A DNA stretch of 64,000 bases, from positions 46,374 to 110,373 of the forward strand of contig DYNZ01000001.1 of the NCBI GenBank assembly GCA_020720805.1, written 5' to 3'. The notes below the pieces were generated by a model. It worked only from the letters and a program-made list of their open reading frames with translations, was not told the origin of the DNA and did no database searches. Position numbers and translations under genes: made by a program. The first letter of the stretch is position 1, and every line of letters begins with the position of its first letter. Below are positions 1 to 64,000 of the stretch, in pieces. The stretch is from Leptospira biflexa (GTDB lineage: Bacteria > Spirochaetota > DYNZ01).

Positions 1-251
1 TTATGACTATCACTCATATTATCTACAATTTCAGATTGTATAAAATAAGAATCCGCTCCTTCCTTAACCAATCCCGAATTTCTGGCACCACGAAAGGATT
101 TCGTGGTTGCTAGCAGATAAATCGCCTCCAGAATATTTGTTTTACCTGATCCATTTTGACCTGAAAAAACAATAAATGGGTTGGCACTAAAATGAAGATC
201 TAAAGATTGATAGGATCTAAAATTTTTTAATTGCAATCTATTGATTTTCAT
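1..251 (-). CDS. recF: DNA replication/repair protein RecF (5' part; runs off window start)
   Basis: Manual translation from the ATG at 251: MKINRLQLKNFRSY...FSGQNGSGKTNILEAIYLLATTKSFRG. It has a Walker A motif and the RecF N-terminal signature, and lies directly downstream of dnaN. Confidence 0.93.
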   Translation of the reverse strand, partial: MKINRLQLKNFRSYQSLDLHFSANPFIVFSGQNGSGKTNILEAIYLLATTKSFRGARNSGLVKEGADSYFIQSEIVDNMSDSH

Positions 252-275
252 TCACAATTAAAAAAAATATTAGAA

Positions 276-1394
276 TCAATTTATTTTTAATGGCATGATG
301 ACGCAAAGATAATTTTGATTTTCCGTTCCTTGAATAATTGTTGGCATTTCCGAATCAGAAAATTTAAAATAAATTTCATCATCATCCACCTCTTTTAGTA
401 CATCTAAAATATATGTACTATTAAATCCAATGGATATTTTATCTCCAGAATAATTTATTTCAATTTCCTCGTGCGCATCTCCTAAATCCTGAGTGTGAGC
501 TTCAATGGTTAATATGGAAACACCAAAAACCAATTTAATGAGATGAGATGTTTCATTTGCCATTAAAGATACACGTTTTACAGCCTCCTCAAACAATCCT
601 CTTTGAATTATAGCCGATTGCCTCGGCGATGAAGGTATCACTTTTTCATAATCTGGAAATTTTCCTTGAATCAAGCGACATGACATTTCAATTTCACTTA
701 TTTTTAAAAAAAGTTGATTATTTGAAAAATTAAATAAAACCTCTCCCTGTTGTGTTAATATTTTTTGCAATTCAGATATTGCCTTACTCGGAATAATCAT
801 TCCTTCAGAAATCACTATTGGATTTAATAATTCGGTTTCAGCGAAGGCCAATCGGCGTCCATCGGTAGCAACAAACCTTAATTTTGATTGCTTGGTTTCT
901 ACAAATATTCCATTAAAAACATATCGTGTTTCATCATTTGCGACAGCGAAATATGTTTTCTGGATTAATGATTTCATCATTTGCTGCTCTAAAGAAAAAA
1001 GTTCCATCTTGGGAATCTGGACAATATAAGGAAAATCCTTTGCTGCTGCTCCCATAATGGTAAATTTTACTTTATTAACTTCTGAAGTAATTGAAATTTT
1101 ATAATTAGCATCACTTTGAAATAATATTCCACCACTTCGCATGGATCGAATCATGCTTGAAAATTTTTTAGCAGGAATAGTAATTGAACCTGGCTCGTCT
1201 ATTTGCGCTGATATTTTTGCTTTTACTCCAATTTCCAAATCGGATGCAGTAAGGTACAATTCATCTTTATCTGCTTCCAATAGTAAATTTGATAAAATTG
1301 ATAATGTATTTCTATTCGAAACAATTCCTTCAACCGCCGAAATTGCCTTTTGTAAATCATCTTTTTCTATTTTGATTTTCATAGATTTATCCAT
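276..1394 (-). CDS. dnaN: DNA polymerase III beta sliding clamp
   Basis: 372 aa; ASDLEIG, ATDGRRL, GKFPDYEKVIP, IGFNSTY, VIMPL motifs; dnaA-dnaN-recF order. Confidence 0.98.
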   Translation of the reverse strand: MDKSMKIKIEKDDLQKAISAVEGIVSNRNTLSILSNLLLEADKDELYLTASDLEIGVKAKISAQIDEPGSITIPAKKFSSMIRSMRSGGILFQSDANYKISITSEVNKVKFTIMGAAAKDFPYIVQIPKMELFSLEQQMMKSLIQKTYFAVANDETRYVFNGIFVETKQSKLRFVATDGRRLAFAETELLNPIVISEGMIIPSKAISELQKILTQQGEVLFNFSNNQLFLKISEIEMSCRLIQGKFPDYEKVIPSSPRQSAIIQRGLFEEAVKRVSLMANETSHLIKLVFGVSILTIEAHTQDLGDAHEEIEINYSGDKISIGFNSTYILDVLKEVDDDEIYFKFSDSEMPTIIQGTENQNYLCVIMPLKIN

Positions 1395-1735
1395 TCTCCG
1401 TTCCTCAAAGGAATTCGGTATTTTATATAATTCATTCCTGATTATGCAACTAAATTCTTTATCAAAGAGATATCAACTATCAACAATCTCTTTATTATTA
1501 TTGTATTAATAAAATAATTCTATTTAAAAAGTAGTAGTAATAATATAGTCTGTTAATAACTCTCTTAAGCCATTTCATAGTTAATTTACTGTGGTTATTT
1601 CACTAATTTCTAAAAGATTAAACTGTGAATAACCTGTTTGCACGTGTGAATATCAGTTTATAACATTGTCAAACTTCTCTTTTTTTATAAAAGCGTGAAT
1701 ATGTTTGTTAAAGTGAATAACTTTGTGGAAAAACC
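1395..1735. other. Predicted replication origin oriC (dnaA-dnaN intergenic)
   Basis: DnaA boxes TGTGAATAA 1624-1632 and TGTGGAAAA 1724-1732. Near matches at 1551, 1590, 1645, 1694 and 1712, all in one orientation. AT-rich tract with GTAGTAGTAATAATATAG at 1531-1548. Confidence 0.85.
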
Positions 1736-3073
1736 TTACAGAGAAAATTTCTGTTCTAATTCTAAAATTTTTGCTTTTAAATCAGAATCCTGCACAATTT
1801 TCTTTTCGATTTCCTGGCGTGCATTGATTATAGTTGAATGATCGCGGCCACCAAAATGAACCCCAATCTCTTTGGATGTAAGGTTTGTAAATTTTGATGC
1901 AAAATAGATAGCAACAAAACGAGGAAGTATTAATTTTGCTGAACGACTTTTTGATACAATATCATCGGCACTAACCGAAAAATATTCAGCAATTTTCTTT
2001 TTTATTTCATCAATAGGTAAAGCTTCTGATTTTTCTTCTGATGTAATATAGTCGGCTAATAATTGCATGGATAGTTCTTTGGTAATTGGCTTTTTTGAAC
2101 TTGCCAGGGTACTGAGAGCTCCTTCCAATGCGCGAATGTGAGTGGTAATATTTTTTGCGATCAAATAAAATATTTCGTCATCTAAAATCAATTTTCGCTC
2201 TGAAGCTTTTCTTTTTAATATGGCAACCCTGGTTTCCAGGTCTGGAGGAAAAATTTTTGTAATGATACCCCATTCAAATCGAGTTCTCATTCGATCAGTT
2301 AGATATTCTAAATGTTTAGGGGGCCTATCACTGGAAATCACAATCTGCTTACCTGATTCATATAAAGTATTAAATGTATGGAAAAATTCGATTTGGGTTT
2401 TTGCCTTGTCTTGTATAAACTGGATATCATCTAGTAAAAGAACATCCGCATGCCTGTACTTTAATTTAAATTGCGAGGTATCTCCTTGGAGAAAGGCTGC
2501 TTGAATTTCATTTAGAAATTGTTCTGAATGGACATAAATTATCTTAAGATAGGGCTTTTCTCTGAGAATTTTGTTGCAAATAGCTTGAAGTAAATGGGTT
2601 TTACCAAGACCTGCATCTCCCCAAATAAAAAGAGGATTGTATTGGCTACCTGGATTTTCAGCAACTGACCATGCAACACTATGTGCGTTTTCATTATTGC
2701 TTCCAACCACAAAATGAGAAAAATCAAATCGTTCATTGATCTTCGGTTTACTGAGATTTACCACCCCCTTTTTATTAATACTAAAATCCTTGGGATAATG
2801 GTTGTTTGGATTGGCTTTCTCCTCTTCTACAGAATTTGGCGTAATAAAATCAATTTTAACCTGACGCCCAGAAAGATCGTAGATAATTTGTGATATTTGT
2901 TCTAGATATTTTGACTCGACATGATCTTTAACGCGTTTATCCTGAAATTCAATGATTAATCTTTCTTTTGAAGAAGAGATTAATGAACTACCAGAAAACC
3001 AGGCGTCAAAAGTCTGTGGATTCATCGTTGTTTTTAACTGTTCAAGAACATGATTCCAAAGAGATCCGGACAT
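1736..3073 (-). CDS. dnaA: Chromosomal replication initiator DnaA
   Basis: NPLFIWGDAGLGKTHL (Walker A), LLLDDIQF (Walker B), FGGRDHSTI. Start placed at MSGSLW (ATG 3073, GGAG upstream) rather than at 3196. Confidence 0.98.
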   Translation of the reverse strand: MSGSLWNHVLEQLKTTMNPQTFDAWFSGSSLISSSKERLIIEFQDKRVKDHVESKYLEQISQIIYDLSGRQVKIDFITPNSVEEEKANPNNHYPKDFSINKKGVVNLSKPKINERFDFSHFVVGSNNENAHSVAWSVAENPGSQYNPLFIWGDAGLGKTHLLQAICNKILREKPYLKIIYVHSEQFLNEIQAAFLQGDTSQFKLKYRHADVLLLDDIQFIQDKAKTQIEFFHTFNTLYESGKQIVISSDRPPKHLEYLTDRMRTRFEWGIITKIFPPDLETRVAILKRKASERKLILDDEIFYLIAKNITTHIRALEGALSTLASSKKPITKELSMQLLADYITSEEKSEALPIDEIKKKIAEYFSVSADDIVSKSRSAKLILPRFVAIYFASKFTNLTSKEIGVHFGGRDHSTIINARQEIEKKIVQDSDLKAKILELEQKFSL

Positions 3074-3310
3074 GCAAAAAGCTCCTTTATACAGCAAAGA
3101 AAGTGCTCTGCGCACTTTCTGGCGTAAATACCCTAACCGCCGAATTTTTATGGAAATTCGGCATGCTTCGCAACATCGTGTGAGTTGGAAAACCAATAAC
3201 TTTTGGGTATAAAACGGTCGGGAAAGGAAAATTCCGGCTTTCGTTAGGTGGAAGCAAGAGAAAAATAACTGGAGAGGTAAAAAAAAATCAGATTCTAATT
3301 TTGCTTATAA

Positions 3311-3934
3311 TTAGCTTTTTTTAAGCTGAGGGGGTTGAAATCTTAAAGGTAATGTTTTTAAATCGTTCAGCTCGTTGGAGTACTTTTTAGGTATCGTTGC
3401 ACCAATTTTATCAAAAGCGTGAAAAAGAAACGATCTGGATCTTCGAAAAACATGGATTGCGGCTTGATTTTGGTTGAGACGCAGGTAAGATTGACCGCGA
3501 TAAAACTCTTTTATTCCTAATTGGTAGTAAGAGTTAGCAATAGGGTGATGCAGCAAAGAGTGGACCTTTTTCTGGCCTAATTCCTGACTTATGAATTGCG
3601 TTTTCTTGGAAAAGATTATCGCTGTTTCATGATATAATTTAAATTCTATATTTTTTGCTTGAGAAAAAAGATGAAACGATTCTAAAAATTTTTTTTTGTC
3701 CCAGGCTTGATTCGCCAATTCCAGCGAGAGACTGTATTTGCTATAAATTGATTGAATATTTTTTAGTTTTTCATCATCAGAGATATATTTGATAGATTCT
3801 TGTAAAAAAATTTTATTTTCATTTCTTTCCATCCGATTTTTCTGCAAGATCGAATATTCAGGTAGAGTGTGAACCTGTAATTGATAGCCTAAAATAATAA
3901 TGCAAGATAAAAGAAAAATTTTAATTTCTTTCAT
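3311..3934 (-). CDS. Secreted helical protein, possible distant OmpL37-like paralog
   Basis: Signal peptide; AIHVFRRSRSFL resembles GIKLCRRAKRYS in the neighbour; ATGA overlap with the upstream gene. Confidence 0.5.
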   Translation of the reverse strand: MKEIKIFLLSCIIILGYQLQVHTLPEYSILQKNRMERNENKIFLQESIKYISDDEKLKNIQSIYSKYSLSLELANQAWDKKKFLESFHLFSQAKNIEFKLYHETAIIFSKKTQFISQELGQKKVHSLLHHPIANSYYQLGIKEFYRGQSYLRLNQNQAAIHVFRRSRSFLFHAFDKIGATIPKKYSNELNDLKTLPLRFQPPQLKKS

Positions 3935-4773
3935 TTTGAATCCTGCTTACCCTTTACTTCGGTGAGATTTATTTTTTCTTCCGAAGAAAAATTTGCATCT
4001 AATCCTCTCACCTGAAATTCTTTTGTTAAGATATCGCCAACAGTCTCCTTTTTTAACGTTAATCCTTTGTTGTCAACATGATGAAGGATCATCTTAAACT
4101 CAGGCAATACTTCCTGATCTTTACTCTCCTGTAATTTAATTAATTTAGAGCCAATTTCTTCATAAGATAATTTATCAATTCCAATTTTCTGGTCAGCCGG
4201 TGTTTTTGCATGTAAAATGGCTAGTATGCTATAGCGTTTGGCTCTACGACAAAGTTTTATTCCTTCCATATATTTTTTTATTTTATAGGAGAATAATACC
4301 TTGGGAGAATGAAGTGCAACAATTTGCTGACTTTTTGCTTCTGTCAAATCACGATACCCAAGAGTGAGATAATGTTTGGCTTGGCTATCTTTAGAACGAA
4401 TGATCGTTGGCGCTATTCGATCCAGAATTTTTTTTGTATCAAGAAGATAGATATCCATGATCTGACTAAATAGATTGACCATGATTTCCTGTGATTTTCG
4501 GATTTCTCTGTATGTTCGTTTGTATTTACTCTGAAGATAGGAAACTTGAGCCCAAAAATCATGATTTCCGGATTCCTTGAAAAGTTTTACCTGGGCATCT
4601 TCGCCAAAATTGGTTACAGCAATATTTACAAATTGAATAAAGTACTTATTTTCCGCCAGAAATCTTTCCGATGATACCTGATCGCCTACTGCAGCTACCT
4701 GTTTCCAGCTGGTGATAGACAGGATAAAAACCAATACAAAGATTTGTAAAAATATTTTCCTGGATCTTTTCAT
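3931..4773 (-). CDS. Secreted helical protein, Leptospira OmpL37 adhesin-like
   Basis: Start likely MKRSRK (4773) with a signal peptide. ENKYFIQFVNIAVTNF, YLTLGYRD, KIKKY..RRAKRYSILA and HHVDNKG recall the OmpL37 family (from memory). Confidence 0.55.
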   Translation of the reverse strand: MKRSRKIFLQIFVLVFILSITSWKQVAAVGDQVSSERFLAENKYFIQFVNIAVTNFGEDAQVKLFKESGNHDFWAQVSYLQSKYKRTYREIRKSQEIMVNLFSQIMDIYLLDTKKILDRIAPTIIRSKDSQAKHYLTLGYRDLTEAKSQQIVALHSPKVLFSYKIKKYMEGIKLCRRAKRYSILAILHAKTPADQKIGIDKLSYEEIGSKLIKLQESKDQEVLPEFKMILHHVDNKGLTLKKETVGDILTKEFQVRGLDANFSSEEKINLTEVKGKQDSK

Positions 4774-4923
4774 AAATCTCGGGATTCCTTTAAAAATACA
4801 TCTAAGAACTTTATCGGTTGATTTTTTATGAAAGAATACAAAAAGAATGGGAATTGCGGGATTTTCTGATCTGATAAAGAGAATAGCCAAGCTTGCTATC
4901 GCAACCTGGCTAGACATCGATCG

Positions 4924-5373
4924 TTATTGAGATATGATTTGAAACTGGACCTCAGCGGCGCGGTTTTTTTCTACAGGATTCCCAAAAAAGACTTTCATTT
5001 TATAGTCACCTGGCTTTTCAAAAAAATCAGGTCTTAAGACAAAGGTAAAATGATTGCTGTTGCTTTTTATATCCTTTTCAACTCTCTCTCTGAGGAGTAT
5101 TTCGCTATTTTGTCCCTGTACTTCAAATATCTGAATGGTAAACATAGAGGTTGGAAAAGGACTTTTTTGCTTTATAGAATAATAAATATAGCTGTTTTGA
5201 GGGAAAATGGTTTCTTCAGGATTTGATTTTCCAGTAAATGGTTGACTACTCAACAATATTTTGGGTTTTCCAAACCCTGCAAAATCCCATGGTTTGATAA
5301 TAAATAGCACCAGACCAATGGCAAATGCAATTACAAGAGAAATGATAACTTTCCGCATTTGGAGGCTCCTCAC
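4924..5373 (-). CDS. Membrane-anchored beta-sandwich hypothetical protein
   Basis: N-terminal TM helix, beta-rich C-terminus (PGDYKMKVFF). Confidence 0.55.
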   Translation of the reverse strand: MRSLQMRKVIISLVIAFAIGLVLFIIKPWDFAGFGKPKILLSSQPFTGKSNPEETIFPQNSYIYYSIKQKSPFPTSMFTIQIFEVQGQNSEILLRERVEKDIKSNSNHFTFVLRPDFFEKPGDYKMKVFFGNPVEKNRAAEVQFQIISQ

Positions 5374-5527
5374 TTTGAATATTACCTCTAAGGACTCCTA
5401 ATAAGTTAGGAATCAAGATGGTATTGGAATTAATACAATATGTATTTATTGATTTTTTCAATAATTGTTAAAAAAATCCTAAAGCCTGTAAATACGGCAA
5501 CAAATTTATTTCGGAAATGACCTAAAA

Positions 5528-6349
5528 ATGGAACTCTTTGCTACTAGTGTAAGCTGGAATATAAACCGGTACTGTAATTATAAATGCAGTTACTGCACTC
5601 AGCAGGATGATAAACTGAAAGGACAGGATGTTTCCGACTTTCGTCCATTTTTAGATGCATTTCGACAACTTATCGGACCAATTGAAGTAAAAATCTCCGG
5701 AGGAGAGCCTTTCTTGTATCCGGATTTTTTGCAAATGTGCAGAGAAATGCGCGAAAGGCATTTCTATATTTCAATTGTAACAAATTTTTCTGCTCAAGTA
5801 GAGAACCTTTTTGATTTTCTCGATGTAGTGGGAGATCTTCTCCAAGTTTTTTCTGCTAGCCTTCACCTTGAATATGCTGATCCTGGGGAATTTTTAGCCA
5901 AGGCACTCCAGTTTAAGCAAAAAATGGCGGCAAATTCATCCTTTGTCGTGACCTCTGTTGCGTCTCCGCGTCATTTGACAGAGCTCAATAAGATAGGTCG
6001 AATTTTTTTAGATCATGGTGTTCGTTTTAATTTACAACCATTAAAGTATCATGGGTCTATTATTACGTATACACAAAAGGAATCAGAAATTCTAAATTTT
6101 TTTGGAGGGCATAACCGAACTGGAAAAATTTGCAATAATTTCTTCGGTAGACCATGCAAAGCTGGCATTAACTACTTTGTGGTTGGTCCCACTGGCGATG
6201 TGTGGCGATGTTATCAGGCTAAAAAAGAGCGAAAAGAGTATTTAGGAAATATTCTTCAAGGCAGTTTCATGCCTTACACTGAAATTCATGATTGTATCTA
6301 CCACTATTGCCCATGTACTGTTCCCATAGAAAGAAAGATGATTTTGTAG
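5528..6349 (+). CDS. Radical SAM protein with C-terminal Cys-rich (SPASM/Twitch-like) region
   Basis: CNYKCSYC, SGGEPF, CKAG..GDVWRC..C..CPC. Confidence 0.88.
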   Translation: MELFATSVSWNINRYCNYKCSYCTQQDDKLKGQDVSDFRPFLDAFRQLIGPIEVKISGGEPFLYPDFLQMCREMRERHFYISIVTNFSAQVENLFDFLDVVGDLLQVFSASLHLEYADPGEFLAKALQFKQKMAANSSFVVTSVASPRHLTELNKIGRIFLDHGVRFNLQPLKYHGSIITYTQKESEILNFFGGHNRTGKICNNFFGRPCKAGINYFVVGPTGDVWRCYQAKKERKEYLGNILQGSFMPYTEIHDCIYHYCPCTVPIERKMIL

Positions 6350-6360
6350 GTTATTCCAAA

Positions 6361-7773
6361 ATGAATTATAAATGCACCATTCCTGCCGAATTATTGCAAT
6401 CTCCAGTAGCGCAGGGAGCTATTTTTATTTTAGAAAGATTGGAAAATGCGGGATATGAGGCATATTGGGCGGGAGGTGCTGTTAGAGATTTCATTCTTAA
6501 AAAAAAACCACATGATATCGATATTGCTACGAGTGCTCGTCCTGAACAGGTGGTACAAATATTTAGGAAAACTATTCCGGTTGGTGTCCAATTTGGGGTC
6601 ATCATTGTGCTGGTAAAGGGCTTTTCTTATGAAGTAGCAACCTTTCGCAATGATGGACAGTATTTAGATGGAAGAAGACCTGAAAATGTCACTTTTTCTT
6701 CGGCGCGGGAGGATGCCAACAGGCGTGATTTTACGATCAATGGCCTATTTTTTCATCCTCGGTCTCAGGAAATAATTGATTATGTGAATGGGCTTGTCGA
6801 TCTGCAAGGTGGTCTAATTCGAACTATCGGTAGCGCACATGAACGATTTCATGAGGATAAATTGCGAATATTACGCGCTCCTCGCTTTTCGCTGCAATTG
6901 GGATTTTCCATAGAAGCGGAAACCAAAAAGGCGATTCAGGAAATGGCAAAATCTGTCCAAATTGTTTCCCAGGAAAGAATAACAGAAGAATTAAAAAAAA
7001 TATTTTCTGGATCTAAACCCTATCAAGCTGCTTCATTATTACAGGAATTAAATCTTTTAGAGGTACTTTTTCCCTTTATGGGACAATTGCGGGTTGCTGA
7101 CCTTCAGCATGGATTCTGGCAATTGGAACAAAGAAAAATTTCTACGGAGAATCAAGCCACATTATTTGATCATGTATTAGGTTCGCTTCTATCGCTAGAA
7201 GAGATGTATCAGCAAAGAAACTATCTGGACATTTTTCAAGATTCGAAAAATAACTATCCTTTTCTTCTTGTTCTTGGTTTACTATTGCAACATTATTCAG
7301 AAATTCATGATAAGGGAAATGGAACTATGGATCAAGCAAAGAACCCTTTTCTGGATTTAGAAAAAAAATTAGGGACATACAAATTATCAAATAAAGAAAA
7401 GCAGGTTGTAATTGAGCTTCTTAAGGCAAGGAATGAATTTCACCTATGGACTAAAGCCAGAGTTGCGCAAAGAAAACGCTGGATTCGGGATCCGCTATTC
7501 AGCTATAAAATTATTTTCTATTTAAGTCGATTTTCCTTTATTTCATACGATAAAAACTTACTCTCTTTTATTTTAGAAGAAAAAATGAAATATAGTGATG
7601 CGGAGCTGAATCCTATTCCTCTGCTATCAGGAAGCGATTTAATTGAAATGGGATACACTCCTGGTCCTAAGTTCGCTGAGGATTTGATGGCTTTAGAAAA
7701 TGAGCAGCTCGAATCAACAATTCATGACCGCCAGGAGGCGCTTGCATTCATAAGAAAAAGGCGAGGTATTTAA
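6361..7773 (+). CDS. cca: CCA tRNA nucleotidyltransferase (class II)
   Basis: GGAVRD, DIDIAT, EVATFR, RRDFTING, EDKLRILRAPRF, SQERI. Start at MNYKC. Confidence 0.9.
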   Translation: MNYKCTIPAELLQSPVAQGAIFILERLENAGYEAYWAGGAVRDFILKKKPHDIDIATSARPEQVVQIFRKTIPVGVQFGVIIVLVKGFSYEVATFRNDGQYLDGRRPENVTFSSAREDANRRDFTINGLFFHPRSQEIIDYVNGLVDLQGGLIRTIGSAHERFHEDKLRILRAPRFSLQLGFSIEAETKKAIQEMAKSVQIVSQERITEELKKIFSGSKPYQAASLLQELNLLEVLFPFMGQLRVADLQHGFWQLEQRKISTENQATLFDHVLGSLLSLEEMYQQRNYLDIFQDSKNNYPFLLVLGLLLQHYSEIHDKGNGTMDQAKNPFLDLEKKLGTYKLSNKEKQVVIELLKARNEFHLWTKARVAQRKRWIRDPLFSYKIIFYLSRFSFISYDKNLLSFILEEKMKYSDAELNPIPLLSGSDLIEMGYTPGPKFAEDLMALENEQLESTIHDRQEALAFIRKRRGI

Positions 7774-7776
7774 ACA

Positions 7777-8184
7777 TTGGAAGTAAAGGTAATTTTACAA
7801 AAAATAATTGCTATCATGGTTGGCGGTGCATTCGGAGCCATGAGCCGATATGGTCTTACATTGCTGGTTCGCTCTAATTTTAAAAACAGCATTTTTCCTT
7901 ATGGTACTCTTACTGTAAATGTGCTAGGGGCATTACTATTTGGATTTTTTTGGGCAATTTTTTTTAAGTACAGCGATATCCAGGTCTGGCGACATTTTGT
8001 ACTCATTGGATTTCTTGGTTCGCTCACGACCTTCTCCTCCTATACTTTTGATCTTTTTGTTATGATAAAACAAGGACACTATACCGCTGCTGCCCTTTAT
8101 TTTATTCTAAGTAATGTTATCTGTTTGGTGGGTTTTTTTTTAGCATTTTTTTTTACAGAAAAAATGCTAAAATCACTGACTTGA
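7777..8184 (+). CDS. crcB: Fluoride efflux channel FluC/CrcB
   Basis: GGAFGAMSRY, PYGTLTVNVLG, GFLGSLTTFSSY. Confidence 0.93.
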   Translation: MEVKVILQKIIAIMVGGAFGAMSRYGLTLLVRSNFKNSIFPYGTLTVNVLGALLFGFFWAIFFKYSDIQVWRHFVLIGFLGSLTTFSSYTFDLFVMIKQGHYTAAALYFILSNVICLVGFFLAFFFTEKMLKSLT

Positions 8185-8189
8185 TTTCC

Positions 8190-9167
8190 TTAAAAAATAT
8201 CGAGTGCAGCATAGGTGATGATCGCGGTAGCACCGGCTCGTTTTATTGCAAATAGACTCTCTAGCATGACAGCAGATCCGTCAAAAAGCTGAAGTCTGTC
8301 CCCATGCTGAATCATGGCGTATTCTCCACTAACCTGATATGCAAATATGGGATAAGAAAAATGGTTCTTGAGATCTTTGATTACGTCAAGATATGGCAAA
8401 GCTGGTTTTACCATTAGGAAATCGGCTCCCTCTTGGATGTCAAGCTCTGCTTCCCTAACAGCTTCCCAGGATCGGGTATATGGCATCTGGTATCCTTTTC
8501 TATCTCCAAAAGACGGAGCGGATTGAGCTGCATCCCGAAAAGGTCCATAGAAAGCTGAGGCATACTTTACGGAATAGGATAGGATACTGACATTCTGAAA
8601 TTCATTTTTATCAAGAGCGGAACGAATCGCCGCAACCATTCCATCCATCATTCCTGAAGGAGCAATCACATCAATGCCAGCTTGTGCATAAACTTTCGCA
8701 AAATTGGCAAGCCGCTGCAATGTTAGATCATTATCTACATCTCCATGTGATGTAAGAATGCCGCAATGTCCATGAGATGTATATTCACACAAACATAAAT
8801 CGGCAATAACTAACAAGGATTTTCCAAATCTTTTTTTTAAGAGAGTTGCGAATTTTGGCACGATAGCTGGTTCAACGTCTCCTGTGGACCCAATTTCATC
8901 TTTTTGTCGTGGTATTCCAAAAAGGATGACGGCAGGAATTTTTTTCTGGACAGCGTTTTCAGCTATCATCAACGCGCTGCTTATGTTATGAACAAAGACA
9001 CCCGGCATGGAGTTGACTTCTCGGGCATGTAAACCATCTTCCGGTAAGTTTTCATCCAAAAAAAGGGGCAACACCAGATCATTTGGAAGCAATTCGATAT
9101 CGCTGGTTAATCGACGCATGGCTTCCGAAGTTCGATAACGGCGCATTCTGGTAATGGGATAAAGCAT
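8190..9167 (-). CDS. hemB: Porphobilinogen synthase
   Basis: DLCLCEYTSHGHCG, APSGMMDG, KYASAFYGPFRDA, MVKPA, YQVSGEY. Start MLYPI with GAGG RBS. Confidence 0.97.
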   Translation of the reverse strand: MLYPITRMRRYRTSEAMRRLTSDIELLPNDLVLPLFLDENLPEDGLHAREVNSMPGVFVHNISSALMIAENAVQKKIPAVILFGIPRQKDEIGSTGDVEPAIVPKFATLLKKRFGKSLLVIADLCLCEYTSHGHCGILTSHGDVDNDLTLQRLANFAKVYAQAGIDVIAPSGMMDGMVAAIRSALDKNEFQNVSILSYSVKYASAFYGPFRDAAQSAPSFGDRKGYQMPYTRSWEAVREAELDIQEGADFLMVKPALPYLDVIKDLKNHFSYPIFAYQVSGEYAMIQHGDRLQLFDGSAVMLESLFAIKRAGATAIITYAALDIF

Positions 9168-9272
9168 GGATAACCTCACTTTTCAACTGTTAAGAAAGTG
9201 CTTGCAGACCGAATTTCGTGCAAGCGGAAAATTCGGCGGTTAGGACAAATTTATGGAAATGGATAAAAAAAT

Positions 9273-9938
9273 ATGAAGCTGCAAAGTTCGTATATTATAA
9301 ATAAGCAAGGCAGAAAAATTTTTTATGATGATATTCGAAAAATTGGCATAACAGGGTTATATGCTAGCGGCAAAGGTACGGTAACAAAGCTTTTTGAGAG
9401 TTTAGGTGCTTATGGTATCGATTCTGATCTCTTAGCCCGACAAGCAGTGGTTAAGGGAACTGAGGGATGGCGGCAGATTATTGAAATTTTTGGAGAGGCA
9501 GTATTGGATAACCACGGAGAGATCCATCGCTCCGCTTTAGCCGAAATCGTTTTTCAGGATGAAAGAAAGTTGCAAGAGTTAAATCGCATTATCCACCCTA
9601 TTGTACAGTCATTGGCAGAAAAGGAGATAAAGGTCGAGTTGATGCAGAATCCTAGTCGGCGTTTTGTTTTGAATATCCCGCTACTCTTTGAGGCCGGCAG
9701 AGAAAAGTGGTTGGATCTTGTGATCGTAATCAATACTCCATTGGAAGATTCGATTCAAAGAGGTATGATCAGAGATTCACTCACAGAAAAACAGATCATA
9801 TCGAGGATTCGCTATCAAATTCCGCTAAATGAAAAATTGGAAAGAGCCGATTATGTAATCGATAATAGCCAGGATATTGAGAATACCAGAAAGCAGGTTT
9901 ATCAATTTTGGCAATGGATTCACGGCCAGCTTCCTTGA
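9273..9938 (+). CDS. coaE: Dephospho-CoA kinase
   Basis: IGITGLYASGKGTV, IIHPIV, IPLLFE, ADYVIDN. Confidence 0.93.
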   Translation: MKLQSSYIINKQGRKIFYDDIRKIGITGLYASGKGTVTKLFESLGAYGIDSDLLARQAVVKGTEGWRQIIEIFGEAVLDNHGEIHRSALAEIVFQDERKLQELNRIIHPIVQSLAEKEIKVELMQNPSRRFVLNIPLLFEAGREKWLDLVIVINTPLEDSIQRGMIRDSLTEKQIISRIRYQIPLNEKLERADYVIDNSQDIENTRKQVYQFWQWIHGQLP

Positions 9939-9988
9939 ACAGGAGGTATTGGTTACATTATAAAGTTTATACTATATGGATGCATGAT

Positions 9989-10813
9989 ATGAAAGATAGT
10001 GATGATTTTTCCTACTTTCGCGGGGATAAAGATAAAAACACAAAAAAGGTCTATTCACTTCATTTTGATGCTAGTCGAATTGCATTATTATCCATTATAA
10101 TAATGTCCATCATTGTAGGAACGTTTTTATTTGGATTTTTTATTGCAGATGGTAAGGAGAAGGTATACAATTCTGATCTCCTCGCTACAGGTTTGGATAA
10201 CAAGCTTGAGATCAGAGAAAAAAAAGATGGGCTTTTTCCGGGAACGGGGGATAAAAATGATGTTAATCTTATTCCTCCATCGAATGATCCCCATGTAATG
10301 AAGGCCGATCCGAAAGAAATAAACAAAATTGATCAGGATCGTCACAGTACTTTAACTCCTTTAGATCGAAAGGATGTATTCTCAGACCAAAGATCAAATC
10401 ATAATTCGGTGGTGCAAAGTAAAAGGGAAGGAAATTCTCAAAATGAATTGAATCGAGAAACTATCCCAAAAAAAGATGAAAAAAATACCATAGTTCCTGC
10501 ATCATTGAGAGAAGACCATAAAAAGTCAAAGATTCAAAATAAAAGAAAAAAAAGCGATGATTTAAAATTTCAAACGATTCATGGTTACCAGATACAAATT
10601 GCTTCTTTTGAAAAATTGTCATCCGCAAAAAAAGTAAAAGCTGAGATTAAGCGGTCAGGATATCAGAGTAGAATTGTGTTAAAACGAGTTGATGGAAAGA
10701 CGAATTATCGAGTCACTCTGGGTGTCGGAAAAAATTTACCAGAATTGGAAAAATTATTAGAAGAAGTTAGAAGAAAGACGGGTTATAGTCAGGCTTTTAT
10801 ATTGAAAATGTAA
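9989..10813 (+). CDS. SPOR domain cell-division protein (FtsN/DedD-like)
   Basis: TM helix, charged linker, C-terminal YQIQIASF...YRVTLG...AFI. Start likely MKDSD. Confidence 0.8.
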   Translation: MKDSDDFSYFRGDKDKNTKKVYSLHFDASRIALLSIIIMSIIVGTFLFGFFIADGKEKVYNSDLLATGLDNKLEIREKKDGLFPGTGDKNDVNLIPPSNDPHVMKADPKEINKIDQDRHSTLTPLDRKDVFSDQRSNHNSVVQSKREGNSQNELNRETIPKKDEKNTIVPASLREDHKKSKIQNKRKKSDDLKFQTIHGYQIQIASFEKLSSAKKVKAEIKRSGYQSRIVLKRVDGKTNYRVTLGVGKNLPELEKLLEEVRRKTGYSQAFILKM

Positions 10814-10845
10814 AGTAAAATATGTGTCATATACACACTCTAAGC

Positions 10846-11958
10846 TCATGGATGTGACTGTGCGTGTGACACAATTTTTTCATATAAAAATCGATTATCT
10901 TTTTGGAACATTTCACATTTTTGACATCTGCTAATTTTTTTTTCTATATGCCTTTTTCTCGCTAATGTATAATCAGCGCTTTGAAATAGTTTTATAAAAC
11001 GTTCTTCTCTAATATTTCCCAAAAAGATATTGTCTGGTCGATGGCAACATAGTGATACTTTGCCGTTATCATGGACATAGGAATGGGTCCATGGTGCAAA
11101 ACATACAAAATCTTTGTAAAAATTTCCTGAAAAATCAGCCGTTCTTAAACTGTATTGAATCTCCTTTGGATCTACTCCATACGGTTGCAGAGATCGTTTC
11201 ACGGGTATTTTTTCAATTGCTAATCTTTCTTCAAATTTTATCACATCTTGCCAATGGGGAAGATGTGGATCATTTTTTTCTGAAGTTTTCAGTGGCAACA
11301 ACAAGAGAGATATACGGGGATAGGTTTTTATAAAATCTGAAAAGTAATCTATATTTTGATAAAATAACTTTGTTGCAACGATATTGATACCCAGGGAAAT
11401 AAATTGTGCTTCTTTATCCAATAATGCAATTGCTGCAAATGTTTTGGAAAACGCATTGGCTTTCCCGCGCATCTGGTTGTGGATTTGTTCTGAAAAGGAG
11501 TCTAGGGAGAGTTGCATCGATGTTATAGGATAAGCTTTTAATTTGCTTAAAACTTTTTCGTTAATTAGCGTGCCATTGCTGGTTATCGAGATACTGAGTT
11601 TGCTATCAGCAGCACTCGTTAGGATCTCTTCCCAGTCAGGCCTTATAAAAAACTCCCCGCCAGAAAAATGAACTTTTTTGCCTCCAAGTTCTTTGATATC
11701 ATGAAAAAGATCTCGCAAATGATGGATCTTTAGCTCATCTTGATAAACCTGCCTACCTCTTTGGCAATAAGCGCAGGATAAATTACAGTTTCTAGTAACT
11801 TTGATTTTGACGGATCCAAGTAGGTTATGAGAATCAAACATTTTGTCAGTTTTTTTCTCATCTAATTGAGCCAAATTTTGTTGAAAAATATGGGATATTT
11901 GAGAAAGCAATTGTAGTTCTCTGCCTGAATAGTTACGTCCATATGCTTTTGTTTTCAT
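10846..11958 (-). CDS. Radical SAM/SPASM domain protein
   Basis: CNLSCAYC, SGGE, TSNGTL, CFAPW..GKVSLCC..LGNI..CQKC. Confidence 0.9.
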   Translation of the reverse strand: MKTKAYGRNYSGRELQLLSQISHIFQQNLAQLDEKKTDKMFDSHNLLGSVKIKVTRNCNLSCAYCQRGRQVYQDELKIHHLRDLFHDIKELGGKKVHFSGGEFFIRPDWEEILTSAADSKLSISITSNGTLINEKVLSKLKAYPITSMQLSLDSFSEQIHNQMRGKANAFSKTFAAIALLDKEAQFISLGINIVATKLFYQNIDYFSDFIKTYPRISLLLLPLKTSEKNDPHLPHWQDVIKFEERLAIEKIPVKRSLQPYGVDPKEIQYSLRTADFSGNFYKDFVCFAPWTHSYVHDNGKVSLCCHRPDNIFLGNIREERFIKLFQSADYTLARKRHIEKKISRCQKCEMFQKDNRFLYEKIVSHAQSHP

Positions 11959-11984
11959 AATTACCCATGAAATGGAGAAGCGAT

Positions 11985-13229
11985 ATGTTTTTCAAGAAAA
12001 AGAGATTCTTTTATCTCCCTATTGGATTATTGTTTTTATGGGTTTCTCTCTTTTTTTGCCTAAATCCCTTAAAGGCAATGGAACAGCCTCCCATCACTTT
12101 TCAATTTCAATTTGCCAAGGATGATTTGTATATTGTAGAAAAATACCAAGATGTGCATATCCGAAGTGTACTGGGAGAGGAATTTCGGCAGGAAAAAAAT
12201 AGGATTGTGTTAAAAATTATTGAAAAGAAGGCAGATTTTGTCCTTATGTCTGGTAATTTTTATACTTACCAGAGATTTCCGGGAAAAAGTGAGCAGTTTA
12301 TCTTTCAAAGTGAATATCAGAGCGAATTTCGTTTCTATTATAATGGTCGCTACGAGATTTCCAAGAATAGATTAATGCCCAATGTGCGAAGCATACCTAC
12401 CATTCCCCTGGGCAATCTCCCTTCTGTCTGGCAATCACCTGCAGAACAGATCCTCCATGTTGGCAGATTTCTTTTTCCTCTTCATCATTCGGTGGTTTAT
12501 CGATACAAAGGTATGGCAAAACTTCCTGATGAGGCTTACTTGCTGCTTCCTCAGGAGGGCAAAGGGCAATTGCTTCCCCAAATTGACTTCAGCTATCAGA
12601 TTGATAAGGCAATGGAGAATCCTGTATCGCCGGTTAGGAGAATACAGGCAAGTTCAGAAAGCTCTCTTTGGCTCAATCAAAAAGCGGGTATCCCTTCATA
12701 TGACGTAACCACTAGCAGATATTTCCTGTTTTTGCGAGAGCGTGGACAAATTGAATACAATTATAAAATTTATTCCTGGTATTTTAAGGTTCCAAGTTTA
12801 AAACGAAATTTAGATACTATCATAGATAATGCCAGAAAAAAAATCCCAGTTAGTCCGGATATAAATGTAAAAAAGCATAAAAACGGTGTACAAATCTCGC
12901 TAGGAGCTGTAATGTTTCCACATGATTCCGCTATTCTTAAGGAAGAAGCCAAAAAGGCACTAGAGAAGATAGCTGAATATTTTAAAGGTTATCCAGACAG
13001 GGAAATCCGGATTTTCGGTCATACTGATAATGTAGGAGGTTCTGCTTATAACCAGGCTTTATCCGAAAAACGTGCTCTATCCGTAATGGAAGCTTTCATG
13101 AAAAATGGGATCCCCAAGAGACGATTATCGTATAAAGGTTTTGGTGCCAGTCAACCTAAGGTTTCGAATCAGACTCTAGAAGGAAGAAAACAAAACCGTA
13201 GAGTTGAGATTTTAATGATAACAGAATAA
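11985..13229 (+). CDS. OmpA-like peptidoglycan-binding protein
   Basis: Signal peptide; C-terminal GHTDNVG, NQALSEKRA, GFGASQP, NRRVEI. Confidence 0.9.
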   Translation: MFFKKKRFFYLPIGLLFLWVSLFFCLNPLKAMEQPPITFQFQFAKDDLYIVEKYQDVHIRSVLGEEFRQEKNRIVLKIIEKKADFVLMSGNFYTYQRFPGKSEQFIFQSEYQSEFRFYYNGRYEISKNRLMPNVRSIPTIPLGNLPSVWQSPAEQILHVGRFLFPLHHSVVYRYKGMAKLPDEAYLLLPQEGKGQLLPQIDFSYQIDKAMENPVSPVRRIQASSESSLWLNQKAGIPSYDVTTSRYFLFLRERGQIEYNYKIYSWYFKVPSLKRNLDTIIDNARKKIPVSPDINVKKHKNGVQISLGAVMFPHDSAILKEEAKKALEKIAEYFKGYPDREIRIFGHTDNVGGSAYNQALSEKRALSVMEAFMKNGIPKRRLSYKGFGASQPKVSNQTLEGRKQNRRVEILMITE

Positions 13230-13237
13230 TCAATGAC

Positions 13238-14575
13238 ATGAAGGATAATGCTATGAAGAAGCTAACAACATTTTTTCTTGTATCACTTCTTTTTTCAACA
13301 TCGGCCTGGTCGCAAACTTCTGTGCAGGAGATCTTCAGCGACTCGATAAAAACTGTTATGAAGAATGACTTCAAGCAACAGGAGCTTGTAAAAATCTCTT
13401 TTGAAGTGAATCGCCGCCTTTTGGCCTTTACGGGGTACAAACCAAAACTAGCACAATTAGAGAAGGATCGCCCAAAGATTAGAACTTTGATAGCAAATAT
13501 TGGGCCATGGGCTATCATGGAAAATCTGAAACCAGAGGAGGTTGCAAGAATTATTATCTATATGTATCATGCTGACCAGGCTGGAGCCAGTTTTCTTGAT
13601 TCAGAAGATCTCGTCCCTTTGGTTGCCAAGCTTGATATTCCCATTAAAGATTTTGTTGTCATGGTTCAATATAACCGCGAAACCAAGCAGGCAAATATCG
13701 CTGAAGAGGTTAGGCAGCTATTTTTAAATGAAGCGATTCGCAGAAGATGGGATGGCGCATCCATTTTAGCTGGAGGTCGCGGATTGATGCTTGCTAAAAA
13801 TATGGGATTGGATGTAAATAAATCAGCCGATCTTTTTTTAAAGATCATTCCACCAAACGGTAAATCGTATTCCCCAGATACCTTGATGAATATTATAAAA
13901 AAGGCTATCAATTATACGACAGATCAGGAACAGGTCAGTGGTGGTGCTGAAATTATTGCCAATTATAGTGATGTACACCAGATCATTCGATCTCCTCAGG
14001 CAACCACACAAAATTTACAGCAGGTAATCGAAAAAACGAAAGAAATTGATAGCCAGACGAAAGCGATCGCTACAGCCAAGGATGAGAAAAAAACTGTAGG
14101 TGCTATTCAAAATCAGCAGGGAATTATTAAGGATTATGACAAGGTCATAACAACCCCCAAGGATTGGCGTGTTGTTAGCCGAAACGCATTAAAAGACGCG
14201 ATCAAACCCTGGTTAGGTACACGCTATAAATGGGGCGGGAAAACTGGTCCACCGCATGGCCCTGGAGTGGATTGTTCCGGCTTTACTCGCCTGATTTTAA
14301 TGGATAAAAGAATAGGCGTTCCCAGGGTACCTCATGGTGGAGAGCAAAAAACTTTAGGTAGTAGTGTTTCCCTGAGCTTATTGGATGCGGGTGACCTGGT
14401 CTTTTTTTCGGCATCTCCAGCAAAGGGAAAAATTACCCATGTAGCTTTGATTACTTCTCCAACGGACTTTGCGCATTCATGTAATTCTGGCGTTATTTAT
14501 ACGAAGCTCAATAATAGATACTGGGCTCAAAGAATGGTTATAGCGCGAAGGGTGTTTACAAAGCGAGTCAATTAG
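13238..14575 (+). CDS. Secreted NlpC/P60 (C40) peptidase with large N-terminal helical domain
   Basis: LGTRYKWGG, GVDCSGF, GDLVFF, HVAL, FAHS. Confidence 0.88.
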   Translation: MKDNAMKKLTTFFLVSLLFSTSAWSQTSVQEIFSDSIKTVMKNDFKQQELVKISFEVNRRLLAFTGYKPKLAQLEKDRPKIRTLIANIGPWAIMENLKPEEVARIIIYMYHADQAGASFLDSEDLVPLVAKLDIPIKDFVVMVQYNRETKQANIAEEVRQLFLNEAIRRRWDGASILAGGRGLMLAKNMGLDVNKSADLFLKIIPPNGKSYSPDTLMNIIKKAINYTTDQEQVSGGAEIIANYSDVHQIIRSPQATTQNLQQVIEKTKEIDSQTKAIATAKDEKKTVGAIQNQQGIIKDYDKVITTPKDWRVVSRNALKDAIKPWLGTRYKWGGKTGPPHGPGVDCSGFTRLILMDKRIGVPRVPHGGEQKTLGSSVSLSLLDAGDLVFFSASPAKGKITHVALITSPTDFAHSCNSGVIYTKLNNRYWAQRMVIARRVFTKRVN

Positions 14576-14581
14576 GAAGGC

Positions 14582-14619
14582 CAGGCTATCATAGAGCAAA
14601 TTATGGCTATGATAGCCTG
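14582..14619. terminator. 13-bp perfect inverted repeat at a convergent gene junction
   Basis: CAGGCTATCATAG-N12-CTATGATAGCCTG. Confidence 0.6.
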
Positions 14620-14623
14620 CCAA

Positions 14624-14989
14624 TTATATTAAAAAGATAAAAATAAGGGTCATCCAACCAGATATCATAAAAAGTCCGCCAATGGGGGTTAATATACCGG
14701 CTCTCCCCATAGAATAGAAAGATTTGATAATTACGGTTTCTGAGAATAATAATACACCAATCAAAAAAAGCCAGGATGCCAATGCAATATTTGTATTTGG
14801 AAGATACTGATCTAATAGGCCAAGAATCAATAGCAATAATGCATGTATCCATAGAAAATGGATCGCTATGTAAAATTTTTCCTGAGAATTGCGTTTCCGC
14901 AACGCGTCGTCAAAGGTATGATAGCCTAATTGGTGCATTAGCAAAGCGCTCATTCCTAATAGAGAACCAATTAAAAAAAATATTTTCAT
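14624..14989 (-). CDS. DUF423 family membrane protein
   Basis: Four TM segments, H..ALL, G..LFS, TPIGG..MISGW. Confidence 0.8.
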   Translation of the reverse strand: MKIFFLIGSLLGMSALLMHQLGYHTFDDALRKRNSQEKFYIAIHFLWIHALLLLILGLLDQYLPNTNIALASWLFLIGVLLFSETVIIKSFYSMGRAGILTPIGGLFMISGWMTLIFIFLI

Positions 14990-15044
14990 ACGAATATCCT
15001 ATTTAAATAATATCAAAAATTATCGTGAATTAGAATGAAAGGAA

Positions 15045-16538
15045 TTGGGAATGGATCAGGAAGATTCTAAAACAACTCTTTTCCATCTGCAGAAAGCCTT
15101 TGAGCAGTTACAACAGGAAAAAGAGCTTTGTATAAGTTATCTTGGAAGATTGTCTCTTTTTATTTCCCGCCAGGATAGTAAGAATGATGGATTATTAAGC
15201 AGACTAAGAGAGATTTTAAAAAAAAGGGGGAATCTTGCAGAGATTGATCCCATATTAGATCAACTACTCAGATTTAAGGAAAAGCAAATCCAATCTAAGG
15301 ATTCAAATTTTCTTCCTGCGGATATTGTAATCCGTTGCATTCAGGATATGCAGATCGATAAGGGTCGAAAGCTATCTTTGATTCAGGAGGTGCAGAGTCG
15401 GGCTGGCTCCGAATTAGGTGAGATTCTGGAGGTAGTAAAAAATGAAATATCTTTATTAATGAAAGATTGCAATGAGACTTTGCCGCTTTCTGGACAATTG
15501 GAAGCAAATTCTGCCATTATCAGTATGCTGCAAAAATTAATGGTCTATCCAAGATTGCAAAGCTCCCTCTCTTCGATTTTAGATAGATTTTTTTTATTAG
15601 AGGGAGAAAAAAATGGTTTTCTCCTTGCTCAAGAGGCCGCTGAAGCAATTCTGCTTCATCTCATGCAGATAAATCGGGAAAAAGCAGAAATATCCATATT
15701 TTTATCAAAAATTTCAGAGAAGCTGGATACCTTTGATAACTTCATTCAAGATGCCAAAACAGACATTCAGCAAAGCCATCAGCTTAGCACTGAATTTCAT
15801 CAAACAATACGCAATCAGATGCAAAGTATTCGTAAGGAGATTTCAGAGCAATCAGATATCTCTGATTTAAAGGTAAAAATTGAGCATAGCTTAGCTGTTC
15901 TTGCTGAAAAAATGATAGAGCTTAAAAATCGGGACGAAAAAATTAATAGTCGTTCTGATGAGCGTTTTGGGCAGCTCTCTCTTAAAATGAAAGAATTGGA
16001 ACAAGAGACACAAGTTTGGAAAGATAAATACCAGCAGCAATTATCCTTGTTGATGCGTGATTCCCTTACCAAGGCTTATAGTCGTTATGCCTATGACCAG
16101 TTTGTTAAAAAAGGATTGGAGAAATGGAAAAGCCAGAAAATGTCAGTAATTTTTTCGATATGGGATATTGATTTTTTTAAAAAAATCAATGATACCTATG
16201 GTCACAAGGCTGGGGATCTGATTTTGCAAAAAGTTTCTGGGTTTATCAGCCAAATGCTTCCCGAAACAGCTTTCTTTGCCAGAGTGGGTGGTGAAGAATT
16301 TGTTATTATTTTTGAAAATTTTGAACCTGATAAGGCATCTGTTCTGGCTGATCAGTTACGTTCGAAAATTGAAAGGGAAACAATTCCATTTCAACAAAAG
16401 CAGATTAAAGTAACCATGTCTGCGGGTTTAACCAATTTCAGGTCGGATGATAGCTTTGGCTCCCTGTATGAAAGAGCAGATTTAGCTTTATACAAAGCCA
16501 AGGAAAAGGGTAGAAATATTTGTATAAGTGATATATAA
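15045..16538 (+). CDS. Diguanylate cyclase with coiled-coil N-terminus
   Basis: DIDFFKKINDTYGHKAGD, RVGGEEF, ADLALYKAKEKGRN. Confidence 0.92.
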   Translation: MGMDQEDSKTTLFHLQKAFEQLQQEKELCISYLGRLSLFISRQDSKNDGLLSRLREILKKRGNLAEIDPILDQLLRFKEKQIQSKDSNFLPADIVIRCIQDMQIDKGRKLSLIQEVQSRAGSELGEILEVVKNEISLLMKDCNETLPLSGQLEANSAIISMLQKLMVYPRLQSSLSSILDRFFLLEGEKNGFLLAQEAAEAILLHLMQINREKAEISIFLSKISEKLDTFDNFIQDAKTDIQQSHQLSTEFHQTIRNQMQSIRKEISEQSDISDLKVKIEHSLAVLAEKMIELKNRDEKINSRSDERFGQLSLKMKELEQETQVWKDKYQQQLSLLMRDSLTKAYSRYAYDQFVKKGLEKWKSQKMSVIFSIWDIDFFKKINDTYGHKAGDLILQKVSGFISQMLPETAFFARVGGEEFVIIFENFEPDKASVLADQLRSKIERETIPFQQKQIKVTMSAGLTNFRSDDSFGSLYERADLALYKAKEKGRNICISDI

Positions 16539-16541
16539 TAC

Positions 16542-17390
16542 TTATTCAATAGATTCACTCTTAAAACGTTCGAGATGAAACTCATCTGGATTGATTTGAT
16601 CATTCAATCGAGTAAGGGAAAAAAAATAACTTTTCAATATCTGTTGATCCTGGTTGTGAATGACCATCTTTAGTAGAACCAAATTTTTTCTTTTTAACCA
16701 GATTTCATGGATTTTATCGGGCTTTATTTCCATGAGAGAGCTGTTTGATACATTGCTAATTAATGTAAGTATTAAAATTTCTTCGCCCTGCATTTTGAAC
16801 TGTTTTATAGGTTTAAACTGAACCATCTGTTGTTCCGTATGGTGATTCAGGGTTTTGAAAATATTATAAAACCAGAATCCAGGTTGCAAATTTTGGAAAA
16901 CACGCATCTGCAAACCAGGTAGAAGTGAATCTGAATCTTTGTTCATTTGATAACGATGCAATCGATTCCAAATACCTGTTGGTTCCATGACCCAGATAAG
17001 ACCAGGAGTAGAAGAATTTTTTTGATATAGAACCTTTCTGCCGTAATTGTCCCCTGGTAGCCATTGAAGGAATACATTTTGCTGGTCGGCTATGATTGCG
17101 ATTTGCTCCTCCTTTTGCAGGATACTATCTATCCGTTCATGGGCTGATATTGTGCCGCGCAGGGTAGTAATTTCGGAACTTTTTGATAATGCTAAGGCAA
17201 GAATTTCCTTATAGGATAAACGCAGAAGTTGTTGCTCGTCTTCAGGTTGTATTCTCAGAGGTTCTGGCGAGTTGGCTTTGGTTCGTATCAAATGGGACAT
17301 TGTCCTGACAGTTTGTTTTTTTGTTTCCGCTAAAACGACTGCTGGAATGATGGTTAAGAGAATCAGTAAAAATCCAAACGAAGAGTTCAT
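16542..17390 (-). CDS. Exported LolA-fold/DUF1571-like protein
   Basis: Start likely MNSSFG with a signal peptide; FLQWLPG..GRKVLY..IWVMEP; C-terminal LNDQINPDEF. Confidence 0.45.
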   Translation of the reverse strand: MNSSFGFLLILLTIIPAVVLAETKKQTVRTMSHLIRTKANSPEPLRIQPEDEQQLLRLSYKEILALALSKSSEITTLRGTISAHERIDSILQKEEQIAIIADQQNVFLQWLPGDNYGRKVLYQKNSSTPGLIWVMEPTGIWNRLHRYQMNKDSDSLLPGLQMRVFQNLQPGFWFYNIFKTLNHHTEQQMVQFKPIKQFKMQGEEILILTLISNVSNSSLMEIKPDKIHEIWLKRKNLVLLKMVIHNQDQQILKSYFFSLTRLNDQINPDEFHLERFKSESIE

Positions 17391-17462
17391 ATATTGATTC
17401 ACCTTCCAAGAAAGGGTTCTTTTGTGAGTATTATCATAAACTCGGAAAAAGCCTGGGGCTAT

Positions 17463-18134
17463 TTGCCCCAGATTCGACATATCATGTATGATATGGATGG
17501 GACACTGTTTACCAGTGAGGCAATCCTGCATAAAGCGTATGAGCAAGCAATAAATCAATTCAACCAAAAATATTCCTCTGCCATTCTGGTGCCCACTTTA
17601 GAGAAAATTCTGGAATTCATTGGACAACCGACAAAAGTGATCTTCTCCTCTCTCTTTCCGTCTCTTTCTGAGAGTGAAAGAGGGATTTTGAACTCTTATT
17701 CACTGCAAAATCTATGTCATAGCATCCATTCGGGTCAAGGTTCTTTATACCCCAGAATTCAAGAATTTTTAACAAAGATGCATCTTGCCGGATATAAACA
17801 ATATATAGCCTCCAATGGAAGACGAGCTTATCTCTCATCGATCTGCGAAGGGTTTTTTCTTAAAGATTTTTTTCAGGAATTTGTAACTATTGAGGATGAG
17901 GGCATATTAAGTAAGGCTGGAATCATAAAATACTATTTAAACCAATCAGCCCTTGATCCAAAGATGGCTTTTATGGTTGGGGATCGAGATGCCGATTTGT
18001 TGGCCGCAAGAGAAGCCGGAGTTTGGTTTTTGGGGGTAAATTGGGGTCATGGTCCAAATTCTGAGATAGCCGCAGCAGATATCATTATCAATACACAAGA
18101 TGACCTTTTTTCCGTATTTTCCCCTCAAGAGTAG
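17463..18134 (+). CDS. HAD-family phosphatase (Gph-like)
   Basis: YDMDGTL, IASNG, K, MVGDRDAD. Start uncertain; TTG at 17463 chosen. Confidence 0.85.
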   Translation: MPQIRHIMYDMDGTLFTSEAILHKAYEQAINQFNQKYSSAILVPTLEKILEFIGQPTKVIFSSLFPSLSESERGILNSYSLQNLCHSIHSGQGSLYPRIQEFLTKMHLAGYKQYIASNGRRAYLSSICEGFFLKDFFQEFVTIEDEGILSKAGIIKYYLNQSALDPKMAFMVGDRDADLLAAREAGVWFLGVNWGHGPNSEIAAADIIINTQDDLFSVFSPQE

Positions 18135-18155
18135 ATCCCATTCATAGGATAACTT

Positions 18156-18578
18156 CTAGTGAAGATCTTTGTGCAGTAATATCTCTTCAAATTCATCGGC
18201 TTTGGCGGCAACGTAGGTTAAAGATTTCATAAATCTGTGGGGTTCATAATCTCGCAGAAGGACGCTATTATGAATGATTAATGCATTATCCATTAAGGCC
18301 AATGCCCCATAATGGAGAGTAGCATTGAGTGATAATGCGGTTTTAAATAGTTCGCAGGAGTCTTTTTTCAATCTAGCAATTACAGAATAGTAGTTAATCG
18401 TATTATCCCCCGCTTCGTCATGGTTTAGGGTAATCAGTACGTCCTGGTTGCGACCTCCCTCAAAGGGGATTTTTGCTAGGTAGACATGATCTGATTCCTT
18501 ATGGATATTGATTTTAAAATCTGAAGCGATGGCTGCTATAAAGCCATCAAATCCTTCTAAGGTCTCACTCATAATCAC
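18156..18578 (-). CDS. YbjN/CesT-fold small acidic protein
   Basis: 140 aa; ALSLNATLHYGALAL and VAAKADEFEEIL pattern. Confidence 0.6.
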   Translation of the reverse strand: MIMSETLEGFDGFIAAIASDFKINIHKESDHVYLAKIPFEGGRNQDVLITLNHDEAGDNTINYYSVIARLKKDSCELFKTALSLNATLHYGALALMDNALIIHNSVLLRDYEPHRFMKSLTYVAAKADEFEEILLHKDLH

Positions 18579-18659
18579 CCCTTGAATTTCTACAGGTAGG
18601 TTTTTCTAAGAAATAAGAGTAAGAACGATGAATTTTTTTATGTCAACAGAATTTAACTC

Positions 18660-19580
<921 letters not shown>

Positions 19581-19671
19581 TTATTGGCTTTTATTAAGAC
19601 GTCTTATGTATTTGCCCTCTTATGAATATTGCATAAATTTGCATAGAGAAAAAAAGTATAAGTAATCTATA

Positions 19672-21627
19672 ATGCAACCTATGATTCAAAAAAAATTTGA
19701 TGCTATTGTTGTTGGGGCTGGTCATGCGGGAATAGAAGCTGCCTATATCTGCGCGCGTAGAGGTATTTCAACTGCCTTGATTACATTAAACCTGGATACG
19801 ATAGCTCAAATGAGCTGCAATCCAGCCATAGGGGGGATTGCAAAAGGTCATCTGGTAAAAGAGGTGGATTCCTTGGGTGGGTTAATGGGGCTTCTCATTG
19901 ATGAAAATGGAATCCATTTTAAAATGTTAAATAAAAGTAAAGGACCTGCTGTATGGGCTCCCAGAGCTCAGGCTGATAAAAAAAAATATCAGTTTGCCGC
20001 CAAATTTTTATTAGAGAAAACACCCCATCTTTCTCTACTGCAGGATGAGGTGACAGAGTTAATAACAGAAACCATAGCTCCAGAAAAATACTTAGTGCGA
20101 GGCGTAAAGACTGCAAGGGGTAACGAATATGAATGTAAAGCGGTTATCCTGACAACAGGGACGTTTTTGAAGGGAAAAATCTATATTGGAGAGTATGAAG
20201 AGGATTCTGGTCGAATTGGAGAAAAGCCAGCTGTTGGCCTAAGTGATTCATTACTGAAGATGGGTTTTCCGGTGGGTCGCTTAAAAACTGGTACACCTCC
20301 AAGAGTTCACGGGGATACAATTGATTTTTCAAAGACGGAAGTGCAGGAGCCTGATGAGTCCCCTTTGCCTTTTTCCTATCGGACTGACCCGGATAGTTTT
20401 CATCCAACACAGGTGAATTGTTATATTACCTATACTAACAACATAGGGCATCAGATCATACAGATGAATCTGAACAGATCTGCCATCTACTCTGGAAAAA
20501 TTCAATCAAGAGGTCCACGTTATTGTCCCAGCATTGAGGATAAGATAGTTAGGTTTGCGGATAAAAGTAGACACCAGCTATTTTTAGAGCCAGAAGGGTT
20601 AGGAACTAAGGAATTTTATATCAATGGTCTATCGTCCTCTTTACCAGAGGAGGTGCAGCATCGCATCATACGCACCATTCCAGGATTGGAAGAGGTGCAG
20701 ATTATGAAGCCAGCCTATGCTGTTGAGTACGATTATGTCCATCCGCGCGAGTTGAGGGCTACTCTGGAAACAAAGAGGGTTCAGGGTTTGTATCATGCAG
20801 GGCAGATCAACGGCACGTCAGGATATGAAGAGGCCGCAGCTCAGGGAATTTTGGCTGGCATCAATGCCGGAAATCAAATCCTCGGTCGTCAGCCATATAT
20901 CATTCCCCGAGATCGCGCCTATGCTGGCGTGTTAGTAGATGATTTGATCATCAAAGAGCTTGATGAACCCTATAGAATGTTTACCTCTCGTGCTGAGCAT
21001 CGGCTATTATTGCGTCAAGATAATGCCGATTTTCGCCTTATGCAGGATGCTTATGAGATGGAGTTAATTTCTAAGGATGTCTATGAACAATTTTTGGATA
21101 AGAAAAAGAGGATTCATGGTTTTGTGGAATCACTAGAAGAATACTCTATCCGTAGAGAAGATTTAAAAATTTTATTAGAACAAAAGCCTACAATCCAGTC
21201 GGAAACTCTTCAGGCTGGCATAAAGGCCGCAAAATTGTTGAAGCGTCCAGAGTTAAATATCGATGATATTCTTCATTTGCCTGCCTTTGCGAAGGAATTG
21301 GATGGATTTAGTCCGTTAAAGAAAGAAGAGATCTTGGCAGCGGTAGAGATGGAAATAAAATATGCCGGTTATATTCATAGGGAGAATTTTAATATTAGGA
21401 GAAACTCTCGTTATGAAAATTTCTCTATTCCGGATGATTTTAAGTATGAACAGGTGCTGGGATTAAAAAATGAAGCTGTTTTTAAACTCCAAAAATATAG
21501 ACCAGGCACCATCGGCACTGCGATGCGCATCTCCGGAGTGGATCCTTCGGATATCTCTTTGCTGATTATTTATCTCGAGGGAAAAATGAAGGAGAAGAAA
21601 ATTCAAACCAATGAGACTATCTCGTAA
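19672..21627 (+). CDS. mnmG: tRNA uridine-5-carboxymethylaminomethyl modification enzyme MnmG/GidA
   Basis: [54 protein letters not shown]. Confidence 0.98.
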
Positions 21628-21645
21628 CCATTGGATAGTCTCATT
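21610..21645. terminator. 12-bp inverted repeat over the mnmG stop at a convergent junction
   Basis: AATGAGACTATC-N12-GATAGTCTCATT. Confidence 0.5.
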
Positions 21646-21658
21646 ATTGGATTTTTGC

Positions 21659-22588
21659 TTATAAAACTTCTTTATCAGAGATGGCGACAGATTGTAGTAA
21701 AGCGTTCAGATCTGACAAATCTTTAGGTAGGAGAACCTGGGTACCTGGTTTTGCAAGGTTGCCATATTGTGAGAGGTAATCTTGTATTAAACGAAGCTGA
21801 ACCGCTTTTTCCCCGTTAAAAACCGTAATCGCATCTGCAATTTTTTCTATAGATGCAGCAGTAGCGAATGCAAGAGTCTCAATTTCCTTGGCCTTGCCAG
21901 TCGCCTCATTAATTTTGCGCTGTTTTTCTCCTTCAGATTTATTTACCATCTCTCTCATTAATCCTTCTGAACGGTTGATTTTTCCCTGTTTGACTCCCTC
22001 TGCTTGAGCGATAATGGCGCGCTTTTCCCTCTCTGCAGACATCTGCTTTTCCATGGCGTCATTCACACTTTTAGGAGGAACAATATTTTTTACTTCAAAT
22101 CTATGCAATCGGATACCCCAGATCTCACTGACTTTCTGTAATACGTTCATAACCGATGTATTAATAACATCTCTTTCTTCAAAGGTACGATCCAATTCCA
22201 ATGTTCCAATAACAGAACGGGTGGTAGTCTGCGCTAGCTGCATAGCTGCATAGCGGTAATCTGCAATGCCGTAGCTGGCATTTTTTGGGTGAACCACGCT
22301 GATATAGATAACACCATCGACTTCAACCTTTACATTATCATTTGTAAAACACTCCTGGGGAGGGACAACGATGGTTTTTTCTTTTAGATCTTGAATATAA
22401 GCAACATGGTCAATAAATGGTAATAACGCATGAAACCCAGGTTCTAGGGTACGGTGATATTTTCCGAACCTTTCGACGATAAAGGCGAATCGATTTGGTA
22501 CAATACGAATAGATCGAATAAATTTAAAGATCAATATGATAAAAATGAAACCCCAAATAACAAGATTTACAATTTGCTGAATATCCAT
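21659..22588 (-). CDS. SPFH/stomatin-like (paraslipin) protein
   Basis: IVERFGKY, PPQECFTNDNV, QLAQTTTRSVIG, MEKQMSAERE. Confidence 0.92.
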   Translation of the reverse strand: MDIQQIVNLVIWGFIFIILIFKFIRSIRIVPNRFAFIVERFGKYHRTLEPGFHALLPFIDHVAYIQDLKEKTIVVPPQECFTNDNVKVEVDGVIYISVVHPKNASYGIADYRYAAMQLAQTTTRSVIGTLELDRTFEERDVINTSVMNVLQKVSEIWGIRLHRFEVKNIVPPKSVNDAMEKQMSAEREKRAIIAQAEGVKQGKINRSEGLMREMVNKSEGEKQRKINEATGKAKEIETLAFATAASIEKIADAITVFNGEKAVQLRLIQDYLSQYGNLAKPGTQVLLPKDLSDLNALLQSVAISDKEVL

Positions 22589-22597
22589 AGTTCACCT

Positions 22598-23521
22598 CTA
22601 TTTCTGATTTTCGGGAGTAGGAATTTCCATGTTAACGGTTTGCAATCCTTGAAAGAACCCCTTAATTTTTGCCAGTTCTGCCGGAACAATGGATACTGAT
22701 GCTTGACTTAATACCTTTCCATATTCTTCAATAAATTGCTCAATTATTTTCATTTTTAGGGCAATGTCTCCACCTGGTTTTTGCAATGCTTGCGAAATAC
22801 TCTGTATTCCTTTGGCAGTAGCTTCCGCAATAAGGGATATTTCTATAGCTTTTCCTTCTGCTTCGTTTATTAGCTTTTGCTTACGACCTTCAGAAATATT
22901 GATATTTTCCTGCCTTTCGCCTTCTGAAATGCTTATGCGGGAATCTTTTTCAGCTGTCGCCAGAAGAATTTCTGCCCGCTTTTGGCGCTCTGCTTCCATC
23001 TGTTTTTCTAGGGTATCAATAACTTGGCGGGACGGGGTAATATTTTTTATCTCGTAGCGCATTACCTTGACCCCCCAGGAGTCAGAAGCTTTATCAATCT
23101 CTTTAACGATATTTTCATTAATGAGTTCCCGTTCACTAAATGTATCCTCCAACGAAATCTTGCCAATTTCGGATCTCATCGTGGTTTGGGCAAGATTGAT
23201 GCTGGCTCGTCTATAGTCTTCAATACCATAGCTCGCCTTTTCTGCATCCATGACTTTTAAATACACAAGCCCATCCATTTCGACCTGGATATTGTCTTTG
23301 GTTATACAGCTTTGCGGTGGTACATCCAAAACCTGCTCTCTCATTTCATGTTTGTAGGCAGCGTGGTCAAGAAAGGGAATCATAAAGTGAAAACCAGGAC
23401 GTAATATCCCTTGAAATTTTCCTAAACGCTCCTTAACAATAGCCTCTTTTTCTTCAACAATGATAAACATTTTCCAAACAATAAAAATGGTTACGAGCAC
23501 AATCAAAGTGATAATTGTCAT
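22598..23521 (-). CDS. SPFH/stomatin-like (paraslipin) protein
   Basis: VKERLGKF, PPQSCITKDNI, NLAQTTMRSEIG, EKQMEAER. Start MTIITL. Confidence 0.92.
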   Translation of the reverse strand: MTIITLIVLVTIFIVWKMFIIVEEKEAIVKERLGKFQGILRPGFHFMIPFLDHAAYKHEMREQVLDVPPQSCITKDNIQVEMDGLVYLKVMDAEKASYGIEDYRRASINLAQTTMRSEIGKISLEDTFSERELINENIVKEIDKASDSWGVKVMRYEIKNITPSRQVIDTLEKQMEAERQKRAEILLATAEKDSRISISEGERQENINISEGRKQKLINEAEGKAIEISLIAEATAKGIQSISQALQKPGGDIALKMKIIEQFIEEYGKVLSQASVSIVPAELAKIKGFFQGLQTVNMEIPTPENQK

Positions 23522-23673
23522 AGAATTCTCCGACTCAGAAATTTTTTTATGCAGTCTGATAAAAAAAATGATAAGCAATGTTTTATGAATTATCTGTTTT
23601 TACAGAGATAATGGTAATGGCTCTTGATTCTATTCCGATTTTATTTTTTTAAGCCATGTAAGCAACTAAAAAA

Positions 23674-24123
23674 TTATTTTTCCAGTGGTTCTACTATCCA
23701 GGAGAGATTGTCGCGAATGACCAATCTTGCTTTTTCACCGCTGGCAATGGTGCGTGATGAGCTAATAGCTGGCCACGAACTATCCTGGAAGCGGATGCGT
23801 CCATTGGTATTATCGCTTTCGATCTGCTCTATGACATCAACGATCGTTCCCTTAAAATCATCATCTTCAATGCTGGTATCATATCTGCTATGGGAGGGAA
23901 AGATTCTTAGAAAAAACCAGCGAACAAGAAGAATATATCCCAGTGAAAAGATGAACCAGTAAGTAATGGAATTCAAAATGCTCGATATTGCTCCAACCAT
24001 CAACAGAAGAGCAACTGTAAGCGCTCCGGCTCCTAGAAAGACTACGACTAGACCGGGAATAAAGAATTCCAGAAAGATAAATAGAACTCCTAATGAAAAC
24101 CAGACAATAACAATGGTATCCAT
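23674..24123 (-). CDS. NfeD-like (short) membrane protein
   Basis: LEFFIPG, GRIRFQDSSWPA OB-fold; typical partner of SPFH genes. Confidence 0.88.
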   Translation of the reverse strand: MDTIVIVWFSLGVLFIFLEFFIPGLVVVFLGAGALTVALLLMVGAISSILNSITYWFIFSLGYILLVRWFFLRIFPSHSRYDTSIEDDDFKGTIVDVIEQIESDNTNGRIRFQDSSWPAISSSRTIASGEKARLVIRDNLSWIVEPLEK

Positions 24124-24283
24124 AATTTGCCTCTCTGCACTCTACTACCATTTTTAGATAAAAAAGATCAATACTATCTTTAAAGCCTTTTTTTAAAAAG
24201 CTGATTGCAAAAATCGGTCAATTCTCCGCATTCATAAGCAGTCATTATGATGAAATGATGCAATTCTCTAGGCAAGCAGGTTT

Positions 24284-25978
24284 ATGAAAATAATACACGG
24301 AAATGAAAACGCAGTGCGCCATCTGCAGGCAATGGCTTCATTGAAAGCCTTTTTGCTGGAAATGGATACCAAGGGTCAGATCTTATATAGAAGTGAATCC
24401 TGGAAGCAGTTTTTGCAGAGCAAAGAGATTGACCAGGGCAATATTCCTGAATCTTTCTTTGAACTGTTGCACCACGATGAAGTGGATCATATCCGCGATT
24501 TTTTTCAAAAATTAAACCAGGGAAGCAGTCAACAGGAAGAGATTCGACTTCAAATGATTTTAGCTGATGATTTAACTATCTGGCTGTTGGTTCATTTCAT
24601 GAAAATAGAATTGGGTGGCAGGCCGGTGATTAGGGCCATTTTTCAGGATATAACCGAGATAATCATTCAGGAAAGAATGGTAAATTTTATGGCTTACCAT
24701 GATAATCTTACTGGTTTGCCAAATCGTCTGCGTCTGGAAGAGGAACTTGAGAAGCAGGTAGAAAATGCAAAGACAAGCGGAATTGGTTTTTCCATAGGTT
24801 TTATTGGCCTGGATAATTTTAAATTTATTAACAATAGCATTGGGCATAAGCTTGGCGATAGAATTATTTTTGCATTGTCTAAGCGGTTACGTTCTGTTCT
24901 GGGAAATCAGGTTACATTAGGTCGTTGGGGAGGGGATATCTTCTTAATTATTTTGCCAGAAGTCACCAACCAAGAGGAGATATTAAAAATTGGACAAAGC
25001 CTCATAGTAGCAAACAACCAACCTGTTCAAGTACAGCAAAATCAATTTTATATTACCCATAGTATAGGTTTTGCTGTATTTCCGGATGATGGGGATGTTT
25101 TGGAAAAATTATTAAGCGGAGCCGAGATGGCTCTCCAGCGAGTAAAAAGCCTCGGTCGCAACCATTGCCTGCTAATATCCGATGTTCCTCAATTTTCCAC
25201 CAATAGCCAGGAGATGATCATCCGCAATCACTTAAAAGAAGCGATTCGCAAGAGGGAGATTGAGCCCTATTTCCAGCCCAAAATAGATGTAAAAACCAGA
25301 AAAGTAAAGGGTATGGAATCGTTAGCCAGGTGGAACCATGCAGAGCTAGGCTGGGTTAGTCCCGGAGTTTTTATTCCCATTGCCGAAAGTATGGGCTTGC
25401 TTGATGAAATTGGAAATATTATCGCTGAAAAATCTGTTCTGGTCTGGAGCGCACTTTCTGGTTATCATCTAAAATTAGCTATCAATGTTTCTCTACAGCA
25501 ATTGATGCTTGCGAATCTGGTCGATACGATGCAAGCCTTGGTTGCAAAACACAACCTTGATTCCTCTTACATTATTTTGGAAATAACAGAAAGTATGCCC
25601 ATTATGGAGATGGATCGTGTTTTAAAGCAGCTCCACCAGTTGCGTAAAGCAGGTTTTCTCATCTCCATTGATGATTTCGGTACAGGCTATTCCTCGTTTT
25701 CGCGCTTGCACGAAATGCCTGCAAATGAGCTGAAAATTGATATCTCGTTTGTTCGGAGAATTCATACTCCGGATGGTTACCGGATTATTAAGGCCATTGT
25801 TGATGTGGGTAAATCGCTGGATATGAAAATTATCGCGGAAGGGGTCGAAGATCAGGTCACTACAGATAAACTGGCAGCTTTAGAAGTAGATATGATCCAG
25901 GGTTATTTTTTTAGCAAACCGTTGTCATCATTAGAGTTTATCGATTTTGTCCGTCAGCAGAATATCTTTGACCTTTAG
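24284..25978 (+). CDS. PAS-GGDEF(degenerate)-EAL c-di-GMP phosphodiesterase
   Basis: PAS-like N-terminus, HDNLTGLPNR, GGDIF, ESLARW, DDFGTGYSS, IAEGVE. Confidence 0.9.
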   Translation: MKIIHGNENAVRHLQAMASLKAFLLEMDTKGQILYRSESWKQFLQSKEIDQGNIPESFFELLHHDEVDHIRDFFQKLNQGSSQQEEIRLQMILADDLTIWLLVHFMKIELGGRPVIRAIFQDITEIIIQERMVNFMAYHDNLTGLPNRLRLEEELEKQVENAKTSGIGFSIGFIGLDNFKFINNSIGHKLGDRIIFALSKRLRSVLGNQVTLGRWGGDIFLIILPEVTNQEEILKIGQSLIVANNQPVQVQQNQFYITHSIGFAVFPDDGDVLEKLLSGAEMALQRVKSLGRNHCLLISDVPQFSTNSQEMIIRNHLKEAIRKREIEPYFQPKIDVKTRKVKGMESLARWNHAELGWVSPGVFIPIAESMGLLDEIGNIIAEKSVLVWSALSGYHLKLAINVSLQQLMLANLVDTMQALVAKHNLDSSYIILEITESMPIMEMDRVLKQLHQLRKAGFLISIDDFGTGYSSFSRLHEMPANELKIDISFVRRIHTPDGYRIIKAIVDVGKSLDMKIIAEGVEDQVTTDKLAALEVDMIQGYFFSKPLSSLEFIDFVRQQNIFDL

Positions 25979-26028
25979 CGAATTTTAAAGATGCAGTGAT
26001 TTAAGTTTCATTCTTGTTTTAAAACGAT

Positions 26029-26529
26029 ATGGCATTGTCAGAACAACATATTGCAGCCATTGCTGAAATTGAAGCGCTCTGCTTTTCCTCCCCCTGGTCA
26101 AAAAGATCGATCCACTCTTATGCTATCGATAAAAATGCTGTTTTTGCCATGTTGGATCATGAAAATGGTTATTATCTTGGTATTGGTGATGGACAAAAGG
26201 CGGAGAGTGTGGTAGCCTATTGCTTATGGCTTATCAATCCATGGGAGCAGTTGGCCGAACTACTTCGAATTGCTGTAAGACCAGAAAAGCAGGGGCAGCG
26301 TCTGGCGGAACAGTTAATACAAAAAACAGAGGCATATTTCCATGGACAAAAAGATTTTACGGTTGAAAGATTGCTTTTAGAAGTTTCTGTGGCTAACCTC
26401 AGTGCGGTTCATATCTATAATAAAATGGGATTTTGCAAAATTTCACATCGGAGAAAGTACTATAATGATGGTTCCGATGCGCTTATTATGCAAAAAATTT
26501 GCGGATCCCTTAAGCCTTGCGATGAGTAA
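26029..26529 (+). CDS. rimI: RimI-like GNAT acetyltransferase
   Basis: CFSSPWS, IAVRPEKQGQRLA, LEVSVAN..A..Y..GF..RRKYY..DALIM. Confidence 0.8.
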   Translation: MALSEQHIAAIAEIEALCFSSPWSKRSIHSYAIDKNAVFAMLDHENGYYLGIGDGQKAESVVAYCLWLINPWEQLAELLRIAVRPEKQGQRLAEQLIQKTEAYFHGQKDFTVERLLLEVSVANLSAVHIYNKMGFCKISHRRKYYNDGSDALIMQKICGSLKPCDE

Positions 26530-26556
26530 ATATATTTATATTCAGGAGAGTTTGGC

Positions 26557-27771
26557 ATGATAAAAATAAGAAAAGTATTCCTGTTTTTACTGGTTCTCAC
26601 AGTATTTACCGGTGATTGGTTAATGGCAAATGAGGATGCAAAGCCAATAAGTCCACTTGCCTCCTTAGATTTGGAAAAAATGGCTAATTCAAGAAAATAT
26701 TGGCCAACTAAGGAGTGGCAGCGGAAGAAATTGGAAGAGGTGGGCATCGATCCTGTCAAATTTAGTCTCGCAATGGCATATACTTTTCAAAAAAATGGTA
26801 AAGATGATGAGCGTAAGGGAGTGAGAACAGATGCTTTTGTTCTTATAAAAGATGGATATCTTGTTTACGAACAGTACGCCCGAAATTTTCATAAAGAGAG
26901 ACCCCACCTACTCTGGTCGATAAGTAAAAGTGTGGTAAATGCTTTCTATGGAATAGCAGTCAGAAAAGAGCTGGTGACCTTATCTGATCCAGCCTATAAA
27001 TTTTTTTCTACTTTAAATCGTAGCGAAGAGCATCGGCTGATTACCATAAATCATTTTCTGCAGATGAGCAGTGGTTTATACTGGGATGAGGGGTATGAGA
27101 CCTCTCCATTTAAGTCGTCCGTAATTGCTATGCTCTATACATTGGGAAGCAAAGATATGGCTCTCTATGCAGCTAAAAATTCCATGTTACACAAGCCCGG
27201 TGAGGGTTGGTATTATTCGAGTGGAAACACAAATATCTTAATGGCAATTCTAAAAAATATATTTAAGGAAAAATACAACGATTTTCCCTGGGTGGATCTG
27301 TTTGATAAACTCGGAATGAAACAGGTAACCCTTGAAAAGGATGGGTCGGGTACATTTATAGGCTCATCTTATATATATATGCGACCTGTAGATCTGGCCA
27401 AATTTGGTTTTTTATACTTAAATGATGGGATATGGAATAAGGAAAGAATTTTACCAAAAGGATGGGTTCAATATACCACAACTATGGCTCCAGCTTATAG
27501 AAAATCAGATCTATCAAAGGCGGATAAGGCCGACAATTATGGATCTCATTGGTATATCAATACTGGTATCCCTGAAAAAAAATTAAACCGACCCTGGCCG
27601 GATGCTCCAATAGATACCTTTCACGCTAGTGGCCATTGGGGACAGTCCCTTTTTGTGATTCCCTCACTCGATATGGTTATCGTTCGGTTGGCGGATGATC
27701 GTGAACCATCATTTAGTAAAAAATTATTCTTAAAATTAATTTTAAGAAGTCTAAACAAAAAAGGAAAGTGA
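26557..27771 (+). CDS. Serine hydrolase, beta-lactamase/class C family
   Basis: SISK (SxxK), LQMSSGL, YYSSGN, DLAKFG, ASGHWGQ. Confidence 0.9.
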   Translation: MIKIRKVFLFLLVLTVFTGDWLMANEDAKPISPLASLDLEKMANSRKYWPTKEWQRKKLEEVGIDPVKFSLAMAYTFQKNGKDDERKGVRTDAFVLIKDGYLVYEQYARNFHKERPHLLWSISKSVVNAFYGIAVRKELVTLSDPAYKFFSTLNRSEEHRLITINHFLQMSSGLYWDEGYETSPFKSSVIAMLYTLGSKDMALYAAKNSMLHKPGEGWYYSSGNTNILMAILKNIFKEKYNDFPWVDLFDKLGMKQVTLEKDGSGTFIGSSYIYMRPVDLAKFGFLYLNDGIWNKERILPKGWVQYTTTMAPAYRKSDLSKADKADNYGSHWYINTGIPEKKLNRPWPDAPIDTFHASGHWGQSLFVIPSLDMVIVRLADDREPSFSKKLFLKLILRSLNKKGK

Positions 27772-27787
27772 TGTCAGGAGTCTTAGG

Positions 27788-28102
27788 ATGAAGAAGATTA
27801 TAAAATATCTAACGAGGGTCTTGATTGCCACTCTAGTTATGATTTTTATTTGGGTCATTTTTAATTGGGAGAATATCAGCAATTTCCCTAATATTATCTC
27901 TTCTTTTTATGCGAAAGAGTTTTGTTCCTGTTATTATGTTATGGGGTTGCCAGAGGAACAGTGTCATCACTATACCAAACAATATATATCTATCAGCGAT
28001 TTCAAAATAGATAAAGAGAAAAAAACAGTTACCGTAAGTGGTCTTGGTAAAACGAATACAGCCTTCTTTGAAAATTCACGTGTCGGGTGTAGATTGAAGT
28101 AA
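27788..28102 (+). CDS. Small membrane-anchored Cys-containing partner of the serine hydrolase
   Basis: TM helix, YAKEFCSCYYV, terminal GCRL. Confidence 0.65.
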   Translation: MKKIIKYLTRVLIATLVMIFIWVIFNWENISNFPNIISSFYAKEFCSCYYVMGLPEEQCHHYTKQYISISDFKIDKEKKTVTVSGLGKTNTAFFENSRVGCRLK

Positions 28103-28112
28103 AGAATTAGTT

Positions 28113-29891
28113 ATGGGAGACTCTATGAACAGAGATGCCTGCTCAATAAAACGTTTTAGTGAAATCAGTACGCAGATCAACTCAACGGAAGATCTACAGG
28201 ATCTATTAGTGTTGATCATGGATTCTGCGAAAGAGTTACTGAATGCTGAGGGCGCGTCTCTGTTGCTTTATGATAACGACCAAGAGAAGTTGATATTTGA
28301 TATCGTTAGGGGTCCTAAAGGTAATCTGCTTGCAAATAAAACCGTTCCTTTGGGCAAAGGGATTGCTGGCCTTGTTGCTTTGCATAAGCAGCCTATGATT
28401 ATTGATGATGCCGCAAATGATGCTCGTGTTCTAAAAGATTTTGATATTCAGAATCAATTTACTACTAGAAATATTCTGGCAGTTCCACTTATGACGCCAA
28501 AGGGTCTTGTCGGGGTTTTAGAGGTGGTCAACTCTTTTGATGGACGGAATTTTTCTGCCTTGGATCTTGAATTATTGCAATATCTGTCTAACCAGGCAGC
28601 TATTGCAATTCGCAACCGGCAGCTTTTTCAGGATCTAGAGATTCGGATGAATGAATTGCAGTGCATCTATGAAATTGGTCAGACTATCATGACAAATATC
28701 GATTTTTCAACGAATGCAGAGAATATCCTTGGAGCTATCAAAACAACTTTGCAAGCCCAGAGATTATCGCTGATATTAAAGGATAGCCTGAATGATCATT
28801 TACGAGTTGAATGTTCTATCGGCATTCATGCGAAAAAAGATGATATATTAAAATTTCATGAAAACAGCGTTGCAGGCTTTGTTATGAAGACTGGGCAGCC
28901 ACTGGTTGTTCGAGATATCCAAAAAGATCCTCAAGCTCAGAAATTTCAATCCCTGGGAACATATCATAGTAATTCATTTATCTCTTTACCTGTAAAATAT
29001 AAAAACAGGGTTATCGGTGTTATCAATGTTTCGGATAAAGAGTCTGGTGAGCCTTTTGATCTGTTTGATTTTCGAGTATTATCCACTGTTGCCATTCAGA
29101 TTGCTGAGGCGTATGTAAGTTTTGAACGCTATGAAGAGGGCAGAGCCATGGAGCAGCTGCGTAAAGATCTTGCTATGGCCTCTTTAATTCAGAAAAACTC
29201 TTTGCCACAGTTGCCCCCGGATATCGGCGAGTTAAAAATTTCTTATTATTATGAAGCCTGCGAATCTGTTGGCGGCGATTTTTATGATATGTCTATATTG
29301 GGAGAGCAAAATACGGCTTTTGTTATTGGCGATGTTTCAGGTAAAGGAGTAACGGCTGCTCTGTTCATGGAGCATGTAAAAACTCTGTTACAGGGCTATA
29401 TTCCTAGGTTTAAAAGCCCAAGAACTTCCATCTCTGAGCTAAACAAGAAAATTCTTTCTGAAAATAGAATGAATCTTTTTGTTACCGTATTTGTAGCTCA
29501 GGTAGAGATGGAATTTCGCCAGATTCGTTACGCGAGCGCGGGACACAATCATCAATTTCTTTTAAGAAAGAATAGTGGAAAAATTGAATTGCTGTCTGGC
29601 AAAGGAGCTCCGGCAGGAACGTTTAAGGTAGATCGATTTCTCGAAATGGTCATACAATATGAGCCAGGAGATATATTAATTCTTTATACCGATGGTATCA
29701 CAGAGGCTTTTAATAAACAGATGCAGCCATTTGGTGAGGATCGTTTGATTCAGGTTATAGAAAAGCAGGCCGCATTGCCTTCTGATTCTCTGCCTGACAC
29801 CTTAAAGGCTAAAATTCTTGAAGAAGTACATAATTTCTGCAACGGTGAAAGCCTGCAGGATGATTTGACTATGTTATTGGTGCAATTATAA
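28113..29891 (+). CDS. GAF-GAF-PP2C (SpoIIE/RsbU) phosphatase
   Basis: Two GAF domains; VGGDFYD, GDVSGKG, AGHN, YTDGITEA, DDLT. Confidence 0.93.
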   Translation: MGDSMNRDACSIKRFSEISTQINSTEDLQDLLVLIMDSAKELLNAEGASLLLYDNDQEKLIFDIVRGPKGNLLANKTVPLGKGIAGLVALHKQPMIIDDAANDARVLKDFDIQNQFTTRNILAVPLMTPKGLVGVLEVVNSFDGRNFSALDLELLQYLSNQAAIAIRNRQLFQDLEIRMNELQCIYEIGQTIMTNIDFSTNAENILGAIKTTLQAQRLSLILKDSLNDHLRVECSIGIHAKKDDILKFHENSVAGFVMKTGQPLVVRDIQKDPQAQKFQSLGTYHSNSFISLPVKYKNRVIGVINVSDKESGEPFDLFDFRVLSTVAIQIAEAYVSFERYEEGRAMEQLRKDLAMASLIQKNSLPQLPPDIGELKISYYYEACESVGGDFYDMSILGEQNTAFVIGDVSGKGVTAALFMEHVKTLLQGYIPRFKSPRTSISELNKKILSENRMNLFVTVFVAQVEMEFRQIRYASAGHNHQFLLRKNSGKIELLSGKGAPAGTFKVDRFLEMVIQYEPGDILILYTDGITEAFNKQMQPFGEDRLIQVIEKQAALPSDSLPDTLKAKILEEVHNFCNGESLQDDLTMLLVQL

Positions 29892-29892
29892 T

Positions 29893-30681
29893 ATGGTCAC
29901 ATCAGATTTTCATACACATACGCGCCGTTGTCGTCACGCTCAAGGGGATGTCTCTGAATATGTGCAAAATGCTGCAAAAACTGGACTGCGCCGAATCGGA
30001 ATTTCTGACCATATCCCCTTTCCCGATAATCGCTGGATCGAAGAGCGTATGGATTACAGTGAAAGAGATGATTATCTTGCTGATATTATTTTCGCTCGTG
30101 AACAATTTCCAGAACTGCAGATTTTTGCAGGTTATGAAGCTGAATATGTTCCAGAATTTGAATCCTATTTTCAAAATGAGATTTTGCATGGTGGGATGAT
30201 TCAGTACCTTGCTCTGGGGCAGCACTATTTTTTGGAAGATGGATCCTGGAAGAGTTCTTACGGCGGGATTTTGCTGCCGGATGATCTTGAAAACTACACG
30301 AATATACTGATTCGCGGGATGGAGAGCGGCCTATTTGCCTTTGTGGCTCATCCAGATTTGTTTGGTAACTCCTATCCTGCCTGGGATGATGCTTGTGCGC
30401 TTCAATCTCACCGTATTGCTCAAAAGGCTGCTGAATTGCAGCTTCCATTGGAGATCAATGGATATGGCTTTAGTAAAAAGCCCCTTATAACCAATCAGGG
30501 GGCTCGCAGAATGTACCCCTGGGAACCCTTTTGGGAAATTGTAAGTCATTACCAGGTGCCTGTTATAATAAACTCTGATGCTCACTCTCCCCTTGCTGTG
30601 AGGGGAAATTTTTCCCAGGCGATAACCTTGGCACAAAGGTACCATTTGCGGGTTTGCAATGATTCGATTCAATTTTCTTGA
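29893..30681 (+). CDS. PHP-family histidinol-phosphatase-like
   Basis: DFHTHT..C.HA, SDH, AHPD, EING, NSDAH. Confidence 0.87.
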   Translation: MVTSDFHTHTRRCRHAQGDVSEYVQNAAKTGLRRIGISDHIPFPDNRWIEERMDYSERDDYLADIIFAREQFPELQIFAGYEAEYVPEFESYFQNEILHGGMIQYLALGQHYFLEDGSWKSSYGGILLPDDLENYTNILIRGMESGLFAFVAHPDLFGNSYPAWDDACALQSHRIAQKAAELQLPLEINGYGFSKKPLITNQGARRMYPWEPFWEIVSHYQVPVIINSDAHSPLAVRGNFSQAITLAQRYHLRVCNDSIQFS

Positions 30682-31306
30682 AATAAAACTCAGGATCAAA
30701 AAAATCATCCGTGCTGTTATGTTTCTGTTTTTTTCCTTCTCGCAAGGGGTGTTCCCAATTACACCCCCGAAGGAGCCCCTTATTATCTATCCGAAAAACC
30801 CTGACCTTCAAATTGATAAGGTGAGACTTAAAAAAAAGCCAGGAGATATTTCTGTAAAATCTTTTTTCCCGGCAACGATTCTATTCAAGAATAAAGTAAA
30901 AATCGCAGGCAATTTGGTTTTTAAAGAGGATCAACTGAGAATCCAGCAAAATAAAAACGGAATAACGTTTTCAAAAAATGTTTTTTTTCGTGAAATTGCC
31001 AGGATAAAAATCCTAGCTTGGTTAGAAAAAACCACAGAAAAAACCGCAAATCATCAACAGTATTTTTTTCTTCCTGCAAAGTATGCAATTACCTTGAAAG
31101 CTGGTAAAGTTTTACTTTATGAAAAAAATATTGAAATTTTAAATCAATTGCTATTCCAGAGTGAAGATGGGGAAGCAAAAATTTATACCTATTTTGTCGA
31201 TTACTGGATAGATCAAAAAAGATGGTTTCATAGAAGAAATGTCAGTTTTGCGTCTGGTCGTTATGAGCCATTATCGACTGTGGTTGAGGAGATCGTTTTT
31301 GATTAA
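30659..31306 (+). CDS. Hypothetical exported basic protein
   Basis: Long ORF with a hydrophobic N-terminus; no motif recognised; start uncertain. Confidence 0.5.
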   Translation: MIRFNFLEIKLRIKKIIRAVMFLFFSFSQGVFPITPPKEPLIIYPKNPDLQIDKVRLKKKPGDISVKSFFPATILFKNKVKIAGNLVFKEDQLRIQQNKNGITFSKNVFFREIARIKILAWLEKTTEKTANHQQYFFLPAKYAITLKAGKVLLYEKNIEILNQLLFQSEDGEAKIYTYFVDYWIDQKRWFHRRNVSFASGRYEPLSTVVEEIVFD

Positions 31307-31688
31307 GATATTTTCTTCTATAAAAGAGAGCGTTTTTGAATATAGTAAGGAAAATAATAAGAATAAATAAGACCATAACAACCTGATCAATCAGGTCTGG
31401 ATTGAGCTGCCAGCCTGTAATTTTTCGAATAAGATAATCAATATAAGAATTAGTCTCTATTTTCTGTCCAAGTTGGCGTCGGATATCCCAATGCCAATCT
31501 GTTAGTATGCAATAGCCCCAACCATACCAGATGCCAAATACAAACCAGGAACAGGCAGTTAGCGCAACAGAGATCAGATGAAGAAAGCGTGTTCGCGGTA
31601 ATAACCAACCTATCAAATTAAAGATAGTCAAAGTTGTATGGAAAAGAAAAAAAAGATGGTCAAGTGCATTCAGTAGCAGGTTGTTCAT
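31242..31688 (-). CDS. DUF2784 family membrane protein
   Basis: FH..FNLIGW, H, GWGYCILTDWHW..R, SYIDY. Confidence 0.8.
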   Translation of the reverse strand: MNNLLLNALDHLFFLFHTTLTIFNLIGWLLPRTRFLHLISVALTACSWFVFGIWYGWGYCILTDWHWDIRRQLGQKIETNSYIDYLIRKITGWQLNPDLIDQVVMVLFILIIFLTIFKNALFYRRKYLNQKRSPQPQSIMAHNDQTQN

Positions 31689-31713
31689 AGAAGCTCTGGC
31701 TATTACATTTTTT

Positions 31714-32757
31714 CTATTTGGGTAGATAGTGTTCCATTATATTAATATTTTTTAGAAACGGAGCAATCTCTTCTGGTAAATAGGGATTGATGTACGTACC
31801 ATTTAAAGTGTCGATTCCAACCGCTGATTGCAATCTCGGAATGATTTCGATATACCAGTGAAAAAAAATGGGCAGGCTTTCACCCTTTTCCAACATGCTG
31901 AGCCTATGGGGATTTGGTGTGCTGTGAATAAAAAATTGAAAGGATGGATTATCCAGCGCATAATGCAACCGTATCAGGGATTCTTGAAATATTTGTGCCA
32001 AGGCGTTAAGTTTATTTTCCGGCAGTAGTGCAAAATCGTGTTGATGCCACTTCGGAGTCAGTTGCAATTCAAAGGGGAACCGTGAAGCATAAGGTGCAAA
32101 TACAAGAAAATCGTCATTTTCCAGAACAATTCTTTTGCGTGAATCCTGGTTTTCCCGAAGAATATCGCAAACCAGGCAACGCTGTTTTTGCAAGAAATGA
32201 TCACGCATCGACCCGATGAGCTGGTTGGCTGGCTGTGGTAGCGCTGGGCTGGCAATAATTTGGGAAAGGCTATGATCATAAAATGCTCCTGTCTCGATTC
32301 CATGATTGTGGAAAATTTGAAAGGATAAAAGCCTATGATCATTATAGAGGTCTTTTATACGCATCTGATAGGCAGATAATAAATTTTGAAAGTTCTGCAA
32401 CGGAATCTGGGCAAGGGATATTGCATGGTAATTGGAATTAACTATGAGCTCATGCGCGCCAATTCCATTGATATAATCGTACATCCCCTCCCCTTTTTTT
32501 TCAAGGGAGCCTTCAATTCGTAACGCTGGTACCTTATTGGCAAAAACCCGAACCTGCCAATTTTTGGAGTCACCGCTATTTTGATAGATACTTGGGTTTG
32601 TAAAATGTTCATTTCCTGGACAAAAAGGACATAGAGGATGAGTCGATTCCGGTGCAGGGGATGTTTTTTTTCGATTTGCTACATTAGGTTTTCGTTTTCG
32701 CTCTGGTGCCAAAATAACCCAATGATTACTTAAGGGATCTCTTCGTAGTCCAGCCAA
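31714..32757 (-). CDS. GalT/HIT-like nucleotidyltransferase (catalytic His appears substituted)
   Basis: LRRDP..WVILAPER, CPFCPGNE, VRVFANK.PAL, APYASRFPFE, HWYIEIIPR. HxHxQ reads HSLSQ. Confidence 0.88.
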   Translation of the reverse strand: MAGLRRDPLSNHWVILAPERKRKPNVANRKKTSPAPESTHPLCPFCPGNEHFTNPSIYQNSGDSKNWQVRVFANKVPALRIEGSLEKKGEGMYDYINGIGAHELIVNSNYHAISLAQIPLQNFQNLLSAYQMRIKDLYNDHRLLSFQIFHNHGIETGAFYDHSLSQIIASPALPQPANQLIGSMRDHFLQKQRCLVCDILRENQDSRKRIVLENDDFLVFAPYASRFPFELQLTPKWHQHDFALLPENKLNALAQIFQESLIRLHYALDNPSFQFFIHSTPNPHRLSMLEKGESLPIFFHWYIEIIPRLQSAVGIDTLNGTYINPYLPEEIAPFLKNINIMEHYLPK

Positions 32758-32769
32758 GGTGCATCTCCT

Positions 32770-34923
32770 TTATATAAACCAGTTCGCAGTTAGAAAGCTC
32801 TCATCAGGAACTAATATTTTAAACAGTCCGGAAACCGGGTGAAATTCTCTTGTTTCATTACCTTGAATCAGCTCTATGCCAAACTCGATAGTTTCGTCTG
32901 TATTCGCCGAAACGGCCTTGAAGGGAATGGCGCACTCAAGAAATTCTTTCATAGCGGCCCTTGCCTGTCCGAGTTCTTTGCGTTCAGGTGTGTGGCATAT
33001 GACAGGAACTTTTTGCAAAACATGGCTTTCCAGAGAAAATTGCATTTCAAAATGAGTGCCATTTAAATCATTGCCAACCTGAGCACCGGAATGCTTAAAA
33101 AGTTTTATTTTAATCTGAGAGTTGGGCGCAAGAAGGTGAAAAAAGAACGAAATTTTGATAAATAGCTCCTCTTGATTAAAACCGTATGCAATTTCCTGTA
33201 CAATATGATCCGCATGAAACATGGCAGAGCCAGATTTTTTTGTCTGGTAGGGAATACTTCCAAGCCATTCAAAATAGTCACTTTGCAGTCCATCAATTTT
33301 TGGAAATAAGAATTCCTTGGGACTTTCAAGAGATTTTTGCGGAAAGATCATGATCGGATCGAGAAGCCAAAGAGGAACCTGCTCACCTAAACTTTCCCAG
33401 GCGGCAATCAGATAAGAACGGAAGATTGCGTCAAAGTCTTTTTTAGTGAGAGATTGGAAATCATCTCCGTACCACCAGAACCAATCTGAGCCTTCAGATA
33501 CATAGATATACTCCAGAGCCTTTGCTAAGGCCTGACCTGACAGCCCATTGTTTTTCTTTTCTTCAATTTTATTTCTTACGCTAAGTAGATAATTCCAAGC
33601 CTTGTTGTCTTCGGCGCTACCTATCCAGATTTGGAAATTTCCATAGATCCAGGATGCGCTATAGAGATCCTTTATATCCTTGGTTCTGGTGTTGCTTTTT
33701 AGAGAGTTTGACATGGAAACGGCGCGGAGCTGATCTGATTGTCGCAATCCTTCATAGATTCCCTTTAAAAAACTTTGTCCGCCATCAAAGTAGTACTCCC
33801 AAGGGTTTTCACCATCAAGTATGATGGCAACCTGATGGTTTTCTGCATGACTTTGTATAGATCGCAGATTTGAAAAAAACTCCTGTAACGCTTCATTGGT
33901 ATGCATTTTGGAATACCTAAATCCTATTGCGTCTGACAGGCCTTTATCTCTGAAAAAAATTGATATTTTTCCTGAATTGCCCGAATAAGAGTAGGCATCA
34001 AACAAATTGTGATGAGTGCCACCATCGGAGTGATAAAGAATTTCTTCGTCGGTTGCAATCCAAGCTACTTTTTCATCAATGAAAAGGTTGGCTATCTCTG
34101 GCGACACGCTTCCTTCAGCTGGCCAAAAACCGAGAGGAGCTTCAGAAAAATATTTCTTATAAAGAGATTTGGCCATCTGGATGTGCGCTCGAGCATCTTC
34201 TGGGAATGAAAATCGGTTGGGTCGCGCAAACTGGGGCATACATCGCTTTGCTGTTTCAGTATCGTAGATTAAGGGTAGAATGGGGTGATAGAAGGGTGTT
34301 GTTGAAATTTCTGATTTGGTTTCCAGGGCAATTTTTTGATAAAGGGGTAAGATTTCAGCCATTATGGTATAATGAAGATCAAGTATGGAAATTTTTTCAT
34401 CTTGATTAAAATTATGGTCTTTCTTTATCATCTCCTGGATAACAGAATAGTGCTCCTTGGCTGAGTATCCAAACCATGCCAAGTTAAACCACATCTGTAA
34501 ATCAAGGATATCCTGGTTTGTAAAAAGCTCATATTGGTTTTTTTCTTTAATTGCAAGAAGCCGCTTATAGCCAGGGTAAAGATGGATCATCGTTGGCCAA
34601 TTCGCCTGAAAAAAATTATCGATGATAAAATTTCTTTCTAGAGTACTTAGTTCCTCTGGCTTTTTTCTGCTGATTGTTTCATAATAATCTTCAGCTCTGT
34701 GATTGATATAATCTTCAAGTTGATGCATGAGAGAGGGCGTCAGATTAAAAGTCATTCCGACATCAGGATAGGAAAGACATGTTACAGCCATGTCCCGGTA
34801 CGCTTTTATCGAGTGCAGGCGGATCCAGGGCAAAATGTATATATTCGAATTCGCCATTTTGTATATGGGCTGATGCAGATGCCAGAGAAAAAGTACATAA
34901 AGCTGTTGCATTTCTTTAGCCAT
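32770..34923 (-). CDS. Glycoside hydrolase family 57 (amylopullulanase-like)
   Basis: WHLHQP, TTPFYHPILPL, FWPAEGS (nucleophile Glu), ILDGENPWE (acid/base Asp), EGSDWFWW. Confidence 0.93.
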   Translation of the reverse strand: MAKEMQQLYVLFLWHLHQPIYKMANSNIYILPWIRLHSIKAYRDMAVTCLSYPDVGMTFNLTPSLMHQLEDYINHRAEDYYETISRKKPEELSTLERNFIIDNFFQANWPTMIHLYPGYKRLLAIKEKNQYELFTNQDILDLQMWFNLAWFGYSAKEHYSVIQEMIKKDHNFNQDEKISILDLHYTIMAEILPLYQKIALETKSEISTTPFYHPILPLIYDTETAKRCMPQFARPNRFSFPEDARAHIQMAKSLYKKYFSEAPLGFWPAEGSVSPEIANLFIDEKVAWIATDEEILYHSDGGTHHNLFDAYSYSGNSGKISIFFRDKGLSDAIGFRYSKMHTNEALQEFFSNLRSIQSHAENHQVAIILDGENPWEYYFDGGQSFLKGIYEGLRQSDQLRAVSMSNSLKSNTRTKDIKDLYSASWIYGNFQIWIGSAEDNKAWNYLLSVRNKIEEKKNNGLSGQALAKALEYIYVSEGSDWFWWYGDDFQSLTKKDFDAIFRSYLIAAWESLGEQVPLWLLDPIMIFPQKSLESPKEFLFPKIDGLQSDYFEWLGSIPYQTKKSGSAMFHADHIVQEIAYGFNQEELFIKISFFFHLLAPNSQIKIKLFKHSGAQVGNDLNGTHFEMQFSLESHVLQKVPVICHTPERKELGQARAAMKEFLECAIPFKAVSANTDETIEFGIELIQGNETREFHPVSGLFKILVPDESFLTANWFI

Positions 34924-35109
34924 AATGCCCTCAAGAAGTTTTTATTTTTTTTGAATCAGGAAACCAGTCTGTCAAGGCATAAAAGGAATAGCAAGACTTT
35001 CCTGCTTCAATGAAATTACCAATTGACATACTATGGAAAGTTGACCATATCGGAAATGTCATAAATACTGTTGTATAGACGGAATGATATACCTTTAAAC
35101 CAAGCTGCT

Positions 35110-37230
35110 ATGAAGTTTTTCCATTTTTTCTCCCATTTTTTCCAGAATCCCCGTCAGATTATGTGGAGCTTAAGCCGAAATAATGTCTATTTAATTTTTC
35201 TTGCTGTGTTGGTTGGTCTTATTGTTGGTTTGGCAAGTGTAGCGTTAAAAGAGATCATCGAAATTTTTCTAAAATTTTCCTTTAATGCAAAGGGCGAGGT
35301 CATCATCGGGTCATTGCCCGGTTTGCCATTTTATTATATCCTGTTTATTCCTGCACTCGGTGGCCTGGTGGTCGGGATATTGAAATTTTTGGTTATTAAG
35401 AGCGGGGCCAAGGGTGGCGTTGAGCAAGTAATGCACGCGATGGCGGTTAAGGATGGTAACCTTAGCTTTCGGGAGGTGTTTGAAAAGTTTATAACTTCTG
35501 CAATAACCCTAGGTACAGGAGGATCAGCGGGAAAAGAGGGGCCGGTAGTGCATATAGGCGGAGGTATCGGCTCCCTTTTATCCAGATTTTTTCATCTGCC
35601 AGATGAGTATGTTAAGGCTCTGGTATCAGCAGGAGCAGCCGCAGGTATCGCTGCCGCTTTTAATGCACCCATTGCTGGAACATTTTTTGCACTGGAGATT
35701 TTGCTGGGTGATCTGTCTTTAAATATTTTTAGCATGATTATGGTTGCGGCGATAACTGGAACAGCAGTTGGTCGTTTTTTCCTTGGAGAGCATCCTGCTT
35801 TCGATCCGCCGAGTTATCTTGTTTCATCCCCTGTTGAAATTGTATTTTATATTATCTTGGGAATCTTAGCCGGTTTTCTTTGTGTTATTTTCATAAAAAT
35901 GCTGGTCTGGATTCGCGATCTTTTTACAAGATTAACAATACCAAATTTTTTGAAGCCAGCATTAGGAGGTTTTCTGGTCGGATTATTGGCTCTTGCCATT
36001 CCCAACATTCTGGGGATTGGCTACGGTACCATTAATAGCTTTCTCCATTTTGATAGGTTTTTAACGAAAATTAGTTTTTTTGGGATAACTGCAGATCATT
36101 ATCCCTTTCTTTATGTCTGGATCATCATGATTGGTATTGCTGGTATTATCCTAGGGAAGGTTTTGGCTACTTCTATAACCCTTGGTTCAGGCGGTAGCGG
36201 TGGTACTATTGTGCCATCACTTTTTTTAGGAGCGAGTCTGGGAGCGCTGGTTGGACATCTTGCTTCGATTATCTTTCCTCATGCAGGAATCTCGGTTGGA
36301 GCCTTTGCTCTCATCGGCATGGGTTCTGTGATTGCCGGCGTAACCCAAGCTCCGATTATGGCTATTTTATTGTTTTTTGAAACGACCAGAAGTTATCAAA
36401 TTATCTTGCCAGTTGCCACAGTTTCCCTGATCTCTACGCAAATTACAAAATATTTTCTGCATGGCTCTATGTATACCCTGGAATTAAAGCACATGGGAAT
36501 CGACCTGTATGAGGGTATGGAAAAAACGGTTATGTCTACAATCCGCATTGGTGATATTATGCGTCGAAACCTGTTAACTGTACCGTACAATATGCCATTG
36601 CGTCAGATTATGGAACTTTTTCTTCATACCCGTTTTACATCAGCTATTGTCGTCAACAAAGAGGGTGATTTGATAGGCCGTTTGCATCTGGATGATTTGA
36701 AAAGAATGGTTGAAACACCATCTTTATATAATATGTTAATCGCATCTGAGATCATGGAGGAGGGTGTAATCTCTCTTTCGGTCAATGATTCGTTAAGCAA
36801 GACTGTGGAGTTGTTAAGTCGCAGCCATTCAAGCCTGATACCCGTTGTTGAAAAAAAAGGATCCCTGAAACCAATTGGCTTTATAACTAGGAAAGATATT
36901 CTGAATGTTTATGAGAAAGAGATTTTACGTAAAAATCTTTCTGGCCTCAAGTTTCGCTCGCCTGTGGCAGAATTGAGCGGAACATCGTCGCGCCAAATGA
37001 TAGATTTTGGAGCGGAGTATCAAGTAAAAACAGTTCCGGTTCCAAGAGAATGGATATCCAAGACTTTGGCACAATTGGGTGTTCGGGAAAAATGGGAGAT
37101 CTCTGTTATAGCTGTACTTGATCAGGAAAAAGAGGAACATATCATTCCAAGGCCGGATTACCATTTTCAAGAAAATGATTTGGTTGTCATTGCTGGCACC
37201 AATGAGGCCATGAAGAAAATCAACGAATAA
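35110..37230 (+). CDS. ClC chloride channel/antiporter with CBS pair and C-terminal TrkA-C domain
   Basis: GSAGKEGP, AFNAPIAG..FALE, GGSGG..PSLFLGA, CBS repeats, TLAQLGVREKWEISVIAV. Confidence 0.92.
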   Translation: MKFFHFFSHFFQNPRQIMWSLSRNNVYLIFLAVLVGLIVGLASVALKEIIEIFLKFSFNAKGEVIIGSLPGLPFYYILFIPALGGLVVGILKFLVIKSGAKGGVEQVMHAMAVKDGNLSFREVFEKFITSAITLGTGGSAGKEGPVVHIGGGIGSLLSRFFHLPDEYVKALVSAGAAAGIAAAFNAPIAGTFFALEILLGDLSLNIFSMIMVAAITGTAVGRFFLGEHPAFDPPSYLVSSPVEIVFYIILGILAGFLCVIFIKMLVWIRDLFTRLTIPNFLKPALGGFLVGLLALAIPNILGIGYGTINSFLHFDRFLTKISFFGITADHYPFLYVWIIMIGIAGIILGKVLATSITLGSGGSGGTIVPSLFLGASLGALVGHLASIIFPHAGISVGAFALIGMGSVIAGVTQAPIMAILLFFETTRSYQIILPVATVSLISTQITKYFLHGSMYTLELKHMGIDLYEGMEKTVMSTIRIGDIMRRNLLTVPYNMPLRQIMELFLHTRFTSAIVVNKEGDLIGRLHLDDLKRMVETPSLYNMLIASEIMEEGVISLSVNDSLSKTVELLSRSHSSLIPVVEKKGSLKPIGFITRKDILNVYEKEILRKNLSGLKFRSPVAELSGTSSRQMIDFGAEYQVKTVPVPREWISKTLAQLGVREKWEISVIAVLDQEKEEHIIPRPDYHFQENDLVVIAGTNEAMKKINE

Positions 37231-37245
37231 AGGTAGCTTAATTAT

Positions 37246-37863
37246 ATGAAAAAAATCAGTGTCCTGCTATTCATTCTATTTTTTAGTACAATGGGAGAGG
37301 TAATCGCCGCAAATAGGGGAATTGGCAAAGTGGAAAGCTCTGATGGGCTTATAGGAAATTATGTATCAATTTCAGGAGCACTCTCCTATTTACAAGCGGA
37401 TGCCGGCAAACTAAGCCAAATAGGGGAAAATGGTCTGGCTCTGCTCTTGGAGCATCACAGTAGGTTAACGCAGAGTCATGAGATTATCCTGGGTGTCGGA
37501 GGTGAATGGCTTGCTAATGAAAAAAATCAATTTTTAACCCTGTTGACAAGTTATGAATTTACCTGGAGATATCACATATTGCCTTTAAGCTTTCTTCCCC
37601 GATTTTCACTATTTTTTGATTTTGCATTAGGAATCATTGATTACACAGCAGAAGGCTATTCTGGCAAATTGCGCAGCGGAGCCTATACCCTGGGAGTGGG
37701 CAATACCTGGCGTCTGTATCAGGGGATATTGCTACAATGGCAATTCAGGTTTAGGAATTTGCAATTTTTTTTCCCCCAGGAGTATCTTGTAGCAGAAGAA
37801 GATTTCTCGCAGCAAATTGATTCACTCGCTCTTCGTATTGGCTTTCTTGTTCGCTACTATTAA
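37246..37863 (+). CDS. Outer-membrane beta-barrel-like protein
   Basis: Signal peptide, amphipathic strands, aromatic C-terminus (IGFLVRYY). Confidence 0.6.
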   Translation: MKKISVLLFILFFSTMGEVIAANRGIGKVESSDGLIGNYVSISGALSYLQADAGKLSQIGENGLALLLEHHSRLTQSHEIILGVGGEWLANEKNQFLTLLTSYEFTWRYHILPLSFLPRFSLFFDFALGIIDYTAEGYSGKLRSGAYTLGVGNTWRLYQGILLQWQFRFRNLQFFFPQEYLVAEEDFSQQIDSLALRIGFLVRYY

Positions 37864-37866
37864 TTG

Positions 37867-38985
37867 TTACATAAGAAACATGGAATCGCCATAGGAAAAA
37901 AATCTATAGCCAAAGTGTTGAGCCTCCTGGTATATCTGCATCACTCTAGTTCGCTCATAGAAAGCGCTGACAAGCATGAGCAGGGTCGATTTAGGCGTAT
38001 GAAAATTTGTTATTAAAGCCGAGCTTAACTGGAAGGAAAATCCTGGATAGATAAACAGTCCTGTTGAACCAATAATCCGATCCTTCTGTATCGTACAGGT
38101 AATGGGAGTTCCAGGGTGTTTGATCTTTGATGAGCTCGAGAGATTAGCCAGCCAAAGAGATTCAATGGTACGCATAGCAGTGGTGCCAACCGGTATAATT
38201 CTACGCTTTTGTTGCTTTGCCTGAAGAATTGTGTCCCAGCTTTCCTGAGTGATTTCAAACTCCTCCTGATGCATATTTTGAGAATGTATGCGTATATCCT
38301 CAGAGCGAACAGGCGCGAAAGTTCCGAGACCTACAGATAAAGTTAGAAAGGTAAATTCTGCTCCTAACCGTTTTAAGTTTGCGAGCATTTCAGCGGTAAA
38401 GTGAAGCGAGGCTGTAGGTGCCGCCGCTGACCCAGTTTTTTGTGCGAAAACAGTCTGGTATCGTTGATCATCGATGGGTCCAGCTTCTCTTTTCAGATAA
38501 GGGGGTAGCGGTATTGCGCCAAATTGCTGGCAATATTGTTCATCTATGGGGGCATAGTTTGGATCTACCAATTCAAAAAGGGCATGCTCCTGATGCGGTT
38601 TTTTATAGCGTAAAATTCTATTGCCAGGTAGGCTGACAAGCATACCTGGCTTTAATTTTTTTCTACGTGAAACAACAGCTATACATTGAGCATCTGAGCC
38701 GGGAAGAGAGAGAAACAGCAATTCATGAATCATCCCTTTCTCAGATCGACCCCAGAATCTGATTTTTCGAACCTTTGTATCATTTAATACAAAAAGATCA
38801 CCAGGCTGAATCATCTCCGAAAGTTGGAAGAAATGGAGATGCTGGATGGTATGACTGGCTCGATGGACTGTAAGTAACCGGGATTGATCTCGTCGCACTG
38901 CAGGATAGCGGGCGATGGAATCCTCTGGTAAAAAAAAGTCATAGTTTTGCAGTTGGTGATCAATAGAAATTGTCATACTCTTCAT
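37867..38985 (-). CDS. queA: SAM:tRNA ribosyltransferase-isomerase
   Basis: PLPPYL, RYQTVFA, AAPTASLHF, VGLGTF, VGTT, TNFHTPKSTL, YRFFSYGD. Confidence 0.96.
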   Translation of the reverse strand: MKSMTISIDHQLQNYDFFLPEDSIARYPAVRRDQSRLLTVHRASHTIQHLHFFQLSEMIQPGDLFVLNDTKVRKIRFWGRSEKGMIHELLFLSLPGSDAQCIAVVSRRKKLKPGMLVSLPGNRILRYKKPHQEHALFELVDPNYAPIDEQYCQQFGAIPLPPYLKREAGPIDDQRYQTVFAQKTGSAAAPTASLHFTAEMLANLKRLGAEFTFLTLSVGLGTFAPVRSEDIRIHSQNMHQEEFEITQESWDTILQAKQQKRRIIPVGTTAMRTIESLWLANLSSSSKIKHPGTPITCTIQKDRIIGSTGLFIYPGFSFQLSSALITNFHTPKSTLLMLVSAFYERTRVMQIYQEAQHFGYRFFSYGDSMFLM

Positions 38986-39284
38986 TTTTTACGTCAACAT
39001 TGCTTTAGGGCATGGAATAAATTCTGCCAATGACAGACAATAAAAATGAAGATTCTGTAAAAAAATAGGGGAAAAAATCGTTTTAACAAAATGATATAAG
39101 ATTTGACATTTTTTGCGAATCCACCCTTGTTTTTATAGGTGATCACAAAAACTGTCGTTTTTGTGCCTATCATAGGGCGCACGTATTGAAAAAACCAGCT
39201 TTTCTTTTTTTTAAAATATTGAATGAGCTCGTTTTTGTGACCGCCCTTATGAAATATCCATTGGAGAATCATTAGGAGATATAG

Positions 39285-40184
39285 GTGTCACAGAGTGCAA
39301 TGCAAGAGTTGAGAGGTCATCAATTCCCTGTGCTGGAAAGCGGTTTTGTTCGGGTTGTGGATTGGATGGGAGATGATGCTGCGATCGTGCAGGCGGCCAG
39401 GGTTTCCTATGGCGAGGGTACAAAGCAGGTTCAGGAAGATAGAGGATTGATTCGCTATTTACTGAGACATCGGCATACCACACCATTTGAGATGTGCGAG
39501 TTAAAACTGCATATCAGAGTTCCCATGGATACCTGGCGTCAGTGGATCCGGCATCGAACAGCCAATGTAAATGAATATTCTACAAGATACTCTCTTGCCA
39601 TCGATGCAGCAGCTACCACGAATCCTGACCAATGGAGGGTGCAACTGGAATCAAATCGGCAGGGCAGTAGCGGTCTATTTGATATTACAACGGGAACGCT
39701 ATTATCAAAAAAGGAGGCCGAATTGCAAAGCCTCTGCCGGAGTGTTTATGAAGAAAGAATCGCCCTTGGGGTTGCCCGAGAACAGGCACGGAAAGATCTG
39801 CCCTTGTGCACTTACACAGAGGCTTATTGGAAAATTGATCTTCACAATTTGCTCCATTTTTTAGCCTTGCGCATGGATCATCATGCCCAAAAGGAAATTC
39901 GCGACTATGCTACGGTAATTGGGGAAAAAATAGTCAGCCAATGGGTTCCCCTGACCTGGCAGGCTTTTCTCGATTACCGATTGAATGTTCTCACCTTATC
40001 TTCGTCGGATATTTCCTATTTAAAAATATTTCATACTGCTGGTTCCGATGCTATGGTGGAGAAGATGAGACAGGAAGGATGGTTTCGGGATGTGAGTGGC
40101 AAATGGATGGCAAATCGAGAAGCGAATGAGTTAGCAATAAAAATGGAAATGTTGGGATTGCAAGCTCCATGGTTAGAAAACTGA
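39285..40184 (+). CDS. thyX: FAD-dependent thymidylate synthase
   Basis: AARVSY, HTTPFE, RQWIRHRTANVNEYSTRY, REQARKDLP, HAQKEIR. Confidence 0.96.
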   Translation: MSQSAMQELRGHQFPVLESGFVRVVDWMGDDAAIVQAARVSYGEGTKQVQEDRGLIRYLLRHRHTTPFEMCELKLHIRVPMDTWRQWIRHRTANVNEYSTRYSLAIDAAATTNPDQWRVQLESNRQGSSGLFDITTGTLLSKKEAELQSLCRSVYEERIALGVAREQARKDLPLCTYTEAYWKIDLHNLLHFLALRMDHHAQKEIRDYATVIGEKIVSQWVPLTWQAFLDYRLNVLTLSSSDISYLKIFHTAGSDAMVEKMRQEGWFRDVSGKWMANREANELAIKMEMLGLQAPWLEN

Positions 40185-40197
40185 ATCGAAAAAATGG

Positions 40198-40695
40198 GTG
40201 ATATCCATGCAAAGCGTAAAAGATTTTACACCTGGGCTAATTCAATCGCAGCATGAAATGTATCTCTCTTCCCTGTTCACGAATCCTAAATGGGCACAGG
40301 AAGGGAAGCTGAGAATACCGCCTGCCTCCTTTACCTCGATGGGGGCAAGTTTCGTACATTATGAACCGAATCGAACTCTTTTGATCTCTATCCCGGTTAG
40401 GGAGGATTTTGCGAATCCAATGGGTTTTATGCAGGGAGGGTTACTTACAGCCGCATTTGATAATGCCTTTGGACCTCTATCTTACCTCGTTGCGGGGAAG
40501 CCGGCTGTGAGTTTGGATATACATACCAATTATATTCGAGGTATTTCGATTCGAGATACACTATTTGTGGAAGCAAGAGTCATTGCCAGAGGGTTTCGAA
40601 CCATATTTTTAGAAGCAGAGGCTGTAAACTCCAGAGATAAGCAGATCGCAAAAGCCAGCTCGCAGCTATTGATCATTAGCGATGGTAGCCTGTAA
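40198..40695 (+). CDS. PaaI-family hot-dog thioesterase
   Basis: NPMGFMQGG..AAFDNAFG. Confidence 0.85.
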   Translation: MISMQSVKDFTPGLIQSQHEMYLSSLFTNPKWAQEGKLRIPPASFTSMGASFVHYEPNRTLLISIPVREDFANPMGFMQGGLLTAAFDNAFGPLSYLVAGKPAVSLDIHTNYIRGISIRDTLFVEARVIARGFRTIFLEAEAVNSRDKQIAKASSQLLIISDGSL

Positions 40696-41875
40696 GTTCC
40701 GTATATCCGAAACCTGTAACTGGTTTCCCTTTGTGACGTCCTTGTAAGCGAACCGCTCCCTCCCAATAGGTAATCGCAAGATTGAGTTCCTGGTTTTCCA
40801 GGATTGGTTCAATTTCTATATTCAATTGAAGGGTTTGGGACTGGATCTGCCATCCTGATGGGTAGCGATTGCCAAGAGGACTTTCCCAAAATTTCTTTAT
40901 TTTGATCTGGGCGACGTGAAAGGGGAAAGATTTTTTTTGAGAATCGGTATCAATAACAGCAATATAGGAATAATCTGTGGCTTTATTATCGCTACCTCTC
41001 AACACATAGAACATGATATCCGTTCCATCGCTGAGTTGCAGGGCAAACCAGTCCCATCCCTGGTTGCCTTTGCTGAGCATTGAGCTTCCCCACTCACGAT
41101 CAAACCATGAGAGACCAGAGACTCTGTAATTTTGCCCCTTTATGTAGATCGTTCCTTCTGTTTGGAGCCTGGTTATTGAGTAGTAATAGGAAGCATTGCC
41201 TGGTTCTGGACCTTTAACGCTGTAACCCTCCCGTCCCTGGGGGACTATATTTTTTTGAGGACTTAGAATGAGATCAATGGCAACACCGTCTCTTCGGGCG
41301 AATAAGCGCAGGGGGAAAAAGGTCTTTTGGTCTGATTTTACTGAGGAAAGTTGCCAATCCTCAACATAAATTTTAAAGGGAGAGTGTTGTTCTCCTGCGA
41401 TTCCCGTGATTCCACGAGCAAATTGTTGATACGCATAAAAGGAGCTCTCTTTAGAGTCGGTCAAAGCAAAGTGAGCCATAAAGCTCTGCTGGGTATTCCA
41501 GGTCTTGGTTATCGTTCTCTTCTCTGGTTGGGAATTAAGCCTGTTTCGAAAAAGGGTGAATTGATAGCCAAAGCGATGAGTAGAGTCAACCTGGAGATTT
41601 CCCGTAAAATACCACCATTCAAACCGATATTCTGGATGACTAAAATGATCCTTTGGAAATTGAAACTGCTTTGCTTTTGTCACCAGCGGGAAGTTATCCT
41701 GCTTGCTTGTCTGTAAAAAATCAGTGATCTTGAGTTGAAATTTTTTTTGAGTAGAAAACGAGCTTTCCTGGAAGGAATCATAAAGAAAAAAAAGAGAAAT
41801 TGGGGTTAAAAGCATCAGAAGGGCTAAAAATACCAATCGGAAAGAAACTATTTTGTTACTCTTCATGTAGGGCAT
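40676..41875 (-). CDS. AttH/CrtC-like lipocalin-fold protein
   Basis: FPKDHFSHP, EWWYFTGNL, ASYYYS, WFDREW, WDWFAL, YWEGAV, GYTELTGY. Confidence 0.88.
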   Translation of the reverse strand: MPYMKSNKIVSFRLVFLALLMLLTPISLFFLYDSFQESSFSTQKKFQLKITDFLQTSKQDNFPLVTKAKQFQFPKDHFSHPEYRFEWWYFTGNLQVDSTHRFGYQFTLFRNRLNSQPEKRTITKTWNTQQSFMAHFALTDSKESSFYAYQQFARGITGIAGEQHSPFKIYVEDWQLSSVKSDQKTFFPLRLFARRDGVAIDLILSPQKNIVPQGREGYSVKGPEPGNASYYYSITRLQTEGTIYIKGQNYRVSGLSWFDREWGSSMLSKGNQGWDWFALQLSDGTDIMFYVLRGSDNKATDYSYIAVIDTDSQKKSFPFHVAQIKIKKFWESPLGNRYPSGWQIQSQTLQLNIEIEPILENQELNLAITYWEGAVRLQGRHKGKPVTGFGYTELTGYHR

Positions 41876-44408
41876 CCGCAGTTTGAATTCGAGTCAGAGC
41901 GAAAGCGGGGTATAAGGCAGCCCCCAACGAGGAAACGATCGCAAGAATTATAGCGTACAATTGTAGATCAGGTTGAAAAATAAAAGGAAAATCCCAGCCA
42001 AAGGATCTACGATTGATTACATGGATCAGAATAAAGGACATAGCGTTTCCTAGGGGAATGGCAAGAACTCCTGCAATGATGCCAGTGACTCCTGTCTGGA
42101 TAAGTATCAGCACAAACAGACTTTTCCTGCTGAGGCCTAAAGCGCGAAGGATACCAAATTCTCTTTTTCTCTCTAACTGCAAGGCCATGAGGGAGCTCAA
42201 TATAGCGATAAACGCCACAAGAATCGCAATAAATTGGAGCATATAGGTGATGATAAATGTCTTGTCAAAGATATCAATGGAGTACTCTAAAAGAGATCTG
42301 CCAGATTGCATTACAATATCCCGATTGGGTCCAGTAATGGCAAGAATCTCCTTCTCCACCTGTTTTTTTAACGTTCGCTTATTAAGAAAAAGGGAGATTC
42401 CTGAAACATTGGTATCGTCCCAGTACTGGCGATAGATCGCATCGCTAATGGATATCTGTCCCTGATCGCTTGAGTAATCGTCATATACACCTTCTACAAC
42501 AAATGAGATGGATTTTTCTTTACCGTAAAGAAGGATGGTTTGTCCGAGATTTATGTTGTGTTTATATGCCAACGATTGAGAAATAAAAGCGATAGGTTCT
42601 GATTCCATTTTTTTCCATAATAATTCTACTGGCTTTCTTTTTTCGCGAAGAAAGGATTGTTCAGTTTTTGCATTCCCCAAGCGAAACGCTCTTATGCGCT
42701 GGGTTCCGATGGAAGTAGGCATACTAACTTCTCTGAAATAGCTGATTTCCTCTACACCGGATAGAGATTTTAGTTTTGTTACGAGTGAATAGGGTAAACT
42801 GGCTATCGTTTGCAGTCGTATATTTCCAGGAGCGGTTATATAAATATCCGCAGATAACCGTGAGGCTAGCCAGGTTTGAACAGTTGCCCGAAAGCTTTCT
42901 ATCATTGTACCAACACCGATGACGACAGAAATAGCAATTGCCAATGAGGCAATAGCCAGACCGCTACGACTCATATAGCGTGATATGGACTGGATCCCCA
43001 TTTTCCAGTGGAATAATCGATAGCGATGCAAGAAAGGCAAGCTAAGATGCACAATCCAATAAGCAATGACAGGGGTAGATAGGCTCAATCCAATGATAAG
43101 GAAAAAAAGGGCGAGAAATCCATTGATTAGACCTTTTCCTGGTAGTAAGGTGATTAGACCTGATGCGGTTACGAAGGAGAGTCCAATTCCAGCAAAAAGC
43201 GGCAGCCGTCGCAAAAGGTTCTGTTCGCTTACCGAGCGCAACATTCCCTGGCGTGGCTCAATCTTGGCCATCTCCAGAGCGGGTATTAAAGAAGAAAAAA
43301 TGGCGATTCCCATACCAAGAAAAAAGCTATTGGATAATGTGGAAAAGGGGATTTGATGATTCTGCAGATTGGTTGTAAAGTAAAGGTTGTTGATTGTTTG
43401 CAGAATTACTGAAAGAAAACTCGAAGATATAGCTATTCCCAGGAGAATTCCAAGCAACGATCCAAACCATCCGAATAAAAAAGCTTCTTGAATGACTAGG
43501 AAAAAGATCTCCTTTCTGCTGGCTCCCAGAGCCCGAAGAAGTCCTATCGTTTCACGACGTTGCATCACAGAAAAGGAAATTGTATTAAAAATAAGAAAGC
43601 CACCAACAATAAGGGACAATAGGCTCATTGCCTTTAGGTTTGTCCGGAAGGCCTGGGTCATAGTTTGGACATCACGAGACGCTTTCCCTTTAGCCAAGAT
43701 TTGTGCATTTTGCGGTAGAATTTTTTGAATCATCGGAATGGTCGCAATGTCCTGGTCTGCCACCATGAGGTCGATTCTGGATAAGCGACCCGGAATTTCC
43801 AGGATTTTTTGTGCGCCCCCGATGTCCATGATCAGCAAGTTTTCCAGTAACCTCTCGTCTGAGATTGATTCTCCACGTAAAAAACCGATGATACGAAGTA
43901 CTTTGTTAATACCTCCAACCTGAATTTTGACATAGCCATCCTGTTTCAGACCATGCTGTTTCGCTGTTTTCTCAGAGATAAAAACAGAATTCGGATTGGA
44001 AATAAATTCATGAAGGGCTTTGTCAAATTTTCCGAGAGGCTGCAAAAAATTGCGAAAAGGGTTATCCGCAAAGGGATCCAGAGCCAATAAGCGAATCTGA
44101 GTAGGCTCTGATCCAGACAAACGAACGAAGGTATCAATGACTGGCGCTGTACTCTTAACACCGAGTTCCGTTCTGATTTGCTTGTATAAGCTATCTTCGC
44201 AGGTTACAGGGTAACAATGGATAGAATGTGTTGCCCTTCCCGTGCTGGCGGTAAGCGATAAATGAAAGGAGGCGAAAGCGCTTTGTTGGGCAATGTCAAC
44301 AGCGACAATAACGGCAACGCCGATCGCAATTCCAAGTACCGATAAGAAGAGCTGCATTGGATGACGCAGGAAAAAAGCAAAACCGGCTTTTGTTAAGATA
44401 GGGATCAT
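41856..44408 (-). CDS. ABC transporter permease, duplicated FtsX-like (AttF/G-like)
   Basis: Two MacB/FtsX repeats (QRRETIGLLRALGAS; ERKREFGILRALGLS). Confidence 0.92.
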   Translation of the reverse strand: MIPILTKAGFAFFLRHPMQLFLSVLGIAIGVAVIVAVDIAQQSAFASFHLSLTASTGRATHSIHCYPVTCEDSLYKQIRTELGVKSTAPVIDTFVRLSGSEPTQIRLLALDPFADNPFRNFLQPLGKFDKALHEFISNPNSVFISEKTAKQHGLKQDGYVKIQVGGINKVLRIIGFLRGESISDERLLENLLIMDIGGAQKILEIPGRLSRIDLMVADQDIATIPMIQKILPQNAQILAKGKASRDVQTMTQAFRTNLKAMSLLSLIVGGFLIFNTISFSVMQRRETIGLLRALGASRKEIFFLVIQEAFLFGWFGSLLGILLGIAISSSFLSVILQTINNLYFTTNLQNHQIPFSTLSNSFFLGMGIAIFSSLIPALEMAKIEPRQGMLRSVSEQNLLRRLPLFAGIGLSFVTASGLITLLPGKGLINGFLALFFLIIGLSLSTPVIAYWIVHLSLPFLHRYRLFHWKMGIQSISRYMSRSGLAIASLAIAISVVIGVGTMIESFRATVQTWLASRLSADIYITAPGNIRLQTIASLPYSLVTKLKSLSGVEEISYFREVSMPTSIGTQRIRAFRLGNAKTEQSFLREKRKPVELLWKKMESEPIAFISQSLAYKHNINLGQTILLYGKEKSISFVVEGVYDDYSSDQGQISISDAIYRQYWDDTNVSGISLFLNKRTLKKQVEKEILAITGPNRDIVMQSGRSLLEYSIDIFDKTFIITYMLQFIAILVAFIAILSSLMALQLERKREFGILRALGLSRKSLFVLILIQTGVTGIIAGVLAIPLGNAMSFILIHVINRRSFGWDFPFIFQPDLQLYAIILAIVSSLGAALYPAFALTRIQTADALHEE

Positions 44409-45094
44409 TATTTTACCTCACCTGAAATCTCTTCCAGATGGCCGTTTCGAATCTGAATAATGCGGTCTGCAATACGGCAGAGATCTTTATTGTGAGTTGC
44501 CATGATAAGGGTTTTATTATAGGATTTTATAAATTGCAAGAGAATATGGATCACCTGAGCGGATGTGCTGTCATCTAGATTTCCTGTAGGTTCATCTGCC
44601 AAAACCAGTTCAGGATTGTGTATGATAGCTCTGGCAATGGCTATTCTTTGTTGCTCTCCTCCTGATAACGTGTCGGGATATTGGTTCTCTTTGTTTTTCA
44701 GCGATAGTTTTTCAAGTAGAAGATCAACCTGGTCCTTTTCTGCCGGCAGCAGATTGTTGAGTTCCAGAGGTAGCAACAGGTTATCACGAACAGTTAATGT
44801 CGGGATTAGGTTAAAAAACTGAAAAATAAACCCAATATTTTTTCTGCGAAACAGGGTTCTCTCTGCCTCGGAATGAAAGGCGAGAGAGCGGTTATAAAAC
44901 CGTATCTCCCCTTGATCGGGACTATCAATTCCACTTATAAGATTTAAAAATGTACTTTTACCTGAACCACTTTTGCCGAGGAGTATGATAATCTCACCTG
45001 CATTCACCGAAAAGGAGACATCTGCAAGCACAGAGATGGACTCTTTTCCCTGGGTGTAGGATTTATGCAGATTTTTAAGTTCGATGAGAGCCAT
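44408..45094 (-). CDS. ABC transporter ATPase (LolD/MacB-type)
   Basis: GKSGSGKST, LSGGEQQR, LADEPTGNLD, ATH. Start MALIEL with GGAG RBS. Confidence 0.95.
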   Translation of the reverse strand: MALIELKNLHKSYTQGKESISVLADVSFSVNAGEIIILLGKSGSGKSTFLNLISGIDSPDQGEIRFYNRSLAFHSEAERTLFRRKNIGFIFQFFNLIPTLTVRDNLLLPLELNNLLPAEKDQVDLLLEKLSLKNKENQYPDTLSGGEQQRIAIARAIIHNPELVLADEPTGNLDDSTSAQVIHILLQFIKSYNKTLIMATHNKDLCRIADRIIQIRNGHLEEISGEVK

Positions 45095-45365
45095 TGGTTT
45101 TCTCCGATTTTTGAAGCAATATAAATAATGTAGCACATTTTTTTATAATGTGCCTTTGTAATTTGAAGAAATCGGCTTTTCTTCGGCATCAGCTCGGATT
45201 GCCAGTTTTGCGGGGATTATGACTCTTATTGGCGAGGGTTATTTTATAAAAACTCCAGAAATGATTTATAAAATTTATAGACATATTTGCAAATTCCTTT
45301 ATACCTCCCTGAAATAGGAAAACAGAAACTTGATTTTTCTCTAGAACGGTCTACAGGGAGGAAAC

Positions 45366-47489
45366 GTGGCTGATTTGCATGGGAATTTCGGTGAACAACG
45401 AGACCAGGAGTTTATTATTCCAGAATTTAAAAAGATAATCATTATCGACGCTCATGATACGATTCTCAAGAGGGATTTTAGCCGAACTCCACAAAATATT
45501 TTTCAGGATCCCCATGACCGGGATACAATTGTTTGGCAGCTAAGGGAAGGATTTCAAAATTTTCTCGATTATTTTGGGGCAATTAAAAAAATTAAAATCG
45601 TGATTAGCTCCGATGGCGACCAGGATCGTTTGAAAGAAATTTTCATCAGGTTTGGTATTTTTAAGCAATTTGATGCGATTTATGGATTCAAACATATTCA
45701 TAAAGAGACCTACTTAAAGCAACTGGATCAGATCCTTGCTGATTTTCACATGGAGCCTCGAGATGCTGTTTTCATAGGAGATAGTAAGATCGACGCCTAT
45801 TCTGCCCAAAAGTATGGAGTCGATTTTATTTCTGTGCCGAATACCGTTTCAGACAGACATTTTTCTTTTAACTCATTCCTGCATATCCGTTTTACAAGAC
45901 CTCCCTACGGACTGGAGTTACAAAGAATTATTAACATCAAACACATCTATCACAATCTTGCTTCCCCTGTCCTGGTAGAAATGGCGATCCAGCGCGGGGA
46001 AGGTGTTCTTTCGCATAAAGGGTCTTTGGTTGTTCACACGGGAGACATCTCATCGCATTTATTAAAAGGACGTTACATTGTTAAAGAACCAAGCACAGAA
46101 CATAGAGTCACTTGGGATACAAGTGATTTTCATCCCCTTGATCCAGATAATTTTAATATCTTATTTTTACGTTTAAAAGCTTTTTTACAGGATCGTGAGA
46201 TTTTTATCCAGGACTGCTATGTTGGCTCTGACCCTGATCACTGTATGCCGCTTCGCATTATAACCCAGACAGCCTGGCATGGTTTATTTGCCAGAAATAT
46301 GTTTATTCAAGCAAGCAAAGAGCAGATGGAGGATTATTTTCCTGAGTACACCATTATCCATGTTCCCCATTTTAAGGCGATACCGGAGGTGGATGGTACT
46401 AGCGCTGAGGCCTTTGTGATTGTGCATCTGGTTAAGAAGGTTGTGTTAATCGGCGGCACTCATTATGGCGGTGAAATCCGCAGGGCAGTAAATACTCTGA
46501 TAAGTTTCTTTTATATTCAGGAAGATATCTTACCTGTAAAATTTTCTTCCAATATTGGTCGCAACCATGATTTAGCTGTTTTTTGGGGAGAGCCAAACAT
46601 TCGAAAAAGTTCGGTAAGCTTGGATTCCGAGAGAGATTTTTTTGGAGATGCCTATCATGGTTGGACTGAAAATCATATATTTAACCTTGAATGGGGATGT
46701 TATATTCCGGTTTCCAATCTTACTAAAAACACAAATCCATTTTTATATGAATCAGTTCATACTTTTTCCACCATCCTGGAAAATGTAAAAATTAACAAGG
46801 AAAGACGTACAGATTTTCATGCGGAGATTTATGAAAATCCAAGAGCCTGCTTTCCCAAATCTCATTTTCGCTTTGTTGATCGAAGTGGAATCAGCGATCA
46901 TCCTAAAAATATTTTTATTTTTATGAAAGATGGCATGGGGATATTTCCGGCCATTTCCAGAATTAGCCGGGCTCAGGGAGCCTTTTATCTCTTTATGGGA
47001 TATAACTCTGATAGGATTTTTGACCTTAAGGAGACAGAAAGCTCCCATAGATTCCGGTTTCAGCCTTTTTTTAACGATAACCCTTTTACCTTTCCGCCGG
47101 TTGTGTATGCTTTGCACGTCTGGGAAAAGATGGAGCGAAGTCTGGCGCAATGTTGGCTAATAAATTACTCCCATGTAGGCCACCTAAGCAGCCCGAACTG
47201 TTGGCATACTGATGAAAGAATCAGTGATTTGATCAAGTACGTTTTGCAAGATGAGTTTGAGGCGGATAAATGGATATTTGATCCGGTGTGGGGGTTTGAG
47301 GTACTAAAATCGTGGCCACGGGCAGAACAGAATGTTCCTTCATCGCTTTTACCTGTAGATATATGGGACGAGCGCAGCCTTTTTTTGATATGGCGCAGGC
47401 ATTTGATAGCCAGGTTTCATAAAAATCTTGATCCATACAAGCGCGATCTCGATCCGGAGATAGTGGATGCCTCTCCGACTGCTGAATAG
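45366..47489 (+). CDS. HAD-like domain fused to a degenerate ATP-dependent PEP carboxykinase domain
   Basis: N-terminal IIIDAHDTIL...FIGDSKID. C-terminal PckA scaffold (HNLASPVLVE, AWHGLFARNMFI, LIGGTHYGGEI, HGW..IFNLE.GCY, ILENV, EN.R, HPKNI) with eroded active-site motifs. GTG start with GGAGG RBS. Confidence 0.85.
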   Translation: MADLHGNFGEQRDQEFIIPEFKKIIIIDAHDTILKRDFSRTPQNIFQDPHDRDTIVWQLREGFQNFLDYFGAIKKIKIVISSDGDQDRLKEIFIRFGIFKQFDAIYGFKHIHKETYLKQLDQILADFHMEPRDAVFIGDSKIDAYSAQKYGVDFISVPNTVSDRHFSFNSFLHIRFTRPPYGLELQRIINIKHIYHNLASPVLVEMAIQRGEGVLSHKGSLVVHTGDISSHLLKGRYIVKEPSTEHRVTWDTSDFHPLDPDNFNILFLRLKAFLQDREIFIQDCYVGSDPDHCMPLRIITQTAWHGLFARNMFIQASKEQMEDYFPEYTIIHVPHFKAIPEVDGTSAEAFVIVHLVKKVVLIGGTHYGGEIRRAVNTLISFFYIQEDILPVKFSSNIGRNHDLAVFWGEPNIRKSSVSLDSERDFFGDAYHGWTENHIFNLEWGCYIPVSNLTKNTNPFLYESVHTFSTILENVKINKERRTDFHAEIYENPRACFPKSHFRFVDRSGISDHPKNIFIFMKDGMGIFPAISRISRAQGAFYLFMGYNSDRIFDLKETESSHRFRFQPFFNDNPFTFPPVVYALHVWEKMERSLAQCWLINYSHVGHLSSPNCWHTDERISDLIKYVLQDEFEADKWIFDPVWGFEVLKSWPRAEQNVPSSLLPVDIWDERSLFLIWRRHLIARFHKNLDPYKRDLDPEIVDASPTAE

Positions 47490-47498
47490 CGGTGATAT

Positions 47499-48845
47499 AT
47501 GATACTTCAAGAAAAAATTGTTCAGGTCTATAATCAGGTTTCGAGTCTCTTATCTTTGGATGATCCTGAAATGCAGGTTCACATGGTGGTCAAACATCAT
47601 AAGGGAGAAGAACGGTTGTTTGATAGTTTTGTGCATGATCTCTATCTGCTGCGCTATAAAGGAGACCTCTTTATAGCAAAGGAGGAGAGCGTGTATGAAA
47701 ATATTAATCACTGCTCCTACGATTTCCGTAGTTTTTTTCACTTTGTGCATTCAGTATTTAATGTTGGGGATTATAGCACTCCTTATTGGACCTATTATGG
47801 CACGGACGAGGATGGCCAGAAACAGGAAATTCAGTTTGTCTACTGGCAGCTTTTAGAAAAGCAGCATGTCCTAAAGCAGCTGTCGGATGATATAGAAGAT
47901 AAGGAGATTGATGATCCTGTTATATTAAATTTATTTCAGATTTACCTTCAGAAAAAAAGAAGCCTGATCCAGGTAGACGGAGAAATTTATACGGATATAT
48001 ACAATCAGCATGGTCGGGATGTTGTCAACGAGGTGCTGGCTTCTGCTGTAGGGCAGATGCTGGATATTAAAGTTCCGATAAATTTTTTTGGAATGCAGAA
48101 TGTCGAATTTCAGCAGCCTTTCTCCCGGCTGGAGCAGGGGGATGTCATTCAAGGGGTACGTCGCTTTTCCTTGACCAAATCAATCTGTAATGATTTTCCC
48201 TGTCTCTCATTTTTTCAGGATTTGTATATGGAAATCTATAAAGACAAGGCCTTAGAAGAGCTTCGTCTTGATTTAACTAAAGTATGGCATCGTGGCAACC
48301 CCTTTCATTTTTTTCTGGATGGAGAGAACAAGGATGCCAAAATCTCCCAATTTCGCCAGACGCTACAGCCCTGGATACGCTCCCATTACCCGAATTATCT
48401 TGATTTTATTGATTCCGATATTCTGGATCGATTTTTAGGAGCGTATGACGACAGAAAAATTCAGGAGTTTTTACTGTATCAGGGATCGGATGGAAATATT
48501 TTTACTGTAGATTACGGTGAGATATTATTTCCCCAATTGGGACTCGATAGTCAGGATATTCGGTTTATCACCAAGCAGCATGAATTCGTGCAGAAATTTT
48601 TAGCCTATTGTGAAGAGGTTCTGAATTCCGAAGATTTGATGTATCGAAAGCACCTTCTGCTTTTTTTGGAAAAACTAAACCATTTGCCAGAAGATTTCTT
48701 TGAAGGTTTAATCTCCAGAATGCCAAAGTTTTTTTTTCAATACCACTGGGATAATCATAAATTGAGTTATCGTCCTGATACCATCGTCTCTTTTTTCCAG
48801 TATTATATGTCCGAGATTCGTAACCATTTGGGTACTTATGTATAA
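47499..48845 (+). CDS. Hypothetical protein with HipA-like atypical kinase motifs
   Basis: VNEVLASAVGQMLDIKVP; LDRFLGAYDDRKIQEFLL...FTVDYG; 9 bp after the upstream gene. Confidence 0.55.
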   Translation: MILQEKIVQVYNQVSSLLSLDDPEMQVHMVVKHHKGEERLFDSFVHDLYLLRYKGDLFIAKEESVYENINHCSYDFRSFFHFVHSVFNVGDYSTPYWTYYGTDEDGQKQEIQFVYWQLLEKQHVLKQLSDDIEDKEIDDPVILNLFQIYLQKKRSLIQVDGEIYTDIYNQHGRDVVNEVLASAVGQMLDIKVPINFFGMQNVEFQQPFSRLEQGDVIQGVRRFSLTKSICNDFPCLSFFQDLYMEIYKDKALEELRLDLTKVWHRGNPFHFFLDGENKDAKISQFRQTLQPWIRSHYPNYLDFIDSDILDRFLGAYDDRKIQEFLLYQGSDGNIFTVDYGEILFPQLGLDSQDIRFITKQHEFVQKFLAYCEEVLNSEDLMYRKHLLLFLEKLNHLPEDFFEGLISRMPKFFFQYHWDNHKLSYRPDTIVSFFQYYMSEIRNHLGTYV

Positions 48846-48858
48846 CTATAAGCTTTTT

Positions 48859-51264
48859 TTACCTGTAGATGCCTAATTCAGAGCTGTCTGCTGAATCGAT
48901 GCCGGTGAAAAGCATTCCCTGTCCCTCTTTACCTCGTTCAAAGAAACCGTCTGGAGCAAAGCCTTCCCATACCTCGCGTAGAGCCTCCCAGAGCATATCC
49001 AGGTAGGCCTCATAATCATACTTTACTGTTTCTGGATTTTTTAGATACACGACCTCTTCTGCCTGGTATCTCTGGGATGGGTTTTTGTGGCGTTTAGCCA
49101 GGATTAGGTACCTGAGCTTTTCTCCTGGTTGAACTTCAATCGAAAAATTTTGCAGTTGCTGCAATGATAAAGCCGTAGCGTTTTCAACGGTATAGCTTTC
49201 CAGCTCTTTGCCTACAGTTTTACGCAGCAGTAGCTCTTGCCAGGGTACCTGTCGTGCTCTAAGTAGCGCGTCATACTTTCGATAAATCAATTCTATCTGT
49301 GGATGCAGCTCGCGCAGTTCAGCAATACCTGTTTTTTGCTGCATGAGAGACAGCATCTCCCATTGCGCCTTACGGATGAAGAGGGGAATGTCTTTGCGCC
49401 GCACCATGATACCGCGCACTTTGATCTCGCCACTGAAAAGACGGCCAAAATAGCGGTTAGAGACAGGGTCTTTTTTGTCCATTTTTGAGGGAGAAAATAC
49501 CAGCCAGGTAAAAAAGCCGTCTATTCCCATCTCGATGCCTGTTACCTGTCTGATCTCCGTGCAAAGAAGCTTAATCTCTTTGTCAATGTCCTCCTGACGG
49601 ATTTTCTTTTTTTTTTGAATAAAGATACTGTCTGTAATGGCATTGATTAGAAAGAACCCTCTTTTTTCTGCCAGCTCTTTGGCCTGTAGTAGCTTTTCCC
49701 GGCCAAAAGCGGTAACAGATTCATGGCTCTCCAGGCGGCCAAACTTGGCATTGCGGTAGCCAAGATAACCAAAAGAGGTGACTAGAAGCCATTTTATGGA
49801 TCTTTGCCGGGCATCAGCAATCTCTCTCTCCTGTTGACTAATCGAGATATCCTTGCTTCTTTGTTTCAGCCAACGCCGGCGCTGTAGAATGTCGGTTAAC
49901 GCCTGGCTCACGACACCTTTTCGTTTTATACAGATATGATAGCCTGCTTCAGGAACACGGGGGGCATCTTGCTCGTTAGCGCAGCAGCGGCATAGCACAG
50001 TCTCCGGTGAAATGTTGTGCATTACCATAATGGAGGGGTACATCTGGGCAAAGTCAAGCTGGTACACACCTTCAAAAACAAAGCCATTACGGATGTCCGG
50101 TTCAAAAACCAGCCCCCCTTTGTCGATCTGCAGTAGCTCATAGGCTGTCTTCGCCTCCTCCACGCTACTCTTTTGCCAGGGAACCAGATAATCCTGCTCC
50201 AAAGCCACCTTTATTTCCATATAGGTCAGAGCATTGCCTGTTGAAGCTCTGGCCATTTTTTGTACAGGCAGACGGCTCATGCGCGCCAGCTCTAAAATTC
50301 CGTACAATTCACTCTCCTTGTACACAAAGCTGTTGGCGCTGTCAATATGCCATCTGCCAAACAGCGGATAGGAGGGAGCCCGGTAGATCATATTTCCATA
50401 GCTGTTGTAACTGCTGCCCCTGGTAATGATCTTTCTAACAGTTCTGCCTGGATCACGATCCAGCTTAAGGGGCAATCTACTTTTCTGAGCCATGGAAAAA
50501 AAGGCAGGGAAAAGAATTTGATCTCCAAATGATGATAGAATGACGTCAGGGTCATGATCCGTAAGCAATTGGTTGAGCTTGCGGATAAATGCATCTGGTG
50601 CAGAAAAGGTAAGGACGTACTCTTTTTTGTCAGGTGTCTGCACGCGTAGAGGGTTATCTGGGCTTAAACCAAGCCTGTGGCTTTTTGTAAGTTGCATAGA
50701 AAGAGTGCGCAGTGGAGGTAAGCTGTACTCCTGGAGTTTTGGATCTTCGATTACCTTTATCTGCATCAGCCTATTGTTTTGAGGGGTAGCCAGAGAGAGG
50801 CGGCTATCCAGTTTCAACCAGTCAGCTCTAATTTTCGCCAGCGGAAAGATGCCTTTATGGAGCATATAATGGGAGGGAATATCGATATCGCTGTGATAGA
50901 TATCAAGTTTGTCGATAAAATGATAAATTTTACTGTAGATGGTGCGCAGAAATGAGGCTTTTTGAAATTGCAGAGCCAGTACATGGATCCAGCGGTTTTC
51001 ATAAAAGTGTTTTTTCTGTTTGGGGGTCGGCTTGCTGGCGAGCACATGCAACTCCAGTAAACGCCTGACAAGTTTGTGCATGGTCTCTTTATCGCCTGCA
51101 ATATAGATCTCTGGAAAGAACTGATCCGTAAGAGCTATAGCTTTGCCATTGTCGTCAAGAATCCACAGGTATATCAAATCTTCAAAATGATACACATCAA
51201 AGAGATAACCTACCGTAGATATGACATTACGGTGGTCGAATAGGTGGGTGTTAGACAGCATCAT
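48859..51264 (-). CDS. B-family DNA polymerase, PolB2-like, exonuclease-degenerate
   Basis: Motif A LDFAQMYPSIM, motif B KWLLVTSFGYLG, motif C AITDSIF, NRYFG, VRGIMVRR. True start likely MMLSNT (51264), overlapping the upstream stop. Confidence 0.92.
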   Translation of the reverse strand: MMLSNTHLFDHRNVISTVGYLFDVYHFEDLIYLWILDDNGKAIALTDQFFPEIYIAGDKETMHKLVRRLLELHVLASKPTPKQKKHFYENRWIHVLALQFQKASFLRTIYSKIYHFIDKLDIYHSDIDIPSHYMLHKGIFPLAKIRADWLKLDSRLSLATPQNNRLMQIKVIEDPKLQEYSLPPLRTLSMQLTKSHRLGLSPDNPLRVQTPDKKEYVLTFSAPDAFIRKLNQLLTDHDPDVILSSFGDQILFPAFFSMAQKSRLPLKLDRDPGRTVRKIITRGSSYNSYGNMIYRAPSYPLFGRWHIDSANSFVYKESELYGILELARMSRLPVQKMARASTGNALTYMEIKVALEQDYLVPWQKSSVEEAKTAYELLQIDKGGLVFEPDIRNGFVFEGVYQLDFAQMYPSIMVMHNISPETVLCRCCANEQDAPRVPEAGYHICIKRKGVVSQALTDILQRRRWLKQRSKDISISQQEREIADARQRSIKWLLVTSFGYLGYRNAKFGRLESHESVTAFGREKLLQAKELAEKRGFFLINAITDSIFIQKKKKIRQEDIDKEIKLLCTEIRQVTGIEMGIDGFFTWLVFSPSKMDKKDPVSNRYFGRLFSGEIKVRGIMVRRKDIPLFIRKAQWEMLSLMQQKTGIAELRELHPQIELIYRKYDALLRARQVPWQELLLRKTVGKELESYTVENATALSLQQLQNFSIEVQPGEKLRYLILAKRHKNPSQRYQAEEVVYLKNPETVKYDYEAYLDMLWEALREVWEGFAPDGFFERGKEGQGMLFTGIDSADSSELGIYR

Positions 51265-51514
51265 CTGCCGTAGGATCCAGTTGCCTGCGCAGCTCGTTGA
51301 TCTGTTTTTGCTGTTCAATGAGAATTGCCAGCAAAATGGAATCGATCGGATTAGGGTTGGCTGCCATGACTCCAGCCTGCACATTAAATTTTGCATGACG
51401 AAACAGTTCATCAAAAATGAGCTGATCTTCCTTGCGCAAAGCTCGACGAAAATTCTGCAATCGTCTTCGGATGATTTGTAGCTGCATGGAATACGGTGTA
51501 ACAGTCCTGCCCAT
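51251..51514 (-). CDS. Small helical PolB2-associated protein (arCOG07300-like)
   Basis: 87 aa MGRTVTPYS..FRRALRKEDQLIFDELF..A..P...ILIEQQKQI; sits between the RadA-like gene and polB. Confidence 0.8.
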   Translation of the reverse strand: MGRTVTPYSMQLQIIRRRLQNFRRALRKEDQLIFDELFRHAKFNVQAGVMAANPNPIDSILLAILIEQQKQINELRRQLDPTADDAV

Positions 51515-51515
51515 A

Positions 51516-52163
51516 TCACGATACCCAGGTTGATGGATTTGAAAGTGCTTTTTTTGAGGTCTGGATTTTTAGATATACCGCGTTCTTTTTTTCTACCGCC
51601 TGCAGGCTCCAATGGGTATCAGCCATCTTTTGCATTTTGGGAAAAAAAGCAGCAAAGGTAGGATGATGATAGGTATGTTTTTCCACCAGTACCAGCGGTA
51701 TGCGCTTTTGCTGTATTAGAGACAGTTTGCCTAGCAGTTTGGTAAGCAGGAATTTACCTTCAGCCGCACCAACATCTCCGTCGAAAAACTGCTTGGTTGG
51801 GCTAAGGATGAAATAGACATACGAACTGCTGTGAGTAAGGATCTCATTCATGGTCGTCAGCAGTTGGTAGGGTGTGAAGTCGCGACGTATCTTGATCCCT
51901 GATAGAATACGGTCAACATCATGACCATGTCGGATAATTTCGTCTGCTAAGGAAAAGATCTGAAAACGGATAGCGCAATCTATCACATATACGGGAATAT
52001 CCTGCATTGCCAGATGGGCAATCCAGAGATGAGCCAGAGAAAAAGCGCCTTTATCTCCACTGAGCAATCCAAGCTCGCGTCGGGAGCATGCATCCATGAT
52101 CTCCGTCGTATGAGACTGAATCGCCACGGGCTTAGTTTGTATTCTCCACATAAGAGCCTCCAT
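51516..52163 (-). CDS. Inactivated RadA/RecA-fold protein (ImuA-analogous)
   Basis: Degenerate P-loop LLSGDKGAFS, VYVIDCAIRF, IKIRRDFTPYQL; no intact Walker A or B. Confidence 0.72.
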   Translation of the reverse strand: MEALMWRIQTKPVAIQSHTTEIMDACSRRELGLLSGDKGAFSLAHLWIAHLAMQDIPVYVIDCAIRFQIFSLADEIIRHGHDVDRILSGIKIRRDFTPYQLLTTMNEILTHSSSYVYFILSPTKQFFDGDVGAAEGKFLLTKLLGKLSLIQQKRIPLVLVEKHTYHHPTFAAFFPKMQKMADTHWSLQAVEKKNAVYLKIQTSKKALSNPSTWVS

Positions 52164-52178
52164 CGGGCATCAATATGT

Positions 52179-52260
52179 CACAATTATCCTGTGTAAACAA
52201 ATAAAAACACAAAAAAATTGTATTTTTGTTGCCTTGGATGTAACAATCATTATTATTGTT
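52179..52260. promoter_or_regulatory. Divergent promoter region with candidate operators
   Basis: CACA-N7-TGTG (52179-52193), CACA-N7-TGTA (52208-52222), AACAAT-N7-ATTGTT (52242-52260). Confidence 0.45.
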
Positions 52261-52262
52261 CT

Positions 52263-53024
52263 ATGAATCATCGATTGAAACAGGCACTTCATGATTTAGG
52301 TGTTAAAAACCGAGAGGCTGCCCAACTTTTTGGTGTTACACCCAACGCAGTCACGGAAACACTTAAGGGGCGTACAAAAAATATTCCCATTGCATGGCTG
52401 CGAATTCTATCTCAAAATTATCAGATTGATATCCACTGGCTAATTACAGGAGAGGGTACTATGTTGCGTCAGCATTCTGCGGCGCAGGATTGTCAGGTAA
52501 CTTCTCTTCTCGATAACCTCCAGGAGGAAGAGCAGGATCTTCTCTTGGAATACCTTTCGTTTCTTCGTTTTCGCAAACGCCAATCAATTCAGGAAAGTGT
52601 GGCGTCTGGGGCTGCCGAGAAAAGCGATTTTATCCATGTTCCGCTATTAGGCCATATAGCTGCAGGTACTCCGATCTTGGCTGATGAAAATTGCGAAGCA
52701 CACCTGCCGATAGCAAAAAAGCTTCTTCCTCGAAAAGGGCGCTATTTTGCACTCCGTGTCCAGGGAGATAGCATGATAGGAGCCGATATCCAGGATGGGG
52801 ATATCGTTTTTTTAGATGCGGACTACTCCTTTTCTCAACTGCGCAATCGTGATATTGTAGCTGTCTTAATTGATCAGGAGGCGACTCTAAAATTCTATAG
52901 CAAAGATCGGAACCAGATTATCCTGCTTCCGGCTAATCCCGCTTACCGTAGTATCAACCTTCAAGAGGAGGATAATCCGTGTATCCTTGGCAAGATGGTA
53001 GGACTTTATCGCCAAAAACAATAA
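52263..53024 (+). CDS. XRE-HTH + S24 peptidase self-cleaving repressor (CI/LexA-like)
   Basis: N-terminal XRE HTH ending IHWLITGEG; VPLLGHIAAG cleavage site, RVQGDSM (Ser), EATLK (Lys). Start MNHRL. Confidence 0.9.
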   Translation: MNHRLKQALHDLGVKNREAAQLFGVTPNAVTETLKGRTKNIPIAWLRILSQNYQIDIHWLITGEGTMLRQHSAAQDCQVTSLLDNLQEEEQDLLLEYLSFLRFRKRQSIQESVASGAAEKSDFIHVPLLGHIAAGTPILADENCEAHLPIAKKLLPRKGRYFALRVQGDSMIGADIQDGDIVFLDADYSFSQLRNRDIVAVLIDQEATLKFYSKDRNQIILLPANPAYRSINLQEEDNPCILGKMVGLYRQKQ

Positions 53025-53033
53025 CCATCTCCG

Positions 53034-53178
53034 AGCGTCGATGCTTTGGCTATTGACTTCTTGCGGAGGGCTCAGCCAACAAGTGGGTATGTCAGTTAAC
53101 GGTCGCTGTGGTACTTGAAGCAGCTGGCACCCAGGGACCGAAGCATCGAGACGCTGGGTGTAGTGGCTCTTGAAGCGG
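53034..53178. repeat. Degenerate REP-like structured element (left copy)
   Basis: CTCAGCCAAC-N19-CGGTCGCTGTGGTACTTGAAGC (53071-53121); GGCTCTTGAAGCGG (53165-53178); imperfect inverted repeat 53034-53049 / 53138-53155. Confidence 0.6.
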
Positions 53179-53263
53179 ATACCAATGAAAATATAAAAGA
53201 AGCAATACCATACAGATTTTGATATGGGTTGACATATAGATGGTTGTATGGTAAATAATATGT

Positions 53264-53452
53264 ATGAAATTTGAAAGGGATAAAGAAAAAAGCCAGATAA
53301 ATCAAGAGAAGCATGGTGTCGGCTTTGATGTGGCGCAGCTTGCATTTCCGGGCAAGCAGAGAATTATTCTACAAGAAAAGTTGCACAGCGATCAAGAAGA
53401 GCGTTTTTATTGCAGTGTAACAAAAATGAATAAGTTTAAAAATGCGTCTTAG
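53264..53452 (+). pseudogene. Truncated BrnT-family toxin
   Basis: MKFERDKEKSQINQEKHGVGF..A..F...HSDQEERF matches the BrnT N-terminus. The C-terminal RIISAR strand and BrnA are absent. Confidence 0.7.
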
Positions 53453-53747
53453 CAAAGGAAATATTACAGCAATTAAAACAGCTCTTCATAAATTTTTTGG
53501 AAATGATATTGAGATATATTTGTTTGGCTCAAGGGTTAATGACCAGGCTAAAGGTGGCGACGTTGATTTATTAATAGAAATCAGCCCTGGTATTACAGAT
53601 GTGCAAAAGAAAAAACTTCAGGCAATAACAGAGATGCAGCTTTCGATAGGAGAACAAAAAATTGATCTGGTTATTTCCTATAAGGGAGATTTGGACAAGC
53701 AGCCATTGGTTGTAAGTATTGCCAAAAAGGAGGGTATATTGCTGTGA
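53442..53747 (+). CDS. Minimal nucleotidyltransferase (MNT) antitoxin
   Basis: IYLFGSRVNDQAKGGDVDLLI, KIDLV. Confidence 0.9.
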   Translation: MRLSKGNITAIKTALHKFFGNDIEIYLFGSRVNDQAKGGDVDLLIEISPGITDVQKKKLQAITEMQLSIGEQKIDLVISYKGDLDKQPLVVSIAKKEGILL

Positions 53748-54223
53748 GTAATTTGGATAGAATAAAGATAGAGTCAGCCTTACAGGAGTGCTCTTCTCAT
53801 GTTCATAAAATAGAGCGCTCTCAAAAATTATTAAAAGAGTTCTTTCCTTTAGCAGAAAAATCTTTAACTGATTTTACCGAAGATAATATTGAACATATCG
53901 ACCAATTTATATACAGGTTTACCAAGTTGCAAGATGCTCTTGGATTAAGATTAATTCCTAGCATTTATAATTTTATTGAAAATGATAATACCCCCAAGCC
54001 TTTTTTAGATATACTGAACCGTCTTGAAAAATTGCAAATCATTCCGGATGTTGAAGAGTGGCAAATGTTTAGAAATTTACGCAATAATTTAGCCCATGAT
54101 TATCCCGGTAGCGCCAGACAAACTGCCGAAACATTAAATCTCCTCTATGGTGAAATTCATAAAATGATTTCCATCTATAAGACTATCTCCAATTATTATT
54201 ATCATCTTATAAATCTACAGTAG
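53744..54223 (+). CDS. HEPN-domain RNase toxin
   Basis: DQFIYRFTKLQD, RNLRNNLAHDY (Rx4HxY); GTGA overlap with the MNT gene. Confidence 0.88.
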   Translation: MSNLDRIKIESALQECSSHVHKIERSQKLLKEFFPLAEKSLTDFTEDNIEHIDQFIYRFTKLQDALGLRLIPSIYNFIENDNTPKPFLDILNRLEKLQIIPDVEEWQMFRNLRNNLAHDYPGSARQTAETLNLLYGEIHKMISIYKTISNYYYHLINLQ

Positions 54224-54262
54224 CAAGAAGTTACTTCGGTTTCTCTCAGTGACGATCTAAAC

Positions 54263-54356
54263 CTGGCCGTTGGCTACGACCCCTGCTGCCAGCGGCCAGT
54301 AGCCTCAGCCAACGAAGAGGAGGCTCGGTCATCGGTCGCTAAGGCTCTTGAAGCGG
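54263..54356. repeat. Hairpin plus degenerate REP-like element (right copy)
   Basis: CTGGCCGTTGGC/GCCAGCGGCCAG stem 54263-54299; CTCAGCCAAC-N19-CGGTCGCTAAGGCTCTTGAAGCGG 54304-54356. Confidence 0.6.
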
Positions 54357-54377
54357 CCGCTTGACCTCCTGTTGTGT

Positions 54378-54713
54378 TTACCGAGAATTTTTCTCTAACA
54401 CTTTTTTTAAATCATCGCAGTTCCAATTTGCCATTCCTTTTTCTTTGGCAATCTGTTGTAATTTTTCATAGGCACCGACAGAGGTGATCTGATTGAGTAC
54501 GGTGGTCATTTCCGGCGATAAGGGCAGTTGCTTAATCTTCTCCACAAATACCATAATCTGATCTTTACTTGGACTGTTATTGTTCAGTTTTTTGGCTACT
54601 GTGCAGATCATATCGAGTTCATTGGTGATATTTTTTCCCTTAAAAAAGGATTGGTATCCAAGATATAGGCCGCCAATGATTGCAGCTAAAATGATCCATT
54701 TGATAAAACGCAT
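54378..54713 (-). CDS. Hypothetical membrane-anchored protein with two Cys
   Basis: N-terminal TM helix, GGAGG RBS, IC...WNC. Confidence 0.65.
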   Translation of the reverse strand: MRFIKWIILAAIIGGLYLGYQSFFKGKNITNELDMICTVAKKLNNNSPSKDQIMVFVEKIKQLPLSPEMTTVLNQITSVGAYEKLQQIAKEKGMANWNCDDLKKVLEKNSR

Positions 54714-54859
54714 AAAATCCTCCTAAATAAAAGATGTACTTTTTTACAAAGATTTCTTCCCAAAAGAAAGCTAACTTTGGTATAAAAAGCCTTCCGTTGG
54801 TCTGATTTGATATTGTAGTAATCAATATTGTTGTAAACCAGTAAATTTGAAGAATAATT

Positions 54860-54887
54860 AAAAAGACCCCGAATTTCTTCGGGGTCT
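54860..54887 (-). terminator. Rho-independent terminator of flaB
   Basis: Minus strand AGACCCCGAA-GAAA-TTCGGGGTCT followed by TTTT. Confidence 0.88.
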
Positions 54888-54917
54888 CTAGCGGTACGGC
54901 GATGGATAGAAAATCCG

Positions 54918-55766
54918 CTATTTCAAGAGAGTTAACACAGACTGTGATTGCTGATTTGCCTGGGCTAGCATTGCTGTCGATGCTTGGTTCAAAATCTGCC
55001 AGCGTACGAAACTGGACATGCGTTCTGCCATGTCAGTGTCGCGGATGCGAGATTCTGAAGCCTGGGTGTTTTCATAGGCATTCATCAATCCTTTAGCTGC
55101 ATGTTCCAAACGGTTGTAGTAGGCACCAAGATCGGCTCTCTGCTTTGAGATAATCCGTAAAGCCTCATCAGCCAGTCCGATAACGGAGTTAGCTTTACCG
55201 GGTGTGGACAGAGAAATAAAGGTTAGAACCGTAGGGTTTCTTAGACCTAACGCGGCTGATGTCATGGTTTCAATATACACACGCTCGCGTTGGTGCATAT
55301 TGGGACCCATGTGGAACCACATGGAAGCCGTTGGATTTAATCGGGCAAAGGCCCCGGTTAATAGCTTTTGTTTGTTAAATTCTGCCTGGCTGGCAATGCG
55401 GTCAATTTCATCAACCAGAGAGGAGACTTCGACCTGGATCTGCTGCCTATCTTCTGGTGTGTAGATACCGTTCGCGGCTTGAACAGCCAAAACGCGAATT
55501 CTCTGTAGAATTTGGTTAGTTTCATCCAGATAACCCTCGGTTGTCTGGATAAAAGACATACCATCTTCCGTATTTCTCTCCGCCTGTCTGAGACCCTGGA
55601 TCTGTGCACGCATCTTTTCTGATACGGCAAGCCCAGAAGCATCATCACCAGCACGGTTGATACGCATACCTGAAGATAGTTTTTCCATATCCTTGTTCAT
55701 CTCCCAGTGTTCAAATTTCAGGGTTCGATGCGCAAAGATAGCACTCACATTATGATTAATAATCAT
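54918..55766 (-). CDS. flaB: Periplasmic flagellar filament core protein FlaB
   Basis: [53 protein letters not shown]; spirochaete type. Confidence 0.97.
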
Positions 55767-55769
55767 CTC

Positions 55770-55862
55770 TTCCTCCTTGAAGCTTAGCCCTCGCCTTCCT
55801 TGGTGAGGGGGATTGAAAATCTGTTTCCAAAAATATCTTCGGCCTGAATTGAAAATTGCTGA
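55770..55862 (-). promoter_or_regulatory. flaB sigma28-like promoter and CsrA-type leader sites
   Basis: TCAG-N15-GCCGAAGA (55862-55836); leader hairpin CCCTCACC-AAGGAA-GGCGAGGG; CAAGGAGG over the RBS. Confidence 0.6.
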
Positions 55863-56006
55863 ATAAAAAAATTCAGCTTTTGGGAAATAACCTTTAGGGG
55901 AATTAGGTTTGACATGCCTGCGGTTTCAGTATAGAAAAATTTGATATTGATCTGTCGTGCGCCGATGCTACCATCAGGCGTTCATTTTTTTTAAGGTGAT
56001 AGAAGT

Positions 56007-58028
56007 ATGGTAAAAAGTGATTCTGCGATTTTTTTCAAAAGGTATTTTTCTGGTCTCAACATTGGCCTTTTCTTTTTATTGCTGTTTTTTTTAAGTAAGG
56101 CAGGCGAAGCACAGACAGTTACACCGGCAGAAAAAAAACAGAATGATTCTGAAGTAAACCGTTCTGAAAGCTCTCGGCCGGAGTCTATCAATGTAAATCG
56201 GTCTCCCCGAGTGCTCTATTTCCTGGGCTATGCTGCGGAAAAAGCCGGAGATTTACCAAAAGCGTTGGTTTATTATGAAGCGGCCATCCAGAAAAAACCG
56301 GATGCCAATACCGTAGCAAGATCAGCCCGGGTTTATTTAAAATTGGGAAGAGTTGACGACGCTGAGAGAGCCGCAAAGCAAAGTATCCAGATCAGCAATA
56401 CTCTGGAGTTGCCTTTTTTTATATTAGCAGATATTGCTCAAAGCAGGAAAGATCTTGAGTTGGTGTTAACTTACTACAATGAGATTTTGCGTATCAATTT
56501 TGACAATACCGAAGCTCACCTGTATCTTGCCACCTACTTTGTAAATCTTCAAAAATGGCCTAAAGCGAGCAGGCACTATTTTCATATTCTTGATGTCGCT
56601 TCCAGAAAGGAAATTTCGCAAAATACATTGCTGTATACCTATTATGCCCTTGGCACAAATTTTCAAAAAGAGGGAAATAATGCCATTGCTGTTCGTTACC
56701 TGGAGCGGGCTTTTCATTTAAACCCTGGAAGTATGCGCATTGCATTGCAACTTGCTGATTTATACTACCAATCCAATGACTATCGATCAGCCCTGGGAAA
56801 GTATGAGCTGGTTTTCTCTTATTATTCGGGCAACTACAATATCGCAACCAGAATCGCCGAGTTGCATTTTTTATTGGATGAGGATTATCTGGTAAAAAAA
56901 TATTTGGAAAAGGCCAAATATTATAAGTTCAAAGGCGGAAAAAATTTGGCCCAATCCAACTGGGTCGATTATACTCCGGATATGATTCGTGGTTTTGAAC
57001 TTTACTATCAGGGGAAGTGGCAGGATGCCAGAAATATTTTTTTGAAAGTGTTGAAGGGGAACTATAGAAATGTTGCTGTTCATTATGCTTTAACCCATAT
57101 TTTTCGCAAATTGCAGGATAAACCTCGCTTGCAGCACGCATTGTTTACAACAGCATTGTTGATGGCACAGGGAAAGCACATTTATGTGGCTGAGAGATTT
57201 TATGGGGAATTGATTCGTATGGACGAAAAAAATCCCAAATATCTCTATTATCTGGCACGTTTACTCGAAAGGAAGCAAGAGAATTATAGAGCTATTTTAT
57301 TGATAAAAAAATTGCAGAGTCTGGTTCCTGATAATATTCAATACCCTATGCATCTGGCCTATTTGTATATCTTAACAGACCAGCAGGAAAAGGCATTGAT
57401 CCTGCTTGATAAAATAATAACCAATCAACCGAAAAATGCTCATGCCTATTTCCTCAAAGGTTTCCTCTGGTATCGGTATCGCAATTACAAAGAGGCTTCT
57501 CGCAACTTTCAGGAGGCGACAGCACTGAAGCCATCCGCTGTCTATTTTTACCATTTAGCCGCAGCTCAGGAGCGTGAAAAAAAATTAAAGGAGGCGATGA
57601 TATCAGCGCGCAGAGCTATTGAGTTGGATCCTAGAGATAGTAGGAGTTACAATTTTCTTGGCTATCTTTACGCTGATTACAACCAGAATCTGGATGAGGC
57701 AATTGAATTGATTTATACTGCTTTGGAGCAGGATCCTGAGAATGCCGCATATCAGGACTCTCTGGGTTGGGCCTTTTTTAGAAAAGGAGATCTTGACAAG
57801 GCTCATCATCATATAAATCTATCCATAAAGTATTTTCAATTGCAGGAACAGCAGGATCCTGTCGCCTATGACCATTTGGGTGATGTACTACTCAAGCAGG
57901 GGCGGCTTGATGAGGCGGTGCGCGCATGGAAGAAGGGATTGGCCTTGTATCAAAAAAATACTATTGCTGAGGATCGATTGGAAATGATAGATAAACTGCA
58001 GAAAAAAATAGAAAATTACGGTAAATAG
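56007..58028 (+). CDS. Exported multi-TPR protein
   Basis: Many TPRs; YNFLGYLYAD...DPENAAYQDSLGWAFF...DHLGDV. Confidence 0.9.
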   Translation: MVKSDSAIFFKRYFSGLNIGLFFLLLFFLSKAGEAQTVTPAEKKQNDSEVNRSESSRPESINVNRSPRVLYFLGYAAEKAGDLPKALVYYEAAIQKKPDANTVARSARVYLKLGRVDDAERAAKQSIQISNTLELPFFILADIAQSRKDLELVLTYYNEILRINFDNTEAHLYLATYFVNLQKWPKASRHYFHILDVASRKEISQNTLLYTYYALGTNFQKEGNNAIAVRYLERAFHLNPGSMRIALQLADLYYQSNDYRSALGKYELVFSYYSGNYNIATRIAELHFLLDEDYLVKKYLEKAKYYKFKGGKNLAQSNWVDYTPDMIRGFELYYQGKWQDARNIFLKVLKGNYRNVAVHYALTHIFRKLQDKPRLQHALFTTALLMAQGKHIYVAERFYGELIRMDEKNPKYLYYLARLLERKQENYRAILLIKKLQSLVPDNIQYPMHLAYLYILTDQQEKALILLDKIITNQPKNAHAYFLKGFLWYRYRNYKEASRNFQEATALKPSAVYFYHLAAAQEREKKLKEAMISARRAIELDPRDSRSYNFLGYLYADYNQNLDEAIELIYTALEQDPENAAYQDSLGWAFFRKGDLDKAHHHINLSIKYFQLQEQQDPVAYDHLGDVLLKQGRLDEAVRAWKKGLALYQKNTIAEDRLEMIDKLQKKIENYGK

Positions 58029-58136
58029 TTATACCTATTTTTCATTTTTATGCGTAGATATTCTTGCTGTTTTTATGGACTACTGGTAGTTCTGTCAGAC
58101 ATTGAAGGATAGCCTTATGCTCAGGATTAATAACCG

Positions 58137-58895
58137 ATGATAAAAGTGGAATCTCTGAAATTTGTTGTTATTTTACTCTTTTTTTGTCTTTTCTGGAGCC
58201 AGGCTAAGGCTCAGGATGCCCATCCCAAAAAAGGATTTGCCGATCCGTCTGAATTTGTGTTATTTCTGCAAAACCATAATCAGGAGATTTCCAGCTATCT
58301 TGCCGGGATTTCTACATCGGGAAATTTAAATAGAAATAACTTTAAAGCGCTTGGGTATGTTTGGGCGGATCATAAACTCGATTTTTTTAAACTAAAATTT
58401 GTTGATTTGGTATTTAAATCTCCGATTTCTATCTTCTTAAAAAAGGGTGATAAGGTTTACCTCTCCTACCCCCCGCAGAAGCACCGCCTCGAAACTACTG
58501 TTGAAAAATTTCAGCCAATGTATGAGGCAGGAATCCCTCTAGGTGCGGATCTACTTGTTCCGCTATTAAAAGGACACTTTTTTATTCCCCCTGTCATCGT
58601 CTCTTCTGAACGTCTACCTGTGGCGGGTAAGGATCAGGAGAAATTTCGACTTTTGGGGCAGAGATATGATGTTGATTATCTTGTTTCCGGGAAAGATCCG
58701 GTTCTTTTCCTCATAACTGTAAAGAAGACAGGTCAAAAAGTGATGTTTGTTTACCAAAATTACAGGCAGTATGGAATGGTAAAATTGCCAGGTTGGATAA
58801 AAGTTCAGACTTTGGGAAGTGGAAATTTTATTATAATACAACTACTTTGGCTACGAATCAATGCGCCGGTTCCAAATATCTGGTATCTTGGCTGA
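58137..58895 (+). CDS. Exported hypothetical protein (LolB/DUF4292-like fold possible)
   Basis: Signal peptide, beta-rich, follows the TPR gene. Confidence 0.45.
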   Translation: MIKVESLKFVVILLFFCLFWSQAKAQDAHPKKGFADPSEFVLFLQNHNQEISSYLAGISTSGNLNRNNFKALGYVWADHKLDFFKLKFVDLVFKSPISIFLKKGDKVYLSYPPQKHRLETTVEKFQPMYEAGIPLGADLLVPLLKGHFFIPPVIVSSERLPVAGKDQEKFRLLGQRYDVDYLVSGKDPVLFLITVKKTGQKVMFVYQNYRQYGMVKLPGWIKVQTLGSGNFIIIQLLWLRINAPVPNIWYLG

Positions 58896-58919
58896 AAAAT
58901 ATTTCATCAGGAAAGTGAT

Positions 58920-59936
58920 ATGAAACAGTTATTGAGCGAACATGAGATGAGGAAAATTCTTGATCTTGCTTTGAAAAAGCAGATGGATGCTGATAAAAAT
59001 ATGCAGGGTAAAGTGTATGTGGATCATCTGCGAGACGCTGCGGGTAAAATGGGAATTTCCGGGAAAGAGCTGAATCAGGCAATTGACGGGTATTTTCAGG
59101 AAAAGTCCGAAAAAAAGAGAAAACTGATTCGTTTGGGTATTGCAGGGGTAGTGGTTCTTGGACTTTTTTTGCTCTATTTCTGGCTGAGTCGGCCACAGAC
59201 CTACAAAAACCCAATTCGGGTAGTGCTGGCCCATAAATTAAAGGCAGACCATAATCCCGTTAAAGAGTCTAACCGATTTGGACTTAATCAGGAAAAAATT
59301 TATCTACATATTACATGGCTTGATATTAAAAAGGGTAAGTACTCTGTAAAATATCGTTGGATTGACCCAAAGGGCAAAATGATATTTTTCGATTCCTACC
59401 AGCTGACTCCAGATGGGCCAAATTATCGATCCTGGTCATATTATACTCCTAAAAATATTGATTTACCAGGCAAATGGCAGATTGAAGTCACCCTTGATAA
59501 TAAAAAGGTAGGAATATTTGCCTTTACAATGGAAAAGGAGCTGTCGCAAACTATTTTATTGCAAGAATCGACCTTTGCCTATAAAGGTGAGTTTAAGGCG
59601 GTTTATGCCAAAGAGGTAAAAGATAATAATCCTGTTAATCAGGTATTGCAGATAAAACTTGGTGAAACTGTTACAGCCCATATAAAGTGGTTTGATATCA
59701 AAGGGGCGCATATAGCGCGCTGGCGATGGATCCATGAATCTGGTGAACTTGAAAGTGTTGAGACTCTGGATTTTAATCCAAGCGGCACATCAAATTGGGG
59801 AGAAAAGGCATCGGTTGGAAAAACCTGGAATACCTGGGATCCTTATACACCAAAGAAAAAAGGGAAATATACAACAGAAATTTTTCTTGATGATGCCTAT
59901 GTGACAACCCTAAACTTGGATGTTGTCGCTCCATAA
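58920..59936 (+). CDS. Bitopic membrane protein with two tandem Ig-like domains
   Basis: Helical N-terminus, TM helix, duplicated YK..NPV..H.W.DIK..RWI..YTPK..GK..LD unit. Confidence 0.65.
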   Translation: MKQLLSEHEMRKILDLALKKQMDADKNMQGKVYVDHLRDAAGKMGISGKELNQAIDGYFQEKSEKKRKLIRLGIAGVVVLGLFLLYFWLSRPQTYKNPIRVVLAHKLKADHNPVKESNRFGLNQEKIYLHITWLDIKKGKYSVKYRWIDPKGKMIFFDSYQLTPDGPNYRSWSYYTPKNIDLPGKWQIEVTLDNKKVGIFAFTMEKELSQTILLQESTFAYKGEFKAVYAKEVKDNNPVNQVLQIKLGETVTAHIKWFDIKGAHIARWRWIHESGELESVETLDFNPSGTSNWGEKASVGKTWNTWDPYTPKKKGKYTTEIFLDDAYVTTLNLDVVAP

Positions 59937-60007
59937 TTTGGGTCAGGAATTAGAGTTATATCAAACGAAGATTTTTTTTTCAATCTATAAAAACCAAGGA
60001 GATTAAC

Positions 60008-60352
60008 ATGAAAGAATCTTTTCAGGCGATGCTGAAAAATTATCGTAAAACCAGTTTTAAGATGTATCATGAGCACAAAGATGTTCGTAACCAACTGCTT
60101 GCAGAGGCCAAAAATCTTGCAAAGGAACAGTTGAGTCAAAAATTTCAATATACCTTTCATAAAGATCCAACGGAAGAGCGCGCTGAAATTTTTAACATGA
60201 TCTACAATTTTACCACTGAGGCGTTACTGCCTCCCATTCTTGAAAAGATTAACGAAAGAATAGTCATTCTTGAAAAACGCCACGAAATGTTATTGAATAT
60301 GGTAGTTGAAGCACTTGAAGTATTATCAGAAGAAAAACAGGTTCGAAGTTAG
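60008..60352 (+). CDS. Hypothetical helical protein
   Basis: 114 aa with AAGGAG RBS; no motif recognised. Confidence 0.65.
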   Translation: MKESFQAMLKNYRKTSFKMYHEHKDVRNQLLAEAKNLAKEQLSQKFQYTFHKDPTEERAEIFNMIYNFTTEALLPPILEKINERIVILEKRHEMLLNMVVEALEVLSEEKQVRS

Positions 60353-60391
60353 CCAAATGTATCCGGAACTGAATTACCTTGGGGAGTTTTT

Positions 60392-61708
60392 ATGTCGACA
60401 TTGAAAATTGCTGTGCAGCCTTACAAGGGAACGAGGGATTTCTATCCGGATGAGATGCGTTTCAGAAAATTGATCTTTCAGAAAATTTCTGACCTTGTGG
60501 AAAAATATGGCTACGAGCCCTACGATGGCCCTATGCTGGAATCATTTGATTTATACGCCGCAAAAACCGGTGAGGAGATCGTCAATGAACAGCTCTATTC
60601 ATTTGAAGATCGTGGTGGCCGTAAAGTGGCCATGCGACCAGAAATGACTCCGACTTTAGCTCGTATGGTGGCAAAAAAAGCGAAAGAGCTTGTTCGGCCA
60701 ATTCGCTGGTATTCGATTCCGAATTTGTGGAGGTACGAAAATCCGCAAAAAGGGAGGCTTAGAGAGCACTGGCAACTGAATGTAGATATATTTGGCGTGG
60801 ACGGCTCTGCGGCTGAAGCAGAGGTTCTTGCTCTTGCCATAGAGATATTAAAAGGTTTTGGCGCTAATGCTACCATGTTTGAGTTGCGTCTCAATCACAG
60901 GATGATCACCGATACCTTTTTGCATTCTGTATTGAAGCTTGATAGCAGCCAATTGCATACCGTCGCCAAACTAATTGACAAAAAATTGAAAATGGATCCA
61001 TCTGTTTTTGAGAAGGCTTTAGTGGATATCGGCCTCAACCTAGAGCAGAATCAGAAACTTCTCGATTTTTTTTCGTTATCTCTGGCCGAGCTGCGGGGAG
61101 CTTTTCCTGAATTGGAAAAGCCGAGCCAACAATTGGAGCAAACATTTTTTACCTTGTCTGCTATGGGTTACGGGGAGTATGTTCGCTTTGTTCCAGAGAT
61201 TATGCGTGGTTTTGACTACTATACCGGTATGGTATTTGAGATTTTCGATAAACATCCGGAAAATCGCAGATCTATTTTTGGTGGCGGCAGATATGATAAT
61301 CTTCTCGATCTATTTGGAGCCGATTCCATGAGCGGGATAGGCTTTGGAATGGGAGATGTCACTTTTGCGGATTTTTTGCAGACTCATGGATTAACTCCGG
61401 ATGTTCGCCGCGAAAATATTGTGGCTCTTGGTATTTTTCCTGACAGCAGAACAGAGGATCTTTGGAGATTGGCTCAGGAGCTGCGTGAAAGCGGCATTAT
61501 CGTAGAGATTCCCTGGGATATGAAAAAAATTCCAAAGCAGATTCAATCCGTGGAAAAAAAGGGGATACGTTACTTTCTTCTTTTAGGTGAAGCAGAGTTG
61601 TCAGAGAATAGTGTCCAGCTAAAGGATTTGCAGACCGGGCATCAGGAAAAAATCAACCGAGATCAATTGCTGCCACGGCTTCGTGAAATTTTAATGCAAT
61701 TGCATTAA
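60392..61708 (+). CDS. hisS: Histidine--tRNA ligase
   Basis: KGTRDF, RPEMT, WRYENPQKGRLREHWQ, RGFDYYTG, GGGRYD. Confidence 0.97.
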   Translation: MSTLKIAVQPYKGTRDFYPDEMRFRKLIFQKISDLVEKYGYEPYDGPMLESFDLYAAKTGEEIVNEQLYSFEDRGGRKVAMRPEMTPTLARMVAKKAKELVRPIRWYSIPNLWRYENPQKGRLREHWQLNVDIFGVDGSAAEAEVLALAIEILKGFGANATMFELRLNHRMITDTFLHSVLKLDSSQLHTVAKLIDKKLKMDPSVFEKALVDIGLNLEQNQKLLDFFSLSLAELRGAFPELEKPSQQLEQTFFTLSAMGYGEYVRFVPEIMRGFDYYTGMVFEIFDKHPENRRSIFGGGRYDNLLDLFGADSMSGIGFGMGDVTFADFLQTHGLTPDVRRENIVALGIFPDSRTEDLWRLAQELRESGIIVEIPWDMKKIPKQIQSVEKKGIRYFLLLGEAELSENSVQLKDLQTGHQEKINRDQLLPRLREILMQLH

Positions 61709-61810
61709 TCGAGCTTGCTCTCTTCTACTCAAGAAAATCGACTTGAATTATTTAAGCCCTCTCTAATAGTAACCGCAAAGCTATCAGAATCAATGTAGAG
61801 GGCATGCGCT

Positions 61811-62605
61811 ATGCAAACACTCTCTTTGCTGCACCTGGATTTTCGTAAATCCATGCGTACGGACAGACCGTTCCATTTTGGCTCGCATCTGCTTCTATTC
61901 ATCATCACTGGCACCGCGCTTTGGCTGCCTCTCTCTATCTATTTTTTTTGGTTATCCCCCATGATACCTCTGTTTGCTATACCTGCCTCAGCACAGATAG
62001 CCCTATTTATCCTTGGAGCTTTTACATTTGGTCTTTGGTCCCATGTTGTCGTATTTCTTCTCATTCAACGTTATGAATTACAACGGGAGCGAAAAGTTCA
62101 GCTTTTTACCGATTTGGCTTTTTTTGCCAAAGAGGTAGCTCAGGTTAACGGTAAGCAGCCATCAGAGTTTTCTGAATTGTATAAAAAAATTTACTCTTTG
62201 GAGATTTTTCCGGCAGAGTATGCAAGGCATCTTCCAGAGCGAAATGCGGCTCTTTGGACCTTCTTAAATTGGCTGACGTTGGGTTTAGCCTCCTATTTTT
62301 TCGCTTTTATGCTTATGACATCGATGCAGAGACAACAGGATTTAGAAGAGGATTTTCTTTTTATTTTATCAGAGGTACTAATAGAGTTAAAGTTGCTTCG
62401 CTATCCTTTACCTCTGGAGTATCGTATTGTGCGCCGCGAATTTTCCGTATATGCGTTGCTATCGATCTTCTCTCTTGGTCTGTTCTGGTACTTTTGGTAT
62501 TATGCTCTGATGCATGACTTTAATCGCTTGTTAGATCGCAGTGAGCGCTGGGAAGGTGTACTCCACTATATACTTCTCCTGTATCCGGAGAGGCTCTCTC
62601 GATGA
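61811..62605 (+). CDS. DUF4234-like membrane protein with internal repeats
   Basis: Repeated LL.IIT.G / LTLG / IFSLG..WY units. Confidence 0.55.
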   Translation: MQTLSLLHLDFRKSMRTDRPFHFGSHLLLFIITGTALWLPLSIYFFWLSPMIPLFAIPASAQIALFILGAFTFGLWSHVVVFLLIQRYELQRERKVQLFTDLAFFAKEVAQVNGKQPSEFSELYKKIYSLEIFPAEYARHLPERNAALWTFLNWLTLGLASYFFAFMLMTSMQRQQDLEEDFLFILSEVLIELKLLRYPLPLEYRIVRREFSVYALLSIFSLGLFWYFWYYALMHDFNRLLDRSERWEGVLHYILLLYPERLSR

Positions 62606-63411
62606 GTGGAAAGCGAATACCGATCTGTCTCACGATAGCTGGTTCTGATTCCGGCGGTGGAGCAGGCGTCCAGGCTGACATGAAAACCTTTTCCTCGCTT
62701 GAGACGTTCGCGACTTCGGCTATAACTGCGATTACCGCCCAGAACAGTTTTGAAGTGACCGCTATCCAGGAGATTGAACCACAGGTTGTCTATAAGCAGA
62801 TTCAGGCTGTAGCGACTGATTTTTCCGTGGATGCCTGTAAAACAGGAATGCTATCTTCGGAGGCTATAATCCGGATTGTGGCCGCAGCAATTCGAGATTT
62901 TTCTATTCACAAATTTGTACTCGACCCAGTTATGATCTCCAAAAGCGGAGCTACATTGTTGCAGCCCACAGCCATGTCTGCTTTGAAGCAGGAGCTTCTT
63001 CCTTTGTCAATGGTGCTAACCCCAAACCTTCCTGAAGCAGAAGAGATTTCAGGAGTAAAAATAATGGATGATACATCTTTGCGCCAGGCTGCAGAGAAAA
63101 TCCTCGATTTTGGTCCTCAATGGTTGGTTATCAAGGGAGGACATAGCGAGGGGGCTCCAATTGATTACGTTTTTTCCAGAAGGTATCAGGAGGAGTTTCA
63201 GCTACCGGCTCCTAGGATCAATACGAGGAATACCCATGGCAGCGGTTGTACTTATGCTGCTGCCATCACCGCATATCTGGCACGTAATGCTTCTCCGCGA
63301 CAGGCCATTGAAATGGCAAGACAGTATGTCCAGAAAGGTATTGAATCATCTCTGTCAATTGGCAAAGGTCATGGCCCTTTGCACCATTTTCATCCATGGT
63401 ATCGTTTTTAA
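62602..63411 (+). CDS. thiD: Hydroxymethylpyrimidine/phosphomethylpyrimidine kinase
   Basis: TIAGSDSGGGAGVQAD, KTGML, DPVM, TPNLPEA, KGGH, THGSGC. Confidence 0.96.
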   Translation: MSGKRIPICLTIAGSDSGGGAGVQADMKTFSSLETFATSAITAITAQNSFEVTAIQEIEPQVVYKQIQAVATDFSVDACKTGMLSSEAIIRIVAAAIRDFSIHKFVLDPVMISKSGATLLQPTAMSALKQELLPLSMVLTPNLPEAEEISGVKIMDDTSLRQAAEKILDFGPQWLVIKGGHSEGAPIDYVFSRRYQEEFQLPAPRINTRNTHGSGCTYAAAITAYLARNASPRQAIEMARQYVQKGIESSLSIGKGHGPLHHFHPWYRF

Positions 63412-63444
63412 TATTAGAAATTATTTTATTACAAGGAGTAAGAA

Positions 63445-64000
63445 ATGGCTGAATTTTTTTATAAAGACCCTTTTCCATTGGGAGAGGATAAAACCCAATA
63501 CCGTTTGCTCAGTAAAGAGCATATAAGTACTGTCAATATGGGGGGGAAGGAATTTCTTCAGGTAGGGAAAGAGGCTTTAACCCTGCTTGCGAATCAGGCA
63601 ATGATTGATATCTCCTTTCTTCAGAGAACTGCACATCTGGAAAAAGTGGCAAAAATTCTGGATGATCCAGAGGCATCAGAAAATGATAAATATGTCGCCA
63701 CGGCTATGCTTGAAAACGCTGTCATCGCTTCTGAGATGGAACTGCCTTTCTGTCAAGATACAGGCACCGCCATTATTATGGGTAAAAAGGGACAGTATGT
63801 GCTAACTAGTGAAGATGACGAGGAGGCATTATCCCTGGGGGTGTACAAGACTTACACGGAAAAAAACCTTCGGTACTCGCAAACAATTGCATTGACAATG
63901 TACGAAGAAAAGAATTCTGGCTGCAATCTACCCGCTCAGATCGATCTGTATGCTACCAAGGGAAGCAATTACTCCTTCTTATTTGTGGCCAAGGGCGGTG
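63445..64000 (+). CDS. Class I fumarate hydratase (5' part; runs off window end)
   Basis: Manual translation [22 protein letters not shown]...ASENDKYVA...[11 protein letters not shown]...NLRYSQ...NLPAQID...AKGG; AAGGAG RBS. Confidence 0.92.

Follow-up and report, generated by a model that had tools for sequence, protein, structure and literature searches.

A probable PolB2 mutasome operon opposite a phage-type self-cleaving repressor gene in a spirochaete

The stretch of Leptospira biflexa DNA analysed here (64,000 nucleotides, referred to as the window) carries three coupled minus-strand genes. By ORF and spacing analysis, these lie head to head with an HTH-S24 repressor gene, separated from it by 99 bp. 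The locus is likely to be the bacterial form of the PolB2 mutasome operon ('G2' group; iRadA-PPB2-PolB2) as it occurs in a spirochaete, together with a divergent repressor gene of its own. The prokaryotic operon has been described previously (Makarova, Krupovic and Koonin 2014, PMC4104785; Timinskas, Timinskas and Venclovas 2025, PMC11791011) and probably encodes a polymerase complex that serves DNA damage tolerance and stems from archaea; PolB2 is called G2/PolB2 in PMC12926913. All testable sequence-level defining features of the published operon are found at this locus. Thus, the locus adds a member to an already described operon type, and bacterial cases with lexA next to it have been published as well (PMC4104785; PMC11791011, section 3.1). 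The sequence-only reading of this DNA had held such cassettes to be largely uncharacterised in bacteria; the published record is fuller than that view allowed, as the gene order, the lexA neighbourhood, a modelled heteropentamer and clamp motifs are all reported (PMC4104785; PMC11791011; PMC12926913). The sole oddity of the cassette is the gene opposite, which encodes a phage-type self-cleaving repressor and not an ordinary LexA.

Gene order and the polymerase

The operon comprises iRadA (51516..52163, minus strand, 215 aa), the gene of an 87-aa arCOG07300-type protein, PPB2 (51251..51514, minus strand), and PolB2 (48859..51264, minus strand), encoding an 801-aa family-B DNA polymerase with its ATG at 51264 and its stop at 48859. 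iRadA and the 87-aa gene are separated by 1 bp (position 51515), and the end of the latter shares a 14-nt overlap with the polymerase start; the three genes are thus translationally coupled, with ORFs and spacing as originally claimed. The longest polymerase ORF (917 aa, from a TTG) was disfavoured because its extra N-terminus crosses both upstream genes. Genes for PEPCK, an ABC transporter and a flagellin flank the cassette, whose G+C content (0.44-0.45) is slightly higher than that of the flanks (~0.40).

The 801-aa protein was confirmed as a family-B polymerase by Pfam (PF00136, E = 5.6e-36), and no exonuclease-domain model in Pfam matched it. Its palm motifs are LDFAQMYPS (D404), K491 and AITDS (I543-T544-D545), with IxD replacing DxD, and its loop motif is D381-K382. 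Most palm residues, including the metal-ligand aspartates and the motif B Lys, are invariant among 33 homologous sequences; the invariant positions include D381, D404, K491, T544 and D545, and conservation of I543 and K382 in the same set is 90% or more. In the alignment, the ExoII Asp position is occupied by Leu in ...GDQILFP. The catalytic residues of the palm are thus preserved in PolB2, apart from the change of DxD to IxD, and the proofreading site is missing. At its C-terminus QGMLF (residues 782-786) aligns with QxxLPF in relatives, and the motif is present in 45 of 72 tails. The earlier assignment to PolB2 and not to E. coli Pol II is supported by the available evidence: NCBIfam Pol II models scored 38-52 bits (cut-offs 570-1435), compared with 355 bits for the best archaeal-type model. 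The closest solved relatives are archaeal PolBs (5mdn, E = 2.9e-42), E. coli Pol II is absent from the 60 best, and against the N-terminal third alone Pol II reached only E = 0.66.

The partner proteins and the proposed complex

Neither the 215-aa nor the 87-aa protein matched any Pfam or NCBIfam model. An AF2 model of the 215-aa protein (mean pLDDT 88) was compared with the PDB by Foldseek; the best match had E = 4.3e-9 and TM 0.61, and all matches listed were DMC1/RadA/RAD51 or RAD51-paralog chains. When its profile was searched against PDB sequences, 26 of 27 matches at E <= 10 were RadA/Rad51/DMC1 (best 7.9e-4). The Walker A position reads SGDKGAFS, where G36 is the sole residue invariant in 40 homologues, and the N-terminal domain is missing. 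By its model, iRadA is a RadA core fold without a P-loop, in agreement with the RecA/RadA fold and dead P-loop recognised from the sequence. The 87-aa protein begins MGRTVTPYSMQL and contains FRRALRKEDQ; across 36 homologues no variation is seen at M1, G2, R3, T4, Y8 or S9. Its AF2 model (mean pLDDT 80) is all-helical, as had been predicted, with residues 1-7, which include the N-terminal MGRT arm, devoid of regular structure. It matches phrog_26583 (E = 1.1e-18), and its fold had no significant match in the PDB (best E = 2.1). With both partners so assigned, the triad corresponds to the inactive RadA, arCOG07300/PPB2 and PolB2 proposed at the outset in every sequence-level defining feature tested.

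When iRadA and PolB2 were co-folded, iRadA was placed on PolB2 residues 364-378, directly before D381-K382. Published models have the iRadA-binding element at the same position, just before the DK loop. The co-fold score was 0.63 and that of the best control 0.00; of 80 solved complexes, 58 scored this high, as did 2 out of 110 mismatched pairs, a calibration that holds only roughly here, own alignments having been used as input. Runs agreed in at least 87% of contacts, with a partner pLDDT of at least 77. The iRadA-PolB2 interface is thus a predicted contact. The assembly would consist of PolB2, iRadA and a PPB2 trimer, docking on the beta clamp via the C-terminal QGMLF, and would carry out error-prone extension of DNA beyond lesions or mismatches, as shown for Sulfolobus Dpo2. 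This function is suggested by homology, because Dpo2 is reported to be damage-inducible and needed for error-prone tolerance (PMC7390963, PMC8764526); mutagenic synthesis by the cassette is inferred by this analogy. In the literature, expression, binding or activity data were not found for any bacterial PolB2.

That the complex is not a translesion polymerase, and has a non-catalytic or other role such as an inactivated scaffold in replication restart or origin-related regulation, appears very improbable. A scaffold or origin-type role was raised as an option in 2014, when a role in replication initiation was discussed by Makarova et al. for a PolB2 long predicted to be inactive (PMC4104785), and the replaced first Asp of DxD and the lost exonuclease site are in keeping with it. 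However, D404, D545 and the motif B Lys do not vary, nor do most residues of the palm, and archaeal PolB2, which shares the IxD, is reported to be active and to be needed for damage-induced mutagenesis (PMC11791011, PMC7390963, PMC8764526); both points speak against such a role. The linkage to LexA and SRAP also points to a damage response.

The divergent repressor and its control region

The repressor gene (52263..53024, plus strand) encodes 253 aa from its ATG, the more likely start, or 268 aa from a TTG at 52218. The head-to-head XRE-type S24 repressor of the sequence-only reading was recovered as a divergent gene with a Peptidase_S24 domain (Pfam, E = 4.3e-28); Phage_CI_repr matched weakly, below the cut-off (0.003), and phrog_4, 'transcriptional repressor', spans residues 3-251 (E = 4.4e-37). 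The cleavage site A134-G135 and the residues S170 and K210 lie in AAG, GDSM and TLK, which align with the cleavage-site, Ser and Lys positions of E. coli LexA chains, and cleavage-site and catalytic residues are also kept in the sister-genus orthologue. The protein is not LexA but combines a CI/XRE-type HTH with S24; genes for a canonical LexA and for RecA are present in the genome as well.

The divergent control region (52164..52262, 99 bp) lies between the iRadA ATG (52163) and the repressor ATG (52263), with GGAGG 5 nt before the former. Promoter-like sites, by consensus match only, are seen for the operon (52217..52246, minus strand; TTGTTA, 18 nt, TACAAT) and for the repressor gene (52229..52256, plus strand; TTGCCT, 16 nt, TATTAT); such sites are not commoner in the region than in shuffled sequence (7 found, 8.0 expected). 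The repressor site ends 6 nt before the ATG, and therefore the mRNA may be leaderless. Candidate operator O1 (52204..52226; AAAACA-N11-TGTATTTT) lies over the predicted operon -10 box. Two copies of its motif (L018, 947-969 and 978-1000) lie between the orthologous genes of the sister genome G001, and the whole 3.93-Mb genome analysed here has two, one at this site and the other near amtB, a rarity that overstates its significance because O1 was defined after both intergenic regions had been viewed. Candidate operator O2 (52243..52259), the palindrome ACAAT-N7-ATTGT, covers the operon -35 box and the repressor -10 box. The window has a single copy, against an expectation of 0.15, and at least one appears in 15 of 100 shuffles; the 10 copies genome-wide are about the chance number by a rough base-composition estimate, and O2 alone is a weak candidate for an operator. 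Since neither candidate operator motif is widespread in the genome, the repressor is suggested to be a local regulator. TAGAAC repeats, found upstream of canonical lexA, are not clustered in the 99-bp region, which has one GTTCTA; the shared 10-mer has 11 copies genome-wide.

In the proposed scheme, the CI/XRE-type HTH-S24 protein would bind the candidate operators and silence a co-transcribed operon, and probably its own gene too. Upon DNA damage, RecA on single-stranded DNA would stimulate self-cleavage at A134-G135 (S170, K210), and the operon would be derepressed. If this is true, the mutagenic polymerase would have a private damage switch, given that the genome has a canonical LexA at another locus.

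It is rather unlikely that the HTH-S24 gene does not regulate this PolB2 mutasome, being a relic phage CI-type repressor or controlling other genes, with the operon under LexA in trans or not damage-regulated. The full-length match to a phage repressor family could be read in that way, as could the presence of canonical LexA, the statistically weak or post hoc candidate operators and the toxin-antitoxin genes of mobile type to the right of the repressor gene (a BrnT fragment, an MNT/HEPN pair). Moreover, at 72 of 80 related loci the flanks examined, up to 6 kb per side, contained no S24 gene; the operon can therefore do without a repressor next to it. Nevertheless, the head-to-head layout is kept in G001, the only sister genus, although the repressors are just 42% identical, and canonical LexA occupies the same divergent position at the remaining loci, 8 of the 80, in the Turneriella group. 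The published lexA-PolB2 linkage (PMC4104785, PMC11791011), the absence of phage structural or integrase genes nearby and the unclustered TAGAAC repeats likewise favour the dedicated repressor.

Related loci and known systems

The triad occurs in the same order at 66 of 76 related loci, and in 64 of these 66 PPB2 has the MGRT start. It is also carried by four Leptospira LE1-like phage records and two IMG/VR contigs, with polymerases 47% and 46% identical to that of the window. These copies, the PHROG families for iRadA and PPB2 and the slightly raised G+C would suit a module that replicates or maintains a mobile element (cf. LE1-like phage-plasmids), here a remnant with its CI-type repressor. 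We give this origin almost no credence: other phage or plasmid genes are absent from the flanks, no S24 gene was found near three phage-borne copies, iRadA had no match in plasmid records, and most copies sit on chromosomes and are retained widely across Leptospirales.

The cassette resembles the published PolB2 mutasome in gene order, the IxD palm motif, the dead exonuclease, the DK loop preceded directly by the iRadA-binding element, the RadA core without P-loop or N-terminal domain, the PPB2 MGRT arm, the clamp-type motif at the PolB2 C-terminus and the adjoining S24 repressor gene. It differs in having a CI/XRE-type HTH in place of the LexA winged helix, with canonical LexA coexisting; the main texts of PMC4104785 and PMC11791011 name 'lexA' only, and their supplementary tables may include CI/XRE-type cases. 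Sulfolobus islandicus Dpo2, an archaeal PolB2 and the only member studied experimentally (induced by damage and required for error-prone tolerance and extension), falls in the same polymerase group by motif comparison only (Ile-x-Asp, no proofreading), but is archaeal, without S24 repressor control, and uses PCNA rather than the beta clamp.

A phage-CI-type HTH joined to a self-cleaving S24 domain and controlling damage-response or error-prone polymerase genes is also reported for non-canonical LexA proteins of Bacteroidetes (Sanchez-Osuna et al. 2021, PMC8565304, whose main text does not mention family-B polymerases) and for the S24 stand-ins for LexA, Acinetobacter UmuDAb (PMC11332147) and the Francisella phage-type repressor (PMC13148647). 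Those regulators are described as global or main ones, in lineages without LexA, unlike the one here. ImuA-ImuB-DnaE2 and UmuD'2C-RecA (Pol V) are likewise SOS-linked multi-subunit error-prone polymerases with a RecA-fold accessory protein, but their polymerases belong to unrelated families (C and Y), and the likeness is one of analogy only. E. coli DNA polymerase II shares with the cassette a family-B polymerase in a bacterium and a clamp-binding C-terminus, but it has proofreading activity, functions as a lone subunit and falls into another clade.

The PolB2 operon and its products

Gene anatomy of the locus was examined in the ORF list and in the sequence. Three genes lie on the minus strand, those for the inactive RadA iRadA (51516..52163; 215 aa), the arCOG07300-type protein PPB2 (51251..51514; 87 aa, beginning MGRTVTPYSMQL) and the family-B polymerase PolB2 (ATG 51264, end 48859; 801 aa). 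A 1-bp gap separates the iRadA and PPB2 genes, and the PPB2 and PolB2 genes overlap by 14 nt. An S24 repressor gene lies opposite on the plus strand, with its longest ORF running from TTG 52218 to 53024. The ATG at 52263 (MNHRLKQ..., 253 aa) matches the start of the sister-genus orthologue in alignment. With the repressor start at 52263, the divergent intergenic region is therefore 99 bp long (52164-52262). The ORF list and the sequence thus confirm the arrangement described in the sequence-only reading, three coupled minus-strand genes with an S24 gene opposite.

Linkage of PolB2 to an inactivated RadA and arCOG07300 in archaea and in 'several bacterial genomes' was reported by Makarova et al. 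2014 (PMC4104785). The partner names iRadA and PPB2 were introduced by Timinskas et al. 2025 (PMC11791011), who give iRadA-PPB2-PolB2 as the sole gene order in bacteria. The genes of the window are adjacent and co-oriented in this order. They are exactly the triad described in these two papers, and their identification from sequence as a PolB2-type triad was correct. The operon is a member of the published mutasome family, real and ordinary in kind. The points of local interest are modest: a CI-type repressor beside a canonical LexA, three regulatory states in Leptospirales, and phage-borne copies.

The polymerase matches DNA_pol_B in Pfam (PF00136, E = 5.6e-36). In an alignment of 33 homologues D381, D404 (motif A), K491, T544 and D545 are invariant, and K382 and I543 are at least 90% conserved. 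Mutasome PolB2 enzymes have lost the first Asp of the DxD motif, as in the IID of S. islandicus. Since I543 precedes T544-D545 (AITDS), the motif in the window PolB2 is ITD, like the published IxD forms. The protein gave no match to an exonuclease-domain model (Pfam, E <= 0.1). Aligned to a Pyrococcus PolB chain (...GDNF(D/A)FP...), its ExoII segment is GDQILFP, in which Leu takes the place of the Asp; the ExoI and ExoIII positions were judged by eye only. The proofreading exonuclease site is absent, and a 2026 survey (PMC12926913), where the group is named G2/PolB2, also gives its exonuclease as inactive.

A family-B polymerase in a bacterium could also be an E. coli-type Pol II, and grouping with that enzyme had been named in the sequence-only reading as an outcome that would overturn the assignment. 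Indirect evidence, from database and model scores, speaks against such a grouping. The closest solved relatives are archaeal PolBs (5mdn, E = 2.9e-42), E. coli Pol II is absent from the best 60, and with the N-terminal third as query Pol II scored no better than E = 0.66. The NCBIfam Pol II models gave 38-52 bits against equivalog cut-offs of 570-1435; the best archaeal-type model gave 355 bits, under its own cut-off of 516. In these scores and in the loss of the exonuclease site the window PolB2 differs from E. coli-type Pol II.

The C-terminal QGMLF (residues 782-786) aligns with the QxxLPF of relatives. A loose clamp-type pattern, Qxx[LMIF]x?F, is shared by 45 of 72 complete PolB2 tails and by seven iRadA tails; the latter, from the Turneriella group and related MAGs, terminate in QM[QE]F[AYS]F. 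Beta-clamp motifs in PolB2 or iRadA are reported in PMC11791011, and the tails seen here are suggestive of such clamp-binding motifs. Four cysteines just past motif A, C425, C427, C428 and C445 (window 49930-49992), are invariant in 33 sequences and may form a metal site. The main text of PMC11791011 mentions neither cysteines nor zinc. PolB2 matches are split or 100-170 aa overlong in four loci from Leptonemataceae and Leptospiraceae MAGs (L083, L085, L089, L075), which suggests an insertion in the polymerase gene, possibly an intein.

The Pfam search gave zero matches for iRadA and PPB2. A model of iRadA built on a 40-sequence alignment had a mean pLDDT of 88, and every listed Foldseek match in the PDB was DMC1/RadA/RAD51 or a RAD51 paralog (best E = 4.3e-9, TM about 0.6). 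Likewise, RadA/Rad51/DMC1 proteins made up 26 of the 27 sequence-profile matches at E <= 10 (best 7.9e-4). At the P-loop position the sequence is SGDKGAFS, which lacks GK[ST], and G36 is its sole invariant residue in the 40 sequences. The protein thus has the RadA core fold without the N-terminal domain or the ATPase residues, as described for the mutasome. In its model (mean pLDDT 80) PPB2 is entirely helical apart from a free N-terminal arm, and a fold search of the PDB returned nothing significant for it. All 36 sequences aligned share M1, G2, R3, T4, Y8 and S9, so that PPB2 has the size (about 90 aa), helical character and MGRT arm of the published partner.

A heteropentameric PolB2-iRadA-(PPB2)3 complex, with PPB2 as a trimer, was modelled in PMC11791011, with the PPB2 MGRT arm and an iRadA-binding element before the D(K/R) loop motif of PolB2 among its features. 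Co-folding was carried out with PolB2 residues 1-780 and iRadA, with a separate alignment for each. The pair scored 0.63, the best control 0.00; 58 of 80 solved complexes and 2 of 110 mismatched pairs attain this mark in a calibration that is only rough with the alignments used here. At least 87% of contacts agreed between runs, with a partner pLDDT of at least 77. Confident PolB2 contacts to iRadA lie in the model at residues 364-378, immediately preceding D381-K382, and PMC11791011 locates the iRadA-binding element at the matching position. The model is therein consistent with a D(K/R) loop preceded by an iRadA-binding element. D269-R270 was also considered as the D(K/R) motif and was rejected; conservation and the co-fold interface both give D381-K382. 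No solved structure of a PolB2-iRadA-type complex was found in PDB searches.

The divergent repressor and the control region

The repressor matches Peptidase_S24 in Pfam (PF00717, E = 4.3e-28), with Phage_CI_repr below threshold. Against the LexA model TIGR00498 it aligned at profile positions 78-202 only, the S24 half, with 106 bits against a cut-off of 110.95. The LexA DNA-binding domain PF01726 gave no match, and the N-terminus yielded weak Phage_CI_repr and HTH matches. Judged by its sequence the protein is not LexA, as it is without the N-terminal winged-helix DNA-binding domain that LexA carries. Over its whole length (residues 3-251) the repressor matches phrog_4, a family of phage repressors (E = 4.4e-37). 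A search of 1.84 billion representatives with its N-terminal 125 aa gave 252 relatives at E <= 0.001 and three, itself included, at E <= 1e-10; a word-index protein search with the same segment returned only the repressor itself. Ten of 150 listed N-terminal relatives were examined in Pfam, and all had HTH_3, HTH_19 or a CI-type HTH, two of them with S24 as well.

In alignment with LexA, A134-G135 falls at the cleavage site and S170 and K210 at the catalytic dyad; the orthologue of G001, a sister-genus genome, retains all of these residues. With an Ala-Gly site and a Ser/Lys dyad, the protein resembles the autoproteolytic S24 repressors of the LexA, CI and UmuD superfamily.

A canonical LexA (LexA_DNA_bind PF01726 plus S24) is encoded elsewhere in the window genome, on contig C374 beside ftsZ, and a recA gene is present. 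Three TAGAAC direct repeats lie upstream of this lexA. A non-canonical repressor of the Bacteroidetes type would be the main SOS regulator in a genome without LexA, with its box over the regulon. The window genome differs from that arrangement, since the canonical LexA is present, and of the two candidate operators of the control region O2 occurs at about chance frequency and O1 has one other copy.

The conservation of the pairing of repressor and operon was examined across the phylum. The repressor query matched 220 of 301 genomes; among the matches listed (114 of the 220 are unlisted) nearly all were to the S24 half only. G001, the one other genome of the same family, was the only one among them with a strong and full-length match (42% identity), and there too the repressor gene stands head to head with iRadA-PPB2-PolB2. 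A metagenome scan with the alignment of the two repressors gave 80 loci, all matched in the S24 half only, and none (0 of 80) adjoins PolB2, PPB2 or iRadA. As a tblastn query against 76 loci related to the operon the window repressor gave no match. That null is a failure of sensitivity; with a sensitive S24 profile, 8 of 80 related loci proved to have an S24 gene. In each of the eight (L061, L066, L069, L079, L082, L091, L093, L094), which belong to the Turneriella group and related MAGs, this gene is a canonical lexA lying divergently upstream of iRadA. Most Leptospira operons have no adjacent repressor in the flanks examined (up to 6 kb). Presence of either LexA or a CI-type S24 protein in the same divergent place indicates a recurrent position occupied by differing proteins. 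For bacterial operons, enrichment of lexA in the neighbourhoods is reported in PMC11791011, and PMC4104785 places lexA within the same predicted operon in some bacteria, e.g. Leptospirillum ferriphilum.

Two candidate operators were located in the 99-bp region. The motif AAAACA-N(7-10)-TGTATTTT, defined by a pair of direct repeats between the divergent genes of G001, has only two copies in the 3.93-Mb window genome. One of these, O1 (52204-52226), lies over the -10 box predicted for the operon, and the other is near amtB. O2 (52243-52259), a perfect ACAAT-N7-ATTGT palindrome, covers the -35 box of the operon and the -10 box of the repressor gene; with 10 copies genome-wide it is no more frequent than a rough base-composition estimate for chance. 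Promoter-like sites at the locus did not exceed the shuffled expectation. The HTH-S24 repressor probably regulates the operon.

With at most one mismatch allowed, the Leptospira LexA1 box CTnnACnnnnGTnnAG (PMC4756842) occurs in 14 of the 61 regions upstream of the operon, compared with 51 of 1217 background windows; its exact form is present in one of the 61. These matches coincide with a conserved promoter-like element and were not counted as evidence. The 10-mer ATAGAACAAT, common to the upstream region of the canonical lexA and the window intergenic region, has 11 copies genome-wide and was hence not counted as evidence. TAGAAC clusters number seven in the window genome, with none at the operon locus.

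Some further features of the intergenic regions were recorded. The four read in the Turneriella group (L061, L066, L079, L082) contain repeated TAGAACA / TGTTCTA words, and TAGAAC-type words may be the LexA box of the Turneriella-group and window lineages. In many Leptospira loci (e.g. L036, L041, L044, L049, L051) CTTTACA, about 17 nt and TATAGTAT are found upstream of iRadA. This conserved element ends 3-7 nt before the iRadA ATG, carries a TACTATA...TATAGTA palindrome over the -10 box, and looks like a promoter giving a (nearly) leaderless mRNA. The G001 region between repressor and iRadA (775-882 of locus L018) contains about nine tandem GTCACAAT and five CAATTT. These repeats could represent an array of operators or else a microsatellite, the assembly being of low quality. 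A single GTCACAAT occurs in the window, at 52177-52184.

Distribution of the operon and phage-borne copies

Among 41 phylum genomes, six had a match at E <= 0.001, one of them weak (27% identity). A scan of one genome per species gave 76 loci, nearly all labelled Leptospira, Leptospiraceae, Turneriella or Leptonema. The complete triad in the same order is present at 66 of the 76; among the other ten, six are cut by contig ends, one is ambiguous and three have flanking sequence without one or both upstream genes. One of these three is locus L020 of a Spirochaetia MAG (3717-5416), in which PolB2 is intact and transposase genes on the opposite strand stand upstream of it in place of iRadA and PPB2. 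Genome G036 has a second PolB2 locus, L017, where an SRAP gene (4169-4855; PF02586, E = 2.1e-36) directly follows PolB2; SRAP (SOS-response-associated peptidase) is reported in some neighbourhoods by PMC11791011. The main text of that paper contains no mention of Leptospira.

The whole iRadA-PPB2-PolB cassette is also carried by LE1-like temperate phages of Leptospira. In vB_LbrZ_5399-LE1 (KF114879.1, locus L196) it occupies 5926-9182, and its polymerase is 47% identical to the window PolB2, sharing the AITDS and IDKGG motifs. Further LE1-like records with the cassette are KF114878.1, KF114880.1 and KX656785.1, together with L197 and L198, the only two contigs found in the IMG/VR search. At 55 aa, the annotation of the PPB2 gene of the LE1 phage seems too short. 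Within about 6-7 kb of the phage cassette no S24 gene was found, and iRadA had no match in the plasmid collection searched.

Proposed mechanism and flanking genes

The mutasome of the window would be a damage-derepressed, clamp-tethered extender polymerase complex devoid of proofreading, whose expression, repressor cleavage, operator binding and activity we infer. None of the listed sequencing runs containing this DNA is registered as RNA. Archaeal Dpo2 is reported to be damage-inducible and needed for error-prone tolerance and extension (PMC7390963, PMC8764526). Taken together with the present findings, those experiments make a damage-derepressed extender complex the most likely mechanism. 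No bench study of any bacterial PolB2 was found in the literature searched.

As to its origin, we tentatively suggest, as a possibility short of probable, that in the family of the window genome a CI-type S24 repressor replaced LexA at the position seen in Turneriellaceae, giving a private damage switch beside the general LexA, and that the cassette moves on LE1-like phage-plasmids. If so, the mutagenic PolB2 complex would be induced independently of the remaining SOS response, under an operator of its own and perhaps with a separate cleavage threshold. One operon is found in three control states: it faces a canonical LexA in loci of the Turneriella group and a CI-type S24 protein in the family of the window genome, and in most Leptospira it has no repressor beside it.

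The locus adds another bacterial PolB2 mutasome, of an operon widely kept in Leptospirales, whose loci include species of the genus that contains the agents of leptospirosis. Carriage of the same operon by temperate Leptospira phages is of evolutionary interest. With its repressor gene and a 99-bp control region, the locus is compact and would be convenient for reconstitution.

Immediately right of the repressor gene (53264-54223) are a truncated BrnT-type toxin ORF, a nucleotidyltransferase gene and a HEPN-like gene. The BrnT-type ORF (62 aa) matches PF04365 exactly at cut-off and overlaps the start of the nucleotidyltransferase gene; the gene that follows the latter has weak HEPN-like matches, an MNT/HEPN-type pair. 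On the other side, a 448-aa ORF (47499-48845) converges on PolB2 with the stop codons 13 nt apart; it has no Pfam or PHROG match, nor a tblastn match in the 76 related loci. Beyond it, a 707-aa ORF (45366-47489) encodes an N-terminal HAD-type hydrolase domain fused to an ATP-dependent PEP carboxykinase.
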